Source: Candidatus Bathyarchaeota archaeon (GTDB lineage: Archaea > Thermoproteota > Bathyarchaeia > Bathyarchaeales > Bathycorpusculaceae). From it: a stretch of 64,000 bases of DNA. The notes below the pieces were generated by a model. The model was not told the origin of the DNA, searched no databases, and saw only the letters and a program-made list of their open reading frames with translations. The DNA lies in the NCBI GenBank assembly GCA_963828195.1, contig CAWHDT010000008.1, positions 128,001 to 192,000 of the forward strand, read 5' to 3'. Each line of letters begins with the position of its first letter. Positions within the stretch are counted from its first letter, which is position 1. The position numbers were made by a program, and so were the translations under genes. Positions 1 to 64,000 of the stretch are shown here, in pieces.

Positions 1-278
1 ATGTTAAAGCTGAAGTCCTTGAGATTCCTAAGCCCGTGCAGGTTCACACGCAATTTGGCAACACTGTTAGAGTCGTTAATGCTTTGGTGGGCGATGAAAC
101 AGGAAAAATCAAACTTTGCCTGTGGGAAGGACAAATAAACACGGTTGCTGTCGGAGACAACATTGAAATAAAGAATTCGCACATATGCGTTTTTAGAGGC
201 GAGAAGCAGCTGCGGCTTGGAAAAAAAGGTGTCATCAGCACATTGCAAAGCCCTGCTGAAGTTTTAAGCAGCAGCTAG
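1..278 (+). CDS. Single-stranded DNA-binding OB-fold protein (5' truncated by window edge)
   Basis: Frame is open from the window start (VKAEVLEIPKPVQVHT...). The pattern VGDETGKIKLCLWE...GDNIEIKN...LRLGKKG is typical of archaeal SSB/RPA OB folds. Confidence 0.8.
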   Translation, partial: VKAEVLEIPKPVQVHTQFGNTVRVVNALVGDETGKIKLCLWEGQINTVAVGDNIEIKNSHICVFRGEKQLRLGKKGVISTLQSPAEVLSSS

Positions 279-382
279 CACCAGCAACAGTTACTTAAAC
301 ATCGGTTGTATTTCTTTTTGAGAGGACGATTTTTATACATGAATTAAGCATTGGGTTGAAAGAGAAGTGAGGCATTGACGCT

Positions 383-1042
383 TTGACACTTATTGTGGAC
401 GATGCAGGCAGCGGCGACTTACTTTCCGGCGTAGTGATAGGCGCTTACCGAGAAGAAACAGGCGAATTCAAATATGACATGATTGACGTAAGATTCTACC
501 AAGAAATCTTCCGCGAAAAAGAGTACCTTCAAGAAGCCTCACGCATCGCCGCTAAACTTGCCGCATATTTTAACCTTAAGCCAGATGAGGAAATCCATAT
601 TTGCCAAGGCTGCATCTTTGACGTAGCCGCTGAGGAGCTCCGCAAAGTCTACGGCGAAGACCGCGTTAAACGCGTCAAAGTCATCGGCGAAGCGCAGAGG
701 CTAACAGAAATTGCTTATTTAGACGAAATCCGCAACTTAGGCTACGAACCGTTAGCTGAACGTGAAGAAAAAAGAGGCAAAAGCTTCTTCCACATGATGC
801 GGTGGCTAAAAGACAAACCTGAAATGCTACGTTACACCAAGACAGGTTGGCCGCGGTTAAAGAACTACCATTTGTTTAGCCAATTTCATCAAGAAACAGC
901 TTACAAAACCGTCTGCAGCGACTGCGGCTGCGAATGCGAAGTGCCGTTTAAGCCTCATGCGGACCGGCCAGTGTATTGCCGAAAATGTTGGCCTACCCAT
1001 AGACCGCCAAAGAACCGCCAGAAAAAAGGTCACATCAATTAA
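383..1042 (+). CDS. RNase H-like fold protein with C-terminal CxxC-x17-CxxC zinc ribbon
   Basis: N-terminal IVDDAGSGD resembles the RNase HII DEAGRG motif; C-terminal CSDC...VPFKP...PVYCRKC. Confidence 0.6.
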   Translation: MTLIVDDAGSGDLLSGVVIGAYREETGEFKYDMIDVRFYQEIFREKEYLQEASRIAAKLAAYFNLKPDEEIHICQGCIFDVAAEELRKVYGEDRVKRVKVIGEAQRLTEIAYLDEIRNLGYEPLAEREEKRGKSFFHMMRWLKDKPEMLRYTKTGWPRLKNYHLFSQFHQETAYKTVCSDCGCECEVPFKPHADRPVYCRKCWPTHRPPKNRQKKGHIN

Positions 1043-1151
1043 ATCAGTTTTATGGGTAGTTGCGGCAGGGAATGACGTATTTTTGTTTAGTTGATTTTGC
1101 CGGGGCGGAAGTGTAAGGTTTTTTTAGGCAATACCTTCAATATCATTCTCG

Positions 1152-1358
1152 ATGAGTGTGAAACGGTCTATGGATGAGAGCTGGGAACGCTTGGGGCGCC
1201 TGAAACCTGAGGAAAAAGTGCGACTATGCATTGATATGACTGACGGTTGCCTCCGAATATGTGCTGACGGCGTCAGAAATCGGTTTCCAAGCATCTCTGA
1301 GCAAGAGCTGTTAGAGAAATTGCGTGAGCGCCTTGAATGGTCGAAGCGTAACCGCTGA
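1152..1358 (+). CDS. Small antitoxin-like protein (MenA1/Rv0078B-like)
   Basis: 68 aa, helical (EKVRLCIDM...GVRNRFPSISEQEL), directly upstream of a nucleotidyltransferase. Confidence 0.55.
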   Translation: MSVKRSMDESWERLGRLKPEEKVRLCIDMTDGCLRICADGVRNRFPSISEQELLEKLRERLEWSKRNR

Positions 1359-1370
1359 GGCGAAAAATAA

Positions 1371-1916
1371 TTGGATGCATACTACACGTTTGTGAAGAAG
1401 CTGGTTAATGCTTTTGAAATTGAAAATTTAGATTACGCTTTTACTGGAGCGTTAGCAACGAGTTTCTACGGTGTTCCGCGAACAACAAGCGACGTAGACG
1501 TGATAGTCGCAGTCGCGAATGGGGCAGACTTCAAAACAAAGATTGCGAGAGCGCTGAAACAGGCGGATTTAGAGTTTGACGAACGAAAAATTGAGTCGGC
1601 TTTGACCTCAGGATATAAAATCGCAACTTTCAAAGACAAAACAACGCCTTACACCATTGACGTAATTCTTTCTGAAAATAAACTTGATAAAACATCGGGA
1701 AACATTGACGGCGTGAAAACTTTTTTCCAGTGTCCTGAAGGCTTGGTTGCGGCAAAACTTCGGATGATTAAGGTTACTTTGCCCTTTGAACGCTCGATTA
1801 AAGATAGGCAGGACGTTAAGGCAATTTTGGCTTTTACCCGAGTGAATTTTGAAGCGGTAAAAAGGCAAGCGCGAAAGGATAAGACACTGGAAATATTTGA
1901 AGCCTTAACTGAATAG
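1371..1916 (+). CDS. Nucleotidyltransferase (MenT/AbiEii-like toxin family)
   Basis: YAFTGALATSFYGVPRTTSDVDV motif, plus LVAAKL and KDRQD motifs. Confidence 0.7.
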   Translation: MDAYYTFVKKLVNAFEIENLDYAFTGALATSFYGVPRTTSDVDVIVAVANGADFKTKIARALKQADLEFDERKIESALTSGYKIATFKDKTTPYTIDVILSENKLDKTSGNIDGVKTFFQCPEGLVAAKLRMIKVTLPFERSIKDRQDVKAILAFTRVNFEAVKRQARKDKTLEIFEALTE

Positions 1917-1977
1917 CTCCTTAGCGTTGAAGGCTTAAATAATCTTTTTACCCTATTGCCTAGTGGTCGTGTTTTAG

Positions 1978-2493
1978 TTGTCCTCTGATAAAAATGCTGC
2001 AGCCCAAAGCAACGTGGTATGGTCAGGAAAACCATGGATTACCCCAACAGCCATTATACGAACAATCATCGTTTTTGTAGTTGCAATCCTATTTTTCTGG
2101 CTTGAACTCTATGTAGGTGTTGCCTCAACAAATTTGGCTGGATTACCAGTTTGGGCATGGACGATTTTAGTTTTCATCGTGGCTTGGCTGTTCACCGTGT
2201 TGGATTTGATTATTTTTCGGGCTGCCCACACTTACTTGCTACGGCAGGACGGGTTAGAAATCCGCCGTGGCATTCTGAGGCTACATTCGTTTGTTGTTAC
2301 TCCAATGGGGTTTGGGGATTTACTGGTTTACCAATCCGTCGGCGGCAGAATCTTCGGTTATGGAGACATAACTGTTAACTCTCAAGGCGAACGCCAAATC
2401 AAACTTGTGCTTGTCCGCTCACCCTTCGCGGTGGCAGACACCATCCGAGACATAATGGGTAAACCCCTCGTCCGAGTAGACAGCCACGCATAA
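1978..2493 (+). CDS. Bacterial PH-domain membrane protein
   Basis: Two TM helices followed by Y.L...LEIRRGIL...QSVGGRIFGYGDITV. Confidence 0.7.
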   Translation: MSSDKNAAAQSNVVWSGKPWITPTAIIRTIIVFVVAILFFWLELYVGVASTNLAGLPVWAWTILVFIVAWLFTVLDLIIFRAAHTYLLRQDGLEIRRGILRLHSFVVTPMGFGDLLVYQSVGGRIFGYGDITVNSQGERQIKLVLVRSPFAVADTIRDIMGKPLVRVDSHA

Positions 2494-3011
2494 AAGCACG
2501 CCGCTTTTCTTGGCGTTGCATTATTTTTTATATGTGCAGGTTTTTAATGTGTTTGATGACAAATAATTATTTTTATAAAGTGTGTTATGACGTTTACATA
2601 GGTATTCTTAATATTTGTGAACATTTCTCAAATCGCTTTATATCTTTACCATGGCACTTTGGTTTTTAGAGCAAAACAAAATGGGATGACATGGCATGAT
2701 GGATTTGGCGACCCTTAGATCGGCATGTTTAAGCTTGTTTACTTTCCCCTTCATGTTTATGGGGTATGGCGGTTCGTCGATGCAACGGGCACTAAGAGCA
2801 GCATCGGCAAGGGGCTTAAACGTGTATAGCCGATTACTTTGGGTTACCAAACCAAAACAGCCATCTCCTGCTCGGAGCACTGCATGGCTTACAAAACGTG
2901 TGCTACACGCAAAAGTGCTGATAATCAAAGCTTGTATGTATATACTTACATATTACATATCCTTATAAGCGAATTCTAACCATGCTACAGATTCTAAAAG
3001 GAGGCGAAGAA

Positions 3012-3137
3012 ATGCTGAGTAGAGATTGCGACGGATGCACGCTCCTGCACATGTGTAGTGAACGCTACAAGCGCGTTAGCAAAGACGAGAAAGTGTACTG
3101 CCCAGATGGAACAGCCCACTTAGTAGATCAAAACTAA
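3012..3137 (+). CDS. 41-aa Cys-rich microprotein MLSRDCDGCTLLHMCSERYKRVSKDEKVYCPDGTAHLVDQN
   Basis: Translated by hand. GGAGG RBS and a TTATAA box upstream; paralog at 62391-62516. Confidence 0.85.
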   Translation: MLSRDCDGCTLLHMCSERYKRVSKDEKVYCPDGTAHLVDQN

Positions 3138-3222
3138 ACTTCATCCTTTCCAGTTTTTTGTTAGCTTTAGGCAAAGGCAGAAATGTAAGCTGATTCTCAA
3201 TTATTCAACACATGGTGATTGT

Positions 3223-3753
3223 GTGGATAAAGCTGCTTACTTGATGTGGAGCCGCAAATACGATAAAGCGTTTGGGTGGCAAGCTCAGAGGGAACGGGCG
3301 CTAGGCTCTAAATTCCGAAAAGCTAAAGCATTAACGTTGGCTGATTTGGCCGCTGTTGTTGAATGGAAGTTTAATGAGGAGCCTGAGAAGAAAACTCGGG
3401 TGTTAGAGTTAGTGAGCAGAAATGCGTTGGAAACGGTTAACCGCTTATCCAGCCAAGCTCTAAGCATTCCATCTTGCGAAGACGCTTACCGAATGAATTG
3501 CCTCACACTGCTCGAAGGCATCAGCCCGGTTTTGGCAAGCGTGATCCTAACGTTTTTTGACCCCAAACAATACTGCATTTTAGACACGGCAGTGTGGAAG
3601 GCGGTGCTTGGCAATCCCCCACCCAACCTGTTAACCGCCCAGAACTACCTAAAACTGCTTGGGGTAATAAGGAAAACCGCAGCCAAACAAAACTTGGATG
3701 TACGAGTGATCGACAAGGCACTCTACAAAAAAAGCGTAGACGAATCCAAATAA
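3223..3753 (+). CDS. Hypothetical protein, possible HhH DNA-glycosylase-like fold
   Basis: LEGISPVLASVILTFFDP..Y.ILD and R..DKALY resemble helix-hairpin-helix proteins. Confidence 0.5.
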   Translation: MDKAAYLMWSRKYDKAFGWQAQRERALGSKFRKAKALTLADLAAVVEWKFNEEPEKKTRVLELVSRNALETVNRLSSQALSIPSCEDAYRMNCLTLLEGISPVLASVILTFFDPKQYCILDTAVWKAVLGNPPPNLLTAQNYLKLLGVIRKTAAKQNLDVRVIDKALYKKSVDESK

Positions 3754-3782
3754 AATAGCGCTTCAGTCAATAATTTATTTTC

Positions 3783-3886
3783 AAAAGAACAACAACACCC
3801 TAAATTCAAATGTTGTTCTTCTTGGCAAGATTTTTCTTTAAAAGAAGAAGAAGAAGACTGAAAAAATCGTTTTTCTTCTTCTTTCG
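3783..3886 (+). repeat. REP-like double-hairpin element, copy 1
   Basis: AAGAACAACA/TGTTGTTCTT (3785-3794/3811-3820), then AAAGAAGAAGAA/TTCTTCTTCTTT (3841-3852/3873-3884); homologous to 40615-40710. Confidence 0.8.
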
Positions 3887-4145
3887 ATAGCCTGCTTGAA
3901 TCTTTGATTCCTGAGGGACACGAACTCAGCCCAGAGGAAGCTAAAGAGCTAGACATTCTACAAGCAATATTTCGCAAATCGTGATATATCAAAAAAATTT
4001 CGGCACTCATCATAGAAGAATAATTCTCCATCTTCGAAGACGCAGCAGAATATTATAAACTAAGTAATGGTGATTTTTTATATTGTATTTGATAGAAAAT
4101 GCTATATAATTGGTGAGATAATCTAACAGGAGAGCGGGGGATTAA

Positions 4146-4277
4146 ATGTTCAATTCATTATACGATAAAGCTACCCATCACTGCAACGAGTGCGATTGGG
4201 ATGGCGATGGATGGGAACTAAAAAACAACAAATGCCCAAACTGTAAGAGCAAAAACATCGAAGAAATAAAAAATTAG
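4146..4277 (+). CDS. 43-aa zinc-ribbon microprotein MFNSLYDKATHHCNECDWDGDGWELKNNKCPNCKSKNIEEIKN
   Basis: Translated by hand. CxxC plus CPxC motifs; purine-rich RBS and TATA-like box upstream. Confidence 0.7.
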   Translation: MFNSLYDKATHHCNECDWDGDGWELKNNKCPNCKSKNIEEIKN

Positions 4278-4515
4278 AAAACAATTTCTACCAAGTTAAA
4301 ATTGTCTGGGCACAAAGAGCGTTAGCATACGAACTCTTCACAGCATGAAACCTGCGAAATTAATGAAAAGCCTCACAATTCTTCCTAATAATTCTCATGC
4401 TCTATAAAATATCATCCTCAGAGAGCGGAATGTTCAGAAACCTTAATTTTGGCACACTACTTCTTTTGTAGCTTACGCAAAATTGAAACACTAAAAATTA
4501 AAGGAGAACTTTAAA

Positions 4516-5196
4516 CTGTATTTTCTTGGGCATATGGCTTGGGCATACGTTTGGGCAATGCTAGCGTGGGCTCTGATTCCCGGCGTAAAACGGGGCGGCA
4601 AGCTTATTGTGCCAGCCATTTTGCTATTGGGAATTTTGCCTGACGGCGACATTCTTCTCGGCAGCCTTGGCGTAGTGCATCGAACTTTTACGCACTCTTT
4701 TTTCTTCTGGATTATAATTTTTGTTCCGCTTTTCATTGTTTTCGGGCTGAAATCGGTTCCTTACTTTGTAGCTGTAGTGCAGCACTTTGCCTTCGGAGAC
4801 CTGTTGATGGGAAAAGTCATGATATTTTGGCCCTTCAGCTCCGCACGAGTCGGCTTTGGCATTCCCATGCCTTCCCTTATAGATGTAACGCTGGAAATAG
4901 CCGGTTTGGCGTTAGCGCTGGGAATCCTCGTGAACAGCGGAGATTTAAAACGTCTTTTCTCCGTTGACAAAAAAAACATCCTTATGCTTCTTCCCCTGCT
5001 GGCACTTGCAACGTCCGCGCTGTTTTTTATTTCTCACTGGGCATCCACAAACGGATTTACCGCCTACATTCTATCAAGTAATTTGCTCATAGCCCTCGCC
5101 GTAGGCCACATTATTCTATTTGTGTTCATCGCAATCTCCTCATTCCAAGGATTAAGAGCGTTGAGACACAAAACAAACGGCAAAATACTCCCCTAA
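4516..5196 (+). CDS. Membrane-bound metal-dependent hydrolase (YdjM/DUF457-like)
   Basis: LPDGD, HRTFTHS and H...D motifs. The N-terminal LGH lies upstream of ATG 4534, implying a CTG start at 4516 after AGGAG. Confidence 0.75.
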   Translation: MYFLGHMAWAYVWAMLAWALIPGVKRGGKLIVPAILLLGILPDGDILLGSLGVVHRTFTHSFFFWIIIFVPLFIVFGLKSVPYFVAVVQHFAFGDLLMGKVMIFWPFSSARVGFGIPMPSLIDVTLEIAGLALALGILVNSGDLKRLFSVDKKNILMLLPLLALATSALFFISHWASTNGFTAYILSSNLLIALAVGHIILFVFIAISSFQGLRALRHKTNGKILP

Positions 5197-5531
5197 ACTG
5201 AGCACTAAAGTAGCAGTAATAATAGTGCTTATCATAGTTGGCGCTTTGAGTAGCTAATTTTTTTGCTGGTTGACGGATTCCATTTTTTTAAGGTTGAAAT
5301 CACACTGCCAAACCACCGCCAAAGAACGTCCGACGTTTTGTAAGGTAACATCTCAAAAACTACCTATAATTTAGGATGAAACTAAAAGGATAATCTGCTG
5401 AGTCATTTTTGCTAAAAAAAATTTTGTGTTTTTGTAAAACTTTAAGTAACCTGATTTAAAAGTTATATATAAGCGAGAAGACCAACGCTTCTTGCCTCAA
5501 ATAAAAAATTTTAAAGGGAGAAAAAAGAAAA

Positions 5532-8240
5532 ATGCAAATTGGTAAAAACAGAATCGCGGCTATTTCGATTGTCATATTCTTAACACTTTCAATGGGAGCC
5601 ACAACGTTGCTGGTTCCGACTGCAAGTGCGCATACACCTCCATATAACATTGCAACTTATGCTTTCATCAACGTGGGAACAAACCCAGATGGCATCAGTC
5701 AACCCGTAAACATTGGCTTCTGGCTCGGTCAACCGCCACCAACAGCAACCGGTCCATACGGCGACAGATGGATGGGCATGATGGTGAAAGTTACATTGCC
5801 TGACGGAACCACTGCGGAGCTGGGGCCGTTTACATCTGACGACACTGGCGGAACACATGTTGAGTACACTCCCACAGAGCTTGGCAACTACTCTTTCCAA
5901 ATGACTTTTCCAGGACAAACATTAGCAGGCGTCAACCTTAGTCCAGGAACAACGTCGCCGTATATCGGTGACTACTATGAACCTTCCACCAGTGCAGTTG
6001 CAACGATGACTGTTCAGCAGCAACCCGTAGGCGGAGTTTCAGTAGCTCCTCTTCCATCAAGTTACTGGCAGACCCCAATAACCGCAATGAACGTTAACAA
6101 CTGGTACATGGTTGGGGGTGCTTCTCTTGACCTAGGCAGCAACGGAAAATACAACACTACCTCAAACTATAATCCGTATACTACTGCGCCGATGACGTCT
6201 CATATTATGTGGACTAAGCCTGAAGCTTTCGGCGGTGTCCTCGGAGGAGACTTCGGCGGAACAACAACCTACGGCAACTACTACTCAACCTCGCAATACG
6301 AGAAAAAGTACAATCCAGTCATCATCAACGGCTACCTCTACTACAACGTGTTTCCAGGAAGCTCAACTACTCCCACAGGCTTAATCTGCGTGGACCTATA
6401 CACGGGACAAACAGTATGGAACGACGACGGCGACAACTACGGCGGCGGCTCTTCAGTGCAAACTGCCCTAATATCAACCGGTGTATGCACCTCGCTTCTA
6501 TGCGGTCAAATACTTGATTTCGTATCGCCCAACCAATACGGAGGCTTAGCGTATCTTTGGACAACCGGAACACCAGTTGGAATCGTGTCAACTGGAACCA
6601 CATTAAACATGTTTGACGCTGAAACAGGAACCTACATCCTAAGCATAGTCAACGGCACTTCACCAGCATTAACCGTAGATCAAGGAGGAAACTTGATCGG
6701 CTACTTCATTAACGCTACAACTGGCAACCAAACACTCTACAGTAACCTCGGAGGCAACATTGTCGGCACCAAAGTCACCAACACAGGACCAATGCTGACC
6801 CTGTGGAACTCAACACTCTGCATTCAGAACGGCGCTTGGAGTGCACAAGCTTCAGGCTGGTACTGGAGACCCCCACAAGACGGCGTCATCTCATTCCAAG
6901 AAGGAATCGAGTGGGCGATGCCGATAGCAACTAACTATTCGGGCAATCCGTTGCCGGGAGCTTTCTCGATTGGTGCAGCTGGTCCAATAACGTCATCGCA
7001 AGACATCGGCAGTGGTGTAGTAATGATGACTTCAGGAGGCTCTTCAGGCGGACTTTTCCAGCCAGGATGGCAAATTGAAGCAGGCTACAGCGCAACAACG
7101 GGACAACAGCTTTGGATAGAAAATAGAACATACGCACCTTACACCAGAGTAGTTGGCGAAGGAGATAGTGATGGAGTCTACGGAGAAATATCTTACGAGG
7201 CATCTACACTCTACGGCTACAGCACAAGTACAGGCGCCCTGCTATGGACAGATGTGCTTTCACCTGTTGATCCCTATAACAGCATCGGTGGCTACATGAG
7301 TACTGTTGCTAACGGCACAATGTATCTTGCTGGCTTCGGCGGAGACATATGGTCTATAAACATGTTAACTGGCGCAATCAACTGGTATACGAATACAACG
7401 GCACTTCAGGGTTCCAGCGGAACTAACAGTCCATACGGTGTCTGGCCGCTTTGGCCGTTCTCTATTGGAGGCGTTGCAGACGGAATCTTATTCCTCGAAG
7501 AAGGACACGAATACAGTCCCCCATTATTCCTTGGCGCTCAACAACTGGCAATCAACTGCACAACTGGACAGCTTGTATGGAACATAAACGCTTTCGATGT
7601 TGACGGCTACCCCGTTACTGCATATGGCGTAATGACAGTGATAAACGCGTATGATAACCAGATATATGCTTACGGCATGGGACCAAGTGAAACAACCGTT
7701 ACCGCTCCAGGCGTCGGCGTGACAACAACTACTCCAGTAACACTCACAGGCACCGTGACTGACATCTCAGCAGGTTCGCAACAGGCAGCAGTCGCAGCAA
7801 ACTTCCCCAACGGGCTACCATGCGTATCTGACGCAAGCATGAGCCAATTCATGGAAGCAGTATATATGCAGCAGCCAATGCCCACCAATACGACGGGGGT
7901 CCAAGTTACCCTAACAGCCATCGACCCTAACCACAACTTAATCAACATTGGAACAACTACAACCGACAGCAGCGGCAAATACGGCTTCGTTTGGACACCG
8001 CCCTCAGTTCCAGGAGAATACCAAATTACAGCTACCTTCAGCGGAACCAATTCATACTACGGTTCATCCAGCATGACATACCTGAACGTACAATCATCAT
8101 CAGCGACTCCTGCACCAACAGCTACAGCCGCATCAAACCTGGCAACAACAGCTGACTTAATGACATACATAGTCGTTGCAGCAATCGCCATAATCATTGC
8201 ACTAGCCATAGGCGTCTTGCTAATACTGCGCAAAAAATAA
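5532..8240 (+). CDS. Large secreted PQQ-like beta-propeller surface protein with C-terminal TM anchor
   Basis: Signal peptide; repeated D..TG..VW propeller motifs; Ig-like C-terminal domain; Thr/Ala linker; TM helix followed by RKK. Confidence 0.8.
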   Translation: MQIGKNRIAAISIVIFLTLSMGATTLLVPTASAHTPPYNIATYAFINVGTNPDGISQPVNIGFWLGQPPPTATGPYGDRWMGMMVKVTLPDGTTAELGPFTSDDTGGTHVEYTPTELGNYSFQMTFPGQTLAGVNLSPGTTSPYIGDYYEPSTSAVATMTVQQQPVGGVSVAPLPSSYWQTPITAMNVNNWYMVGGASLDLGSNGKYNTTSNYNPYTTAPMTSHIMWTKPEAFGGVLGGDFGGTTTYGNYYSTSQYEKKYNPVIINGYLYYNVFPGSSTTPTGLICVDLYTGQTVWNDDGDNYGGGSSVQTALISTGVCTSLLCGQILDFVSPNQYGGLAYLWTTGTPVGIVSTGTTLNMFDAETGTYILSIVNGTSPALTVDQGGNLIGYFINATTGNQTLYSNLGGNIVGTKVTNTGPMLTLWNSTLCIQNGAWSAQASGWYWRPPQDGVISFQEGIEWAMPIATNYSGNPLPGAFSIGAAGPITSSQDIGSGVVMMTSGGSSGGLFQPGWQIEAGYSATTGQQLWIENRTYAPYTRVVGEGDSDGVYGEISYEASTLYGYSTSTGALLWTDVLSPVDPYNSIGGYMSTVANGTMYLAGFGGDIWSINMLTGAINWYTNTTALQGSSGTNSPYGVWPLWPFSIGGVADGILFLEEGHEYSPPLFLGAQQLAINCTTGQLVWNINAFDVDGYPVTAYGVMTVINAYDNQIYAYGMGPSETTVTAPGVGVTTTTPVTLTGTVTDISAGSQQAAVAANFPNGLPCVSDASMSQFMEAVYMQQPMPTNTTGVQVTLTAIDPNHNLINIGTTTTDSSGKYGFVWTPPSVPGEYQITATFSGTNSYYGSSSMTYLNVQSSSATPAPTATAASNLATTADLMTYIVVAAIAIIIALAIGVLLILRKK

Positions 8241-8413
8241 AAAACCTCAACTAAAAAATTCCATCTTTTTTTATTTTTAACTTCTTGAGAAAAAAGGAAG
8301 CCCATTAGAATTCACTTTCTAAGCCTATGCAATCTCCAGTTGGCAGCAATTGAGGTTGTGTTGCGGGTTTATTTTTCTTCTTCTAAGCCCCGATGAATCT
8401 GGTTATAGCTTGT

Positions 8414-9007
8414 TTAGGCTATAAAATGGGTTACGCCAGTCAAAATGTACTGCACTGCAATAGCAGCTATGAGCAGCGCCATAACTCTTGCGATTACTAA
8501 GGAGCCTGTTTTGCCTAAATACCTGTAAATGTTGTTTATGTACCTGAGAATAACCCATGTTAAGGATAACACAATCAAAACCGCCAAAATCGCTATCACT
8601 ATACCGTATTCGTTGAGGTCAACTATGGTTGTGGTGATGGCTCCGGGCCCCACAAGCAGAGGTATCGCAATGGGAACGGCGCCTAAGCTTTCTGGGGATT
8701 CAACGTTTTCATGCATGCTGCCTGAAATCAGGATTCTAATTGAAATAATCAGCAGCAGAATGCCTCCTGCAATCTCGAAACTGAAAATCGATAACCCGAA
8801 AAGCGACAGAATTCCTTGACCTGCGAATGCGAAAACAAGAAGCAATGCAGAGCCAACGAGCACTGCAGTGTCATAAACCTTCTTTTTTTGGACGTCTGGA
8901 ATGTTTTCGGTTAACCCCACGAAAATGGGAATGTTGCCGAAGGGGTCAACTATGATGAATAACGCTATAACGGCTCTGCTGAAATCAGTGATGAAATCCA
9001 AGTGCAC
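8414..9007 (-). CDS. marC: MarC family integral membrane protein
   Basis: LFIIVDPFGNIPIF, AGGILL and VPIAIPLLVGPGAITT motifs. Confidence 0.9.
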   Translation of the reverse strand: MHLDFITDFSRAVIALFIIVDPFGNIPIFVGLTENIPDVQKKKVYDTAVLVGSALLLVFAFAGQGILSLFGLSIFSFEIAGGILLLIISIRILISGSMHENVESPESLGAVPIAIPLLVGPGAITTTIVDLNEYGIVIAILAVLIVLSLTWVILRYINNIYRYLGKTGSLVIARVMALLIAAIAVQYILTGVTHFIA

Positions 9008-9101
9008 ATTGCTCCAGACGCATCATAGAGTTAGCTAACTGACGCGATAAAAAGTTAACGGCTCAGCAAATAAACAAGCGGCAGGAACAGGAAAAATGTT
9101 T

Positions 9102-10010
9102 TTAGGTTAAGATTTTTTTCCAGTTTTCCACGTAATCCAGAAATTCCTGCACGGGTTGACCGCCATAACTTCTCAGTTTTTGCCTGTGCTCACCCAAGTT
9201 TAAAGCTGCTTTTTGGAAGTCTCGGATTTGTGTGGCTCCATCCGTCAGATAGAGAAAGCCGTCGGCGCCTGCTCTTGCACACCGCGCAGTGACGGTTAGC
9301 AATTCTTGGGCTGTCGGAACGTCTTTTGGAGTGTCTCCTGGACCATAAACGTAGAAGCTGATGTAAAACGGTTTTTTTAGCAGTTTTTTGAAGGCGCGGG
9401 CAAGCATTTCCCAGTACCAGGGCGTCGCGTAGTTTTTGCTGAACATTACAACGTTGAAGGCGTCAGCGTGCTTTGCCAACTCGTCGAAGTCCACGCCATA
9501 GCGCTCTAGGGAGCTAACGGGGTCAGGCTGAATGCACAGAACCAGTTCTTTCTTGACTTTTTCGCGAATCTGCGCGATGTAGTCGGTGACTTCTTTTCTG
9601 CGCCAATCCAGCCAGCTTAAACCGCTTTTCTTCCATAAACTGGTGCATCGGGGGCAAATGCAGTGTCCATGCTCCGCGAAATATTGGCTGTTTAGCCACA
9701 CGCCGAGGGAGCGCCCGTCGACGTCGGCGAGGTAGTTTAGCTGTTCCGCTCTGTGCTCTGGCTGGGTAGCACAAACGATGTCCCAGTAAAAGTTAAAGTT
9801 GTTATTTCCCATCTTCGCCGGTCCCAAAAGAGACCGAGAAATCCAGTCTGGATGGTCGCGGACAGCAACGTTGTCAGCGAAAACGGCGACGTTACTGTGC
9901 ATGTCCTGCACGGGCGGAAGCCTTGCGCCCATTTCTGTTTTTACTCGTAAAACTTGGAAATCGAATCCCGGCGCCTTTTCAGGCTGGAAAGTGTATGAGC
10001 CAAACTTCAT
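9102..10010 (-). CDS. Hypothetical protein, glycoside-hydrolase-like TIM barrel
   Basis: HPDW, HCICPRC, WLDWRRK, YGVDFDEL and GADG segments resemble GHL-type barrels. Confidence 0.5.
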   Translation of the reverse strand: MKFGSYTFQPEKAPGFDFQVLRVKTEMGARLPPVQDMHSNVAVFADNVAVRDHPDWISRSLLGPAKMGNNNFNFYWDIVCATQPEHRAEQLNYLADVDGRSLGVWLNSQYFAEHGHCICPRCTSLWKKSGLSWLDWRRKEVTDYIAQIREKVKKELVLCIQPDPVSSLERYGVDFDELAKHADAFNVVMFSKNYATPWYWEMLARAFKKLLKKPFYISFYVYGPGDTPKDVPTAQELLTVTARCARAGADGFLYLTDGATQIRDFQKAALNLGEHRQKLRSYGGQPVQEFLDYVENWKKILT

Positions 10011-10305
10011 CAGGTAGCCGCCTTTTCAGCTCAAAAGAAGCGGCTATAATGTTATAAGGTTTTTGAGTAACATTGAAAAACTGTCGGCTTTTTATCTTCA
10101 ACAGATTCGACCAGTTTTGTGTTTCCATACAGGTTCTCCAGTCTAATCTCAAGAGTTTACTTGGAAACTCAGTTAATCTCTGGAAACAAGAGGTATGGGC
10201 AAAATAAATAGAGCGATAAAGACGTTCGAACTAGAATTTCGAGGAAGATTGAAAAATATATGGAGCTGTCATAGGTATGCTTGGCAAGTTATGATGTAAT
10301 CTTCC

Positions 10306-10527
10306 TCATATTAGAAATAAGGCAAGTCCTGCAACTCCAAGAACTATTGCAATTATTCCGTATGTTTTGTAAGTTTTTTGTTTGTAGACCCAATATCCTA
10401 AGATAATAGCCACTATACCAACTAAACCATACACCAACAATGAAACCGCCCCAAAAATAATAGCTATCCAGTAAATGGCTTTTTCATTTTTCTTCATGAA
10501 AGATGTATTGTTGTCAGCTTCACCCAT
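10306..10527 (-). CDS. Small membrane protein
   Basis: Two to three hydrophobic helices with GIVAIILG and GIIAIVLG repeats. Confidence 0.6.
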   Translation of the reverse strand: MGEADNNTSFMKKNEKAIYWIAIIFGAVSLLVYGLVGIVAIILGYWVYKQKTYKTYGIIAIVLGVAGLALFLI

Positions 10528-10707
10528 TTTATTCGCTTCCAATTAATATTTTGCCGTTCAAGTTTTTCTCATCCTTCTTTACTTCACAGTTTAATTATTT
10601 TCTCCTATACAAGCTTGTTCCCCACTGTTTACCGAGATGCAAAGAACCAAGTACATTGCTAGAAATATCTGACAAGACTTGTTCAAAGTCAGATGTTTTT
10701 CACATAG

Positions 10708-10860
10708 CTAACCCGCGAGGCTAAGAAGCACTAGAATAATACCAATTATTACGAAAGACAAACCAATAATCATATCGCATCCTCCAGGCTGATATTGCTC
10801 CTGATTTGTTTGACCTGCTTTAATTCTTGACCTATTTTCCCTACCGCATGAATTTGGCAT
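10708..10860 (-). CDS. Possible 50-aa tail-anchored peptide (MPNSCG...MIIGLSFVIIGIILVLLSLAG)
   Basis: Translated by hand; single C-terminal TM helix; co-oriented with neighbouring genes. Confidence 0.3.
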   Translation of the reverse strand: MPNSCGRENRSRIKAGQTNQEQYQPGGCDMIIGLSFVIIGIILVLLSLAG

Positions 10861-10896
10861 GAAAACCAAAATGGCCTCACGATAAAATAAGCAAGA

Positions 10897-11247
10897 TTAT
10901 TTTTTTAATTCAATTAGCATTTTTAACACCAGTTTAAGTGCAGAGTCGTAGCCATCATAGTATTCTTTGCTTTGGTCTGGGTCCGCATATGTTCGATCAA
11001 CAATTTCTTTTCCAATGCCTTCATTAGTTAGCTGAATTGAGCCTTCCTTAAGCCATATCAGAGCATCCACATACCCGTGTTCTGGGTCTGAAAGCTCATC
11101 GGTTTCGGAAGATTCAGCCTTCTGCATGATTAGTCCCTCAATCTTTTCCTTTAACTCGTTCTCAACCTTGCCCACTTCTTTTTCACCCAATCGAATACTT
11201 GTTTGTTTTAGAGTTAAATATCTGCCGTCTTGCGTATGGCGCTTCAT
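10897..11247 (-). CDS. Hypothetical acidic protein with internal repeat (GYVDAL / GYDSAL)
   Basis: ORF track; true start is probably downstream of the listed ATG. Confidence 0.5.
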   Translation of the reverse strand: MKRHTQDGRYLTLKQTSIRLGEKEVGKVENELKEKIEGLIMQKAESSETDELSDPEHGYVDALIWLKEGSIQLTNEGIGKEIVDRTYADPDQSKEYYDGYDSALKLVLKMLIELKK

Positions 11248-11697
11248 TAAGCCATAATAAAAAAACGCTTGTTATCACCTTGCTTCTTTCTGCCAGCCTC
11301 CGGCAAACTCTGCAAACCACTATGTCGGTACCGATGCAGGCACCATTATGCTTTGGGTGATTTACCCAAGCCATCTCCGTCTTCAGCTCCAGCATCGACT
11401 GCAAAATCAATTCACCGTTTTTAATTAAACCTGTTAATTTGTGTAGAGTTTCTGAAATCGGTGTTTTTTCATGGTATAGAAACTTTCAATTATCGGCTTA
11501 TTTTTGAACGTTTTTTTATTTGCAGGCTATATTCCGCTTTAAAATTGGATAAACATTGCCTGATCGATTGATTAAATCAACAAATGCGCATTATTAGCTG
11601 GCAATGTCTTTCATATGCGTATATTTTAAATATAACTTGATAATAGGTGTAGAGTTAAAAAATATCCGATTAAACAAATGTCAAGAGAGGGAGAAAG

Positions 11698-12981
11698 ATG
11701 GCAGTTGACTCAGGAAGTATAGCTTGGATAATAACCGCTACAGCGTTGGTCATGCTGATGACGCCGGCGCTGGGGTTCTTTTACGGAGGCTTGGTGCGGA
11801 AGAAAAACCTGGTTTCCACAATCGTCCAGTGCTTCGTAATATTTGCAGTTGTAAGCTTAGTCTGGGCGCTCTGGGGATACATGCTTGTGTTCGGCAACAC
11901 CGTCAACGGCTTAATCGGCTGGAGCCCAAACTTACTGGGCATGGGCAACCTTGGCATAAACACCGTTAACACCCAACTTGCACCACAAATCCCGCAGCTC
12001 CTGCAATTCGCATTCCAACTAAAGTTCGCAGCCATCACACCCGCACTGATCATTGGCGCATGCGCGGAAAGATTCCGGTTCAAGTCACTTCTTATCTTCA
12101 TGGTGCTCTGGTCCACTCTCATTTATTGCCCGATAGCCTGCTGGGTATGGAATCCAACAGGTTGGCTCAGCAAATTCGGCGCCATCGACTTTGCAGGCGG
12201 CATAGTTGTGCACATTTCTGCGGGCATTTCAGCGTTAGCAGCAGCACTTCTGGTAGGCAGAAGAAAAGGCTGCGCCGTACCATGGCAGAAAGCCATGAAA
12301 TCTCTCGATCAAAAAGATCATCCGACAGAATTCAAACCGACCAACATCCCCTATGTGCTGCTGGGCGCAGCGTTACTTTGGTTCGGCTGGTTCGGCTTCA
12401 ATGCCGGCAGCGCATTAGCCGCAAACGACTTAGCTGTCTCAGCGCTCGTAGTCACGAACTTAGCCGCAGCAGCCGCCGCCATAAGCTGGATGCTTGCAGA
12501 CTGGGTATTTAAAGGGAAACCATCAGCCGTCGGCATCGCTGCCGGCGCCGTCGTCGGATTAGTCGCAATTACCCCCGCATCAGGCTACGTCAACGTACCA
12601 TCAGCAATAATAATAGGTTTAGTAGCAGGAGTTCTCTGCAACCGGGTAGCTAACTGGAGAGCAGGCAGATCAAGAATAGACGATGCACTGGACGTGTTTG
12701 CATGCCACGGCGTCGGAGGAATCTGGGGCTCAATCGCAACAGGCCTATTCGCATCAGCAGCAATAAACGTTAGTATAAAAGGTGGCTTATTCACCGGAAA
12801 CCCAGCCCAAATGATTCCTCAATTGGTGGCAATTGGTGTAGTGGTGCCGTTTGCATTCTTCGGTTCCTACGCACTGCTTAAATTTGTGAATATATTCTCG
12901 CCGTTGCGGGTAAGCGAGGAAGCAGAAGACGCAGGCTTAGACCTGGCGGAACATGGCGAAGAAGCGTTTCAATTAGATTAG
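11698..12981 (+). CDS. amt: Ammonium transporter
   Basis: MTPALGFFYGG, DFAGGIVVHISAG, WFGWFGFNAGS, GLVAITP and DDALDVFACHG motifs. Confidence 0.97.
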   Translation: MAVDSGSIAWIITATALVMLMTPALGFFYGGLVRKKNLVSTIVQCFVIFAVVSLVWALWGYMLVFGNTVNGLIGWSPNLLGMGNLGINTVNTQLAPQIPQLLQFAFQLKFAAITPALIIGACAERFRFKSLLIFMVLWSTLIYCPIACWVWNPTGWLSKFGAIDFAGGIVVHISAGISALAAALLVGRRKGCAVPWQKAMKSLDQKDHPTEFKPTNIPYVLLGAALLWFGWFGFNAGSALAANDLAVSALVVTNLAAAAAAISWMLADWVFKGKPSAVGIAAGAVVGLVAITPASGYVNVPSAIIIGLVAGVLCNRVANWRAGRSRIDDALDVFACHGVGGIWGSIATGLFASAAINVSIKGGLFTGNPAQMIPQLVAIGVVVPFAFFGSYALLKFVNIFSPLRVSEEAEDAGLDLAEHGEEAFQLD

Positions 12982-13200
12982 AGCGCAATTAAGCCCTTTT
13001 CTTTATTTTCTTTTTTCGGCATTATTGATTTTTTGTTTAGACAAACCACCTCGATTGATGGCTCGTGAAGAGCATTTTATCCCAACGCTTATCGCACGCT
13101 GCCTTGCTCCATTATCAGACTACCTCAGACAAATCAAAAGGAAACAATTTTTTACGAAATTGCGAAAGCTTATAAGAAAAATTGAAGCCAAAGAGTCTTT

Positions 13201-14322
13201 ATGAGGAATCTGAAGAAAATCTCAGCTATCCTGATTTTACTCGTTATAATTCTTGCATTGTCAGTAACAAACGCGGTCCATGCCCTTAGAGTTGTCAACA
13301 CAATAAATTCAAACGAGTATCCATTCGACCTAGCCTATGACTCTGGAAAAGGAGAAATTTTCGTATCCAGCGAGATTGCAGGCACCGTCTCCGTCATCTC
13401 TGATAGCGGTAACTCCGTGGTTGCTAATCTGTCGTTGGGAGCCAAACCAGGATTTATAGTTTATGATTCGGGTAAAGGCGAAATTTTCGGGGTTAATAGT
13501 GATTCTGGCGCAGTCTCCATAATTTCGGATAGCGGCGATAAGGTGGTGGTCAACATGTCTTTAGGTATCCATTCGGCTGGGTTAGCTTATGACTCTGGAA
13601 AAGGTGAGATCTTCGTTACCGATTCTAATCTCGTCGTGCAGAACAGTCAGCCTGTCCCCACTTACAACGGCACGGTCTACATTATTTCGGACAGTAGCAA
13701 TTCTATTATTGCCAACCTATCTTTGGGAACCAACCCTGGAGGAATAGCTTATGATTCTGGCAAGGGCGAAATTTTTGTAGGCAATTATGAAGACACGATC
13801 TCTGTCATATCTGATAGCAGCAATGCCTTGGTTGCGACCATACCTATCGGATTTAATCCACAAGCAATAAGTTATGATTCTGGGAAAAGCGAAATCTTCG
13901 TTGTCAATGATAACCAGGGTGAGGGCAACGGCTCGGTTTCCGTCATTTCGGATACCAGCAATACCGTGGTTGCTAACGTCACCGTGGGGCCGAATCCTTC
14001 TGGATTAGCTTACGATTCCGGTAAGGGCGAGATCTTCGTGAACAACCTTTACGGCACCACAGTTTCCGTTATTTCCGACCGTAGCAACACTGTGATCGCT
14101 ACCGTCAATGTACCATACGGTCCCGCGGCGGTAGCCTACGATTCGACTAAGGGTGAAGTATTCGTAGCCGATTACCTATCTCACTCTGTCTCAATTATAT
14201 CAGATTCCTCAACCACAACTGCGGTACCTGAGGCTCTAGTTTTAGTTGTATTAGTTGTGTCAGTGACCATTTGTGCAGTCGCATTGGCACATAAAAAATT
14301 GACCCGAACCAAAATGCCCTGA
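13201..14322 (+). CDS. YncE/YVTN beta-propeller surface protein
   Basis: Seven P.GLAYDSGKGEIFV repeats; signal peptide; VPE + TM + basic tail. Confidence 0.85.
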   Translation: MRNLKKISAILILLVIILALSVTNAVHALRVVNTINSNEYPFDLAYDSGKGEIFVSSEIAGTVSVISDSGNSVVANLSLGAKPGFIVYDSGKGEIFGVNSDSGAVSIISDSGDKVVVNMSLGIHSAGLAYDSGKGEIFVTDSNLVVQNSQPVPTYNGTVYIISDSSNSIIANLSLGTNPGGIAYDSGKGEIFVGNYEDTISVISDSSNALVATIPIGFNPQAISYDSGKSEIFVVNDNQGEGNGSVSVISDTSNTVVANVTVGPNPSGLAYDSGKGEIFVNNLYGTTVSVISDRSNTVIATVNVPYGPAAVAYDSTKGEVFVADYLSHSVSIISDSSTTTAVPEALVLVVLVVSVTICAVALAHKKLTRTKMP

Positions 14323-14425
14323 GGTCTACAATAAAAGGAAAAAAAACCGAGGGAAAAACGGCAAGCGTCCCTAACGCTACCTTTTTTTATCCAAATCTGC
14401 ACTCTAACAATTCAGAGGGTTCAAA

Positions 14426-15001
14426 ATGAAGGTTATAGCTATTAATGGAAGTGCAAGAAAAGACGGCAACACCGCCTCTCTTATCCGCAGGGTTTTTCAA
14501 GTTCTTGAGAAAGAAGGAATAGAAACCGAGCTGATTCAGATGGCAGGCGAGCAGATCCACGGGTGCATGGCATGCGGAACCTGCCGAAAAATCAAAAACA
14601 AGCAATGCAAAATCGTAAACGACAACGTCAACCTCTACATAGAGAAGATGGCTGCAGCGGATGGGATAATTCTTGGTTCACCCACGTATTTCTCGATGAT
14701 GTCTCCCGAAATGAAAGCGCTTATCGACCGCTCAGGGTTCGTTGCGCGGGCAAATTCTGATTTGTTTAAGAGAAAAGTGGGCGCTGCAGTCGTGGCTGTG
14801 CGACGGGCAGGTGGAATCCCGACTTTTGACGCGATAAACCACTTCTTCCTCATCAACCAAATGATCGTCCCAGGCTCATCATACTGGAACGTCGGCATAG
14901 GCTTAAACAAGGGCGACGTAGAAAAAGACGAGGAAGGCATGCAGACCATGGATGACCTTGGACGAAACATGGCGTGGCTCCTCAAAAAACTCAGTGCTTA
15001 A
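14426..15001 (+). CDS. Iron-sulfur flavoprotein / NADPH-dependent FMN reductase family
   Basis: [18 protein letters not shown]-x6-C, GSPTY and RRAGG motifs. Confidence 0.9.
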
Positions 15002-15023
15002 ACGTTAAAGGATCGACTTAAGA

Positions 15024-15650
15024 TTATGGTGAGTTTGTCCATACTGGCGTTGCGGTCCAGTTATTGGCAATGCCTGCATAGAAAATACCTATGTCAACTG
15101 TCACATTCTGTTCGCTATGCAGAGTTACAACTTGAGAACTTGTTACCTCACCTGAGCCGAAAACATTTAAACCGACTTCATAAGTTGCGTTACCCAAAGG
15201 AACCGTCAAGTCTATCAGCGATGAACCATTGGCATTGTAAGCATCAACTTGCAATCCAGCGTTATAAACTGTTTCTGGCTCTGAATTAGTTACAGACCCA
15301 TTGGTGAAAAGATATGATTCTGTTGTCGAGTCTATTTGAAGCGGGTCAAGTGTATCGCTCATTGATAAGTCAGATGTAAGATTTTCATAAAAAACTTGTG
15401 TTGTTTGACTAGTGGAATTTGCTGGTGGGCTCTTAATGTTTGAATTTTGGCTGGTCAAATTTTCTAGTTCATTGTTCAGATTGGTTATGTCGATATTAAA
15501 ATTTGATATTTGGTTGTTCAACGAAGCTATTTTGAAATTTTCACTGTTAACTACGCCGTTATAATGAAATATCGTTCCTGTAATTGCACTTACAAAGAGT
15601 ATAGCTATCAAAACTGAAATAACTATTAATTTTTTATCCAAGATGTTCAC
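15024..15650 (-). CDS. Membrane-anchored protein with coiled coil and Ig-like domain
   Basis: N-terminal TM helix, N/Q-rich heptads, C-terminal beta-rich domain. Confidence 0.6.
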   Translation of the reverse strand: MNILDKKLIVISVLIAILFVSAITGTIFHYNGVVNSENFKIASLNNQISNFNIDITNLNNELENLTSQNSNIKSPPANSTSQTTQVFYENLTSDLSMSDTLDPLQIDSTTESYLFTNGSVTNSEPETVYNAGLQVDAYNANGSSLIDLTVPLGNATYEVGLNVFGSGEVTSSQVVTLHSEQNVTVDIGIFYAGIANNWTATPVWTNSP

Positions 15651-16467
15651 CGACTTGAATAATGGGTTTTCGTTTTCTTATGTAAACCAGTAGAGCAATA
15701 ATGATAGCCAATAAGACCGCTATTACTACAACAGTCATAGTGGTTATTAGTAAAAGAGATGCGTAAGAAGCACTGCTAACGGATGCTGGAGTTGGAGTTA
15801 GCCTTGAAGTTGAGGATGATGGGGCAGGGGTAGAGCTCAAGGGAATGTTTGCAGGCACGGTTACTGTTTGTGTGGCGCTCCAACTGCTTGTTTCGCCAAC
15901 AAATGCATAAACAGTGCCGTCTGATAAAACAGCGCCAGGGGGATGAGCTAAAACATTGAAAGAAGTGTAGATGTATCCAATCATTGCTTCAACTTGAATA
16001 TCGGTTTGAGTACCAGTTGGAATCGTTATGGAACCGACTTGGTAAGTTTCCACAGGGATTGATATGTTGGTATAATCAGAATCTGCCGACGGTTGTGGAT
16101 AATAGTTAGCTGGGTTGTAAAGGTCTATCCAATCATCTGTTTCGTTGTGGGCTTTTATTTGAATGTTATAGTAGAATGAAATTTCTTTACCAACGCTTGC
16201 ATTAAAATAGGATGTAAAAGGTTGATTCTTAATTGTCACTACTGCATTACTGTATCCCATTGTGTAGCCCAGTTGAGCCGCAACCTGTCCTGAACTTTGG
16301 TTTAGATAATAAATTGTAGGTGAAGTGTAAGAAGGACCAACAAGCTCCACAGTGAATTGTGGAACAGTTGGTGTTGGTATAGACGTCTGGGCAAATGCTG
16401 GTTTAGCCATTATTAGGCTTGAAGCAGTTAATATGAGAATAAGCCCTATGGTGAAGCTTTTGTTCAT
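15634..16467 (-). CDS. Secreted hypothetical protein with C-terminal TM anchor
   Basis: Signal peptide, P.P.VPQFTV, QVEAMIG and GETSSWS.TQTV motifs; TM helix followed by RKRK. Confidence 0.7.
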   Translation of the reverse strand: MNKSFTIGLILILTASSLIMAKPAFAQTSIPTPTVPQFTVELVGPSYTSPTIYYLNQSSGQVAAQLGYTMGYSNAVVTIKNQPFTSYFNASVGKEISFYYNIQIKAHNETDDWIDLYNPANYYPQPSADSDYTNISIPVETYQVGSITIPTGTQTDIQVEAMIGYIYTSFNVLAHPPGAVLSDGTVYAFVGETSSWSATQTVTVPANIPLSSTPAPSSSTSRLTPTPASVSSASYASLLLITTMTVVVIAVLLAIIIALLVYIRKRKPIIQVGEHLG

Positions 16468-16469
16468 AC

Positions 16470-17021
16470 CTAGCCGAACCTCCTTTGTTTGTACTTTTCA
16501 AAGTAGACCAACAAACCAGCAGTTACCATTACGATAAACAACATTGGAATTGCTATTGCAGAAAACTCTGGAATGGTGGGTGTTGAAGTTGGATTTGGGG
16601 TAGGCTGTTGAGTGGGTGTTGTGGTTGGTGAGGGCAAAGTAGGCAAAGGCGTTGGGGAAAGAATGGGTATCGAATAAAGCATGGTGCTTGTTTGACCTTG
16701 AGAATCAGTTACTGTGATAACTGCCGAATCAGTGTCAGTTACAGTCACATTGCCCACCCAGTAACCATTAGCGATGACAATCGAAGAAGGAGTAATTGTA
16801 CCTCCTTGAACACTCAAAGCAGCAATACCATTAGACATGTCAAATATTCCAATTCCAAATGGGGTTCCTGCTGTTACACCATTACCCACGTCTGCACTGT
16901 AGGCAAGAACTAAAAAACTTGTAGAAGGAAAAGTACAGACTTGCGCTTGTACTGGAAAAATGGACAAAGCTAAGATAAAGGCAATGACAAGCAATGCCAA
17001 ACTCTTGCTCTTGCTACCCAT
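16470..17021 (-). CDS. Secreted protein with PT linker and PEF-CTERM-like sorting signal
   Basis: Signal peptide; Pro/Thr linker; IPEFS + TM + basic tail. Confidence 0.7.
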   Translation of the reverse strand: MGSKSKSLALLVIAFILALSIFPVQAQVCTFPSTSFLVLAYSADVGNGVTAGTPFGIGIFDMSNGIAALSVQGGTITPSSIVIANGYWVGNVTVTDTDSAVITVTDSQGQTSTMLYSIPILSPTPLPTLPSPTTTPTQQPTPNPTSTPTIPEFSAIAIPMLFIVMVTAGLLVYFEKYKQRRFG

Positions 17022-17233
17022 ACTTAGTATTAGAAAATCAGAGCCGATAAAAGGTTATTCGTAAAAGATTCTTGACTAATCCAAGTCAAAGTTTCTTGAC
17101 TACGCTTCGCAGATTTAAGATTTTTCTGTGCTTTCAAAAAGTTTGAAAACCTGCGATGAGCCCCGACAAATAGGCATCTGGGCTTAAATGCTCTATTGCC
17201 GCAATGTGTTTGTATGTTACTGCTTGGATGGTT

Positions 17234-17290
17234 TGGAAGAAGAAGAAGAAAAACGTTTTTTCGGGGCTTCTTCTTCTTTTAAAAAAAATC
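17234..17290 (-). repeat. REP-like element, partial copy (second hairpin only, inverted)
   Basis: Reverse complement ATTTTTTTTAAAAGAAGAAGAAGCCCCGAAAAAACGTTTTTCTTCTTCTTCTT matches 3830-3884. Confidence 0.7.
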
Positions 17291-17374
17291 ACGCCGCGGA
17301 ATTGAAATTTAGCTGAAATTTGCTGCGCAAGTTAGAAATAATTGTTACGCTACTGTATTATTCAGGCGAATATT

Positions 17375-17545
17375 ATGGTCGAGTACGTTAAGGGACCAGA
17401 GCCTGACAGGTGGCATTGGTACAAAAGCTGCAAGCAGTACCCTCGCGTTGTCATGCAGAAGCGTTCTTGGAGACCAAATTCTGACCTCTGCGACGAATGT
17501 CTTGAAATAGAGCGAATTGAACTACGCAAAGTAGCCGCAACATAA
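17375..17545 (+). CDS. Small putative zinc-binding protein (WH-x4-C ... CDEC)
   Basis: MVEYVKGPEPDRWHWYKSC...LCDECLEIE. Confidence 0.55.
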   Translation: MVEYVKGPEPDRWHWYKSCKQYPRVVMQKRSWRPNSDLCDECLEIERIELRKVAAT

Positions 17546-17790
17546 CGGGTTGATCCCTGAAATCGAATTGCGAGTTAATAATGAAGCTTATGCTATATGA
17601 CTTGCAATTGAGAAGTTGGCTTTCACGAAAAAAATTTACGCTTCTCTGCACATCAAAAATTATTTTCAGACCGCCAATCCATTTTTTTCTTTCATGAGCA
17701 AACTTCGCATCGGGTTCTCTATCAGTATGCTTTTATTTGTGTCGCAGAATTATCCCTTAACAAACCGACTTACGCGTTGAAGGCAAGTGT

Positions 17791-19320
17791 ATGGTTGAGC
17801 TCAGAACACAGGAACAACAATTACTCTGCGCATTGGAGTCGCTCGGCGGAAAAGCCTCAGTGGAACAGCTAGTTGACGCATGCGGTTTTCCAGACACAGC
17901 GGTTATGCGCACCGGCCTAACTCTGCAAGAAAAAAACCTCCTTACCATACATGCCGAATACCAAAACGTCATCAAAATAACCGCTGAAGGCGAGGCTTAT
18001 GCGAAAAACGGGTTACCCGAACGCAAACTCATCCACGCCGTGGCACAGCTCGGCGGAGCATCTGACCTTAAAGGGGCGGCGCAGCAAGCGGGAATCGAAG
18101 CGGCGTTCGTGCAGATTGCGCTTGGCTGGGCGATAAGAAAAAAATGGGCTCTCTACACTTCTAGCGACAACACGATACGCATAAGCGAGCCGCTGGTGCA
18201 TCAAGCGTTTATTGATGAAGGATGCGACGAAACCCTCCTCAAATACCTAAACGACAAACACCAAGCAGCTCTCGAAGAACTAAGCCCAGAGTTGAAAACG
18301 GCGGCTGAACAGCTGAAAAAACGCACGCTACTAACCATCGAGGCAAAAACCACACGCACACTCCAGATCACCCCGCAAGGCAAAACGGCAGCCGCAGAAG
18401 CCAAAGTAGCCCCCCAAGAAGTAACCCAACTTACACCTGAACTTATAATCACGGGTAAATGGCACACCTCAAAACTGCAAAAATACAACATAGAAGCACC
18501 AGTATCTAAAACGTGGCCTGGAAAAAAACATCCCTATCTGCAGTTTCTCGATGAAGTCCGCGCTAAGCTTGTGCAGCTTGGCTTCCAAGAAATGACGGGC
18601 ACAGCCGTTGAAACCAGCTTCTTTAACTTTGACGCTCTCTACGTGCCGCAGGATCATCCTGCACGGGAAGAAAGCGACATCTACTACGTCAAAGACCCCA
18701 AGTTCGGCGAGATAGGACAGCATGGTGCAGCAGTCGAGCATGTAGCGGAGACACATGAGAACGGCTGGAACACAGGCTCGTCAGGTTGGGGTTACAAGTA
18801 CTCGCTGCTGGCAGCGCAAAGGTTGATTCTGCGTGGTCACGGCACTTGCCTCAGCGCCCGAACGTTGGAGAGCAAAAACTATCAGGTTCCCAGCAGACAC
18901 TTCTCCATCGCTAGGGTTTACCGCCCCGAAATCACCGACAAAACCCACCTCTCCGAATTCAACCAGGTGGAAGGCATAATCATCGACGAAAACCTTACCC
19001 TCAAAGACCTCTTAGGCGTGTTGGGCAAGTTCGCGTTGGAGATTGCGGGAGCAGATAAAGTATGCTTCAAACCCGACTATTTCCCCTTCACGGAGCCCAG
19101 CGTGGAACTCAGCGCTTACAAGGAAGGCTACGGCTGGGTGGAATTCGGCGGCTCAGGAATCTTCCGTCCCGAAGTCACTTTGCCTCTTGGAGTGAAAGAA
19201 CCCGTTATCGCATGGGGGCTCGGTGTTGACCGCCTCTTCATGATGCGGGCTGGCGTCGAGGATATTCGGATGATTTTCAGCCAAGACCTTGATTGGCTAA
19301 GAAAGAAACAGGTGACGTAA
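17791..19320 (+). CDS. pheS: Phenylalanine--tRNA ligase alpha subunit
   Basis: FNFDALYVPQDHPARE, HLSEFNQVEG, YFPFTEPS and AWGLGVDRL motifs. Confidence 0.98.
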   Translation: MVELRTQEQQLLCALESLGGKASVEQLVDACGFPDTAVMRTGLTLQEKNLLTIHAEYQNVIKITAEGEAYAKNGLPERKLIHAVAQLGGASDLKGAAQQAGIEAAFVQIALGWAIRKKWALYTSSDNTIRISEPLVHQAFIDEGCDETLLKYLNDKHQAALEELSPELKTAAEQLKKRTLLTIEAKTTRTLQITPQGKTAAAEAKVAPQEVTQLTPELIITGKWHTSKLQKYNIEAPVSKTWPGKKHPYLQFLDEVRAKLVQLGFQEMTGTAVETSFFNFDALYVPQDHPAREESDIYYVKDPKFGEIGQHGAAVEHVAETHENGWNTGSSGWGYKYSLLAAQRLILRGHGTCLSARTLESKNYQVPSRHFSIARVYRPEITDKTHLSEFNQVEGIIIDENLTLKDLLGVLGKFALEIAGADKVCFKPDYFPFTEPSVELSAYKEGYGWVEFGGSGIFRPEVTLPLGVKEPVIAWGLGVDRLFMMRAGVEDIRMIFSQDLDWLRKKQVT

Positions 19321-21054
19321 ATGCCGACAATTGACATAGAATACCCTGAACTGGAAGAGCTGATAGGCAGAGAGACGTGCCGTAAACTGTTTGGAACTCC
19401 GCAGAACCTGCAGATTGGAGCGCTTGATAACAAGCTATCTTTAGTTAAGGCTGAAGTTAAGGGATACAACCAAGCCGAGAAAACGCTTAGTATTGAAATG
19501 AAGGATACAAGCCGAGCTGACCTTTGGAGCGCTGAGGGTTTAGCGAGGGGGCTGCGTTGCTATCTGGGTTTAGAAAAAGGCTCAAGGCAATACACAACGG
19601 GTGAACCAGCCGTCGAAGTTAACGTTGACGCAAATCTCTACGGTATCCGCCCCTTCATCGGCTGCGCTGTAGTAAAAGACGTCTGTTTAACCGATAACAT
19701 GATTCGGGACATCATGCACCTTCAAGACAAGTTGGATAAAACATACGGAAGAAACCGACAGAAAACATCAATCGGAATTTACAACTTTGACCTAATTAAG
19801 CCCCCGATAAATTATGCTGCCGTTAAGCCCGAGGCGGTCAGTTTTATTCCGCTGGGATTTACTGAAAAGATGACGTTAAACGAGGTTTTAGAGCGTCATC
19901 CAAAAGGCATAGAGTACGGCCACATAGTGAAAAAAAACTCTTTATACCCCATGCTATTTGACGGCGAAGGAAAAGTCTTGTCTTTTCCACCAATCATTAA
20001 CTCAAACGATTTAGGCAAAATCACTGAGGATTCAAGGAACCTGCTGGTTGAAGTCACAGGCACCCTGCATAAAACCGTCTCCAACACGCTGACGCTTGTA
20101 ACTTCTGCCTTGATTGACCGCGGCGGAAAAGCGTACGCGGCAAAAATCCATTACCCACAAAACTCCAGTTACCCAAAAACGGAGGTAGTGACCCCAGATT
20201 TCAGCGACAGGCACGTACCTTTAAGTGTGGAGTACACAAATAGACTTTTGGGGCTGCAGCTTTCGCCGCATCAAATTTCTGAACTCCTCTTGACTGCGGG
20301 CCTGCACGTCGGAAAAACGGAAGTTGACAGCGTAGAGGTTCATGTTCCATGTTACCGCGTGGACGTTATGCAGCAGGTTGACTTAATCGAAGACGTCGCG
20401 ATTGCTTACGGCTACAACAATATTGAACCGCTTTGGCGCGAACTAGCCACAACCGGGCGAGCAAAACCCGACCAGCGCTTAATCGACATCGCAAGGGAAC
20501 TCATGGTGGGGCTAGGCTACCAGGAAATCTTAACCTACACCTTAACCACTCCAGAGAATCTCTTTGACAAAATGAATACTCAAAAAACCAGCTGCGTGGA
20601 ACTCGCCAACCCCAAAGTAGCCACTATGACGTGCCTGCGCAATTGGCTGCTCCCGAGCCTCATGGAGTTCCTCAGCAACAACCAATCCACGGAGTTTCCA
20701 CAAAAAATATTCGAGCTGGGAAAAGTAACTCAAATTGATGATGCAAAGGAGACGAGAACTCGCGATGAAGAATGGCTCTGCGTCGCCACGACGCATCCGA
20801 ACGCAAATTTCACTGAGATAAAATCTGTCCTCGACTCATTCATGGGCAACTTTGGGGCTCAGTGGCAAATAAAACCGACCGTTCATCCGAGCTTCATCGA
20901 CGGTAGAGCGGGCGAAATTATTGTCGGCGACGCTAAAATTGGGGTGGTTGGAGAAATCAACCCTGTTGTGCTTGAGGAATGGAAACTTGAAAACCCGACC
21001 AATGCCTTCGAAATCAACCTGCAGAAAATCCTCCAAATTAAACAAAACGCATAA
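19321..21054 (+). CDS. pheT: Phenylalanine--tRNA ligase beta subunit
   Basis: RADLWSAEG, VLSFPPIINS and DLIEDVAIAYG motifs; abuts pheS. Confidence 0.98.
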   Translation: MPTIDIEYPELEELIGRETCRKLFGTPQNLQIGALDNKLSLVKAEVKGYNQAEKTLSIEMKDTSRADLWSAEGLARGLRCYLGLEKGSRQYTTGEPAVEVNVDANLYGIRPFIGCAVVKDVCLTDNMIRDIMHLQDKLDKTYGRNRQKTSIGIYNFDLIKPPINYAAVKPEAVSFIPLGFTEKMTLNEVLERHPKGIEYGHIVKKNSLYPMLFDGEGKVLSFPPIINSNDLGKITEDSRNLLVEVTGTLHKTVSNTLTLVTSALIDRGGKAYAAKIHYPQNSSYPKTEVVTPDFSDRHVPLSVEYTNRLLGLQLSPHQISELLLTAGLHVGKTEVDSVEVHVPCYRVDVMQQVDLIEDVAIAYGYNNIEPLWRELATTGRAKPDQRLIDIARELMVGLGYQEILTYTLTTPENLFDKMNTQKTSCVELANPKVATMTCLRNWLLPSLMEFLSNNQSTEFPQKIFELGKVTQIDDAKETRTRDEEWLCVATTHPNANFTEIKSVLDSFMGNFGAQWQIKPTVHPSFIDGRAGEIIVGDAKIGVVGEINPVVLEEWKLENPTNAFEINLQKILQIKQNA

Positions 21055-21140
21055 CAAGGATAATTCTCAGAAAATTTAATAATGTTATAGTTGACTCTTT
21101 ACCCATAACTTTTAAGGGACCTGAAAGAGCAAGTTTTAGT

Positions 21141-24100
21141 TTAAAAACCGTTTTCAACAGTTTTCTTTTCATCTTCAGTTATGTCATAGAGAGAGAGTAC
21201 AGCGTTATCTAACTTGTTTTCCAAAGAAGTTTCTTTTCTTTGTAAAATATCCAGTTCATTTTCTAGTTTTGCCAACGTAATTTGCTTTTTGACTTCAATG
21301 ATTTCATTTACAATCAAGATAATCTCCCTTTGTAACTCATTATCATTCTCACTGACGGGTAACCGAATTGGCAATTCCATAAGAGGAGTTTTATCAACTT
21401 GAAGTTGTTCGCCTTGTCTTTTCCCCATATGATATAACCAGAAGTTTATTAATTTTGAATTAAGTATGCCTGTAAGATATTTCATATTAACATTTGATGG
21501 CTTGATAATTAAGAAAGCTCTCGAAACATAACAGGGGAAGTCAGTATACGTAAATGAAACGCCTTGTGTTTTTCTCAGAGACAAAATCTTTTCGCCTTCA
21601 AAGTACTTTTGTTCCCGTGGTCGATGTAGCCCATAAGGTCTGAAATCTGAAGTCAGAATTTTCCTGAATTTATCTAGATGATTCTTGAAATTTGGGTATT
21701 TCTCAATATTTGACCTTACGTCAAAATCTGCATAAATGAGAAAGTATTGGTTCTTAGGATTACCATAGTATTTCGTCAATTCTTCAGAGGTATAGTACGG
21801 TTTAATTTTATTCATTTCAGCTTTGTTAAAATCAGTATTTCTTAATTCGTCTTTTCTTAACACGAAAATGCCGTTCCCTTTTATGAATAGAGGGTCTTTT
21901 AGAACATCTAAGTGATTTTGCGTAATGAAATCCTGCAGGACATCAATCCCATTACCTATATCATCTTCTTTTAAGTGGAAATTTCCCATAAAAGACATTT
22001 TCTTAATTACTTTACGAGTTTCAGGAGTGAGAAAAGTTATTGTTTTTTCAGTTTCTGTCGGGTCGATTTCCGAACTGAATCGCAATATTTTATCGTTTTT
22101 CTTCGGTAATGTTAAATACCCTCGCAATGTGTCAACAGAAATCTTTTTGTCCAGAACTTTGAAATAGTCAACGTCATATTGTTCTTTGGTTTTTGTATTT
22201 TCCAAAACAAAAATCATGGTTTGAATACTGGCTTCTTTAAAGACCTTAAACTCATTAAAATCAAAGAATGATAGAAGTTTTGTTTCCGACAAAACTTTTT
22301 TTCTCAGAATTGAAGCGCCGTCACTAGTCACCCAGTTGTTTTGTGCAATAAAGCTGTGGTAACCACCTTTTTTTAAGAGATCTATTGATTTACAGGTGAA
22401 GAAATACCACATATCCATGTACTTTTCATAATATTTTTTTAGGTTAGTTTGTTTGACCCAGCCAAAGGCGCACCGTGCTTTGTCTTCTTTCACATAAGGG
22501 GGATTGCCAATGATAACATCAAATTTGCCTTCTTGCAGAATTTTCCCAAAACCTTTTTTGCAATCTTCCCAATCGAAAGGCTTGATTTTCTGAAGTTCTT
22601 CCGTCGTAGATACAAGTTTTTGCTCAAAGTAGGATGAATCTACTAATGAGTTCCCACATCTAATGTTACTATCTATATTTGGTAATGCCCGTTCTTGAAA
22701 TAGCTTAAGTTGTTGGTTTACGCTCTCCTTTGTTTCATTTTCCAGTACTTTAAGTAGCAAGCTCAGTTTAGTAATTTCGACAGCTTGAGGGTCAATGTCC
22801 ACTCCAAAGATATTATTTAGTAGAATTTTTTTCCTTACTTCTGTAGTTAGATACCACTGATTTTCTTTAATTTGGTAAATCTCTTTTTTGTATTTTTTAG
22901 GATTCTTCTGATAATAACTAAGATGATAGTCAAGAAGATACGAATATGCTCTAACCAAAAACGTCCCTGATCCAGATGCCATATCAAGTATTCTCAGTTT
23001 CTCTATATCCTCGGGCGATTTTCCTATAATGAGTTTACCGATTGTATTTCTTATGATATAATCCACAACATAATCAGGAGTGTAGTAAACTCCTCCTGCT
23101 TGTCTTACTTCAGGTTTTTCTTCGACTTTAACCTGATGGGTTGGAGTAAACCTGATTGATTTTCCTAAAAATTGCTCATAGACATTTCCTAGTATTTCTA
23201 TGCTGAGTACTGAAAAATCATATGGGCTTTGAGGATAATACAAAGTTGAAATAATAGCTTTTAAGACATCATCATCTATGGAAATGTGGTTCGTTATTTT
23301 ATCTGTTTTGAAATCAAATATGCCACTATCATATTTCTTTTCAGCACCTTCAAAATGAGCTATAAGTTTTGAATACAGTTGTCCAGATGCGCAAAGGCTC
23401 TTTAACTTTTCATTTGGCTCAATGTCTCGATCCTCGCATATTCTGAGGAACAGTATTCGATTTATTGTCTCTTGAACGCAATAATTAAGTTCAGGAATAG
23501 ATAACTTGGGATTATTTCGCGCGATATTCTTAGCTAAGTCATTTCTCCATTCTTCAATTTGTTTAAGGAAAACATCATCTACCTCACTCGTACCTTTCTT
23601 GCCTTTCTTAGATTCGGAAAATCTGTCAAAACTTCCCTTAAGAACTCCTTCTTTTGAAAAGATTTCAGCTATTGTATCAAACTTGGAGACATAATCCTCG
23701 AAATCGATCAACATAAGTCTGCCGACTGATGCGCTATCATTCGGATTAGGTTTAATTTTACAATCGTATACAGAAAGCAAACGAAAGTTTGTTAAAATAG
23801 ATAATGGAATTTTCGAGTTCCACGCGTAACGCCTTAACTGAAATGCAGAATCTACATCCTCTTTGATATTTACAGACGGCTTTTTTGTCTCTACAAAAAA
23901 AACCCTGTTGCCACCTATCCTAAATGCATAATCAGGAGCTTTTGTCTTTCCCGCAATTTTTATGGCGTCCTCATTTATTACTTCTTTGTACTTTTCTGCT
24001 CGACCTTCATCATTATTGACGTCCCATCCCAAAGCAATAAAAAACTTATCTACAAATTCCTTCCTTAGTTGAGCCTCTTTATAGCTTGATTTCACGTATT

Positions 24101-24170
24101 GGTCTATGTTCGCCTTAAAAACTGTCACGAGGTTTTTAATGACTTGGAGTTCCTTGGTCATGCATTTCAC
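21141..24170 (-). CDS. Type IIG restriction-modification enzyme (nuclease + N6-adenine MTase + TaqI-like specificity domain)
   Basis: PDY...VETKK nuclease motif; GVYYTP; DMASGSG (motif I); NPPY (motif IV). Visibly AT-rich compared with flanks. Confidence 0.9.
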   Translation of the reverse strand: MKCMTKELQVIKNLVTVFKANIDQYVKSSYKEAQLRKEFVDKFFIALGWDVNNDEGRAEKYKEVINEDAIKIAGKTKAPDYAFRIGGNRVFFVETKKPSVNIKEDVDSAFQLRRYAWNSKIPLSILTNFRLLSVYDCKIKPNPNDSASVGRLMLIDFEDYVSKFDTIAEIFSKEGVLKGSFDRFSESKKGKKGTSEVDDVFLKQIEEWRNDLAKNIARNNPKLSIPELNYCVQETINRILFLRICEDRDIEPNEKLKSLCASGQLYSKLIAHFEGAEKKYDSGIFDFKTDKITNHISIDDDVLKAIISTLYYPQSPYDFSVLSIEILGNVYEQFLGKSIRFTPTHQVKVEEKPEVRQAGGVYYTPDYVVDYIIRNTIGKLIIGKSPEDIEKLRILDMASGSGTFLVRAYSYLLDYHLSYYQKNPKKYKKEIYQIKENQWYLTTEVRKKILLNNIFGVDIDPQAVEITKLSLLLKVLENETKESVNQQLKLFQERALPNIDSNIRCGNSLVDSSYFEQKLVSTTEELQKIKPFDWEDCKKGFGKILQEGKFDVIIGNPPYVKEDKARCAFGWVKQTNLKKYYEKYMDMWYFFTCKSIDLLKKGGYHSFIAQNNWVTSDGASILRKKVLSETKLLSFFDFNEFKVFKEASIQTMIFVLENTKTKEQYDVDYFKVLDKKISVDTLRGYLTLPKKNDKILRFSSEIDPTETEKTITFLTPETRKVIKKMSFMGNFHLKEDDIGNGIDVLQDFITQNHLDVLKDPLFIKGNGIFVLRKDELRNTDFNKAEMNKIKPYYTSEELTKYYGNPKNQYFLIYADFDVRSNIEKYPNFKNHLDKFRKILTSDFRPYGLHRPREQKYFEGEKILSLRKTQGVSFTYTDFPCYVSRAFLIIKPSNVNMKYLTGILNSKLINFWLYHMGKRQGEQLQVDKTPLMELPIRLPVSENDNELQREIILIVNEIIEVKKQITLAKLENELDILQRKETSLENKLDNAVLSLYDITEDEKKTVENGF

Positions 24171-24342
24171 TTTGGATAAGTATTGAATTGATGTCTATTC
24201 TTAAAAGATTTGTTTAAAAAGAAGGTCTGCTTTTTTTAAAAAAAAGTTTACCTAGCTCGAGGTTTGCTGTCTCATTAGAGCAGTCTTAAGAGGAAAGGCT
24301 TAATAATCGTGAGGCTGAATTTTGGTATAAAAGGCGAATGCA

Positions 24343-24624
24343 TTGGCGCTTTCAAGAATGGAGATGTACCTCGCCGTCATCCAGGTCTTAAACACTTGGG
24401 ATTCAATAACGCAAAAGCAGATATTATGCAAGGCGGAAATCGATTTATCGTCCCCGAAAGAAACACTTAACTTTCTAATCAAGCTCGACTTGATAATGGA
24501 AAAAAGCCTTGGAAACAAAACGGTATATTCCATAACGGATAGAGGACAAAGACTAATTCAGTACTTCAAATTAAAAGACGACGACGCAATATTCGGCGGA
24601 ACTAAAATAACGAAAATTGACTAA
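24343..24624 (+). CDS. ArnR1-like winged-helix regulator
   Basis: SRMEMYLAVI...LNFLIKLDLI...YSITDRG. Confidence 0.75.
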   Translation: MALSRMEMYLAVIQVLNTWDSITQKQILCKAEIDLSSPKETLNFLIKLDLIMEKSLGNKTVYSITDRGQRLIQYFKLKDDDAIFGGTKITKID

Positions 24625-24717
24625 AAAGCCCAGCTGCTTCTTGCTTTTGCTCCGATAAATTTCCTTTAATCCAATCCTTAAAAGAGACAAAAAAAATTGA
24701 GAACTTAATAATTGCTC

Positions 24718-25008
24718 TTAATATGGAACTCGCAAGATTTTGCCGTCTTCATCTTTAGGGGGAAGAGCTTTGTCGAGTCCTATGAAGAATTTGATGACTT
24801 GTGTTCCGCGAGGGGTGTTTGCGTAAACAACGGTGCTTTTTTCCGTTACTTGCTCCTCAACTAGTCCTTGCTTGATCAGAAATTCCAAGTATCGATTTAT
24901 AATATTGCTGTTAAGGTTTGTCTCACTCATGATTTGCGAAACCTTGAGCGGGCTGCTGTGCTCTAAAACGTTTAGAATATCAACGTACATTTCTAATTTG
25001 GATGCCAT
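24718..25008 (-). CDS. ArnR1-like winged-helix regulator
   Basis: SKLEMYVDIL...IMSETNLN...YLEFLIKQGLV...T.RG. Confidence 0.8.
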   Translation of the reverse strand: MASKLEMYVDILNVLEHSSPLKVSQIMSETNLNSNIINRYLEFLIKQGLVEEQVTEKSTVVYANTPRGTQVIKFFIGLDKALPPKDEDGKILRVPY

Positions 25009-25170
25009 GCCTAACCCTTCTAACAGGTTAACCCAAATTCGGTATTAACGATTTGTGCGTAACAAAACGTACTTCAATAGCAGTTGTTAAGCCAATAAAA
25101 GAAACTCTTCTCAAACAATGAGACAAAGCATAAATCGTAATTCACCCATATGGGCATATGGTAATATGGC

Positions 25171-25431
25171 ATGTCTCTTAGAGTGCAAATAAACCCTAAG
25201 GTTGAAGAAAAATTTAGGGAAGCAGCAATGAAACGCTTCGGATATGGAAAATGGGCCCTAAGCAAAGCCGCCGAAGAAGCCATCCTTAAATGGCTTTCAA
25301 CAACCGAAAAAGAACCCGTTAATTTCGAGGGTGACCCTGTAAAAGCCTTAGAAGGATTGCTTAAGGATATTAAAGTAGATTCGGTGACCCTTCAGCATGA
25401 GACTCAGAAGGTATGGGCAAAAAAGTGTTAA
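25171..25431 (+). CDS. Antitoxin (RHH-like, VapB)
   Basis: EKFREAAMKRFGYGK.ALSKAAEEAI; lies upstream of a PIN gene. Confidence 0.7.
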   Translation: MSLRVQINPKVEEKFREAAMKRFGYGKWALSKAAEEAILKWLSTTEKEPVNFEGDPVKALEGLLKDIKVDSVTLQHETQKVWAKKC

Positions 25432-25434
25432 CGA

Positions 25435-25839
25435 ACGTAGCTTGTTGATACTAACATTTTTCTCGAGGTTCTCCTTTGTCAAGCAAAAACGGACGAATGC
25501 GAAAAGCTTCTTGATCAATTCAAAACAGGCAAGATACTGGGCGTAGTGACCGACTTTACCCTTCACTCTATAATTGTGACCATGTACAGCTATGAAAGGT
25601 TGGAAGGTCTCAAGGTTTTTCTCTCAAGTCTCGCAGGCTACAAAGGACTACGCATTTACCCAACTGACTTAACAAGTGAAATCAAAGCCACAGACTTAGC
25701 ATCACAAGATAAACTTGACATGGACGACGCCATCCAGTATGCAGTAGCACTTGACGCAAATGTTGAAGCTATAGTGTCATTTGACAAACACTTCAATAAA
25801 CTTGAACTTCCCAGAAAAGAACCGCATCAAAGAATCTAA
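25435..25839 (+). pseudogene. vapC: PIN-domain VapC toxin with disrupted 5' end
   Basis: LVDTNIFLE begins at 25441 directly after an in-frame TAG; DMDDAIQY and SFDKHF downstream. Confidence 0.75.
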
Positions 25840-25871
25840 AACCTTACATTGCCACAATCAGGATTAATTGT

Positions 25872-26687
25872 TTAAAAAGTTAGAACCATGAGAGGGTTCC
25901 ATTTTTCCCTCGCGGTTTTTAGGCACCATTTATAGATGTAGTATCCTACGGGTACGATGATGGCGCACATTAGCGCCAAAATCTCCAGGTTGGGCAGAAT
26001 CATTGCAATGGTGGAGCCTGTTATGATTTCTTTTATGCATGTCATGAAGTAGTACGGTGGAGTTATGTACGCGATTATTCTCAGGAAAGGCGGCAGAATT
26101 TGCGGGGGAAAAAGCACGTTCCCAAACAAGCTTATTGCTATGGTCATTAATGCCGTCACCGGGTCGCCTTGTTTGGTTAGAATCAATATTCCTGAGCCAA
26201 TCATGCTGATGCCAATGAATGTGCCTATGCCTAAGACTAACACAATTATTGTTCCTACAATGTTGACGCTGAGGACAACTCCGAAAAAGTACACGCCGAT
26301 AAGAAGGTAAATTGCTACGACGCCTGTGCTCCAGACAAACCCCCAAATCGAACTGCCGATTATGAATGTTGTCAGGCTAGTCGGCGAAACCAAGACTTCT
26401 TCAAGAGCCCACGGGTTAATGGTTTTTTGCACAAGCGTCAAGGCTTGCCCGAGGTAAGTGTTGAAGGCTAATCCGATAAGCAGGTAAGTTGTGTAATTTG
26501 TATGGTACAGTTCTGTTACAGTTGCATTAACTGAGCTTTGCCCCAGATAAGCGAAGGATAAGGCTCCGAAAACCGCGGTGAAAATCAGAATAAGAATGTT
26601 TGTTTTGTAAGTCGAGAAGCTTACCATGTCCCGCTTCATGAAATACCAGATTTTCTCAAGTTCAGCCGACGTACCCATGCCCCTCAC
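25872..26687 (-). CDS. ABC-2 type exporter permease (probable +1 frameshift near C-terminus)
   Basis: LEEVLVSP and FPPQILP...P.YY motifs; six TM helices. Confidence 0.85.
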   Translation of the reverse strand: MRGMGTSAELEKIWYFMKRDMVSFSTYKTNILILIFTAVFGALSFAYLGQSSVNATVTELYHTNYTTYLLIGLAFNTYLGQALTLVQKTINPWALEEVLVSPTSLTTFIIGSSIWGFVWSTGVVAIYLLIGVYFFGVVLSVNIVGTIIVLVLGIGTFIGISMIGSGILILTKQGDPVTALMTIAISLFGNVLFPPQILPPFLRIIAYITPPYYFMTCIKEIITGSTIAMILPNLEILALMCAIIVPVGYYIYKWCLKTAREKWNPLMVLTF

Positions 26688-27694
26688 GTCCTCTTAGTTA
26701 ACTCTATGAACGCATCTTCCAAACTCGGTTCCTCCTGCTTAAAATTGACAAGCTTAATTTTTTGTTCAAAAATAAAATCGAAGATTCGAGGTAGCGAATC
26801 CACGCTTTTCATTTCAACGCGTAAGGCTTGCTGCCCAGGCATCAGGTTGGGCTCGTCTTTCTGTGTCACGTCGATAACGCCTTCGAGGGACCGAATGTTT
26901 TCAATTTGAGCCTGCGTTATTTGGTCGAAAGTCAAGTAAATTAACTCGTCTTTCTTGATTTTTGCTCGCAATGCATCGGGGGTGTCAAGGGCAACTATTT
27001 TGCCCTGTTTGAGGATGCCGATTTTACTGCAAATCTGCGCTGCCTCCTCAATGTAATGTGTTGTATAGAGCACTGTTTTGCCTGTTTCCTTAACTGTGCT
27101 TTTAACGAATTCGCGAACGTGGCGGGATGAAATAGCGTCTAACCCAGTTGTTGGCTCGTCAAGAAGAATGATCGGCGGGTCAGGAAGCAAGGTTCTTGCA
27201 AGCGCCAGTTTTCTTTTCATTCCGCCCGAATACTTCTGGTACAGCTCAAAACCGCTGTTTTCTAACCCCACGAGCTTTAGAACTTCCAAAATTCGGTCAT
27301 GCCGCATCTTCCTTGGCACATTATAAGTGGACGCGTAAAATTCGAGGTTTCTGTAGCCGTTCAACCGCCAAAAAAAGCCTCTTTCACCAACACTGAACAA
27401 AGTGCCAAGTGACTGCTTAACTTTCATCTGCTCCTTGATTATGTCGTAGCCGTTGATTAATGCAGTTCCTTTATCGGGCGGAAGAAGGGTGCATAGCATT
27501 TTGACCAGAGTTGTTTTCCCTGCTCCGTTGGGACCAAGAAGCCCAAAAAGTTCTCCCTTTTTGATTTCAAGGTTAAGGTTGTCAACAGCGTTTACGCGGA
27601 CTGTTTTGCGCTTAAAAAATCCTGCTTCGCTCTGAACTTTTGACTTAAACGTTTTCGTTAGGTTAATCGTTTGAATTGCGTTTTCGTTTTGCAA
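26684..27694 (-). CDS. ABC exporter ATP-binding protein
   Basis: GPNGAGKT, YSGGM, LLDEPTTGLD and PSLEDAF motifs. Confidence 0.95.
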   Translation of the reverse strand: MQNENAIQTINLTKTFKSKVQSEAGFFKRKTVRVNAVDNLNLEIKKGELFGLLGPNGAGKTTLVKMLCTLLPPDKGTALINGYDIIKEQMKVKQSLGTLFSVGERGFFWRLNGYRNLEFYASTYNVPRKMRHDRILEVLKLVGLENSGFELYQKYSGGMKRKLALARTLLPDPPIILLDEPTTGLDAISSRHVREFVKSTVKETGKTVLYTTHYIEEAAQICSKIGILKQGKIVALDTPDALRAKIKKDELIYLTFDQITQAQIENIRSLEGVIDVTQKDEPNLMPGQQALRVEMKSVDSLPRIFDFIFEQKIKLVNFKQEEPSLEDAFIELTKRT

Positions 27695-28014
27695 CCATTA
27701 AACCTCTTAGTTCCGCTCAATACCCATAGTTTGGCAAAAACAATCAATTATGTTTTTCAGTTACCGCTAGCAGGCAATTAAGCATTTCGACATTTCGCAT
27801 CGGTTTCGTTTAATCTCAAGAAGGGTATTCCAACGTCAATTTTTTGAGCCAAGTCACACCAAAGGTTGCTGGATGGCGCTGCTTATTTAAGTCAACGTTA
27901 AAATCTTAGGTCTGACCTGCACACTAAGGCTAAAAAACTTGTTGCTGTACAACTCTATTTGAAAGATAGTTTAAAAACCCTTGAGACTGCAACTTGTTTT
28001 TCAAGTATCGATTT

Positions 28015-28944
28015 TTAAAATTGATGGATCCGTTGAGTCAGCTGATTTGCATTTTCTATTTTTTCTGGAAGCTGCAACTCCAAGTAGGCACCGTGCCTGT
28101 TAAAATAGGGTGAGCCTTTTCTTGAAAACAAAGTCAAAACTCCGCCGTCATGGTTAATTTTGTAGCCTAAGTCGCTTGATTCGTGACCTCGTATCAAAAT
28201 CTTGGCGTTTATGTTTGCAAGAACCTGTTTTGTCACTTTTTCACCAAAGAGGTGTCCGGCGCCCCTTGGCGAAGAAGCAATGTCTTCTACGTTTTCGTCG
28301 GGGTCGCTCCAAAGCAAATCTTCCAGCACATCCCTGCTGTGGTTTTCTTTTGCTTGCGCGATGTCTTGGAGGCTTCTTATTTGTGGAGACAAGCCGCCGT
28401 GAACCATCAAATATCTGCCCTCAACCCACACCGCGTTATAGAGATCAGCAAATAGAGCCCTAGTTTTTATGTAAGCCATCTTCCATTTTTCCCCGAACCG
28501 CTCTTGGAATTGGATGGGCAAGTCATGCGGTTCACCTAGCAAATCTATTGGCGCCTCATGGTTTCCACGTAACAGAACAACTTGCATGGGGAAAGCCAGC
28601 TTAAGCTTCAGAACTGCGTAGTAGATTTCCGCTGAGTTAGGTCCTCTGTCGCCGTAGTCGCCTAAAAAAATCAACGTTGCCTCTTGGTTTTTCTCCATTT
28701 TCTCGACGAATTGGCTTTCCCGAAGGATAATGAGGAGGCTCTCAAAATCTCCGTGCAAATCGCCAATTACAAGTGCTTCGCCTAACGGTTCAAGTTTAAC
28801 TAAACGGTTTATTATTGTTAAATTGCCAATTTGCCCCTTTTCATTTTGCAGCAAAAACATGGCTTTGTCCAATATCTCGATAAAGGTGCCGCTTTTAACG
28901 CTGAAGGCTTCATCGACAAGTGAAGATAAATTCAAAGCCGACAC
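28015..28944 (-). CDS. PPP-family Ser/Thr protein phosphatase
   Basis: GDLHG, GDYGDRG, LRGNHE, VHGG, LLWSDP, SPRGAG and IRGHE motifs. Confidence 0.92.
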   Translation of the reverse strand: MSALNLSSLVDEAFSVKSGTFIEILDKAMFLLQNEKGQIGNLTIINRLVKLEPLGEALVIGDLHGDFESLLIILRESQFVEKMEKNQEATLIFLGDYGDRGPNSAEIYYAVLKLKLAFPMQVVLLRGNHEAPIDLLGEPHDLPIQFQERFGEKWKMAYIKTRALFADLYNAVWVEGRYLMVHGGLSPQIRSLQDIAQAKENHSRDVLEDLLWSDPDENVEDIASSPRGAGHLFGEKVTKQVLANINAKILIRGHESSDLGYKINHDGGVLTLFSRKGSPYFNRHGAYLELQLPEKIENANQLTQRIHQF

Positions 28945-28949
28945 GGCGA

Positions 28950-30200
28950 CTAGGAAAATTGAACTTTTATTTCAATTGAGCTGTAGATGTCTTTTTCAAT
29001 TGACCGCTTGAGATTGCTGATTTTGTCAACAGACTCTTTATACGCGTTTTCTTTGACTGCTTCATGCGTTTCTAAGCTTGTTTTTTTGGCTTTCAGCTGG
29101 TCAACCTGCGCCTGAAATACGTCTAGATTGCGTTTTACCTCATCCATCATTGGTGAACTTGACAGCTGCACTCTTTCAGCCGCTAATTCTAAGCATCTGA
29201 TTTGAAGCTTGACAAGCGAATCTGACTTAAGTACTTCATTTATGGCTTGTTCCGCTTTTCTTGCTTTTTCAGGTTTTAATTTAAGTTTGTCCTCTGCTAT
29301 TAAGGTCTCAAGCTTCTGCAAAATCTCCTTTAGCAACGGGTAACCTTTTTCCTCTGCGGTCAGGGCATCGAAAGGATTCTCCAAGTATCCGTTGACTTTC
29401 TTAAGCTCATCTGGAGTTATTCCTCCTCCGCCCCCTGAGGTGGCTAACGCCTGCATTTTTATGAAGGGTTTTTGCAGGTGCCTGATTGAATTTTTTAATT
29501 CACAGCTCAGCACGTCTATCTCTGCATTTACCGAATTCAGTTTATCGATGGGTCCGCTGTTCTTCAGTTCAGCTATTTTTTGTTCCAGTTCAGCGATTTC
29601 TTTTTCAATCGGGGTGCGCTCATCCTTTATTTTCTCTTTTTCTTCCCCGGTTACAGTTAATTGCTGCTGGACTGTTTGAAGTTCATTTAAAAGGTGAAAG
29701 GCTTCTTCCAAAGTTTTTGTTTTAACGTACTCTTTTGTGATGAAGTCGTTCAGGGTGTTGTAAGCCTGTTTTGATCTTTCGTATATGGCTAAAAATTTTC
29801 GTCTATCCATAATGAAGAAGGGCGAAATTCTTGGAAACCAATTCTTAATGTCGATGTCAATTACGATAAAGACCTTTTGAATTTCCTGCGCGTACTTGTT
29901 TAAAGTGTCATAAGAAATTTCTTCTGGGGCATCAACTTTTTTTAGGCGATCAAGAAATAAATGGGCAAGCTTGTTTAGGGCTCTGGCTCGATTGTAAACC
30001 TTCATGTTTCTTCTTTCGATTTCTCTGGTGCTGTTATCGAGGAGCATCTGGTTTACGTCCCTGACACTCTCGATTGCCATGTTCACGTCATCTCTTAACC
30101 TTTTGGCTTGAGCATGAACGGGCGAGAGGATCGAGTTTGTCTTGTCTTCAAGCCACCGGTTTACTTCGCTGGATGTTGTGAACTGGACTGTTTCCGTCAA
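28950..30200 (-). CDS. Long coiled-coil hypothetical protein
   Basis: 416 aa, K/E/L-rich heptads; ends 5 bp before the phosphatase start. Confidence 0.7.
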   Translation of the reverse strand: MTETVQFTTSSEVNRWLEDKTNSILSPVHAQAKRLRDDVNMAIESVRDVNQMLLDNSTREIERRNMKVYNRARALNKLAHLFLDRLKKVDAPEEISYDTLNKYAQEIQKVFIVIDIDIKNWFPRISPFFIMDRRKFLAIYERSKQAYNTLNDFITKEYVKTKTLEEAFHLLNELQTVQQQLTVTGEEKEKIKDERTPIEKEIAELEQKIAELKNSGPIDKLNSVNAEIDVLSCELKNSIRHLQKPFIKMQALATSGGGGGITPDELKKVNGYLENPFDALTAEEKGYPLLKEILQKLETLIAEDKLKLKPEKARKAEQAINEVLKSDSLVKLQIRCLELAAERVQLSSSPMMDEVKRNLDVFQAQVDQLKAKKTSLETHEAVKENAYKESVDKISNLKRSIEKDIYSSIEIKVQFS

Positions 30201-30540
30201 ATTGTGTTTCCCTGTATCTTACTTTATGCGGGCTTATTTATCACTATTTCCAAATTTCAGGTTCAATCTAATGGTTACCCATTATTTTTTGAGTAGCTAC
30301 TCTTAAAAAGGTTAAAACGCCCCTGCCTTTTGTCATATAGGCGCCTTTGAGCTTGCCTACAACAAGCAACAGTAAGACATAAACATGCCGAAAAGAACCA
30401 ATGCTGCCCAACTGTAAATGTCAATTATTGTATAAGAGGACTTGCGCTTTTTTTTTAAAAAAAATTTCCTATCGTCCTCCTGAAAAACAGATGAAAATCC
30501 GATAAGTCAATTCACCGATTTTCAAGCGTGAGTGCTAAAA

Positions 30541-32038
30541 TTAGATAGTTTGGTTCCAACAGTAAACGTGCTGATATTGTCCTGCCGTTGGGTAGGCTGG
30601 GTCATCGTAGACTATATCAAGCTTTGAGCCGTATTTAGCAAGGGGCTGCTTGTAGAGAAGTCCAGACTTGCGCTGAATTATTATCGGCTGGCCATATCCC
30701 CCAGATGTTGTCTCCTAGGTTTCTCATTCCCCAGCCATAGTCATTAGGTAAAACTAATGCATCTTGCGCTTTCACATTATTAGTTTCTTTAGGATTTTCA
30801 ACTACATCTGACCAGAACTTTTGGATTGCTGCGAATTGTTGGTCCTGCAAAAGGCCGCTCGCACTGCTGGCAACAGTACCATTCAGAGAAGTGCCAGACG
30901 TTTGCCCTGCGTAGTTAAAGACAACTACGTATTCTGCCCCACTTTCATACGATTGGCGCATTGCATCATACATTTGGTCGCCGCTCTGCAAGTAAGGCGT
31001 TGTCTCACTTGCCCAGGTTATCATTGTCCCCCAGCTTTTGCCTTGCATATCTGCAGCGCCCCTGACCAATGCGATATCCTGCGTGACTGATTGGTTCCAG
31101 CCAAGCTGCCCTAACACAACGTCATAGCCACCCAGATAATCATACCAGTCGAGAGCGTAGTCTGATGTAAAAAGCCTTACGTTTGTTTGATTGCCGATTG
31201 AGCTTAAGATATTCTGCTGCGTGCTAACGTAGTCGTTTGCGGCCTCGGTGTACGCTTGAAGCGGACGTGAATCCCAAAGTTGCTGGTAGGGTTCGAACTG
31301 GGAAATGTTGCCTTCGTCAGTCACTGCTGTGCCGTTTTCGTTTTGAACCATGCCGTTTGGCTGATACCACAGCGTTTCCATGTTTTCTCCAGTGCTTAAC
31401 CCCCAGTCCATGGTTGACAGCAAAATCGTGCCGTTCGTTAAGTAAGTGGTAGTATTGGATTCTGATGAGGAATCTGGGAAAGACTGGCTATTGGAAACAA
31501 TGATTTCTCCTGAAGTGAAAAATTCGATTTCTGTATTTTCAACGTTGTTTAGTGATTCGTATATTGTTCCATCTTCACTCCTGTCGATTGATGCGCCTGT
31601 CGTGTTATCGTAAAGGTTTACGCTGGTGTCTATCATTTTTCCGCCCGGTTCATCGTTGTAGTATAATCCTAGGAAATGGTTGCCCCAGCGAGCTTGAGCA
31701 ATACTCAAGAAAGAGTCACAGGTGTTTGCCGCATCGCCATTGTGGGCGTAATAAACTATGATGTTTAACCCTGAGTTGACGGTATAATCGCATATTTGCT
31801 CCATAGCCGTGAGGTTGCTCATGAGCGGTCCAGATTGCACAACAAACAAGTTAGTGTAACTCTTTACTTTGTCGATAAGTTGCTCTGCCTCGGTGACTGA
31901 GCTGCCGCAGTATGTGACGCCGATGTAAAAGGGCTTCTTAGCTGCAACTTGAACAGAGTTCTCTAATGCCACAAAAGCCGATAAAAGAATAACTACGGCG
32001 ACTGCCAGTGCCAAAGCTATTATCATACGTTTTTTCAT
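30541..32038 (-). CDS. Secreted hypothetical protein (glycosidase-like DEPGG); frameshifted near the C-terminus
   Basis: Signal anchor; FTSDYALDWYDY and WGTMITW motifs. Removing one base at 30642-30645 extends the ORF to ...LAKYGSKLDIVYDDP...WNQTI* ending at 30541. Confidence 0.7.
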
Positions 32039-32310
32039 ATTATGCCTCCCTCGCTGATGTATACACCCTTAACTTGCTATGTTCGATTGCATTGCAATAC
32101 TTAATGCTATATGTTAGAACATGCAAGCTATTGGATTGTCAAAGTCTACCCATAAAGCAACTAACCTAACGTGAACATCGATCATGCGGGAAAATCCATA
32201 GTCATTTAATACGGTAGCTATCCAAAATGGTTCTGTGAAGTCTTCGTCTAGAATGGGGTTCATGTGAAAAACCGTCTGTTTTTACCTTTTTTCTCTTAGG
32301 GTATGTAACC

Positions 32311-32493
32311 ATGAGTTATGAAAAACGGGTTAAGCGTCCTAAGCATGGAACTTTTAGATGGCGCAAAGGCGGTAAGCAGTGGATTGGCGGAAACCAATTT
32401 GTCAACGCAGAAAACGAATACGAAAAGAAAACTTCACTCGGCTCAACATACAGTTCTGAAAACGTCGAACAATATTTTAAAAACAAGAAATAA
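32311..32493 (+). CDS. Small basic passenger protein
   Basis: 60-aa ORF just inside the left TIR. Confidence 0.4.
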   Translation: MSYEKRVKRPKHGTFRWRKGGKQWIGGNQFVNAENEYEKKTSLGSTYSSENVEQYFKNKK

Positions 32494-32521
32494 GACGCCG
32501 CTAAGCTAGTATCTTCTTTTT

Positions 32522-33442
32522 TTATTTTCTTGGAAAAATCTGTGTAAACTGATTTTGCCTAACCTCATAGACCGACAAAAACACTTTCCCACTTTCGCCA
32601 AAACTTTTGTTATCTTTAAGATATTGACCAAACCGCTCTAATTTTCCACTGATAGTTTTTAACTGACCGCTCTTTGCATCAATTTCTTTAGACTTTTCAA
32701 TATACTCAAAGTTTTCGTCAGTTAACTTATCTGACGTAACAAAATACGACTTTTCCAGTGAACAATCGTTAGCTAAGAATATTTGCCTTGAGTTTTGAAT
32801 CCATTTTGCAACATCTTCTTTCTTAGCGTGCCTATCTTTACATTCAGCTATAACTATTGGTTTATCTTCAGCGTCAAAACCTACAACGTCTATTTCGCCT
32901 ATTTCTGGAAATTTGTGACGAGTTGCAATTCGGGTTATTTTCAGTTTGGAATTGCGCATGATGAAATTAGCCGTTCTAAATTCAAGGAATACCCCTTTTC
33001 CATCAGACTCTTTTTTTATGAAAATGCGGTTTATCTTTTCGAGCAAATTATCAGTCATTTTGTCGTAAAAATCAGAGCCTCTTCCGTTTGGAGTAGGCTC
33101 TTTTAATTTGTTGGCTAATTCGTTTAAAACTGAAGAGTCGATTTTTTCTCCATGAGTTAATTCTCGAATAGTCGCCATTTTATCGAAAGTCAGCTTTGTT
33201 GTTTCTTTAGAGTTAATTTTTATGCCTTTTTCTTTGATGGTTTCATGAATTATTGTTCTTTTGGTTTCTTTTTCGTAAACTTCAGCGGTGTACTCTTTAA
33301 TTTTTTCTAAAGTTAACAGTCCGTCTAGATATTTTACGAGGTCACGTTTGCCATAGGTTTTGGGTACGGTAAGGTTTTCGGCTTTTGCAATTTGCTTAAG
33401 GTCTTTTTCATCCAGTTTTGACAATAGCTCGGTTTTAGTCAT
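32522..33442 (-). CDS. PD-(D/E)XK restriction-endonuclease-like protein (Mrr_cat-like) with N-terminal HeH/SAP-like motif
   Basis: LE...GEIDVVG...IAECKD catalytic pattern; N-terminal LSKLDEKDLKQIAK..NL.V....K.DLV. Confidence 0.75.
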   Translation of the reverse strand: MTKTELLSKLDEKDLKQIAKAENLTVPKTYGKRDLVKYLDGLLTLEKIKEYTAEVYEKETKRTIIHETIKEKGIKINSKETTKLTFDKMATIRELTHGEKIDSSVLNELANKLKEPTPNGRGSDFYDKMTDNLLEKINRIFIKKESDGKGVFLEFRTANFIMRNSKLKITRIATRHKFPEIGEIDVVGFDAEDKPIVIAECKDRHAKKEDVAKWIQNSRQIFLANDCSLEKSYFVTSDKLTDENFEYIEKSKEIDAKSGQLKTISGKLERFGQYLKDNKSFGESGKVFLSVYEVRQNQFTQIFPRK

Positions 33443-33477
33443 GCCTCTCCATTATTTGCAGAGGTTGTATAAATCAT

Positions 33478-34605
33478 TTAACTCTTTTTTACCGACGCAT
33501 TTTGAATTAGGGTTAGCCACTTGTTTTTTCCCTCAACCGTGTTTCCGCAAGCGTCAGCGGGAGTTTTACCGCCTAACGCTTCGTGTGGTCTAACATAGTT
33601 GTGGTAAATCTGGTAGCCGTCTATGATGTCGCTGTCAGTGATTTTTAGTCCTCTCATGGTTTTTTCTCTGTCTCGGATTTCGCCGTTCATTCTTTCCATT
33701 TTGTTGTTGTGTCTCAGTTCACCTTTCCCTGTCAACGTGATTTCGTGTATGTGGTTAGTGCGTGGGTAGATTTCCATGCTTGCGTCAGAGTAAGATGCTA
33801 AGCCGTCTGTTATGAGTGTTTCAGGCTTTTTACCCATAAGGTAGCTTGCTCTTGAAAAGAGCCTTGTTGCGTCATGTCTGTCTTTTGTGTCAGCGACTTC
33901 TTGCGCTATCCAGAAGCGTGTTTCATCATCCATCATGGAGAATATGTACTTCATATTTCCTGAAAATTTGACGTAAATTTCGTCTGCACGCCATGTGTCG
34001 CTTACGTTGGGTGTGATTTTTTCAGCGTAATCTTTCATTAGGGCTATGTATTTTCTTATCCAGTTTAGGATTGTTCGGTAAGACACTTTGACACCCATCA
34101 GTTCTAGGGCTTTCATTGTGTTTCTGAGGCTTTCTCCGCTGAAGTATAGCTGAAGGCTTGTTGTGATTGCTTGCGGGTTGTGCTTCATTTTTTCAAAGCC
34201 TATGTTGAATGTGAAGTATTTGTGGCAGTCTCGGCAGAGATACTTTTGGATTGTTACGGCTTTGTTTCTGCGTTTTCCAGCCTTCATTAGGTTGTGTGAT
34301 CCGCAAAAGATGCATTCGCTTAGGTTCTCTATTGGCGCTATGGTTCTTACTTTTACTTCTGCTCTGAGCGTTAGTGAGAAGTTTACTGCGTGGATGTGTT
34401 TGCATTCTACATGTCGGTAAGTGTTATCAGGGCATTGGCAAACCCATTCATTATCAACCTTTGTCACTGCGTAGTCACCGTTTCCCGACTGAGATTTTAC
34501 GGTGTATAGGTAGTCGTCTATTCGGCTTACTTGATTGGCTGTTTGGGCTATTGCTTTGCCTTTTGTTTCTCTGAGGTTTTCGGTCATCATTGTACTTACC
34601 TTCAA
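33478..34605 (-). CDS. IS6-family DDE transposase with N-terminal SWIM and zinc-ribbon domains
   Basis: CQCPD...CKHIHA (SWIM); CIFC...CRDC; WRADEIYVK, ITDG and NNKMER (D-D-E); YHNYVRPH. Confidence 0.92.
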   Translation of the reverse strand: MKVSTMMTENLRETKGKAIAQTANQVSRIDDYLYTVKSQSGNGDYAVTKVDNEWVCQCPDNTYRHVECKHIHAVNFSLTLRAEVKVRTIAPIENLSECIFCGSHNLMKAGKRRNKAVTIQKYLCRDCHKYFTFNIGFEKMKHNPQAITTSLQLYFSGESLRNTMKALELMGVKVSYRTILNWIRKYIALMKDYAEKITPNVSDTWRADEIYVKFSGNMKYIFSMMDDETRFWIAQEVADTKDRHDATRLFSRASYLMGKKPETLITDGLASYSDASMEIYPRTNHIHEITLTGKGELRHNNKMERMNGEIRDREKTMRGLKITDSDIIDGYQIYHNYVRPHEALGGKTPADACGNTVEGKNKWLTLIQNASVKKS

Positions 34606-34671
34606 TCTTACCTATTTTACCTATAGGCTTACCCCGCTTATAAATATTTAGGTAACGCAATAGGTAAGATT
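34604..34671. promoter_or_regulatory. Divergent promoter with 13-bp inverted repeat (putative operator)
   Basis: AATCTTACCTATT (34604-34616) / AATAGGTAAGATT (34659-34671) flank TTATAAATA; additional TTACC half-sites are present. Confidence 0.65.
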
Positions 34672-34717
34672 AATATAACCGTTTAACCATGAGCATACCT
34701 GATAAGAGGTAAATTAA

Positions 34718-34894
34718 ATGGGAGAAATAACATATCTGAACAAAGCCACAAACAAAGGCGAATCACTCAGAACAACCGTGCCAATGAGTGTAGTTAAACA
34801 GTTTGGGCTAACCGACGAGGATAAACTAGATTGGCAAATTAAAGCAGAAGGTAGCGAACTAATAATCCAAATAAAAATAATCAAGAACAAATAG
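34718..34894 (+). CDS. AbrB/SpoVT-like DNA-binding protein (58 aa)
   Basis: Translated by hand: MGEITYLNKATNKGESLRTTVPMSVVKQFGLTDEDKLDWQIKAEGSELIIQIKIIKNK; GAGGT RBS. Confidence 0.85.
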   Translation: MGEITYLNKATNKGESLRTTVPMSVVKQFGLTDEDKLDWQIKAEGSELIIQIKIIKNK

Positions 34895-34910
34895 AAAAAG
34901 CAACCCAAAG

Positions 34911-35087
34911 CTACCGAGATTTAGAGGGATAACGAATAGAGTTAACCCATACACCCAATCCAAACGATACAAGCATTAAGTCGGCAGTTCCGACATATTT
35001 TATACATTGGGGAAAAAACATCGCTGAAAAGAGTATGGTAATTAAGCCCACTACAACGGTTGCTATTACAAAGTTTTCAGTTTTCAT
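34911..35087 (-). CDS. 58-aa two-TM passenger peptide
   Basis: Translated by hand: MKTENFVIATVVVGLITILFSAMFFPQCIKYVGTADLMLVSFGLGVWVNSIRYPSKSR. Confidence 0.45.
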   Translation of the reverse strand: MKTENFVIATVVVGLITILFSAMFFPQCIKYVGTADLMLVSFGLGVWVNSIRYPSKSR

Positions 35088-35108
35088 AGTTAATCAATAG
35101 AAAAAGGA

Positions 35109-35495
35109 TTGATTAGTGTGACTCTACTTGTTGACGTTTTTTCGGTGTTCGATATAATTTTGATTGCCATTATGCTTTCAGGTTCAATAGTCAAAATGGG
35201 TACTAGACATGGAACGATAAGAGGCGATACTCATTTCAAAGGTTTTTACTTACTTTTCTTCGCATTCATATTAGAAAACGTCGCAATTACAGTGTTCGCA
35301 AACTACGTGTTTTTGCCATTTCTTGAGCAAATGTTACCAAACAGTTTCTTCAAAGTATTGGCACTAACGGGCACTTTGATATGTCTATGTAATATTTGGT
35401 TTGCTTCAACTTTTAGATTCAACCAACGAATAGAAGTAATTGTTTTGACTGTAGCAATGGCGGTAATAACATTTTTGCTCTTTATTTACACCTGA
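35109..35495 (+). CDS. Four-TM passenger membrane protein
   Basis: 128-aa hydrophobic ORF. Confidence 0.55.
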   Translation: MISVTLLVDVFSVFDIILIAIMLSGSIVKMGTRHGTIRGDTHFKGFYLLFFAFILENVAITVFANYVFLPFLEQMLPNSFFKVLALTGTLICLCNIWFASTFRFNQRIEVIVLTVAMAVITFLLFIYT

Positions 35496-35631
35496 CCTAA
35501 ACTGACCTAAATAAAAAAAGGAAAGTCGGTTTGTTACCGACTTGAACGTACTTTTCTAATTGCAAGTTTAGCTCTTACATGGGTTAGGTGTTGATGCCTC
35601 AAGCAATTAACCTCAAAAGAAAAAAACTATA

Positions 35632-36051
35632 TTGACAGCGAAACAACAAGCTATTATGAAAAAATATAAGCCAAGCATAGACATCCCAAAACTTGCGAGA
35701 AAATACGGGACTCTCAAACCTTCGGAACTTTCAAGGGCAATATTGCAAGACAAGGGAATTAGGAAAAGCCAACCCTCTATCTATGCATGGCTTCATAATC
35801 ACCCTAACGAGCGTAACAAGTTAAGCATTGAAATCAAAAATGCCTCTCCCAGAAAAAAACTCCATGAAATACCTATACCCTATGCCAAACTAACAAGTCA
35901 ATATTTTGGTTCAATGGAAATAATCAATTTAGAAACGATTGAAAAAGCAAGAGAAGAACTCAAAGTAATTGAAGAACAGTTTTGGCATGAAATTTGGGAA
36001 AAGACAGGAGAAGAGTTCGCTAGACGATTTTTCACAGAGAAAACCACCTGA
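35632..36051 (+). CDS. Hypothetical passenger protein, possible HTH
   Basis: PSELSRAILQDKGIRKSQPSIYAWL; the stop codon overlaps the right TIR. Confidence 0.55.
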   Translation: MTAKQQAIMKKYKPSIDIPKLARKYGTLKPSELSRAILQDKGIRKSQPSIYAWLHNHPNERNKLSIEIKNASPRKKLHEIPIPYAKLTSQYFGSMEIINLETIEKAREELKVIEEQFWHEIWEKTGEEFARRFFTEKTT

Positions 36052-36150
36052 CGAAGACTTCACAGAACCTCCAAAATCATATTACCCAAAAATGGGTAGT
36101 TACTCTTAAATAGCTAACGGCGGCATTGAACCAACAAAGAGACAAACCAA

Positions 36151-36735
36151 ATGGACACGAAAAGACTCACGCTAATCATCATCTTCATCGCATTAACAAC
36201 CGCCCTAAGCATAGGAGGACCAAAAATCCCCGCACCCTATGCACCATTCCTCTATTATCAACTATGGGAAATCCCGATTGTTGTAGCCTTTTTAGCCATA
36301 GGACCAAAAGCAGGCGTCACAGTAACTATCATAAACACATTGATTTTGCTAGCTGTTTTTCCCGGTTCCCTTCCGATAGGACCAATTTACAACCTTGACG
36401 CTGTGCTGGCAATGCTGCTGGGTATCTACATACCGTACAAAATTGCAACGCGCAAATGCCCAACAGAAAAACTAAGCAGTTTCCTGCGACAACACCTTAA
36501 ATTAATAAGCGTATCAGCAACTGCATTAGGAATCATTCTCCGAGTACTCGTCACTACACCAATAAACTACTTCGCCCTACAACTAACTTATCCATTCGGT
36601 TTCGGACTTAACTCCACCGGATCTCTGGTTCTGCTTCCAGAGATCGCATTCTTCAATGCGACAGTAGCGCTCTACACAATACCTGCTGCACTTGCAGTTG
36701 TAGTAGCAATTACTTCCCGATTTAAACTACAATAA
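36151..36735 (+). CDS. ECF transporter S component
   Basis: KIPAPYAPFLYYQLWEIP, GPKAG and FN...LY motifs; six TM helices. Confidence 0.75.
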   Translation: MDTKRLTLIIIFIALTTALSIGGPKIPAPYAPFLYYQLWEIPIVVAFLAIGPKAGVTVTIINTLILLAVFPGSLPIGPIYNLDAVLAMLLGIYIPYKIATRKCPTEKLSSFLRQHLKLISVSATALGIILRVLVTTPINYFALQLTYPFGFGLNSTGSLVLLPEIAFFNATVALYTIPAALAVVVAITSRFKLQ

Positions 36736-36742
36736 AAAAGAT

Positions 36743-37702
36743 TTAGAATCCTAAGGATTCTGCCAGTACCTTAGGGTTTATTTGTCCTGCTTTGAATGTT
36801 CTGCCAGTTTTCGCATTGTTTATTATAAGGACCGCTGGGGCGAATAAGCCGTGGTCTATTTTGTAGAAGTCTTTGTCTGCTTCGCGGAAAATCTGCAGGA
36901 ACGGTTTGCCATAGTCTTTTGAAGCCATAGATGGGGCTTGCTCCACCAGTTTCTGCAAGGCAGCCTCATCGTCATAATCGACGGTGCAGTAGACGGTGCC
37001 GCCGTAGAGGATAGCGTCGTTTGTACGTGCCATTGCCACTTCAAAATCGGTTCCAAGCGGAGGAATCGGCGCGTAACCCAATGCGTAGCGAATCATCTTC
37101 GGGTTCAAGCCGAGGGTTCGAAGTTTGTGAATTCCCACTTCTACAACTCTGCCTGCAACTTGGGTTAAGCCAGCTATGCTTGCGGTTGGAGCCACAACCA
37201 CAATCAAGTTTGGGGCAGAAACGCTGCTGGCGCAAGTGACCTTTTCGATTAGCGCATCGGAGGGCAAAACGTTGCTTTCCAACGTAAGAACCGCCCTATC
37301 GCTTTGGTCTTTGTAGCCGATTTCTTCGTAAACATCCTTAGGCTTCAACGCCAACGCACGAACTGGACCCGACCCGATGGCTATTGCGTCGCCGTCTTTT
37401 ATGCGCCACCCAGCAAACTGCGAACCCAACATTGCAACGGCTGGGAAATCTGAGGAAACAGTTATCGACGGAAAAGTTATATCTCCGTAGGTTTTGAAGC
37501 CAAGTTGGACTTTTCCAGCGCCGCCCAAGCAGAGTTCAGTCAGTTTTTTTCCTGCCTGAAAGCCGCCTGGTGCTTTTACACCTGCGTCAACGATGGTGGC
37601 TCCAGCGGTTGATTTCGAGACGGTTACTCCGTAGGATTCTGGGTTATCGATAAGTTTTTGGGCTATATTCCAAGCCATTTTGTTCACGCTTAAAGCTGCC
37701 AT
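36743..37702 (-). CDS. mch: Methenyltetrahydromethanopterin cyclohydrolase
   Basis: LSVN, CLGG, LGSQFAGW, GSGP.RALA, TNDAILYGG and DFYKID..LFAPA motifs. Confidence 0.96.
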   Translation of the reverse strand: MAALSVNKMAWNIAQKLIDNPESYGVTVSKSTAGATIVDAGVKAPGGFQAGKKLTELCLGGAGKVQLGFKTYGDITFPSITVSSDFPAVAMLGSQFAGWRIKDGDAIAIGSGPVRALALKPKDVYEEIGYKDQSDRAVLTLESNVLPSDALIEKVTCASSVSAPNLIVVVAPTASIAGLTQVAGRVVEVGIHKLRTLGLNPKMIRYALGYAPIPPLGTDFEVAMARTNDAILYGGTVYCTVDYDDEAALQKLVEQAPSMASKDYGKPFLQIFREADKDFYKIDHGLFAPAVLIINNAKTGRTFKAGQINPKVLAESLGF

Positions 37703-37923
37703 AACTATTCACTTCAAGTATGCCTATTGTTGACTGGCTTTTCGATATTAACTTAACGCTGCTAGCAAGAGCTTGGTTCGTTACAGGCATGAGGCATATT
37801 GCAAACTGTAAGTGAGAAAATATTGCTCATCATAATGAGTAATATTAGGCATTATTGCCTCATTAAGTTAAGCAACAAATAAATTTAGTGACTCTGCGGA
37901 AATGATTTCAGCTTTTTTCGTTT

Positions 37924-38457
37924 TTAACCAATCGTTGCCGCCTTAGGCTTTAATTTGTTGTTAGCTTTGACTATCGCGTTTTTGGCGAAGCCAATGACAG
38001 TGGGCGTAAAGATTGAAAGCGAAGCTAACAGGAAGTTCAGCGGGAAAACTGATGGGTACTCAAAAAGGTTGCCGCCCCAAGACCCAGCAATGCCTAAAAG
38101 TCCGCCCGAAAGCTGAATCAGCGACCAAATAGCCACCGCCAACAGAGCGCCGTAGAGTCGAGCCACATATTTTTCTTTTCCCAATAGGGTTTTGGATTTG
38201 GCACTTGAAAAAAAGACTTCGCCAGCGATGGCGCCTGCGCCGCCGGGGAAAAAAGCGTTAACCAGAATCTTCTCAACCAGGTTCCCAGGAACCCACATGC
38301 CAATCCATGGAGTCGAAACTAAACTCAACACAGGCAAAATAACGCTGCCCGTAGCAATCCGAATCGCAGCGGGAACAGCATATATAACTGCGCCGCAGAT
38401 TCCCCAAACCCAAAACCTCCTGCTTTTAAGCATGTTCTTGAAGGCTTGCAAATACAT
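37924..38457 (-). CDS. Hypothetical membrane protein
   Basis: About four TM helices; PGNLVEKILVNAFFPGGAGA. Confidence 0.65.
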   Translation of the reverse strand: MYLQAFKNMLKSRRFWVWGICGAVIYAVPAAIRIATGSVILPVLSLVSTPWIGMWVPGNLVEKILVNAFFPGGAGAIAGEVFFSSAKSKTLLGKEKYVARLYGALLAVAIWSLIQLSGGLLGIAGSWGGNLFEYPSVFPLNFLLASLSIFTPTVIGFAKNAIVKANNKLKPKAATIG

Positions 38458-38529
38458 AGCTTTAAACTAACAGGAATGTTGTAAAAAGCCTTTCCAAAAA
38501 CCAGCTACCGAAAAAATAAGCCAACCGCT

Positions 38530-39477
38530 TCATGGCCTATATCCGCAAAGAGTAAAAAGCGCCAAGGCAGCAGCTGTTAAATCCGCGGTTGTTCCAGGGT
38601 TGCATTTATTTTGGGATTCCCTAAGTTTCAAATCGAGCAGTTTAAGGCTTTTTCGTCCTTCAGCCGTTTCTAACCCGCCGAGTTCCAGAACAACCTGAGC
38701 TTCTGCTGAAACTTCCTTCGCTTTTTCTTTGCCGACTTTTCTGGCTATGAAAGTGTCTGGGCGCTCGGAGAGGATTTTTAGGAAAGTTTGAACGACCGCT
38801 GTGTTGACAGGTCTATTTTTCACATGATTTTTCAAGAATGGGTAAGCCAAATCAAATGTTATTGGATAGTTGTTGACCCATTCGGCGCAGATGTCATCGT
38901 ATGCTGAAGCTAAGCGGAAAACCTCAAACAAAGTGGCATTCTCTTTTATCAGGCGCTCTTTGGATTGCGGGTCAGTCACATCTAGATCTGGCGCTTTGTT
39001 GAGTCCACTGGGGTTGGCAATGCCCACCGCTTCGTACAGGTGCACTGAATCCCATGCAGTCGTTGATTTTACTGCCAAATCGATGTTTTTGCGCAACACA
39101 GAAAAATCCAAAGAATAATCTGGCTTGGCTTGAGTCATGCCTGCGGCAACCGCGAGGGGCATAAATAACATTATGGTACCGAGAATCGTGTTCCCGCCCT
39201 TTTGCCAGGCGTTGACGTCAAAGGCACAGGTTTTTATGAGTTGCCCCAAACCAACCTCGCCGACACCCAGCTTATTTTCTGCGACTTGTGTTCCGCGGTT
39301 GGCTGCTTCTTGAAAGGCTGGTCCGGCTGCGATGGCTGAAGCCAAGAAATGCTGGCAGGTTGTCTCCTCAAAGCTTGATGTTAAGTTGACGTTGCCGGGT
39401 TTTTCTGCGCTTACCTCAAGTAGTATCGCCAACTGCAGGCATTGAGAGATGTGTTGAGCTTTTTCACAGTTGCTCAT
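38530..39477 (-). CDS. citG: Triphosphoribosyl-dephospho-CoA synthase (CitG/MdcB family)
   Basis: LEVSAEKPGNV, GNTILG, PDTFIARKVG and NPGTTADL motifs. Confidence 0.9.
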   Translation of the reverse strand: MSNCEKAQHISQCLQLAILLEVSAEKPGNVNLTSSFEETTCQHFLASAIAAGPAFQEAANRGTQVAENKLGVGEVGLGQLIKTCAFDVNAWQKGGNTILGTIMLFMPLAVAAGMTQAKPDYSLDFSVLRKNIDLAVKSTTAWDSVHLYEAVGIANPSGLNKAPDLDVTDPQSKERLIKENATLFEVFRLASAYDDICAEWVNNYPITFDLAYPFLKNHVKNRPVNTAVVQTFLKILSERPDTFIARKVGKEKAKEVSAEAQVVLELGGLETAEGRKSLKLLDLKLRESQNKCNPGTTADLTAAALALFTLCGYRP

Positions 39478-39559
39478 TGATTATCAACCTTAAATTCACA
39501 AAAAAGGTTATTAAAGTTTATAAAAACAGCGCCCATTTCAAATAGTCTTACTCTGAGAG

Positions 39560-40582
39560 ATGGCGAATTTGATGAAGGCTCGAGAAGGCGACTTAATTAA
39601 AACAAAGAGCAGCGTAGTTTTTGATGTCAAAGGCTTGGTTCACCCAATGGAGAAGATTGTTGCTTTTCCCCGGTTTATTCCCTCACCTCAAGGCACTAGG
39701 CAGGGCAAAGGCGGCACCTACGGCAAAGTCTACAATTTCGAAGACAGATTCAAGTATCTTCAGGAAAACCAGCCTGAACTGATTGTTTTTGACCCCGTGT
39801 TCGGCGAAACAATGTGTGAAGTCCCAGTTTCCCAAATCGCTGAGCATTACAAGCCTGAAGAAAAACTCTGGACCTTACGCACATCCAAGGACCATACCAT
39901 ATTGGAAAGCAAGGCTTTGGAGTTGGCTGAAACCCTAAAAAAAGAAGCAAATATTCCTTGGAGCAGCATTGGAATTTCAGGGTCGATAATGGCTGGATTG
40001 ACAACTGAAAAATCAGATATAGACCCGCTGGTTTACGGGGTTGATAACTGCAGGAAAGCCTACGTTGCCTTGAAGAAGCTAAATGTTAGCGATTCTGGCT
40101 TCAAGCCTTATACACGAGCAGAGTTGCAGGAGCTATTCGACTTCCGTTCAAAGGACACTCACATGAGCTTCGACGACTTCGTTTCGGTCGAAAGCCGCAA
40201 AGCTTTTCAGGGCAAGTTCATGGGAACTGACTATTTCATTCGTTTCGTGAAGGACTGGAGCGAAATAAGCGAGCAGTATGGCGATGTGTGCTTCAAAAAC
40301 AGCGGCTACGCAAAAGTAACTGCCAAAATAGCCGACAGTTCCGACTCACTTTTCACGCCCTGTACCTACAAGCTTCAAGACGTCCAAGTTGTTGAAGGAC
40401 CCAGATTGGGGCCAATAGCCGAGGTTGTTTCGTTCCGCGGCAGGTTCTGTAAGCAAGCAGCAAACGGCGAGGGAGTTGAGGCTCAGGGAAAAGTTGAATT
40501 GGTCACCAATAAGAAAACGGGCAGCGAACATTTCCGTTTGATACTTGGCAATAAACCATCAGACTACATGGTTCTTTCGTAA
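39560..40582 (+). CDS. Pol-beta-type nucleotidyltransferase (COG1665-like), paralog 1
   Basis: FDVKGLVHP, GISGS...SDIDPLVYG, SFRGRF and AQGKVE motifs. Confidence 0.8.
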   Translation: MANLMKAREGDLIKTKSSVVFDVKGLVHPMEKIVAFPRFIPSPQGTRQGKGGTYGKVYNFEDRFKYLQENQPELIVFDPVFGETMCEVPVSQIAEHYKPEEKLWTLRTSKDHTILESKALELAETLKKEANIPWSSIGISGSIMAGLTTEKSDIDPLVYGVDNCRKAYVALKKLNVSDSGFKPYTRAELQELFDFRSKDTHMSFDDFVSVESRKAFQGKFMGTDYFIRFVKDWSEISEQYGDVCFKNSGYAKVTAKIADSSDSLFTPCTYKLQDVQVVEGPRLGPIAEVVSFRGRFCKQAANGEGVEAQGKVELVTNKKTGSEHFRLILGNKPSDYMVLS

Positions 40583-40614
40583 ATAAGGGGTTAGAAAAGG
40601 AATTTGGGTTTTTG

Positions 40615-40712
40615 AAAGAACAACAACACCCGAAAAACAACTGTTGTTCTTCTGGGCAATATTTCAAAAGAAGAAGAAGCTGGGTGAAATTGTTTTTCTT
40701 CTTCTTCTTTGC
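40615..40712 (+). repeat. REP-like double-hairpin element, copy 2
   Basis: AAGAACAACA/TGTTGTTCTT (40616-40625/40642-40651, 16-nt loop as in copy 1); AAAGAAGAAGAAG/CTTCTTCTTCTTT (40667-40679/40698-40710). Confidence 0.8.
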
Positions 40713-40803
40713 CCGTTTCTTTTTGTGGTTGTTTTCTGGCACAAATAGTAGGTAGGTCTATAGTTAGGTTGGGTACGAAACGTGTTTTGGATTGGTTTGT
40801 TTT

Positions 40804-41883
40804 TTAAGGCGTATGCTTGACTTTGAGGACTTGCTCGTAGTAGCGTGGGCAATAAGTCAACGTGACCTGTAAGAACCGTTCTGTCGGCGAAGCCACTTCT
40901 TCCAGGTTGCCTTCAACGATGATTTCTTCGTCTTTTTGCACTTGCTGGCGGAACTCTTCCATGAACGAGAAAACCCGTTTAACCTCTATAGCCTCTTTTG
41001 CACCAGTATAAACTTCAATGGGTTCAATGCCGTAAATCGACGGAATGAACGGCGCTTCATCATCCGAGGTGACGCGTGCTTTGAGTTTAACCCAGCCCTT
41101 CTGCTTAATGCGGGTTTGCGGGTCATATTCTGATTCGATTTCGCCCCAAGCCTTCACTGGCTCAAACTCGGCTTTTATGGTTCGCCCGCTTGCAGTATCG
41201 TCATACAAACCGTAGATTTGCTTGCGACGCTGATGCCATACGAAGTCTGCAACTGTGAAGTTTTGGAAACGCCAATCCTTGCCCGCCATAGCCTGTTCAG
41301 ATTCAAACTCGTTATGCAAACCAGACGACTTATCACCGTACAGGTTTTCGAGTGTTTTTCGCATTGTAGAGTTTTCTTTTTTTCCATAAACGATTAAGTC
41401 AATATCTGAAAACTTGGGGTGGTGAAAACCGTGGAGCATGGAGCCGAAGACGCCAAAGTTCTCCGTTTTTAAGCCAGAACTGTTAAGCGATATCGTTAGG
41501 ACACGTTCCATCGCTGCTAGCAACTCGTCTGTTGGCCCAGCTTCAAGAAGTTCTTGTAGCCGCACCTCGGGTTTTCTCGCTTCCTTAATGCCGCTGTTTT
41601 TTACTCCGACGAGATTTAACCCGAGCATTTCGTGGAAAACTTGGAATTGAGGGTACTTTTTCACGACGAGTTTCATGCCTTCGTCATTGTAGAATTTGTA
41701 GTAAAGCTTGTTTTTGCCTGTTCTTGGTGCCCGCGGGTCAGTTGACGAAAAAATCTTTGACGAAGCATATTCTGCATCACAAATGTATGCGCCTGGCGGG
41801 TGGGAATAGCCGAAGACTCGGAAGATTAAGCCTTCAGCGGTCTCGATGGCGTCGCGGTCACGAAGTTTTATGTCACTGGCCAA
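40804..41883 (-). CDS. Pol-beta-type nucleotidyltransferase (COG1665-like), paralog 2
   Basis: [14 protein letters not shown]...SDIDLIVYG and VEGNLE motifs. Confidence 0.8.
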
Positions 41884-42902
41884 ATGTATTCTTCCTCGGA
41901 AGTTGCTGTGCCAACAACCACTTGATAGAAAACTTCGCTTGAACTTGTTGATTCGACTCTTTCCAGGTTGCCCGCAACTTTTATTTCGCTGCCGCAGCGA
42001 GCTACATTTCTGTAAAGGCCGATATTTGACACGACTTGGATGGGGATCTTGTCGAGGTCTAGCTCTGATTGTTCATCGAGGGGGTTGTAGTTTGAAATCT
42101 TGTATGTTGATGGGCGATACATGGTTTCGGTGTCATCGCAAACGGTAGCTTGGAGCCTTACTGGGTCAAGCGGGATGTATCGGTAAGCGCCATATTTTTC
42201 CTTGACTTGCTCGGGTTTTTTCGTGGCATTGTACATGAAGATTTTTCCTTGGTACCTGCCCTGGAATTTTCTTGCCGCCTCAATACGGTTACCAACGATA
42301 TATGTCAGTTTTCCCGCGTTGACAAGCCTTGCAATGGCATCTTCCACTAAACGGAAGTTTTCTGTGCCATAAACAACAAAATCTATGTCTGACTCGGGCG
42401 AATGCATCTCCAAGGCAATGGAACCGTGTAGCCCTAAATCATCAAACGGAACACTTGATTCTTTGGAGATCAAATTAATAATGTCTAAAGCCATTTGCTG
42501 CAGTTTATCCCTTTTAGGCAAGTTCTCAAGCCAGACCAAGCGGTCTTTGGGAACAAAAACCTGCTGGATCAACTCGAAGGGAGCAGTGATCAGTTCTTTG
42601 TTGCGGAAGGGGCAGTAGTACAGGTAGTCGGGGAAGTTTTTGCGGAAAGCTTCAATGAATGTCTGGTAGTTTTTCGCTGTGTAGAGTTTTTCTGCCCTAA
42701 AAAGCTGGTTGTCGCCGAACTTCCAAGTTCTCTCCAGCATCTCGACGTTGAAGAGTTTTCTGAATTTTGCAGGAATGTACTTGAGAAACGCAAAGACACG
42801 GTCGTCAGGATGCTCGTACCCAAAAGTGTTCATTATGAAGCCGTCTTTAGTGACAAAGGTGTCTCCGTCCATCGGAACCCAAATTTCTTCGCTCATAAGC
42901 AT
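41868..42902 (-). CDS. Pol-beta-type nucleotidyltransferase (COG1665-like), paralog 3
   Basis: [19 protein letters not shown]...SDIDFVVYG and VAGNLE motifs. Confidence 0.8.
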
Positions 42903-42973
42903 GCGCTGCGAAAGTAAGGTAAAATGAAGCCTAAAAAAGTTATTGCAACGTATTTAATTCCACGTTATAGCTA

Positions 42974-43434
42974 TTATTGTACTTCATTTAAGCTTTGAAT
43001 TTGAAAGGATGGATTTATGGTTGAAATTAAATCCAAAAATTTCTTGTTTTTCTTCAGATTTTGAATTTCTTTGTCTTCTGTTATTAAAGCGTCGCAATTA
43101 TTAATTGCAGTTGACAGGATCAGACAATCTATAAAGTCAACTATGAAGCTTCTAATCGTGAATGCTGTCAAGATGATTTCGGCATCATACGTCGAAATTT
43201 TTTCGATTGCGTCATTGTAAAGTATCGTTCTAATGCCAATTGCCACTCTTTCTGGTGGAAGCTCCTTATTAAGAACGAATTTGGCCCCTTTTGCTGAAAC
43301 CTCAAAAATGCTTATTTCGCTAATCGCTATTTCTATTTCTTTTATTTTCATTTTTTTAATGGCGTCTTTTGATAGCTCTTTAATGTAATTCCTGCGGCTG
43401 GAAGAAAATATGTTGTGTCCAGCAGGACTTTCAA
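42974..43434 (-). pseudogene. vapC: PIN-domain VapC toxin, frameshifted
   Basis: The TTG start gives MKVLLDTTYFLPAAGIT; a 1-nt loss near 43383 shifts the rest (IKELSKD...SEISIFE...DFIDCLI...LITED) into another frame. Confidence 0.85.
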
Positions 43435-43676
43435 GCCTCAACCTTCTTAGAAAGTTCCTTTCTTTCCTTATAAAATTCTTCCAAGGTTATTTCGACAGTA
43501 GGACTGAGTTCAATTGCTTCTTAGAGTGTCAAAACGGGCTCGACTATAAGTCTCCCCGATTCCATCGCGAATATCACTTTGGTACAAGCTTTAAGGCCTA
43601 GTTTTTCCCTCATTTCTTTAGGCGGAAATAGTTCTCCTTTCGAGCCCACTCGACTTTCGTGCATTTTTCTGGTCAA
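43431..43676 (-). pseudogene. AbrB-type antitoxin with premature stop
   Basis: MHESRVGSKGELFPPKEMREKLGL...VLTL*EAIELSP...KKVEA; in-frame TAA at 43521-43523. Confidence 0.85.
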
Positions 43677-43807
43677 CCGAATAATACATTAATCTCCAGA
43701 AAAATTAAACTTTTCGGACCTCCGTCATATGTCAGAAAGTGCATAACAGTTGCTTTAACCGAAAAAGCATATATGACAACACGCATTTTCTCTTGACAAA
43801 GGCACTG

Positions 43808-44962
43808 GTGATAAAGACGACTTCATCTAACGCTGAAGAAAACAACAACGAAATGGTAGTCACGCCGTGGGAAGTAAAAGGCAAAGTAGACTACGAGCGA
43901 TTAATACGTGAATTCGGCACGCAACCCATAACGCCCCAACTGCTTGAGAGAGTGGAAAAACGTACCGATAAGCTGCATCTGCAGCTGGAGAGAAAAATTT
44001 TCTTCAGCCACCGAGACCTCGACACCGTTCTGGATCTCTACGATAAAGGCATAAAATTTGTCCTCTACACGGGAAGAGGACCGTCTGGACCAGTGCACAT
44101 AGGTCATCTGGTGCCATGGATTTTTACGCTTCACATCCAACAAAAATTCAAAACACGACTTTATTTCCAGCTTACAGACGACGAAAAATACCTCATTAAC
44201 GACGATGCAGACCTAAAAGAAACAGGCAAATACTCCTATGAAAATGCCCTGGACCTGATTGCGCTCGGCTTCAAACCGGAAGACACCTTCATCATCTACG
44301 ACACCCAAGACATCGACTTGCTCTATGATATAACATTGGAAGTTGCCAAACGCATCACCTACAGTACTGCTCGCAGCAGTTTTGGCTTCCAAGACAGCAC
44401 CAACATCGGCTGGGTATTCTGGCCCGCCATCCAAGCCGCCCCATGCTTCATCCACAAAAAACTCACAGGCGAAAACGTGCCAGCGCTCATCCCAGCAGCC
44501 ATCGACCAAGACCCCTATTGGCGAGTAACCCGCGACATAGCACAAAAACTCGGCTACTACAAACCCGCCCAAATCCATTGCCGTTTCCTACCTGGCTTGG
44601 GCGCGGGCGGAAAAATGAGTGCCAGCATGCCCGAAACCAGCATATTCACTGTAGATCCTCCTGAAGTGGTGAAAAAGAAGATTTGGAATGCTTTCACTGG
44701 CGGCAAAGGTACAGCTGCAGAACAACGGAAGATGGGAGCTGACCCAACGGTTTGCAGTATCTTCCAATATTACTTCTACCTCTTCGAAGAAGACTCGGGA
44801 AAACTTGCGGAGCGGGAACGCAGATGCCGTGCAGGCGAAATGCTATGCGGAGAATGCAAAAAAGACATAGCAGACAAACTCAACAAATTCCTCGAAGCCC
44901 ACAGAGAACGCAGGGAAAAAGCCAAAGACATAATTGAACAATTCCACATAAAACGAAAATAA
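43808..44962 (+). CDS. trpS: Tryptophan--tRNA ligase
   Basis: VTPWEV, YTGRGPSGPVHIGH, AIDQDPY and KMSAS motifs. Confidence 0.98.
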   Translation: MIKTTSSNAEENNNEMVVTPWEVKGKVDYERLIREFGTQPITPQLLERVEKRTDKLHLQLERKIFFSHRDLDTVLDLYDKGIKFVLYTGRGPSGPVHIGHLVPWIFTLHIQQKFKTRLYFQLTDDEKYLINDDADLKETGKYSYENALDLIALGFKPEDTFIIYDTQDIDLLYDITLEVAKRITYSTARSSFGFQDSTNIGWVFWPAIQAAPCFIHKKLTGENVPALIPAAIDQDPYWRVTRDIAQKLGYYKPAQIHCRFLPGLGAGGKMSASMPETSIFTVDPPEVVKKKIWNAFTGGKGTAAEQRKMGADPTVCSIFQYYFYLFEEDSGKLAERERRCRAGEMLCGECKKDIADKLNKFLEAHRERREKAKDIIEQFHIKRK

Positions 44963-44999
44963 TCCTTGGATAGGTAATTTCTGCGAGTAAATAATCAAG

Positions 45000-45443
45000 C
45001 TACTTTTTTTGGAAAGGATTAAGCGTCTTTATGAATGTATAATTTTTAAAGTCTTTTACGTTTTCCGTGTAAATTATGTCTATGTTGTTCTCTTTTGCGG
45101 TAACTGCTAATACGCAATCGAATATTCTGGTGCCCGATAGATTTCTTTCTTTTGAAAGTTTAAACACGTCAATTGAGGCGACTGCTGTTGGGCATATCTT
45201 CTCGATTTCGTAGCTTTCCCACAGGTCAAGGCATAGATCCGCTGCGTCATTTGGGTTCATAGGCGAGCTAGCTTTCTTTGGGTTGGTGATGACAGTGAAA
45301 AACTCGTAAAGCACCTGAGGGGAAAGATATGCTTCGATTTCTTGCCTAAATGCTTTATCCATTATAGTTTTTGCTTGCTCATGATTTGCCGATGACTTGT
45401 CATAAGCGTAAACGAGTATATTTGAGTCAAGTAATATCTTCAT
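45000..45443 (-). CDS. vapC: PIN-domain VapC toxin (intact)
   Basis: MKILLDSNILVYA, QVLYEF, IFDCVL and YTENVKDF motifs. Confidence 0.9.
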   Translation of the reverse strand: MKILLDSNILVYAYDKSSANHEQAKTIMDKAFRQEIEAYLSPQVLYEFFTVITNPKKASSPMNPNDAADLCLDLWESYEIEKICPTAVASIDVFKLSKERNLSGTRIFDCVLAVTAKENNIDIIYTENVKDFKNYTFIKTLNPFQKK

Positions 45444-45666
45444 ATATCTCTTCTCTGGAAACATGCCCTTTGATTCCAAGGCTAGGTGGATTTTCGAGTA
45501 ACTCACGGGCTAACTTTGCTTTACGGCACCCACGAACTACACTCATCTTTGCAACGCCTTTCTCGACCACTTCAATGCACAGCACGTCTCCATCAACAAG
45601 CCCCAGCTTCTCTCGAATACTTCGAGGAAGATACACTTTATCTTTATAGTAAGTAGTCTCAGCCAA
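45427..45666 (-). CDS. AbrB-type antitoxin
   Basis: KVYLPRSIREKLGLVDGDVL...SREEIYED; overlaps the toxin start. Confidence 0.85.
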   Translation of the reverse strand: MAETTYYKDKVYLPRSIREKLGLVDGDVLCIEVVEKGVAKMSVVRGCRKAKLARELLENPPSLGIKGHVSREEIYEDIT

Positions 45667-45680
45667 CTCAAACCACCATA

Positions 45681-45700
45681 TTACCCAATCAATTGGGTAA
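45681..45700. promoter_or_regulatory. Operator-like palindrome TTACCCAAT-CA-ATTGGGTAA
   Basis: Perfect 9-bp inverted repeat between a TATA-like box and the antitoxin start. Confidence 0.6.
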
Positions 45701-45817
45701 AATATAAGCTTTCTGACGGAACCTTTCCAAAAAGAAAAACCTGCCTCATATTTCTGTTTTTCTGACCTATTTTTGCTTTTTTTTCCATTCAAAGTTAACC
45801 ATATCTTTCAATGTAAG

Positions 45818-46063
45818 CTAAGGCGCAGTAGCGTTTCGAACGTGCGTTATGTGGGAGTGGATGAAGTCTTGTTCTGAGAGCGCTTTGTAGATTAGGTCTT
45901 GGACGGCGGCGTTGAGGTTTCCGTGATAGTATGGTCTGACGATTTTCTCTGCGAACTCGGCAATGAGTGAGGCTGGCACATCGTGCAACGTTAAATCTAC
46001 TGATAGATCGGTTTCTTCGTCTAATATTGTTGCTTTCGCTTTCGTGTCAATCGCCTGGCTCAT
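45818..46063 (-). CDS. Hypothetical small protein (RHH-like)
   Basis: VDLTLHDVPASLIAEFAEKIVRPYYHGNLNAAVQDLI. Confidence 0.55.
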   Translation of the reverse strand: MSQAIDTKAKATILDEETDLSVDLTLHDVPASLIAEFAEKIVRPYYHGNLNAAVQDLIYKALSEQDFIHSHITHVRNATAP

Positions 46064-46225
46064 GCCTACGTTTATGGTTTTTAAAAGATAGATGGACAAA
46101 CTAACATAGAGCATAGTGGAGGGGTAAGTGAATATGAAAACCTATTTTACTTTGCGCTAAAAATAGAAAACGACGTCTGCTTTGTAACGAAGTATAGTGC
46201 CTAAGCCGCCCTTCTTCGTTGGTTA

Positions 46226-46438
46226 TTATGGCTTGAAAATAACTAAATAATTCTCATTCTCTTCAAACGCAAAGTTTCTGATGCTCAGAAATTTTTCGAT
46301 TAGTTGACGGTTATAACCGCCTTTAATCTCAAGTTGGTACCTGTCAGGCTCTCTTTGTTGAATGATAACAAAAGTCGGTTGAATCAAATGCTCGGAGCCT
46401 AGCTCCTTCAATAAAACCACCGCTTCTGTTCTTTTCAT
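46226..46438 (-). CDS. Hypothetical small protein
   Basis: MKRTEAVVLLKEL...YQLEIK...YLVIFKP. Confidence 0.6.
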   Translation of the reverse strand: MKRTEAVVLLKELGSEHLIQPTFVIIQQREPDRYQLEIKGGYNRQLIEKFLSIRNFAFEENENYLVIFKP

Positions 46439-46571
46439 ACGTTCCCTCTTAACCAATTAGGGACGTACAGGGCTTATAACACTTTGCAATCTGTCTCTTA
46501 ACAGTTGACTAAAAATGTTCTCTTCCACAAAAATGCGCCATCAATCAGGCGAGTAATTCCGCCAGTATATG

Positions 46572-46739
46572 TCACTTTTTTTTGGCGTTTTTGCATTGGA
46601 AACAAGTTATTTTTGTGTTTTTTCCAGCTTCTGCTTCTTCCCGCGGTACTACGCTGGTTCTGACTATTTTGCCACAATCATCACAGATAAATTGGACCTC
46701 TGCAACGCGGTCGTTGGATTGGAGAACCTTAATTGGCAC
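46572..46739 (-). CDS. 55-aa zinc-finger microprotein
   Basis: Translated by hand: MPIKVLQSNDRVAEVQFICDDCGKIVRTSVVPREEAEAGKNTKITCFQCKNAKKK. Confidence 0.7.
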   Translation of the reverse strand: MPIKVLQSNDRVAEVQFICDDCGKIVRTSVVPREEAEAGKNTKITCFQCKNAKKK

Positions 46740-46744
46740 ACTTA

Positions 46745-46888
46745 TTATCCTTCTTTTGCGCTCTTGTCCTTTGCAAGCAAGAATTCAAGGTATTCCTTCA
46801 TTGTGAGGTTATTCTCTTGTGCTCTTTTTCTGATGTTTTCGTGAACTTTGTCGGTGACGGTTATACATTTGTATCCTTTGCGTGGCAA
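46745..46888 (-). CDS. 47-aa ribbon-helix-helix protein
   Basis: Translated by hand: MPRKGYKCITVTDKVHENIRKRAQENNLTMKEYLEFLLAKDKSAKEG. Confidence 0.75.
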   Translation of the reverse strand: MPRKGYKCITVTDKVHENIRKRAQENNLTMKEYLEFLLAKDKSAKEG

Positions 46889-47022
46889 AACTTTCATCCT
46901 CTTCCGTACTTTACCGTGCAACCAAATATATAACTAGCGGTGAAACATGATGATGAAACAAGCGTATATTGTGAAACCTTATATAAATGTACGTTCGCTA
47001 ACTAACTTAAGAGGGAAACAAA

Positions 47023-47217
47023 ACGCCCAAGAAAGGCTATAAAACCATCACGGTGAAGGCTGAGGTTTACGACTATTTTTTTAAAGAATGGCTAAAAGTC
47101 AAAGAGGAATACTCGATTAAAAAAGGCATCCACAGCTTCTCAGCCTACGTCACTTATACCTTGTCTCAACTGATGGAAGAAGAAAAGAAAAGCAAAAGTG
47201 AGCGTACAAAGCGTTAG
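47023..47217 (+). CDS. 64-aa RHH-like protein starting at ACG (non-canonical start or start-loss pseudogene)
   Basis: (ACG)PKKGYKTITVKAEVYDYFFKEW...SFSAYV; N-terminus parallels the divergent RHH; TATA box and GAGGG upstream. Confidence 0.65.
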   Translation, partial: TPKKGYKTITVKAEVYDYFFKEWLKVKEEYSIKKGIHSFSAYVTYTLSQLMEEEKKSKSERTKR

Positions 47218-47398
47218 GGAACTAAAGAACCTTTTCAAAGAAATAAAGAAAAAAGGAGCGCCAAAAAAGTTTAGAGGAGCGGGAAGGCGCGACAAGAAAA
47301 ATCAAACAATGCATATAAAATGCTCTTAGTTGTTGAAATCAAAGAAAAGAGAAATAAGCGAACACACCTCCAATAGTTTACTTACAAAGGTGATTTAT

Positions 47399-47950
47399 GT
47401 GTCCGCAAAGACCCAAGTTAACCTTGCCTCGGCATATAGGCTTCTTCACCCAATGCACACTATACTGGTTTCATGCGTGGGAAAAGCAGGCAAACCCAAC
47501 ATTACCACACTTGCGTGGGCGATGCCAACATCAATTAACCCGCCGCTTTTAGCCATCAGCCTCGCACCCAGCCGCCACTCACACACCCTGATTGAAGAAT
47601 CAGGCGAATTCATAGTGAACATTCCAACCTTGGAGACCCTTCAAGCCGTCTACGCATGCGGCTCCTTAACGGGAAGAAGCTTTGACAAATTCAAAAAAAC
47701 AAACCTAACGCCTATGCCTGGCAAAAAGGTTAAAGCGCCAGCAATACGCGAATGCATAGCACACTTGGAATGCAGTGTTGAAGACAAATTTACAACAGGC
47801 GACCACACGGTTTTCGTGGGCAAAATACTTGACGCCTACGCCGACATGGGTATCTTTACGGAGAGTTTTGACCTCAAAAAGGCAAGAATGCTCTATCATA
47901 CGGGCGGCAACAACTTTGCAATTCTTGACCCCAAAATCTACAAAGCCTAA
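47399..47950 (+). CDS. Flavin reductase family protein
   Basis: YRLLHP, PNITTLAW, GEFIVNIP, CGSLTGR..DKF and GDHTVFVG motifs. Confidence 0.9.
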   Translation: MSAKTQVNLASAYRLLHPMHTILVSCVGKAGKPNITTLAWAMPTSINPPLLAISLAPSRHSHTLIEESGEFIVNIPTLETLQAVYACGSLTGRSFDKFKKTNLTPMPGKKVKAPAIRECIAHLECSVEDKFTTGDHTVFVGKILDAYADMGIFTESFDLKKARMLYHTGGNNFAILDPKIYKA

Positions 47951-48038
47951 AACACCAAGTTCCACAAGTGACTAGCGTGTAGGTTACCCATTTAAGCATC
48001 TACACAATAATCCAATCTATCACGGCAAGTGAAATAAG

Positions 48039-48941
48039 ATGCCATACGATAAAGAAGAACTTGAAAAATTCCGCCTGTCGGGGAAGATTCTGCGTGAAGC
48101 AAGAGAAGAAATGAGAGCTGTCGTTAAAGAAAATATGGCTGTCATTGATGTCTGCGAGAAAACTGAAGGATTGATTAGGGCTAAAGGCGGCAAACCAGCT
48201 TTTCCCTGCAACGTCAGCATCAACGAGGTTGCTGCACATTATACTTCGCCTCCGGGTGATACGCTGAGGATTCCTGAAGGGTCCACGGTAAAAGTGGATT
48301 TAGGCGTGCATGTAGATGGCTACGTTACGGACACTGCGTTTACCGTGTCTTTCAATACGGAAGGCAGAAGCATGGTGAACACTGCTGAGCAGGCTTTGAA
48401 AGTTGTGTTAGAAAACATTCATGGGGATATGGCTTTGAGCAAAATCGGCAGCTTAGTTGAGACGACAATAAAAAACCGCGGCTTTAAACCTATTTCGAAC
48501 TTGACGGGTCACTCGGTTGGGAGATACCTGATTCACGCAGGAACATCTATACCTAATGTGGCTCAAGTATCGCTTACGAAGGTGAAAACAGGCGAAGTTT
48601 ACGCTATTGAGCCATTCGTCACCTTACCTGATGCAGTCGGCCGCGTTGATGATAGCCCGCAAACTACCATTTACCGTTTACTTAAAGCAAAATCAATAAA
48701 AAACGAGTCAGCCAAAATAATGCTCAAATACATTGAGTCTAATTTTAGAACACTGCCTTTTGCCGAAAGATGGCTGATCGGCGTGGTTCCGAAAGAGCAG
48801 CACAAAGCCGCCTTCAAAGAGTTGCTTGCGTCAAAATCAATTATGAGTTACCCAGTATTTGTTGAGGTAAGCAAAAAACCCGTTGCTCAAGCCGAGCACA
48901 CGGTGCTGTTAAAGGATGATGGCTGCGAAGTTTTAACTTAA
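48039..48941 (+). CDS. map: Type II methionine aminopeptidase
   Basis: AFPCNVSINEVAAHY, KVDLGVHVDG, NLTGH, AIEPF and AQAEHT motifs. Confidence 0.97.
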   Translation: MPYDKEELEKFRLSGKILREAREEMRAVVKENMAVIDVCEKTEGLIRAKGGKPAFPCNVSINEVAAHYTSPPGDTLRIPEGSTVKVDLGVHVDGYVTDTAFTVSFNTEGRSMVNTAEQALKVVLENIHGDMALSKIGSLVETTIKNRGFKPISNLTGHSVGRYLIHAGTSIPNVAQVSLTKVKTGEVYAIEPFVTLPDAVGRVDDSPQTTIYRLLKAKSIKNESAKIMLKYIESNFRTLPFAERWLIGVVPKEQHKAAFKELLASKSIMSYPVFVEVSKKPVAQAEHTVLLKDDGCEVLT

Positions 48942-49372
48942 ACGTTGTATGTTTTTTCTTTCTCTTTGACTTCCTTGTAGACCGCAGTGATTAGCTGTTT
49001 TGTGTCGGGGCATTTCGGGCATGGATCCAAGTCTTTGTAGACGTAGTCGCCACGTTGGAATTCACGCATTGTTTTGGTTCCGCATTTTTTGCATTCGATG
49101 GTTGTCATTACTTTGGGTACTTCAATTTTCATTTCTGCTGCTTGTCTACGTGACTGATACAGCGTGAAAATTGACATGCTTAAAGCGATGGCGCCGATAA
49201 CTGCGAGGAAACCCGCTGTTAAGTCAGCTTGAGCTGCGGTGGGAGTGGCGCTTACGTAGACGCCGACTGCCAATATTATGGAGATTACTGATAGCACTAG
49301 AACAATTACAACTATCGTCATGATGTAGCTTGAGATTTTTTTGTTTCCGGCGGATGTTTGATTTTGGGTCAT
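48938..49372 (-). CDS. Two-TM protein with C-terminal zinc ribbon
   Basis: CKKC...REFQRGDYVYK...CPKC. Confidence 0.75.
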   Translation of the reverse strand: MTQNQTSAGNKKISSYIMTIVVIVLVLSVISIILAVGVYVSATPTAAQADLTAGFLAVIGAIALSMSIFTLYQSRRQAAEMKIEVPKVMTTIECKKCGTKTMREFQRGDYVYKDLDPCPKCPDTKQLITAVYKEVKEKEKTYNV

Positions 49373-49384
49373 TTTTTAATCCTC

Positions 49385-50488
49385 CTATTGTCCAACTCCG
49401 ATGGAGTTGCCGACGCCTACGATTATTATTTTGTCGCCTTCTTTGGTTTGTTCCATGATAACTGCTTTGAGGCGTTCGATGACTTTGTCTACGGCATCGT
49501 TGATTTCTTTGCGCAGCGGTGATACTGCGTCGCCTATGTCCTCTTTGACTATTATGGCATTTATCGGGATATGATATTTTGCAAGTTTTGCTTCAATCTT
49601 GAACTGGTCTACTCCTGGTCCGCCGATTGCCGCGCCGATTCCTTCTGCAACTTCTCCTAGTGTTTCGCCTTCAAGCTTTAAGCCAGCATCGATCATTATT
49701 ACGTTAGCGATTTTACCCTCGTTTTCTTCGATGACTGCTTCAACTGCATCTCCTGGTTTGCCGACGTTTCCGCCTGGACCTTCAGCTTTTATGATTAAAG
49801 CTGTGCGTCCTTCAAGTGGGACTGTAGCCATAACGCAGTCTTTTGGCAGTTTGCGGATTTCGTAGCCATGCATTAGTTTTGCAGCTACCAATGGTCCCGC
49901 GCCGTCGCCGATTGGTTGCCCATACGCGAAGGCTTTCAGAGCGCTTGCATACGCTTCGGCTTCTTTCATAACCATTGGCAATATCATTTGAATTTGCATT
50001 ATCACGTAGAGGCTTAGGGTTTTTTTGCCTTGTATGTAGTAGTGCCTCACGACTTTGTAGATGAAGTTCAACGCCATCGCGGCTTCCAAAGTGTTTTCTA
50101 AATTGTTCACCTGGACGTCGTCGCATCCTGGCGCCATCAGTTTAACCTCGTCTTTTAATCGTGTGTCTCTAACATCAAGGATATGATCAAGCTTGTAAAC
50201 GATGCCGGCTGGATCCATGCTCTGCGGACCGATGGTGAAATAATCCAAATAGCGGTCTACGCGAGCTGTAGGATCAACTGTTGGTTTGCCAATTTCTTTT
50301 ATGGCATCTATGGCGTTTTTACGCCCTTCCTCTTTTATGAACTTTAATTTATGAAGAGAGTTTTCTACCTCACGAATCATAACGTACATTTGGATTCGTT
50401 GACCATAGAAAATTAAGACTATGAAGAAGCCGTACGAAGCGAGGCTCAATATCTGCAGAACCGCGTCATTTCCCGAAAGAAGACTCAA
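49385..50488 (-). CDS. DUF1512 family protein
   Basis: MDPAGIV, PIGDGAGPLVA, IDAGLKLEGE, GAAIGGPG and GVGNSIGVGQ motifs. Confidence 0.88.
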   Translation of the reverse strand: MSLLSGNDAVLQILSLASYGFFIVLIFYGQRIQMYVMIREVENSLHKLKFIKEEGRKNAIDAIKEIGKPTVDPTARVDRYLDYFTIGPQSMDPAGIVYKLDHILDVRDTRLKDEVKLMAPGCDDVQVNNLENTLEAAMALNFIYKVVRHYYIQGKKTLSLYVIMQIQMILPMVMKEAEAYASALKAFAYGQPIGDGAGPLVAAKLMHGYEIRKLPKDCVMATVPLEGRTALIIKAEGPGGNVGKPGDAVEAVIEENEGKIANVIMIDAGLKLEGETLGEVAEGIGAAIGGPGVDQFKIEAKLAKYHIPINAIIVKEDIGDAVSPLRKEINDAVDKVIERLKAVIMEQTKEGDKIIIVGVGNSIGVGQ

Positions 50489-50570
50489 TGTTTACACCAC
50501 TTCCAAAAAACTATTAACGGTTAGTTATAAAGCTATGCCAAATCTACCTAAATTTTTATAAGAATAAGTA

Positions 50571-50692
50571 GGCTGCCAGCTTTCCCAGGTTCGCATGGCC
50601 TAAGACCACACTACAGCTGGAAACGGAGCACAGTTTAACTTCTGAGTTCGGAATGGGATCAGGTGGAACCCGTGCCCTTTGACCGGCAAACC
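50571..50692 (-). rRNA. rrf: 5S ribosomal RNA (unlinked)
   Basis: Minus strand contains CCTGATCCCATTCCGAACTCAGAAGTTAA; the ends GGTTTGCCGG / CTGGCAGCC pair; about 122 nt. Confidence 0.93.
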
Positions 50693-50819
50693 CAGCAATA
50701 CTCCTCAGCTTTCCTTCATTAACCTTTCGCTTTTCACATGCGGGATTATTGAATAGTTTTCGTGGGGGCTTGTTTTCGGGTTGTTTTTTTGGTTTAGGGT
50801 TTGAGGTGTTTGCAGGTTG

Positions 50820-50894
50820 CGTCTTTTCCCGTTGTCTTCCGTTTTTCTGCGTGCTTCCCCGTTCTTCTGCGTTGATTGCCGTTTATTTTCCGTT
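50820..50894. repeat. Degenerate 10-bp tandem array (CGT every 10 bp)
   Basis: CGT at 50820, 50830, 50840, 50850, 50860, 50870, 50880 and 50891, separated by pyrimidine-rich spacers. Confidence 0.7.
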
Positions 50895-51030
50895 CTAAAA
50901 GACTGCAGTTGAGAACTTCGTTAGAGGCTGAAGCGTGCCGCTTAAGGAAACAAGGTTACTTTGCACTCATGACCGCATCTATTATATATGCGACCTCCGG
51001 ACAAGGAAGAATACATCAGGATGTGTAAAA

Positions 51031-51678
51031 ATGAAGGTTTTAGCCATTAACGGAAGCCCAAGAAAGAATAGAAACACGGCAGTGTTGCTAAAGAATGCCC
51101 TTGATGGCGCCGCTTCGCAGGGAGCAGAGACCGAACTCGTTCATTTATGCGACCTTGACTACAAGGGATGCACTAGCTGCTTAGCCTGCAAGCTAAAGAA
51201 CGGAAAGAGCTATGGCAAATGCGCACTGCGGGACGGACTCAGCCCAATACTGGACAAAATTCCGAACGTCGATGCCTTAATCTTAGGATCGCCAGTCTAC
51301 TTCGGCTCAATGACCGGAGAGATGTGGTCGTTTATAGAGCGGCTCTCTTACCCATACCTTTCCCTCGACCCTATGGGGGATTCGCTTTTCCCCAAGAAGA
51401 TCAAGATGGGGTTCATCATAACATTATCGATGGGCGAGAATCGCATGAAAGAGCTGGGGTTAGATCGCCATTTTGAGACTACAGCGATGATTGTAAGCAG
51501 GCTTTTTGGCTCGCATGAATTGCTGGTGGCCGCTGGCACAAGCCTGTGGTGTTCCGATGACTACACAAAGTATATCCGTTCGACCGATGAGGTCGCCGAG
51601 GCTAAGCAGCGCAGTGAAGAAAGGTTCCCGATCGATTGCCAGAAAGCCTTCGACATGGGAGTGAGATTCGCAAAGTAG
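51031..51678 (+). CDS. Iron-sulfur flavoprotein / flavodoxin family
   Basis: INGSPRKNRNT, CTSCLAC...C, GSPVYFG and FIERL motifs. Confidence 0.88.
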   Translation: MKVLAINGSPRKNRNTAVLLKNALDGAASQGAETELVHLCDLDYKGCTSCLACKLKNGKSYGKCALRDGLSPILDKIPNVDALILGSPVYFGSMTGEMWSFIERLSYPYLSLDPMGDSLFPKKIKMGFIITLSMGENRMKELGLDRHFETTAMIVSRLFGSHELLVAAGTSLWCSDDYTKYIRSTDEVAEAKQRSEERFPIDCQKAFDMGVRFAK

Positions 51679-52133
51679 CCCGAACAAAACTTACCTCAAG
51701 ATTCATCTGTCATATTTTCTTAACTCTATGAAATTCAACTTCCTTAACCTTTTAAAAAAGGTAGAGGTTGCGTTTCGCTAAGAGAAAACTGGAAGGTGAT
51801 ATCACCACTCCGACAGTATGCCATGATAGGCTACGAGCCCTTTTCCACGTCTAAACCACTAGTATACGATGCTAAGGTGGTACCTGTGTACTAGCTCCTT
51901 TAGCTACGGATTTCGTGTTTCTGAGGGCAGACTCGATATTTAGACTTTGCATGTCTGTCAATCTGGTTTTAGGTTTTCTAAAGTAAGGAACATTCAATGA
52001 AAAGATAAAGCAGACCCCATACTTCAACAAGTAATATCGGGACAAGGCAGCGCTAGGCAAACTTTTTAATCTGTAGACTGAGGCAGCTTGTTTTAGGACG
52101 CAAATTCTTAAAGCAAGTTACATCCATCAATTA

Positions 52134-52748
52134 TTGAGGAATCAAGGGTTGCTTGAGCCCAAAAAAGCTGGAAAACAAAGATTCGGAGGCGCCACGGGAA
52201 TATTGGCACCCATAATTGCGTTTACCTGCATTCTGTTAGCCATCGCATCCTACCCTGCTTTCAGCTGGACGAGAAATGCCTTAAGCGATTTAGGCGTAGT
52301 AGCAGGCAAAACGGGTTTACTCTTTAATTTCGGGCTAGTTGCCAGCGGACTTTTAGCCTTAAATTTTGCAGTATTTGGCTTGTACGCTTACCTTGGAAAA
52401 AGTTGGGTTGGCAAAATCGGCGCAGCAGCCTTTGCAGCTGCAACAATAGCACTTATCGCCATTGGAGTTTTTAACGAGCACTATGCCGGAATACACTACG
52501 CAGTTTCAGTAGCGTTCTTCACGCTAATGCCCATAGCAATGTTCATTATAACCTGCGCTTTTCTGCTTGCTCACCGGGGACAAATGGCTCTTTTCACAGT
52601 TTCAACTGGGGTTGCCGCCGCACTGCCTTGGCTACTGTTGTTTGCCTTTAAGTATGTTCCAAATGTGGCTATTCCAGAATTCGTGTCGGGACTCATCGTT
52701 TCAGCATGGACCATTACCCTGTGCTACAAAATGTTAAAACAACACTAA
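52134..52748 (+). CDS. DUF998 membrane protein
   Basis: FSWTRNALSDLG, LFN.GL, IGVF...H and AIPE motifs. Confidence 0.85.
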   Translation: MRNQGLLEPKKAGKQRFGGATGILAPIIAFTCILLAIASYPAFSWTRNALSDLGVVAGKTGLLFNFGLVASGLLALNFAVFGLYAYLGKSWVGKIGAAAFAAATIALIAIGVFNEHYAGIHYAVSVAFFTLMPIAMFIITCAFLLAHRGQMALFTVSTGVAAALPWLLLFAFKYVPNVAIPEFVSGLIVSAWTITLCYKMLKQH

Positions 52749-52754
52749 AGCCGA

Positions 52755-53756
52755 TTACTTCTTGATTTTTTCTGCAGCATCCAAGTACATTTGTGCGCAG
52801 CAATAAGAAGAAAAAGAAGTTACGAAGCCCATGCATTGCGCGTATTTTACAGCTTCTTCAGCGGGAAAAGCAATAGCGTCTACCCCGGCTTTCAACGCCA
52901 AAACGTCTGTTTCGCTTCGCGATGCCCCTTTGGGTCTCATGCAACCCAAAATCAACGGGGTTTCTGGAAACATCAACCGCGCAACAGACGCAACTTTGGC
53001 TATGTCGATTGGTTTGGGCGGCGTCGTTTTCTCCATGGCTGTTCCACGTATGGGCATGAACGCAATTATTACAAGGGCAGACGGTTTGACTCTGCTTATC
53101 ATCTGGAGCGCTTCTAATTCCCCGTCTAATTTGCCCCCATTTAAGCCGACGATAACATGAGGCACAAAATTTGACCCTGATTTATCCAAAGCTTCTAACG
53201 AATCCACATAATCTTTCAAAGTTATATGCAGGTTGTAGATTTTTTTAATAGTTTCTTCCGAGCCTAGAACATCGATTAATGCAGCATCAACTTTCGCCTT
53301 CATTAATGCACCGGCAGTTTCAAGATTTATTATGCCTGTGTGGACAAAAACCGTTAAACCGAGCTCCCGCTTAATTCGCTCAATCGTTGGCACGAACCAG
53401 TTAAGCGGCACCGAACCATCAGTTAAACATCCTCCACTGATAAGGCAGCCTTGAGCGCCGCCCTTTTTCAGCTTGGCGCTTAATTCAAAAAGTTCCTCGG
53501 GCGAGCCCGCTGGACTCATGGTTTCAAGCACTTTGCCCCCGCAATGCTTGCAATTCAACGCGCAAGAGCTGCCGGTCACCGAAATTGTCGGGAAAGCCGT
53601 TGGGGACGAGCAGTAATATTTTGTTTTGTAGTATGTGAAGCTTGGAGCGTAAAAACGAATTTGTTTAGGCTTAGGCGTAAAGTAGCCTGATTCCAGTAGC
53701 CCTAAGAGGCCTTTTTCGTTCAGGTTCCAAACTGTTTCGGGAGCGAGAATAGTCAT
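52755..53756 (-). CDS. Radical SAM protein, LipS1-like (archaeal lipoyl synthase component)
   Basis: SVTG..CALNCKHC, GCLISGG, GCMR and C-terminal CC motifs. Confidence 0.75.
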   Translation of the reverse strand: MTILAPETVWNLNEKGLLGLLESGYFTPKPKQIRFYAPSFTYYKTKYYCSSPTAFPTISVTGSSCALNCKHCGGKVLETMSPAGSPEELFELSAKLKKGGAQGCLISGGCLTDGSVPLNWFVPTIERIKRELGLTVFVHTGIINLETAGALMKAKVDAALIDVLGSEETIKKIYNLHITLKDYVDSLEALDKSGSNFVPHVIVGLNGGKLDGELEALQMISRVKPSALVIIAFMPIRGTAMEKTTPPKPIDIAKVASVARLMFPETPLILGCMRPKGASRSETDVLALKAGVDAIAFPAEEAVKYAQCMGFVTSFSSYCCAQMYLDAAEKIKK

Positions 53757-53941
53757 GTTTTTTCACTCTAAGAGTCTTTGCGTTGCTTAATAGCTTAGTG
53801 TAAGGTAAATTCTCTCCAAAAAGAATCCGTTTAACCAGCGAAAAACCGCCATTTTGCCTGCTTACTTCCACAAAATGTATGCGAACTTTAAATATTAAAA
53901 AATTTATAGTTTAACATGCAAGTGCAGTTTTAGGTTTAAAT

Positions 53942-55114
53942 ATGAACAGAAAAGAACTATTTCAATTATTCAAAACTTCATTCAAGAACTGGCTAAGCAA
54001 CAACGCGCCGATAAGGGCGGCAGCATTAACATTCTTCATTATTCTCCCCCTGCCCTCACTTTTACTTATTGTAGTGGCTGGTTTTGCATTGTTTTATGGT
54101 CACGCTCAAGCCATCCACTTGTTGATACAGCAAATAACGGCGCTTGCAGGGCCAGCTGTAGCAGGATTATTCAACCAATTGCTTGCAAGCTCAACTTCAC
54201 CCTTCTCATCCCTTTGGGTTTCTGTCACAACATTGGCTTTTTCTTTAGGTGGAGCAATCGGTGCCTTTGCCGTCCTACGTGACACAATGGATACTGTCTG
54301 GGAAATTAAATCGACAAAAGCGCCAAGTTTCACAAGAATGGTGCGAAAAAGAATCGGACCATTTATCGTTGTTTCTGTTCTTGGATTAATTGTGATAGCT
54401 TGGACTGGAGTGGCATCTCTTCTTTTTGGAACGATTAAGTTTTTCTCAGTAAATGGAACCCTAACCCTGATTGTGATAACAATAGCGCGAATACTATCGT
54501 TGTTTGGTTTATCCGTGTTACTTTTTGCCTTAACTTACAAGTTGATTCCCGACACCAAGGTTCACTGGAGAGACGTCGCATTAGCCTCAGTGTTGGCAGG
54601 CGTGGCTTTCACCGTAACTAACTATATCATCGGAACCTACGTTGAAACCTTCACAGTCACCACAATCATTGGAGCCGCAGGTTCACTAATGATTATTCTA
54701 CTGTGGATTTTTATCCTAAACCAAATTATGCTGTTCGGCGCCCAATTATCAAAAGTTTACGCCACAACCTACTCTGGGGAACACACAAAGCAACATTTGC
54801 CTCAAACAGCGGCGAAAAAAATAGTCAAGTCCATTGAAAGAGCGGGACAGAAAATAGAGCAAGCAACAAAAGGAAATGATACAGCAACACAAAAAACGAT
54901 CGCACAAAAACCTGAAGCCGAAAAAACAACTGTGAAAACCTCAATTCAAACTCCGAAGAAAGAGGGAAGAGCTGAGGAAAAAGACGTCGAAACTAAGCAG
55001 CTGCCGATGGAAGAAAAAACAGAAGAAGCGGAACCCGAAAAACCTGACGAAGGCAAAGTAGAAGTTACCGTTAAAATTAAAACTCCTGATAAGAAGCCGA
55101 AAAGTAACGATTAA
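53942..55114 (+). CDS. YihY/BrkB family membrane protein with charged tail
   Basis: AAALTFF..L.LP.LL, YKLIPD and GAAGSLMIILLWIF...LFGA motifs. Confidence 0.88.
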   Translation: MNRKELFQLFKTSFKNWLSNNAPIRAAALTFFIILPLPSLLLIVVAGFALFYGHAQAIHLLIQQITALAGPAVAGLFNQLLASSTSPFSSLWVSVTTLAFSLGGAIGAFAVLRDTMDTVWEIKSTKAPSFTRMVRKRIGPFIVVSVLGLIVIAWTGVASLLFGTIKFFSVNGTLTLIVITIARILSLFGLSVLLFALTYKLIPDTKVHWRDVALASVLAGVAFTVTNYIIGTYVETFTVTTIIGAAGSLMIILLWIFILNQIMLFGAQLSKVYATTYSGEHTKQHLPQTAAKKIVKSIERAGQKIEQATKGNDTATQKTIAQKPEAEKTTVKTSIQTPKKEGRAEEKDVETKQLPMEEKTEEAEPEKPDEGKVEVTVKIKTPDKKPKSND

Positions 55115-55188
55115 TCATGTTTGACGCGAATTGTTTGAAAAATCATGGGCGCTAACGCTAAATATTGATGCTTTATATCATAGTTAAT

Positions 55189-55512
55189 ATGCGCCACGTT
55201 AAAACGTCCTTCTTTCTAAGCGGCTTGTTTCTATGCATTGAAGTGTTTCTGCTTTACCTCTGCCTTTCCGCAAAAGTCTACTTTGTAGGTGTTCCTTTTC
55301 TTGCACTTACTCTGTTAGATGTTTATCGGCTAAACCGTAAAATAGGATTCTTAAAAAACCACCCGAGCCGCCGAGAACAAGAAGAAAGAAGCAACTCGCG
55401 GCAGCAGGCACGCGGCTACTATTGGAATCTCTGGTTCCGATTCGCCGACGCTCACGAACACGAATTTATTTCACAGAAATTCCATGAACGCATCAGAAAA
55501 ATTAGTAAATGA
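55189..55512 (+). CDS. Hypothetical membrane protein
   Basis: Two TM helices and a charged C-terminus. Confidence 0.5.
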   Translation: MRHVKTSFFLSGLFLCIEVFLLYLCLSAKVYFVGVPFLALTLLDVYRLNRKIGFLKNHPSRREQEERSNSRQQARGYYWNLWFRFADAHEHEFISQKFHERIRKISK

Positions 55513-55530
55513 TTCTTTTGAAGTAGAAGC

Positions 55531-55608
55531 TGGTGGGCCGAGGCGGATTTGAACTGCCGACCTTTCGATTATCAGTCGAACGCTCCAGCCGTGCTGAGCT
55601 ACCGGCCC
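55531..55608 (-). tRNA. tRNA-Ile(GAT)
   Basis: GGGCCGG...TTCGA-CTGATAA-TCGAA...GTTCAAATC...TCGGCCCACCA; CCA is encoded. Confidence 0.95.
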
Positions 55609-55696
55609 ACCGTATAGGGTACTGAAATTAAATATTATGTTAGTTTATAAGAATTGCCGTAATTCTTTAATGCAACTCCATTATTGTTTTGTCAAG

Positions 55697-55772
55697 GGGC
55701 TCGTAGCCTAGCACGGATTAAGGTGTCGGCCTTCGGAGCCGGAGATCGTGGGTTCAAATCCCACCGGGCCCG
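55697..55772 (+). tRNA. tRNA-Arg(TCG)
   Basis: GGGCTCG...TCGGC-CTTCGGA-GCCGG...GTGGGTTCAAATCCCAC-CGGGCCCG. Confidence 0.95.
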
Positions 55773-55873
55773 CTTCTTTTGAAAAGCAGACAGTGGGTAC
55801 TTCAGTTTTGGCCGATGGTCTACAAACGAGGATTAAATAAGAAAACCGAACTATGCTATGATGAGGCATCCAT

Positions 55874-56398
55874 TTGACAAACGATGATTATGCCACTGAA
55901 AAAGACATGCAGCAAGCAGAAGTTTTTGATGCATTGGGGCATCCTACACGAGTTGTTATTTTGAAGGCTTTAAGTGAAGGACCAGCCGGTTTTGCTGAGT
56001 TAAAAAAGAAAACTGGGATCGAAAGCAGCGGTCACCTTTTACATCACTTAAACAAACTCGGAGGCTTGGTAAAAACTGATGAGTACGGCAAATACTGTCT
56101 TTCAGATCAAGGAAGAGACGCTTTGCTAAGCGTGCAAACTGTAGAAAAGGTTGCAGACCTAAAAGCAAATAGAAAGGCTGCAAACTACCTTGAACACGCA
56201 GAAACGATCTTGAAAGGTCTTTTTGTTGCGTTTGCTGCTCTTTTAGTTCTAAGTTCTGCAACAGCATTTTACCAATTAAAAGAGATGGGGCTGTTTGAGC
56301 AGACTATTTTTATAGCCGTTGGCTTTTTTGCGTGCTTGGGCGCTTATCTTCGAATACAAGCCGAATATGTCTCAAAAGTAGAACCAGCACCAAACTGA
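55874..56398 (+). CDS. ArsR-like wHTH regulator with C-terminal TM helices
   Basis: FDALGHPTRVVIL...GIESSGHLLHHL.KL...GKY.L; two TM helices. Confidence 0.8.
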   Translation: MTNDDYATEKDMQQAEVFDALGHPTRVVILKALSEGPAGFAELKKKTGIESSGHLLHHLNKLGGLVKTDEYGKYCLSDQGRDALLSVQTVEKVADLKANRKAANYLEHAETILKGLFVAFAALLVLSSATAFYQLKEMGLFEQTIFIAVGFFACLGAYLRIQAEYVSKVEPAPN

Positions 56399-56431
56399 AA
56401 GGTAAAAAATGAAACTAACAATTTGGGTTGG

Positions 56432-57292
56432 TTATGCATTTAGTAGTTTTAGTTGTCGCATTAATGCTTCTCTATCGTTGGGTTGCCGCATCCACAGTTC
56501 ACGTTTTTCCCTGAATTGGTCGCCTGTGATTTTTCCTTTTGCTTGCAGCGCACCGAGCAGCTTCACAAATTCGCCTAGTTCCAGCTGTTCCTTGGTTACT
56601 GCGTTTCGTGTTTTTCCCTCTCCCGTCGGGTGAGGCGCGGCTTTTTCTTGGTCCGGCGGCGGGTAAGCATTGTATAGGAATCTAGCGAAATAAGTGATTT
56701 CCCAAGGTTTAGTTATCGGCTGGGTTTCTTTTGCGGCCAGCAGTTCGGACGTTAAGGATGCGTACTCTTCTCCCAGCGAATAATACTTTCTTGGGTTCGG
56801 TTTATCCACAACTTTGCTAACGAAAAACTTTAGGTGGGGCGTGCTGAAAATCGGAAGCACTTTGCCGCTTTCATAGTTGAAGCAAAAGATAGTTTTTTTG
56901 GCAATATGTTTGTCTCCGCCTAAATGGCTTATGGTTTCCCATCGAGCATCCACTTTTTCGGCAAGCGACTTCTTTTGGTCAACAACTATGCGAAGCAAAG
57001 CTTTGAAGTCTTCAAGCTGCAACCTGACGTTTCGGTAAACCGTGGAGCCTTGAACGGTTAGGTGCCCAAGCGGAGCAAGATAATACTCTAAATAACGAAA
57101 AAACTCGCCTACTTCACCCGAACTCGCCCTGAAAACATCGTCACCAGTCAACCAATCTATTGACTGAGGATTTTCAGCGAAAGGAAATTTCACTCTAAAA
57201 TCCTTCAACAGCAAAAGCGCTTTTTCTATCTCAGCCTTCATTGATCCGTCTTTGTCAAAGGCATTTGCTTTCTCTATCATCGAATTTCCCAT
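56432..57292 (-). CDS. Hypothetical protein
   Basis: 286-aa ORF; GGDKHIAKK...LPIFS..HL; short SHOCT-like tail (L..KGKIT..QF). Confidence 0.65.
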   Translation of the reverse strand: MGNSMIEKANAFDKDGSMKAEIEKALLLLKDFRVKFPFAENPQSIDWLTGDDVFRASSGEVGEFFRYLEYYLAPLGHLTVQGSTVYRNVRLQLEDFKALLRIVVDQKKSLAEKVDARWETISHLGGDKHIAKKTIFCFNYESGKVLPIFSTPHLKFFVSKVVDKPNPRKYYSLGEEYASLTSELLAAKETQPITKPWEITYFARFLYNAYPPPDQEKAAPHPTGEGKTRNAVTKEQLELGEFVKLLGALQAKGKITGDQFREKRELWMRQPNDREALMRQLKLLNA

Positions 57293-57459
57293 TGCTATTT
57301 CAACCCCATCTTTATTTTAAATTTGCCCTAAAGAACATTTGCAATCGACAAAGTCAAAAAGAAATCACTTGCCTTCTTAAGACTGCTATTTCCCGTAAAC
57401 TAAATCGTATTGTGACAGCTAAAAAATGGGTTTTTAGAGATGTGTGTCTTGATACGGGT

Positions 57460-57918
57460 TTATGGAAAGCCTTCTATTAGGTCGTAGAGGTAAGCGTTCC
57501 ACTCTGAGGATTCTTTCTCCAACATTTTAATTAGTTCAGCGAGAACCCTGTGATGTTTCCGCTCGTCATCCAAAATGTTTAAGATAACTTGTTTAACCTG
57601 CTTATTCTGTACGACTTTACTTATTTCCTCTGTTTGCTTTAACATAACGGCCTCTTCCGTTAAGTGGCGGGTAATCTCGGTTTTGCCAAGTTCTTTGCTT
57701 TCCTCACCGATAAGCGCAGTTGAATTCAAATCTATAAGCATTTGATAGGTTTCGGAGTGCTTTGTGGTGTCCAAAATTATGCTGTGAATCATAGTTTTAA
57801 TAAGAGGATTTTTCGCGGCTTCATACAGGGGCATTAGACTCTTTGCGGTTTTATCCTCAAACTCTTTTTGCTTCTTTATTTTATTGAGAGTATTTTCATC
57901 TAATATTTCCCAAGACAA
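57460..57918 (-). CDS. Ferritin-like / rubrerythrin-like four-helix protein
   Basis: E...DTTKH and E...DERKHH ligand patterns. Confidence 0.7.
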   Translation of the reverse strand: MSWEILDENTLNKIKKQKEFEDKTAKSLMPLYEAAKNPLIKTMIHSIILDTTKHSETYQMLIDLNSTALIGEESKELGKTEITRHLTEEAVMLKQTEEISKVVQNKQVKQVILNILDDERKHHRVLAELIKMLEKESSEWNAYLYDLIEGFP

Positions 57919-58022
57919 ACTGTTGACCTCATTAAACTTCTATAAAAATAGCTTATTTAAGTTTCTGAATTGAGCAAATAAGCAAATCTTAAATCTATTT
58001 GACAATAATAAGCAGTCAAGGA

Positions 58023-58982
58023 ATGGGTAATATGGTAAATGTACTTGACGGTATAGCAATTCTGGTGCTTTTAATTATAATTCTTTATGTATTTATTGTG
58101 TCGCTTCGAATTGTCAGGCCTACCGAAAAGGGCTTGGTGGAGCGGCTTGGCAAGTACCAGCGGTTTGTTGAAGGCGGCATAACTTTGCTCGTTCCCTTCG
58201 TAGATAAAATCATCAAAGTTAACGTCACCGAACGCATGACTCCAGTCCAGAGGCAAGACGTCATAACAAGAGATAAGGTCTTCATGGGTGTGGATGCCGT
58301 AGTGTTCTACAGAATCAAGCATGACGAGGCATCGGTTAAAGCTTCACAGTACAATGTGGCGAACTTTGCCGAACAAATAGACACACTTGCCCGAACTGTA
58401 CTGAGGGACATTATAGGCGGCATGGACATGGCTATAGCTAACACTTCAAGACCCACAATCAACGGCAGTCTCAAAACCGCTCTAGACGAGCAGACGGAAA
58501 AATGGGGAATTGAAATTGTCAGGGCAGAAATTAAAGATCTTGAGCCCCCGAGGGAACTCATCATATCCATGGAATCTGTCTTGAAAGCTGATAATGAGCG
58601 TCAAGCCGCCGAAAAAACCGCTATAGCACAAGCCACTTTGGCAAGCGGAGAAAAAAACGCGGCAATTCAAGTTGCTGAGGGGCAAAAGCAAGCTGCCATC
58701 CTTGAAGCGGAAGGGCAGAAATCCGCCACCGTAACAATTGCTGAAGGGGACGCCCAAGCGACCAAGTTGAGGAGCGAGGCTTTGACCACGTACTTCAAAG
58801 ACAGCGCCATAGTGTCCAAACAACTAGATACGATTGCGGCGGCTTTGCAGAATAACACGAAGATAATTGTTCCCGAGGGGAAAGCTATCTCATTAATCCT
58901 TAACGAGCAGGAGAACCTTTCAAAAGCAACCATCATCCCTGTGACGCTGCCACAGCAAAGGAAAGACAACAAACAAATGTAA
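58023..58982 (+). CDS. SPFH/band 7 (stomatin/QmcA-like) protein
   Basis: LVERLGKY, QDVITRD, WGIEI.R.EIKD and AEGQKQAAILEAEG motifs. Confidence 0.92.
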   Translation: MGNMVNVLDGIAILVLLIIILYVFIVSLRIVRPTEKGLVERLGKYQRFVEGGITLLVPFVDKIIKVNVTERMTPVQRQDVITRDKVFMGVDAVVFYRIKHDEASVKASQYNVANFAEQIDTLARTVLRDIIGGMDMAIANTSRPTINGSLKTALDEQTEKWGIEIVRAEIKDLEPPRELIISMESVLKADNERQAAEKTAIAQATLASGEKNAAIQVAEGQKQAAILEAEGQKSATVTIAEGDAQATKLRSEALTTYFKDSAIVSKQLDTIAAALQNNTKIIVPEGKAISLILNEQENLSKATIIPVTLPQQRKDNKQM

Positions 58983-59031
58983 GCTTTTCTTCCTGCCTAA
59001 CTGAAGGGTTGATAAGCTAATCCTTAAATAA

Positions 59032-61251
<2,220 letters not shown>

Positions 61252-61465
61252 CAAAGCTAGTGAAAGCAGTACAGCATAAGTAGCTCGCCCGGAACAAGAA
61301 GCCCGCAGCTGCATTACCTCTTTTCTTTTTTTAGACATGCTTAGGCTTAATTTTGTCTTTTTCAAGTCACCATTTTTTGAAGTGCTTGCGGAAAGAAGAT
61401 TTTCAAAAAAGGACAGGAAAGAGATTAGTAAGAGCGAGTAATGCGTTTATCTTGAATAACAATCT

Positions 61466-61669
61466 ATGTGCCCTAGAGTTATCGTTAAAGAAAAAGCAGC
61501 AATTTTCATAGTGTCTACTGTCGTTCTAGTGTTGAGTTTGACTCTTTTGGAATTAAGGATTTTTAGTTTTCTCGGATTTCTCTTGGTTTTGCTGGTAATT
61601 TTTGTTGGTGCAAACTTGGCTTTTCGTTCCATTGATAGGCGAGGCAAAAATGCAGCGAAAACAGCCTAA
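61466..61669 (+). CDS. Small two-TM protein
   Basis: Hydrophobic 67-aa ORF with a basic tail. Confidence 0.45.
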   Translation: MCPRVIVKEKAAIFIVSTVVLVLSLTLLELRIFSFLGFLLVLLVIFVGANLAFRSIDRRGKNAAKTA

Positions 61670-61907
61670 CATTTCGGGGAAACATGCCAAATTACGATAA
61701 AAATAGGTTAAAATTAAGGTGACTTTAAAGTCGTTCAAGGTAAAAATTGACAAAAGCCTGTTGAAGTTTTTTGAAAGTCAACCAAAGCTACAATAATGCA
61801 ACTATAAACAGGGAATTGGTAAGTTTTTAAAAATGTCTGCAATCTGTTTTACGCATAATGCTTTAATAATTCAAGAAACAAATTAGGTGGTTATCGGGTA
61901 AATCGGC

Positions 61908-62144
61908 ATGGATTTTGGTGAAGCGTTAGAGTTCTCAAAAAAGTTTCGCACATGTCACCCCAAAGTATTCAAAGGCTTTACTGAGTGGGGCATTTACAAT
62001 AGTAAAAACGATGGTTATGTTGTCCTAACCGACGTAACGTTAGCCGATGAACCACTGCCTATCCAATTAGAAGAGTATGTTAAGATCCATAAGCTAAGGG
62101 TAGATCACTTCAGGGATCACTTGATTATTTCCAGTGTCTGTTAA
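61908..62144 (+). CDS. Hypothetical small protein
   Basis: 78-aa ORF with upstream TTTAAT box. Confidence 0.55.
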   Translation: MDFGEALEFSKKFRTCHPKVFKGFTEWGIYNSKNDGYVVLTDVTLADEPLPIQLEEYVKIHKLRVDHFRDHLIISSVC

Positions 62145-62390
62145 GTTCCCACATTTTGGGTTCAATCCTACTAGACACTTAAAGACTTTTTTCCAAGCCG
62201 ATTTTTGTCGGAATTCGATTTTAAGCCCTTATTTTTGAGCTCAAACCCAAACTTTCAATTTTTTAAAATGGTCGCCCGTGATTTCAAAAGGGGCCGGATC
62301 TTAAAAACGTGGCTTATCAGCAAAAGTACGAACTAAAAAAATAATGGAAAAATTGAGTTATTAAAATCTAAATGGTTTTTCGCGAGTCTC

Positions 62391-62516
62391 TTATAGTCCA
62401 TCTACTAGATGGGCTGTTCCGTCTGGGCAGTAGACACAATTACCTTTCTCAACGACAAGGTAACGCCTAGTGCACGGTTTCATTTGGGAGCATCCGTCGC
62501 AATCTCTTGATAACAT
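62391..62516 (-). CDS. 41-aa Cys-rich microprotein MLSRDCDGCSQMKPCTRRYLVVEKGNCVYCPDGTAHLVDGL
   Basis: AAAGGAGG RBS; paralog of 3012-3137. Confidence 0.85.
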   Translation of the reverse strand: MLSRDCDGCSQMKPCTRRYLVVEKGNCVYCPDGTAHLVDGL

Positions 62517-62785
62517 TTCTTTTCCTCCTTTGTTACTGTGACTTTCTATCAGGGCAAGTTGAACGCACGTTCGCTGAACCGGTAGCCACCTGTTCGCATA
62601 TGTTCTCTCTTGTCTCTGATGAAACTGCATAGCAATGACGAAGCATCTTTTAAACGTTATTGCGTTTGTTAAAGCAACTTTTATTATTCAAACCGAGGTG
62701 GCACAAAATTTTTTCGCGTCACAATCAGGTTTGGACAAAATCAAGTAAAATCAAGTTTATTATTTGGCAAAGTAAACTTTACTTG

Positions 62786-63151
62786 GTGGAGCCGTTGAAC
62801 AATTACATCATCATACTGGTGACAGCGAAAGATAAGCAGGAAGCTGAAAAAATAACTCAAGCGCTTGTGAGTGAACGTTTGATTGCCTGCGGAAACATCG
62901 TTTACCCAGTTACTTCCTTTTTTCATTGGATTGGCAAAATTGAAAAGGCAGAGGAATGCTTGATTGTTATGAAATCGCGTGCGGATCTGTTTGCGCAGGT
63001 TGCTGAGCACGTGAAGCGTCTGCATAGTTATGAGGTTCCGGAGGTTCTTGCGTTGCCTCTTGTCGATGCGTCGAAGGCTTACCTGGACTGGATGCAAGCT
63101 TCACTCAAACCTCAAGCTTCCCCCTTTTCAGCTACATCACATCAAATGTAA
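62786..63151 (+). CDS. cutA: Divalent-cation tolerance protein CutA
   Basis: LVSERLIACGN, S.F.W.GKIE...E and LHSYEVPE...YLDW motifs. Confidence 0.93.
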   Translation: MEPLNNYIIILVTAKDKQEAEKITQALVSERLIACGNIVYPVTSFFHWIGKIEKAEECLIVMKSRADLFAQVAEHVKRLHSYEVPEVLALPLVDASKAYLDWMQASLKPQASPFSATSHQM

Positions 63152-63309
63152 AATAAATTAGGCACATGTGTTTTGCATCGTTCTTTGTTTACTGAAAAAA
63201 TTGTATCTTTGACGGAACCTTAGATTAGTTGCATATGAGCAAGCGGGAGAACGAAAGCTTTAAATGGTTAGAGATTCCCGTTTTGGTTGAGGAAAGTTGA
63301 GGAGTAGTT

Positions 63310-64000
63310 ATGAAGGTTAAAGTTTGGAAGGTTTTAAGTTTAATAATTATTGCGATATTTGCGTTATCAACACTCAGCATGGTTCATGCCGCTGTCACAC
63401 AACTTCCAACACCACCCACCATATCTAGTGGGGGAGTTGGTGAATACTTAGCTTATGATTCTAGCTTAGGAGAGATATACTCAACTAACGGAGAATCAGC
63501 CAACACCGTCTCAGTAATATCGGACAGCTCAAGCACCCTTGTTACAACCGTAACCGTGGGAGTCGATCCGGTAGGCATAGCTTATGATGCAGGGAAAGGA
63601 GAAATGTTCGTAATTAATGATGAAAACTCCGGCTCCTCCGGCGTCAACAGTACTGTTTCAGTCATACAAGACAGTTCAAACAACGTTCTCGCAACCGTAA
63701 CAATAGGAATGGGCGCCCAGACAGGCATAGCTTATGACTCCAACAAAGGAGAAGTATTCGTAGCTAATGGCGATGGCACCGTTTCCGTCATATCGGACAG
63801 CTCAAACACTGTAGTTGCAACCGTGACCGTGGGAAACAGTCCGTGGGGAGTAGCCTACGATTCCGCAAAAAACGAAGTCTTCGTAACCAATGAGGCAGAC
63901 AGCTCTGTTTCAGTCATATCGGACAGCAATAACCAAGTGGGTGCAACCATAACAGGTTCAATTAGCGCTCCTGAAGGCATAGCCTTTGACTCTGCCAAGG
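63310..64000 (+). CDS. YncE/YVTN beta-propeller surface protein (3' truncated by window edge)
   Basis: ATG 63310 after GGAG; signal peptide; repeats of P.GIAYD..KGE.FV...TVSVISDSSN; paralog of 13201-14322. Confidence 0.85.
   Translation, partial: MKVKVWKVLSLIIIAIFALSTLSMVHAAVTQLPTPPTISSGGVGEYLAYDSSLGEIYSTNGESANTVSVISDSSSTLVTTVTVGVDPVGIAYDAGKGEMFVINDENSGSSGVNSTVSVIQDSSNNVLATVTIGMGAQTGIAYDSNKGEVFVANGDGTVSVISDSSNTVVATVTVGNSPWGVAYDSAKNEVFVTNEADSSVSVISDSNNQVGATITGSISAPEGIAFDSAK

Follow-up and report, generated by a model that had tools for sequence, protein, structure and literature searches.

An IS6-like transposon carrying cargo within one pair of ends in a soil archaeon

The window, the whole 64 kb stretch of DNA that was analysed, comes from a soil archaeon (Candidatus Bathyarchaeota) and contains a 3841 bp unit that we confirm to be a real mobile element, or 'jumping gene'. 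All of the open reading frames listed earlier for this unit (375, 306, 58, 58, 128, 139 and 60 aa) are present inside it. Its features, in order along the window, are as follows.

32221–32228, unstranded: target-site duplication, left copy TCCAAAAT, the same as 36070–36077; a related 8-mer is single in an uninterrupted paralogous site of a same-genus genome.
32229–32248, plus strand: terminal inverted repeat at the transposase-downstream end; 20/20 against the other end, chance expectation 0.
32262–32277, plus strand: subterminal second block of the TGTGAAAAAYCGTCT type, repeated at the opposite end and in related elements.
32311–32493, plus strand: basic ORF of 60 aa, coding status unsupported, no family match.
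32522–33442, minus strand: PD-(D/E)XK nuclease of 306 aa with an N-terminal helical domain, cargo; invariant motif in homologues, AF2 model pLDDT 81.7.
33478–34605, minus strand: transposase of 375 aa comprising SWIM zinc finger, zinc ribbon, HTH and DDE domain (D208, D267, E304); Pfam DDE_Tnp_IS240, E 5.6e-18.
34606–34717, unstranded: divergent promoter region with inverted and direct TTACCTA/TAGGTAA repeats around a TTTATAA box; putative operator array.
34718–34894, plus strand: AbrB/MazE-fold protein of 58 aa, core gene and proposed regulator; in 34 of 59 elements.
34911–35087, minus strand: hydrophobic ORF of 58 aa, belonging to a two-gene membrane module; the related elements L023 and L043 have an equally sized ORF in the same place, with weak similarity.
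35109–35495, plus strand: hydrophobic protein of 128 aa, cargo module common to two other elements; clusters with L023 and L043.
35632–36051, plus strand: orphan ORF of 139 aa that extends into the element end; a search recovered itself alone.
36020–36039, minus strand: second, subterminal block of the bipartite end, conserved at both ends.
36050–36069, minus strand: terminal inverted repeat at the AbrB-side end, 20/20 match.
36070–36077, unstranded: target-site duplication, right copy TCCAAAAT, the same as the left copy.

Exactly two copies of the 20-mer GGTTCTGTGAAGTCTTCGTC are present in the window (32229–32248 on the plus strand and 36050–36069 on the minus strand), both free of mismatches, and 100 dinucleotide shuffles contained no match. 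Because TCCAAAAT brackets both ends, the length of the element is 3841 bp; the original prediction had described perfect 20 bp inverted repeats and an exact 8 bp duplication, and both are exact. The repeat at 32229–32248 begins GGTTCTGT, like the ends of IS257-type IS6 elements. The ends are bipartite, consisting of the 20 bp repeat and a second conserved block, about 50 bp in all, and in L023 the entire 50 bp is the same at the two ends. The G+C content is 35–43% within the element versus 43–50% in the flanking DNA. With these ends, the duplication and one intact DDE transposase, the predicted complete single-transposase element with its cargo inside one pair of inverted repeats is borne out.

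The transposase, the true start of which is likely to be the ATG at 34590, scored 65.8 bits against Pfam DDE_Tnp_IS240 (cut-off 27) and 107.9 bits against the NCBIfam IS6 equivalog, of which it spans positions 1–201 of 202; the latter score is below the cut-off of 125 and is twice that of any other IS family model. Residues D208, D267, E304 and R311 are invariant in an alignment of six paralogues, R311 standing where the broadly defined IS6 family has K/R after DDE, and the signature following the catalytic glutamate is E-RMNGEI-R. The SWIM finger alone falls below its Pfam cut-off; a second zinc ribbon exceeds that of the NCBI IS1/IS1595 N-terminal Zn domain (29.2 bits versus 28). A search of 72,556 plasmids gave identities of at most ∼30% to any annotated IS6-type protein, the best being clostridial ISCpe7-type proteins over residues 132–364. 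Both ends of the element begin GGTTCTGTGAAGTC... and fit the IS6 consensus stated in the accessible part of the IS6 review (an initial GG, G as the seventh base and a cTGTt motif), and an 8 bp duplication of the IS6 type, TCCAAAAT, lies on both sides. The accessible sources distinguish a broad sense of the family (ISfinder) from a strict IS6/IS26 sense (Harmer and Hall 2019), which implies close kinship to the bacterial transposases of short length that share an N-terminal extension and E-DH---K; the window transposase lies outside the strict sense. Nor is the element compact in the IS6 manner (0.7–1.8 kb with a lone transposase gene), as it is 3841 bp in length and has four or more other genes that are supported. 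Judged on its sequence, the transposase would be only IS6-like and the earlier 'IS6-family' label too strong: it stands as regards the Pfam match, but not as regards the equivalog score or the low identity to IS6-like proteins.

The lineage might already be catalogued under another name, for example the ISMhu11 subgroup of the IS1 family in ISfinder, which is archaeal, 0.9–4.6 kb in length and passenger-carrying, in which case the architecture is known. The second zinc ribbon, a score of 52.1 bits against the IS1 model and ends that fit GGnnnTG point in this direction. However, the IS6 model gives double the score over its full length, IS6-like ISCpe7 proteins are the best relatives with an annotation, one NCBI record within the transposase family bears the name IS6 family transposase, and a search of 8.4 million papers found no occurrence of the name ISMhu11. 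We consider this identity doubtful.

The window element belongs to a very large group of IS6-like transposons in archaea, which have a small proposed regulator of their own and changing passengers, among which restriction-modification genes are frequent. In its own genome, each of the seven full-length copies of the transposase is part of a unit bounded by ends and with an 8/8 duplication (2434, 2434, 2948, 3841, 4109, 5375 and 6051 bp). The two 2434 bp units, which carry a 271 aa passenger, are the same at 2434/2434 positions; their flanks (456 mismatches in 600 positions) and their duplications differ, and whole units, passenger included, have therefore transposed recently. Among 80 related loci in other archaeal genomes, 54 have GG-starting ends (at least 14/20) with an 8/8 duplication and are 2.1–8.1 kb in length, the shortest being 2129 bp, and the other 26, some of which are short contigs, are without an end call; in a control in which the duplication was read 8, 16 or 24 bp farther out, none of the 80 loci gave one. 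Other copies with different cargo, which the original prediction had proposed as a check, thus occur both in the same genome and elsewhere.

Clustering of the ORFs in 59 elements gave 209 clusters, 183 of which are confined to one element; all 59 elements have the transposase and 34 have the AbrB-fold gene. Restriction-modification genes are present in nine of the 59, and the earlier idea of an archaeal lineage with defence-type genes is upheld in that the lineage repeatedly carries these and similar genes: methyltransferase, specificity and nuclease genes of type I/IIG-like kind are found in sister elements, and further cargo at the family level includes HEPN, Fic, NYN and GNAT proteins and a Panacea-domain protein. 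The window element (E_C8) has its AbrB–transposase–nuclease stretch in common with L024 (72% over 2395 nt) and its membrane module in common with L043 and L023. As in a tIS or unit transposon, genes other than those for transposition travel inside one pair of ends, as seen from the twin 2434 bp copies and the variable cargo of the 59 elements. A literature search found no published description of this architecture, in keeping with the earlier remark that it was possibly undescribed.

The AbrB-fold gene belongs to the conserved core together with the transposase. In 33 of the 34 elements that have it, it lies upstream of and divergent from the transposase gene, and its earlier listing as a passenger fails. 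Pfam MazE_antitoxin matches at E ≤ 0.01 were found for 26 of 32 members of the gene family (best 6.5e-7), and the window protein scored 20.8 bits against the Pfam swapped-hairpin model, below the cut-off of 24.7. The only matches of the family profile among structure-database sequences were weak and involved two archaeal plasmid or virus AbrB-like factors of similar size (56–68 aa), 7xi6 'C56' (E 0.033) and 3o27 (E 0.11), which are DNA-binding regulators of Sulfolobus elements. Related elements show the same repeat layout between the AbrB and transposase genes. The pentamer AGGTA/TACCT, picked by eye from the sequences in which it was later counted, occurs at 33.1 per kb in the divergent promoter regions versus 1.6 per kb elsewhere in the elements (108 occurrences in 3258 nt; mean 6.2 and maximum 14 in shuffles), of which up to two per element may be ribosome-binding sites.

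Canonical IS6/IS26 elements (IS26, IS257/IS431, IS6100 and IS240) resemble the window element in having a DDE_Tnp_IS240 transposase whose HTH precedes the catalytic domain and, in the available portions of the published descriptions, ends with a GG start, G at position 7 and CTGT as well as an 8 bp duplication. The same portions describe them as 0.79–0.88 kb in length, with one gene, 14–20 bp ends and cargo moved only between two copies. In contrast, the window element is 3.8 kb in length, its 375 aa transposase has two extra zinc modules, an AbrB-fold companion and an IS6 score under the cut-off, its ends are in two parts of ∼50 bp, and its cargo lies within one end pair. The ISCpe7 group of long clostridial IS6-like elements (clade VII of Harmer and Hall, clade h of Varani et al.) includes the closest annotated proteins, which, in the accessible text of these accounts, also carry an N-terminal zinc-finger extension; the same text presents the group as bacterial and 1.2–1.3 kb in length, without described passengers or an AbrB gene, and does not report the SWIM finger found in the window transposase. 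ISDsp3 from Dehalococcoides, a 1.45 kb single-copy 'tIS' (transporter IS), likewise has its passenger within one end pair, and is the sole passenger-carrying IS6-family example named in the accessible part of the IS6 review, with one hypothetical passenger. The whole clade of the window element, with 54 of 80 loci delimited, instead bears 1–6 kb of changing cargo. Tn3 elements differ in their transposase family and have 38 bp ends, 5 bp duplications and a resolvase. Tn3-family unit transposons nevertheless share with the window element one transposase, one end pair, passengers that vary and, by the transposase, a small MazE/AbrB-fold gene, and can hold integrated regulatory or TA modules (PMC7157771, accessible part); unlike in such modules, no toxin partner gene adjoins the AbrB-fold gene of the window.

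We propose, with a probability of about 0.85, that the 3841 bp unit is an autonomous transposon of the DDE type from a large clade of archaea whose kinship to IS6/IS26 is distant. Three parts would make up its own machinery: the ∼50 bp two-part ends, a transposase of 370–375 aa and the small divergent AbrB-fold protein. From the arrangement of the repeats, the latter may bind TTACCTA/TAGGTAA around the transposase TATA box and repress both promoters. The transposase would join the ends to a staggered 8 bp target, giving rise to the 8 bp duplication, and the route, by analogy with IS26, is likely to be a replicative cointegrate that host recombination then resolves. Everything else between the ends would be cargo moving with the unit, namely the nuclease (placed behind the transposase as in an operon), the two-gene membrane module and two doubtful ORFs, and cargo modules may be exchanged among elements between the conserved ends and core. 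In some of the longer elements, growth appears to have come about through use of an outer end lying outside an older, inner one; inner end-like sequences gave 12 matches in nine of the 59 elements, versus 3.45 expected.

As regards the history of this copy, the same-genus genome G016 has a contiguous stretch (∼90% identity) made up of 27 nt from the left flank, a single 8-mer and 32 nt from the right flank, at a paralogous copy of a ∼60 bp motif and not at the orthologous locus. Six same-genus loci with the right flank lack the element, but are not a clean empty site because a 5.8 kb stretch including the neighbouring 467 aa gene is absent too. The occupied junctions are present at 100% identity in four soil runs from three studies and, in these runs, searched as assembled Logan contigs, none of the four joints listed skips the element; the missing empty site is weak evidence, since such contigs drop rare variants. 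The proposed search for an empty site thus yielded only the uninterrupted paralogous target. The copy, which is single in its genome and stands upstream of two genes, at distances of 190 and 74 bp, could be fixed and immobile, its genes or its place between two divergent promoters being retained for host benefit, and its occupied junctions across studies agree with this. Against this stand the intact transposase frame with all DDE residues, the 20/20 ends and 8/8 duplication, and a family demonstrably active in the same genome, which make a fixed resident improbable. The claim of recent insertion is favoured by the perfect ends and duplication, but not by the single copy, the junctions or the contigs.

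In the nuclease, E154, D185 and E200-C-K202 are invariant in 22 homologues. A Foldseek search with the AF2 model gave 2vld and 5gke (NucS/EndoMS) as top matches (probability 1.00, E 6.8e-4 to 3.2e-3), followed by Can2/Card1 nuclease domains and restriction enzymes, with alignments spanning only about 100–110 residues. The predicted model confirms a restriction-endonuclease-like fold with an E...D...ExK motif; the fold of the earlier 'restriction-type nuclease' is upheld, but no PADLOC defence model matches the protein. TnsA is a restriction-endonuclease-fold protein that cuts the second strand in Tn7. A similar role as a transposition partner, turning replicative transposition into cut-and-paste, might be read from the common fold (TnsA is not among the listed fold matches) and from the gene order, the nuclease start (33442) lying 35 nt past the transposase stop (33478) on the same strand, here and in L024. 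However, only these two of the 59 elements have the nuclease. It occurs at five loci in four of 81 genomes of the genus: two inside intact elements, one a pseudogene beside a lone end and two, including a paralogue in the window's own genome, with no transposase within 1.5 kb. A partner role is therefore very improbable.

Hardly credible is a chance or composite origin, in which a shorter insertion sequence and host genes are bracketed by a stray end or a two-copy pseudo-compound transposon has decayed, the passengers not being moved by one transposase: the two-copy habit of canonical IS6 cargo and the inner end-like sequences of nine elements would suit it, but the duplication encloses the full 3841 bp, the window has no inner end-like sequence at three or fewer mismatches, a passenger-bearing sister unit exists in two identical copies with different duplications, and 2129 bp is the minimum length among the delimited elements.

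A PADLOC scan of six window proteins gave no family for five of them and a weak Cas2_II match for the 139 aa ORF (E 4.5e-4, 17.9 bits), which we read as chance; this check revealed no defence system in the window cargo. The 139 aa ORF had been called HTH-like, a description that falls away, with no relative among 5.8 billion proteins and no meaningful Pfam or NCBIfam match. The 60 aa 'small basic ORF' exists, but its status as a gene is unsupported, with no match in Pfam, NCBIfam or PADLOC and no relative in the 59 elements or its own genome. The two predicted membrane ORFs were recovered as the 58 and 128 aa hydrophobic ORFs, and the 128 aa protein shows 55% identity to its L043 homologue (tblastn).

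The element at 32229–36069 is a real transposon and is almost certainly mobile or recently mobile. The 20-mer GGTTCTGTGAAGTCTTCGTC is present twice in the window, at 32229–32248 (+) and 36050–36069 (−), with no mismatches in either copy and no match in any of 100 dinucleotide-preserving shuffles; the 8-mer TCCAAAAT lies immediately outside both ends (32221–32228 and 36070–36077). The perfect 20 bp terminal inverted repeats, the 8 bp duplication and the ORFs of the original prediction were thus all recovered, and its main idea of a cargo-carrying element is upheld with corrections to the role of the AbrB protein, the family label and the 'defence' label of this copy. The element is 3841 bp in length, has a G+C content of 35–43% (versus 43–50% in the flanks) and contains the following ORFs.

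32311–32493, + strand: 60-residue basic ORF
32522–33442, − strand: 306-residue protein (cargo nuclease)
33478–34605, − strand: 375-residue transposase
34718–34894, + strand: 58-residue AbrB/MazE-fold protein
34911–35087, − strand: 58-residue hydrophobic ORF
35109–35495, + strand: 128-residue hydrophobic ORF
35632–36051, + strand: 139-residue ORF, stop codon overlapping the element end

The ends are in two parts, with a second block of the type TGTGAAAAAYCGTCT about 12 bp inward of each terminal block (32262–32277 and 36020–36039) that resembles the terminal CTGTGAA...CGTC. The two ends of the closest relative, L023, are identical across 50 bp. A scan of 31500–36800 with Rfam gave no RNA family at E ≤ 0.1.

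A protein search of the source genome (2.83 Mb in nine contigs, C1–C9, 96% complete; the window is C8:128001–192000) placed the transposase at nine positions, comprising seven full-length paralogues (59–100% identity) and two fragments. All seven full-length copies are bounded by inverted ends starting with GG and by a perfect 8 bp duplication. The other copies with different cargo that the original prediction proposed to look for therefore exist, as six more full-length units of 2434–6051 bp.

Transposon units in the source genome, with length and duplication
This element (E_C8): 3841 bp, TCCAAAAT
C5:545557–551607: 6051 bp, TGTTTTTT
C4:105826–109934: 4109 bp, TAATAAAG
C3:369560–374934: 5375 bp, CATTTTGG
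C3:116583–119530: 2948 bp, ATTGTTCA; ends degenerate, 12/20
C1:296460–298893: 2434 bp, CTCTCTCT
C6:18214–20647: 2434 bp, TCGAACAG

Between the C1 and C6 units there is no difference in 2434 positions, against 456 differences in the 600 flanking positions compared, indicating that the whole end-bounded unit, which includes a 271-residue passenger and an AbrB-fold gene, has recently transposed in this genome. A 785 bp element without a transposase but with related ends was also seen at C3:74585–75369 (region C3:74074–75377; duplication 7/8). Exactly 8 bp separate it from a decayed copy whose tip is at C3:74576; it was inserted tip-to-tip, into the 8 bp next to the resident end.

Relatives in other archaea were sought in one genome per species, using an alignment (A1) of the six distinct paralogues from the source genome. 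The scan gave 385 pattern matches, 254 of them encoding a relative, and the best 80 of these 254 loci were taken further; they are mostly from Bathyarchaeia MAGs, with others from Methanoperedens, Methanoregula, Nitrososphaeria/Nitrosotalea and Asgard MAGs. Requiring GG-starting ends matching at 14 or more of 20 positions, a duplication of at least 7/8 and a transposase between the ends, elements were delimited in 54 of the best 80 loci (some of the other 26 loci lie on short contigs, for example L039 with 2193 bases and L081 with 3035 bases). All 54 duplications are 8/8, and a control in which the right-hand 8-mer was read 8, 16 or 24 bp further outward gave 0/80 calls each time. The delimited elements span 2129–8093 bp, the smallest being at least 2.1 kb. 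Complete elements also occur in MAGs labelled as bacterial (L027 and L070, Limnocylindrales; L055, Saccharibacteria), which is most simply explained by binning contamination, the alternative being transfer. A protein database contains 5727 clusters that resemble the transposase at E ≤ 0.001; among the 120 matches listed, lengths run from 365 to 405 residues and one protein is named 'IS6 family transposase' by NCBI.

Core and cargo genes were compared in 59 elements, namely the 54 external ones and five distinct ones from the source genome (leaving out the duplicate C6 copy and the C3a unit, which was delimited later). Their ORFs of at least 50 residues form 209 clusters, 183 of which are confined to a single element, and the transposase is present in 59/59. 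A profile search found an AbrB-fold gene in 34 of the 59 elements, directly upstream of the transposase on the opposite strand in 33 of these 34 (the exception being L080). Some elements lacking it have a protein of 150–190 residues at the AbrB position instead (two clusters, in eight and six elements). Since the AbrB-fold gene is conserved in both presence and position, it is a core gene, and its initial description as a passenger was not borne out. Of the 32 aligned members of this family (alignment A3), 26 reach E ≤ 0.01 against Pfam MazE_antitoxin, the lowest value being 6.5e-7; the protein in the window, at 20.8 bits, falls short of the 24.7-bit cut-off. The A3 profile has two matches only among solved structures, both weak (7xi6 'C56', E = 0.033; 3o27, E = 0.11), which we take to be AbrB-like regulators from Sulfolobus plasmids or viruses.

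The 112 bp region between the AbrB-fold and transposase genes (34606–34717) contains two copies of TTACCTA upstream and two of TAGGTAA downstream of a TTTATAA box, forming inverted repeats of 13–20 nt. The other AbrB-bearing elements share this layout, with lineage-specific repeat variants. The pentamer AGGTA/TACCT, picked by eye from the same sequences, was counted in 28 intergenic regions (leaving out L060 and L035, where this region is 17 and 26 nt, and four others absent from the table) and occurs 108 times in 3258 nt, or 33.1 per kb versus 1.6 per kb in the rest of the elements, while 200 shuffles gave a mean of 6.2 and a maximum of 14. At least three pentamers are found in 22 of the 28 regions, two or fewer per region possibly being ribosome-binding sites. 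From their sequence, the repeats in 34606–34717 are likely to be an operator, at which the AbrB-fold protein would repress both divergent promoters, its own and that of the transposase.

In alignment A1, the transposase has a SWIM-type finger CxC...CxH (C56, C58, C68 and H70) and a second ribbon of four cysteines (C98, C101, C124 and C127), followed by a helix–turn–helix region and then D208, D267 and E304 with R311. The transposase of the 6.05 kb sister element E_C5 (L009:4547–5932) is 461 residues in length, with a C-terminal tail of about 90 residues that is absent from the other paralogues. Against Pfam, the transposase scores 65.8 bits with DDE_Tnp_IS240 (cut-off 27) and 14 bits with SWIM (cut-off 19.6), for which the three paralogues scanned give 20.3–23.1 bits each. 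Against NCBIfam, it scores 107.9 bits with IS6 over the full model length (cut-off 125), 52.6 with IS481 (cut-off 224), 52.1 with IS1 (cut-off 100) and 29.2 with the IS1/IS1595 zinc domain (cut-off 28). The best annotated relatives in 72 556 plasmids are 'IS6-like element ISCpe7 family' transposases from Clostridium perfringens (about 30% identity over residues 132–364), and no record among these plasmids covers 80% of the query.

To our knowledge, IS6-type elements have almost exclusively been described as very small insertion sequences with a single gene, which mobilize antibiotic-resistance genes lying between two of their copies. Varani et al. (2021) describe the IS6 members in ISfinder as compact, with zinc-finger extensions in clostridial clades h and i and ISDsp3 as the single member with a passenger, and Harmer & Hall (2019) restrict the true IS6 family to 789–880 bp and regard the long clostridial and archaeal elements as too distant and to be split off. 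The ends, the 8 bp duplication, the DDE_Tnp_IS240 match and the predicted catalytic chemistry of the present lineage are IS6-type, as the label in the original prediction implied; however, the NCBIfam IS6 score is below its cut-off and the lineage lies outside both the definition of a compact element with one gene and the criterion for the family in its strict sense. We describe the element as an IS6-like unit transposon, or tIS, in a large and consistently built archaeal clade. Searches of the literature on IS6, tIS and IS1595 elements, archaea, passenger genes, defence cargo and SWIM found no description of this architecture. A possible precedent, and a possible home for the lineage, is the ISMhu11 subgroup of the IS1 family, which is archaeal and passenger-carrying; a literature search for ISMhu11 gave no description of this architecture either. 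Two apparent literature matches (PMC13685797 and PMC10691335) were rejected, as they concern IS66 and IS605/IS607/IS630 and not IS6.

For the 306-residue protein, a search of 5.8 billion proteins gave 32 relatives with no informative name among them, and E154, D185 and E200-C-K202 are invariant in 22 aligned sequences. A sequence search against solved structures gave nothing meaningful and matches came from the fold search alone. In the AlphaFold model (mean pLDDT 81.7, pTM 0.68, residues 54–84 disordered), the C-terminal half gave NucS/EndoMS as the first Foldseek hits (2vld, E = 6.8e-4, probability 1.00; 5gke), with the Can2 and Card1 nuclease domains and a number of restriction enzymes coming next. 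The predicted model confirms the PD-(D/E)XK fold behind the initial label of a restriction-type nuclease; a defence role did not emerge, no PADLOC model matching the protein. The gene is found at five loci in four of 81 genomes of the genus. It lies in an intact element at two of these (this element and L024 in genome G055), in both directly after the transposase; it is a pseudogene beside a lone end in G015 and has no transposase within 1.5 kb in G078 and at C9:97187–98110 of the source genome. Such a distribution is more in keeping with cargo than with an obligatory partner. The C9 paralogue (307 residues, 54% identity) stands alone between unrelated genes, with no ends nearby.

As for the remaining passengers, the 128- and 58-residue hydrophobic ORFs co-occur at the matching position in L043 and L023; the former is 55% identical to its L043 homologue and the other similarities of the membrane ORFs are weak. 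The 139-residue ORF, at first called HTH-like, has no HTH match in Pfam or NCBIfam and no relative in the 59 elements or in 5.8 billion proteins. No support was obtained for the 60-residue basic ORF from Pfam, NCBIfam or PADLOC, nor from relatives in the 59 elements or the source genome.

The 54 external elements contain 142 ORFs of at least 90 residues; Pfam matches at E ≤ 1e-4 were obtained for 29 of these ORFs and none for the other 113. Restriction-modification genes are present in eight of the 54 (L055, L056, L062, L068, with a BsaWI-type enzyme and a methylase, L069, L070, L078 and L080), and in nine of the 59 once the sister element E_C3b is added, which carries a NOV_C nuclease, a 628-residue methyltransferase whose N-terminus is of the HSDR_N nuclease type, and a specificity subunit. 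Other external matches are to HEPN, Fic/DOC, NYN, GNAT, aspartyl protease, winged-helix regulators and a TATA-binding protein. In E_C5, one passenger has a DUF4145 domain and another a Panacea domain. The TATA-binding protein gene (L069:2555–3115, − strand; Pfam TBP, E = 1.3e-29) belongs to a 7.6 kb relative and adjoins a type I-like methyltransferase and a specificity subunit.

Close relatives have ends and core in common and differ in cargo. Alignment of this element with L023 is limited to the AbrB–transposase stretch (80%) and the ends (85–96%); with L024 it covers AbrB, transposase and nuclease (72% over 2395 nt). New cargo may be acquired in two ways, through module exchange by recombination between the conserved ends and core, and when an end lying outside an older one is occasionally used. 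Inner end-like sequences number 12, in nine of the 59 elements, versus 3.45 expected from shuffles, with none in this element; they suggest nested or extended ends as one possible route of cargo capture. A second end-like sequence in the same orientation inside the outer end was seen in L052 (position 78), L062 (position 82), E_C4, E_C5, L035, L093 and L097.

A bolder reading, to which we assign a probability of roughly 0.45, is that these regulated unit transposons make up a separate family, very abundant in archaea. They would be marked by two-part ends, an IS6-like transposase with a SWIM finger and a repressor of the AbrB type that has its own operator array, and would be a main vehicle by which restriction-modification and other conflict genes move in and among genomes of Bathyarchaeia, Methanoperedens, Methanoregula, Nitrososphaeria and Asgard archaea; they may also prefer promoter-proximal targets. 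The archaeal branch is consistently unlike one-gene IS6 elements in its larger transposase, companion regulator, long two-part ends and 1–6 kb of changing cargo held between a single pair of ends, and its transposase family is large and spread over several archaeal phyla. It would provide a concrete path, open to testing, by which restriction-modification and related genes could spread among uncultured archaea of soils and sediments, and its ends, transposase and regulator make up a compact set of parts with potential as an archaeal genetic tool. It also bears on a question raised by Harmer & Hall (2019), namely whether the archaeal and the long 'IS6' elements deserve separate family status.

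The element sits between two divergent genes, 190 bp upstream of one for a 467-residue secreted-type protein and 74 bp upstream of one for a 194-residue membrane protein, after which mch comes next. At six same-genus loci with the right flank (L016 and L018–L022), the match to about 29002–30310 abuts that to 36093 onward, and a 5.8 kb stretch (30311–36092) comprising the 467-residue gene and the element is absent. These loci were rejected as an orthologous empty site: the neighbouring gene is missing too, so they do not isolate the insertion of the element. In these six genomes a 416-residue gene is joined directly to the membrane-protein gene, and in the window 30311–36092 appears as a 5.8 kb insertion that has at each border a promoter-like motif, about 40 bp in length and including the palindrome GAGTAGCTACTC (about 30279–30320 and 36083–36118). 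Of the empty site anticipated in relatives, what was obtained is a paralogous one: in genome G016 (contig C8), 27 nt matching the left flank lead through a single 8-mer (TCTAAAAT) straight into 32 nt matching the right flank, at about 90% identity. Although this stretch is a paralogue of the target motif, it shows that the element split a continuous sequence, 8 bp of which became duplicated. In the four best public soil sequencing runs (X1–X4; short assembled contigs from three studies), the left junction is spanned by contigs of X1, X2 and X4 and the right one by contigs of X2 and X3, in each case without differences; none of the four joints listed skips the element, all four lying inside the transposase gene and probably deriving from paralogues.

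Across 60 reconstructed targets there is a weak A/T preference 2–9 bp outside the duplication, of at most 0.26 bits per position; a strong target consensus was looked for and rejected. An independent insertion of a related element was observed in another species at L109 (G013:C7, about 32141–32221), on comparison with 36050–36110 of the window; both insertions end exactly 16 bp upstream of CCAAAAATGnGTAGyTACnCTTAAA, and the L109-type site is uninterrupted in two other species (L108 and L110). Given the weak preference in the 60-target logo, the shared 16 bp offset may reflect either chance or a promoter-linked preference.
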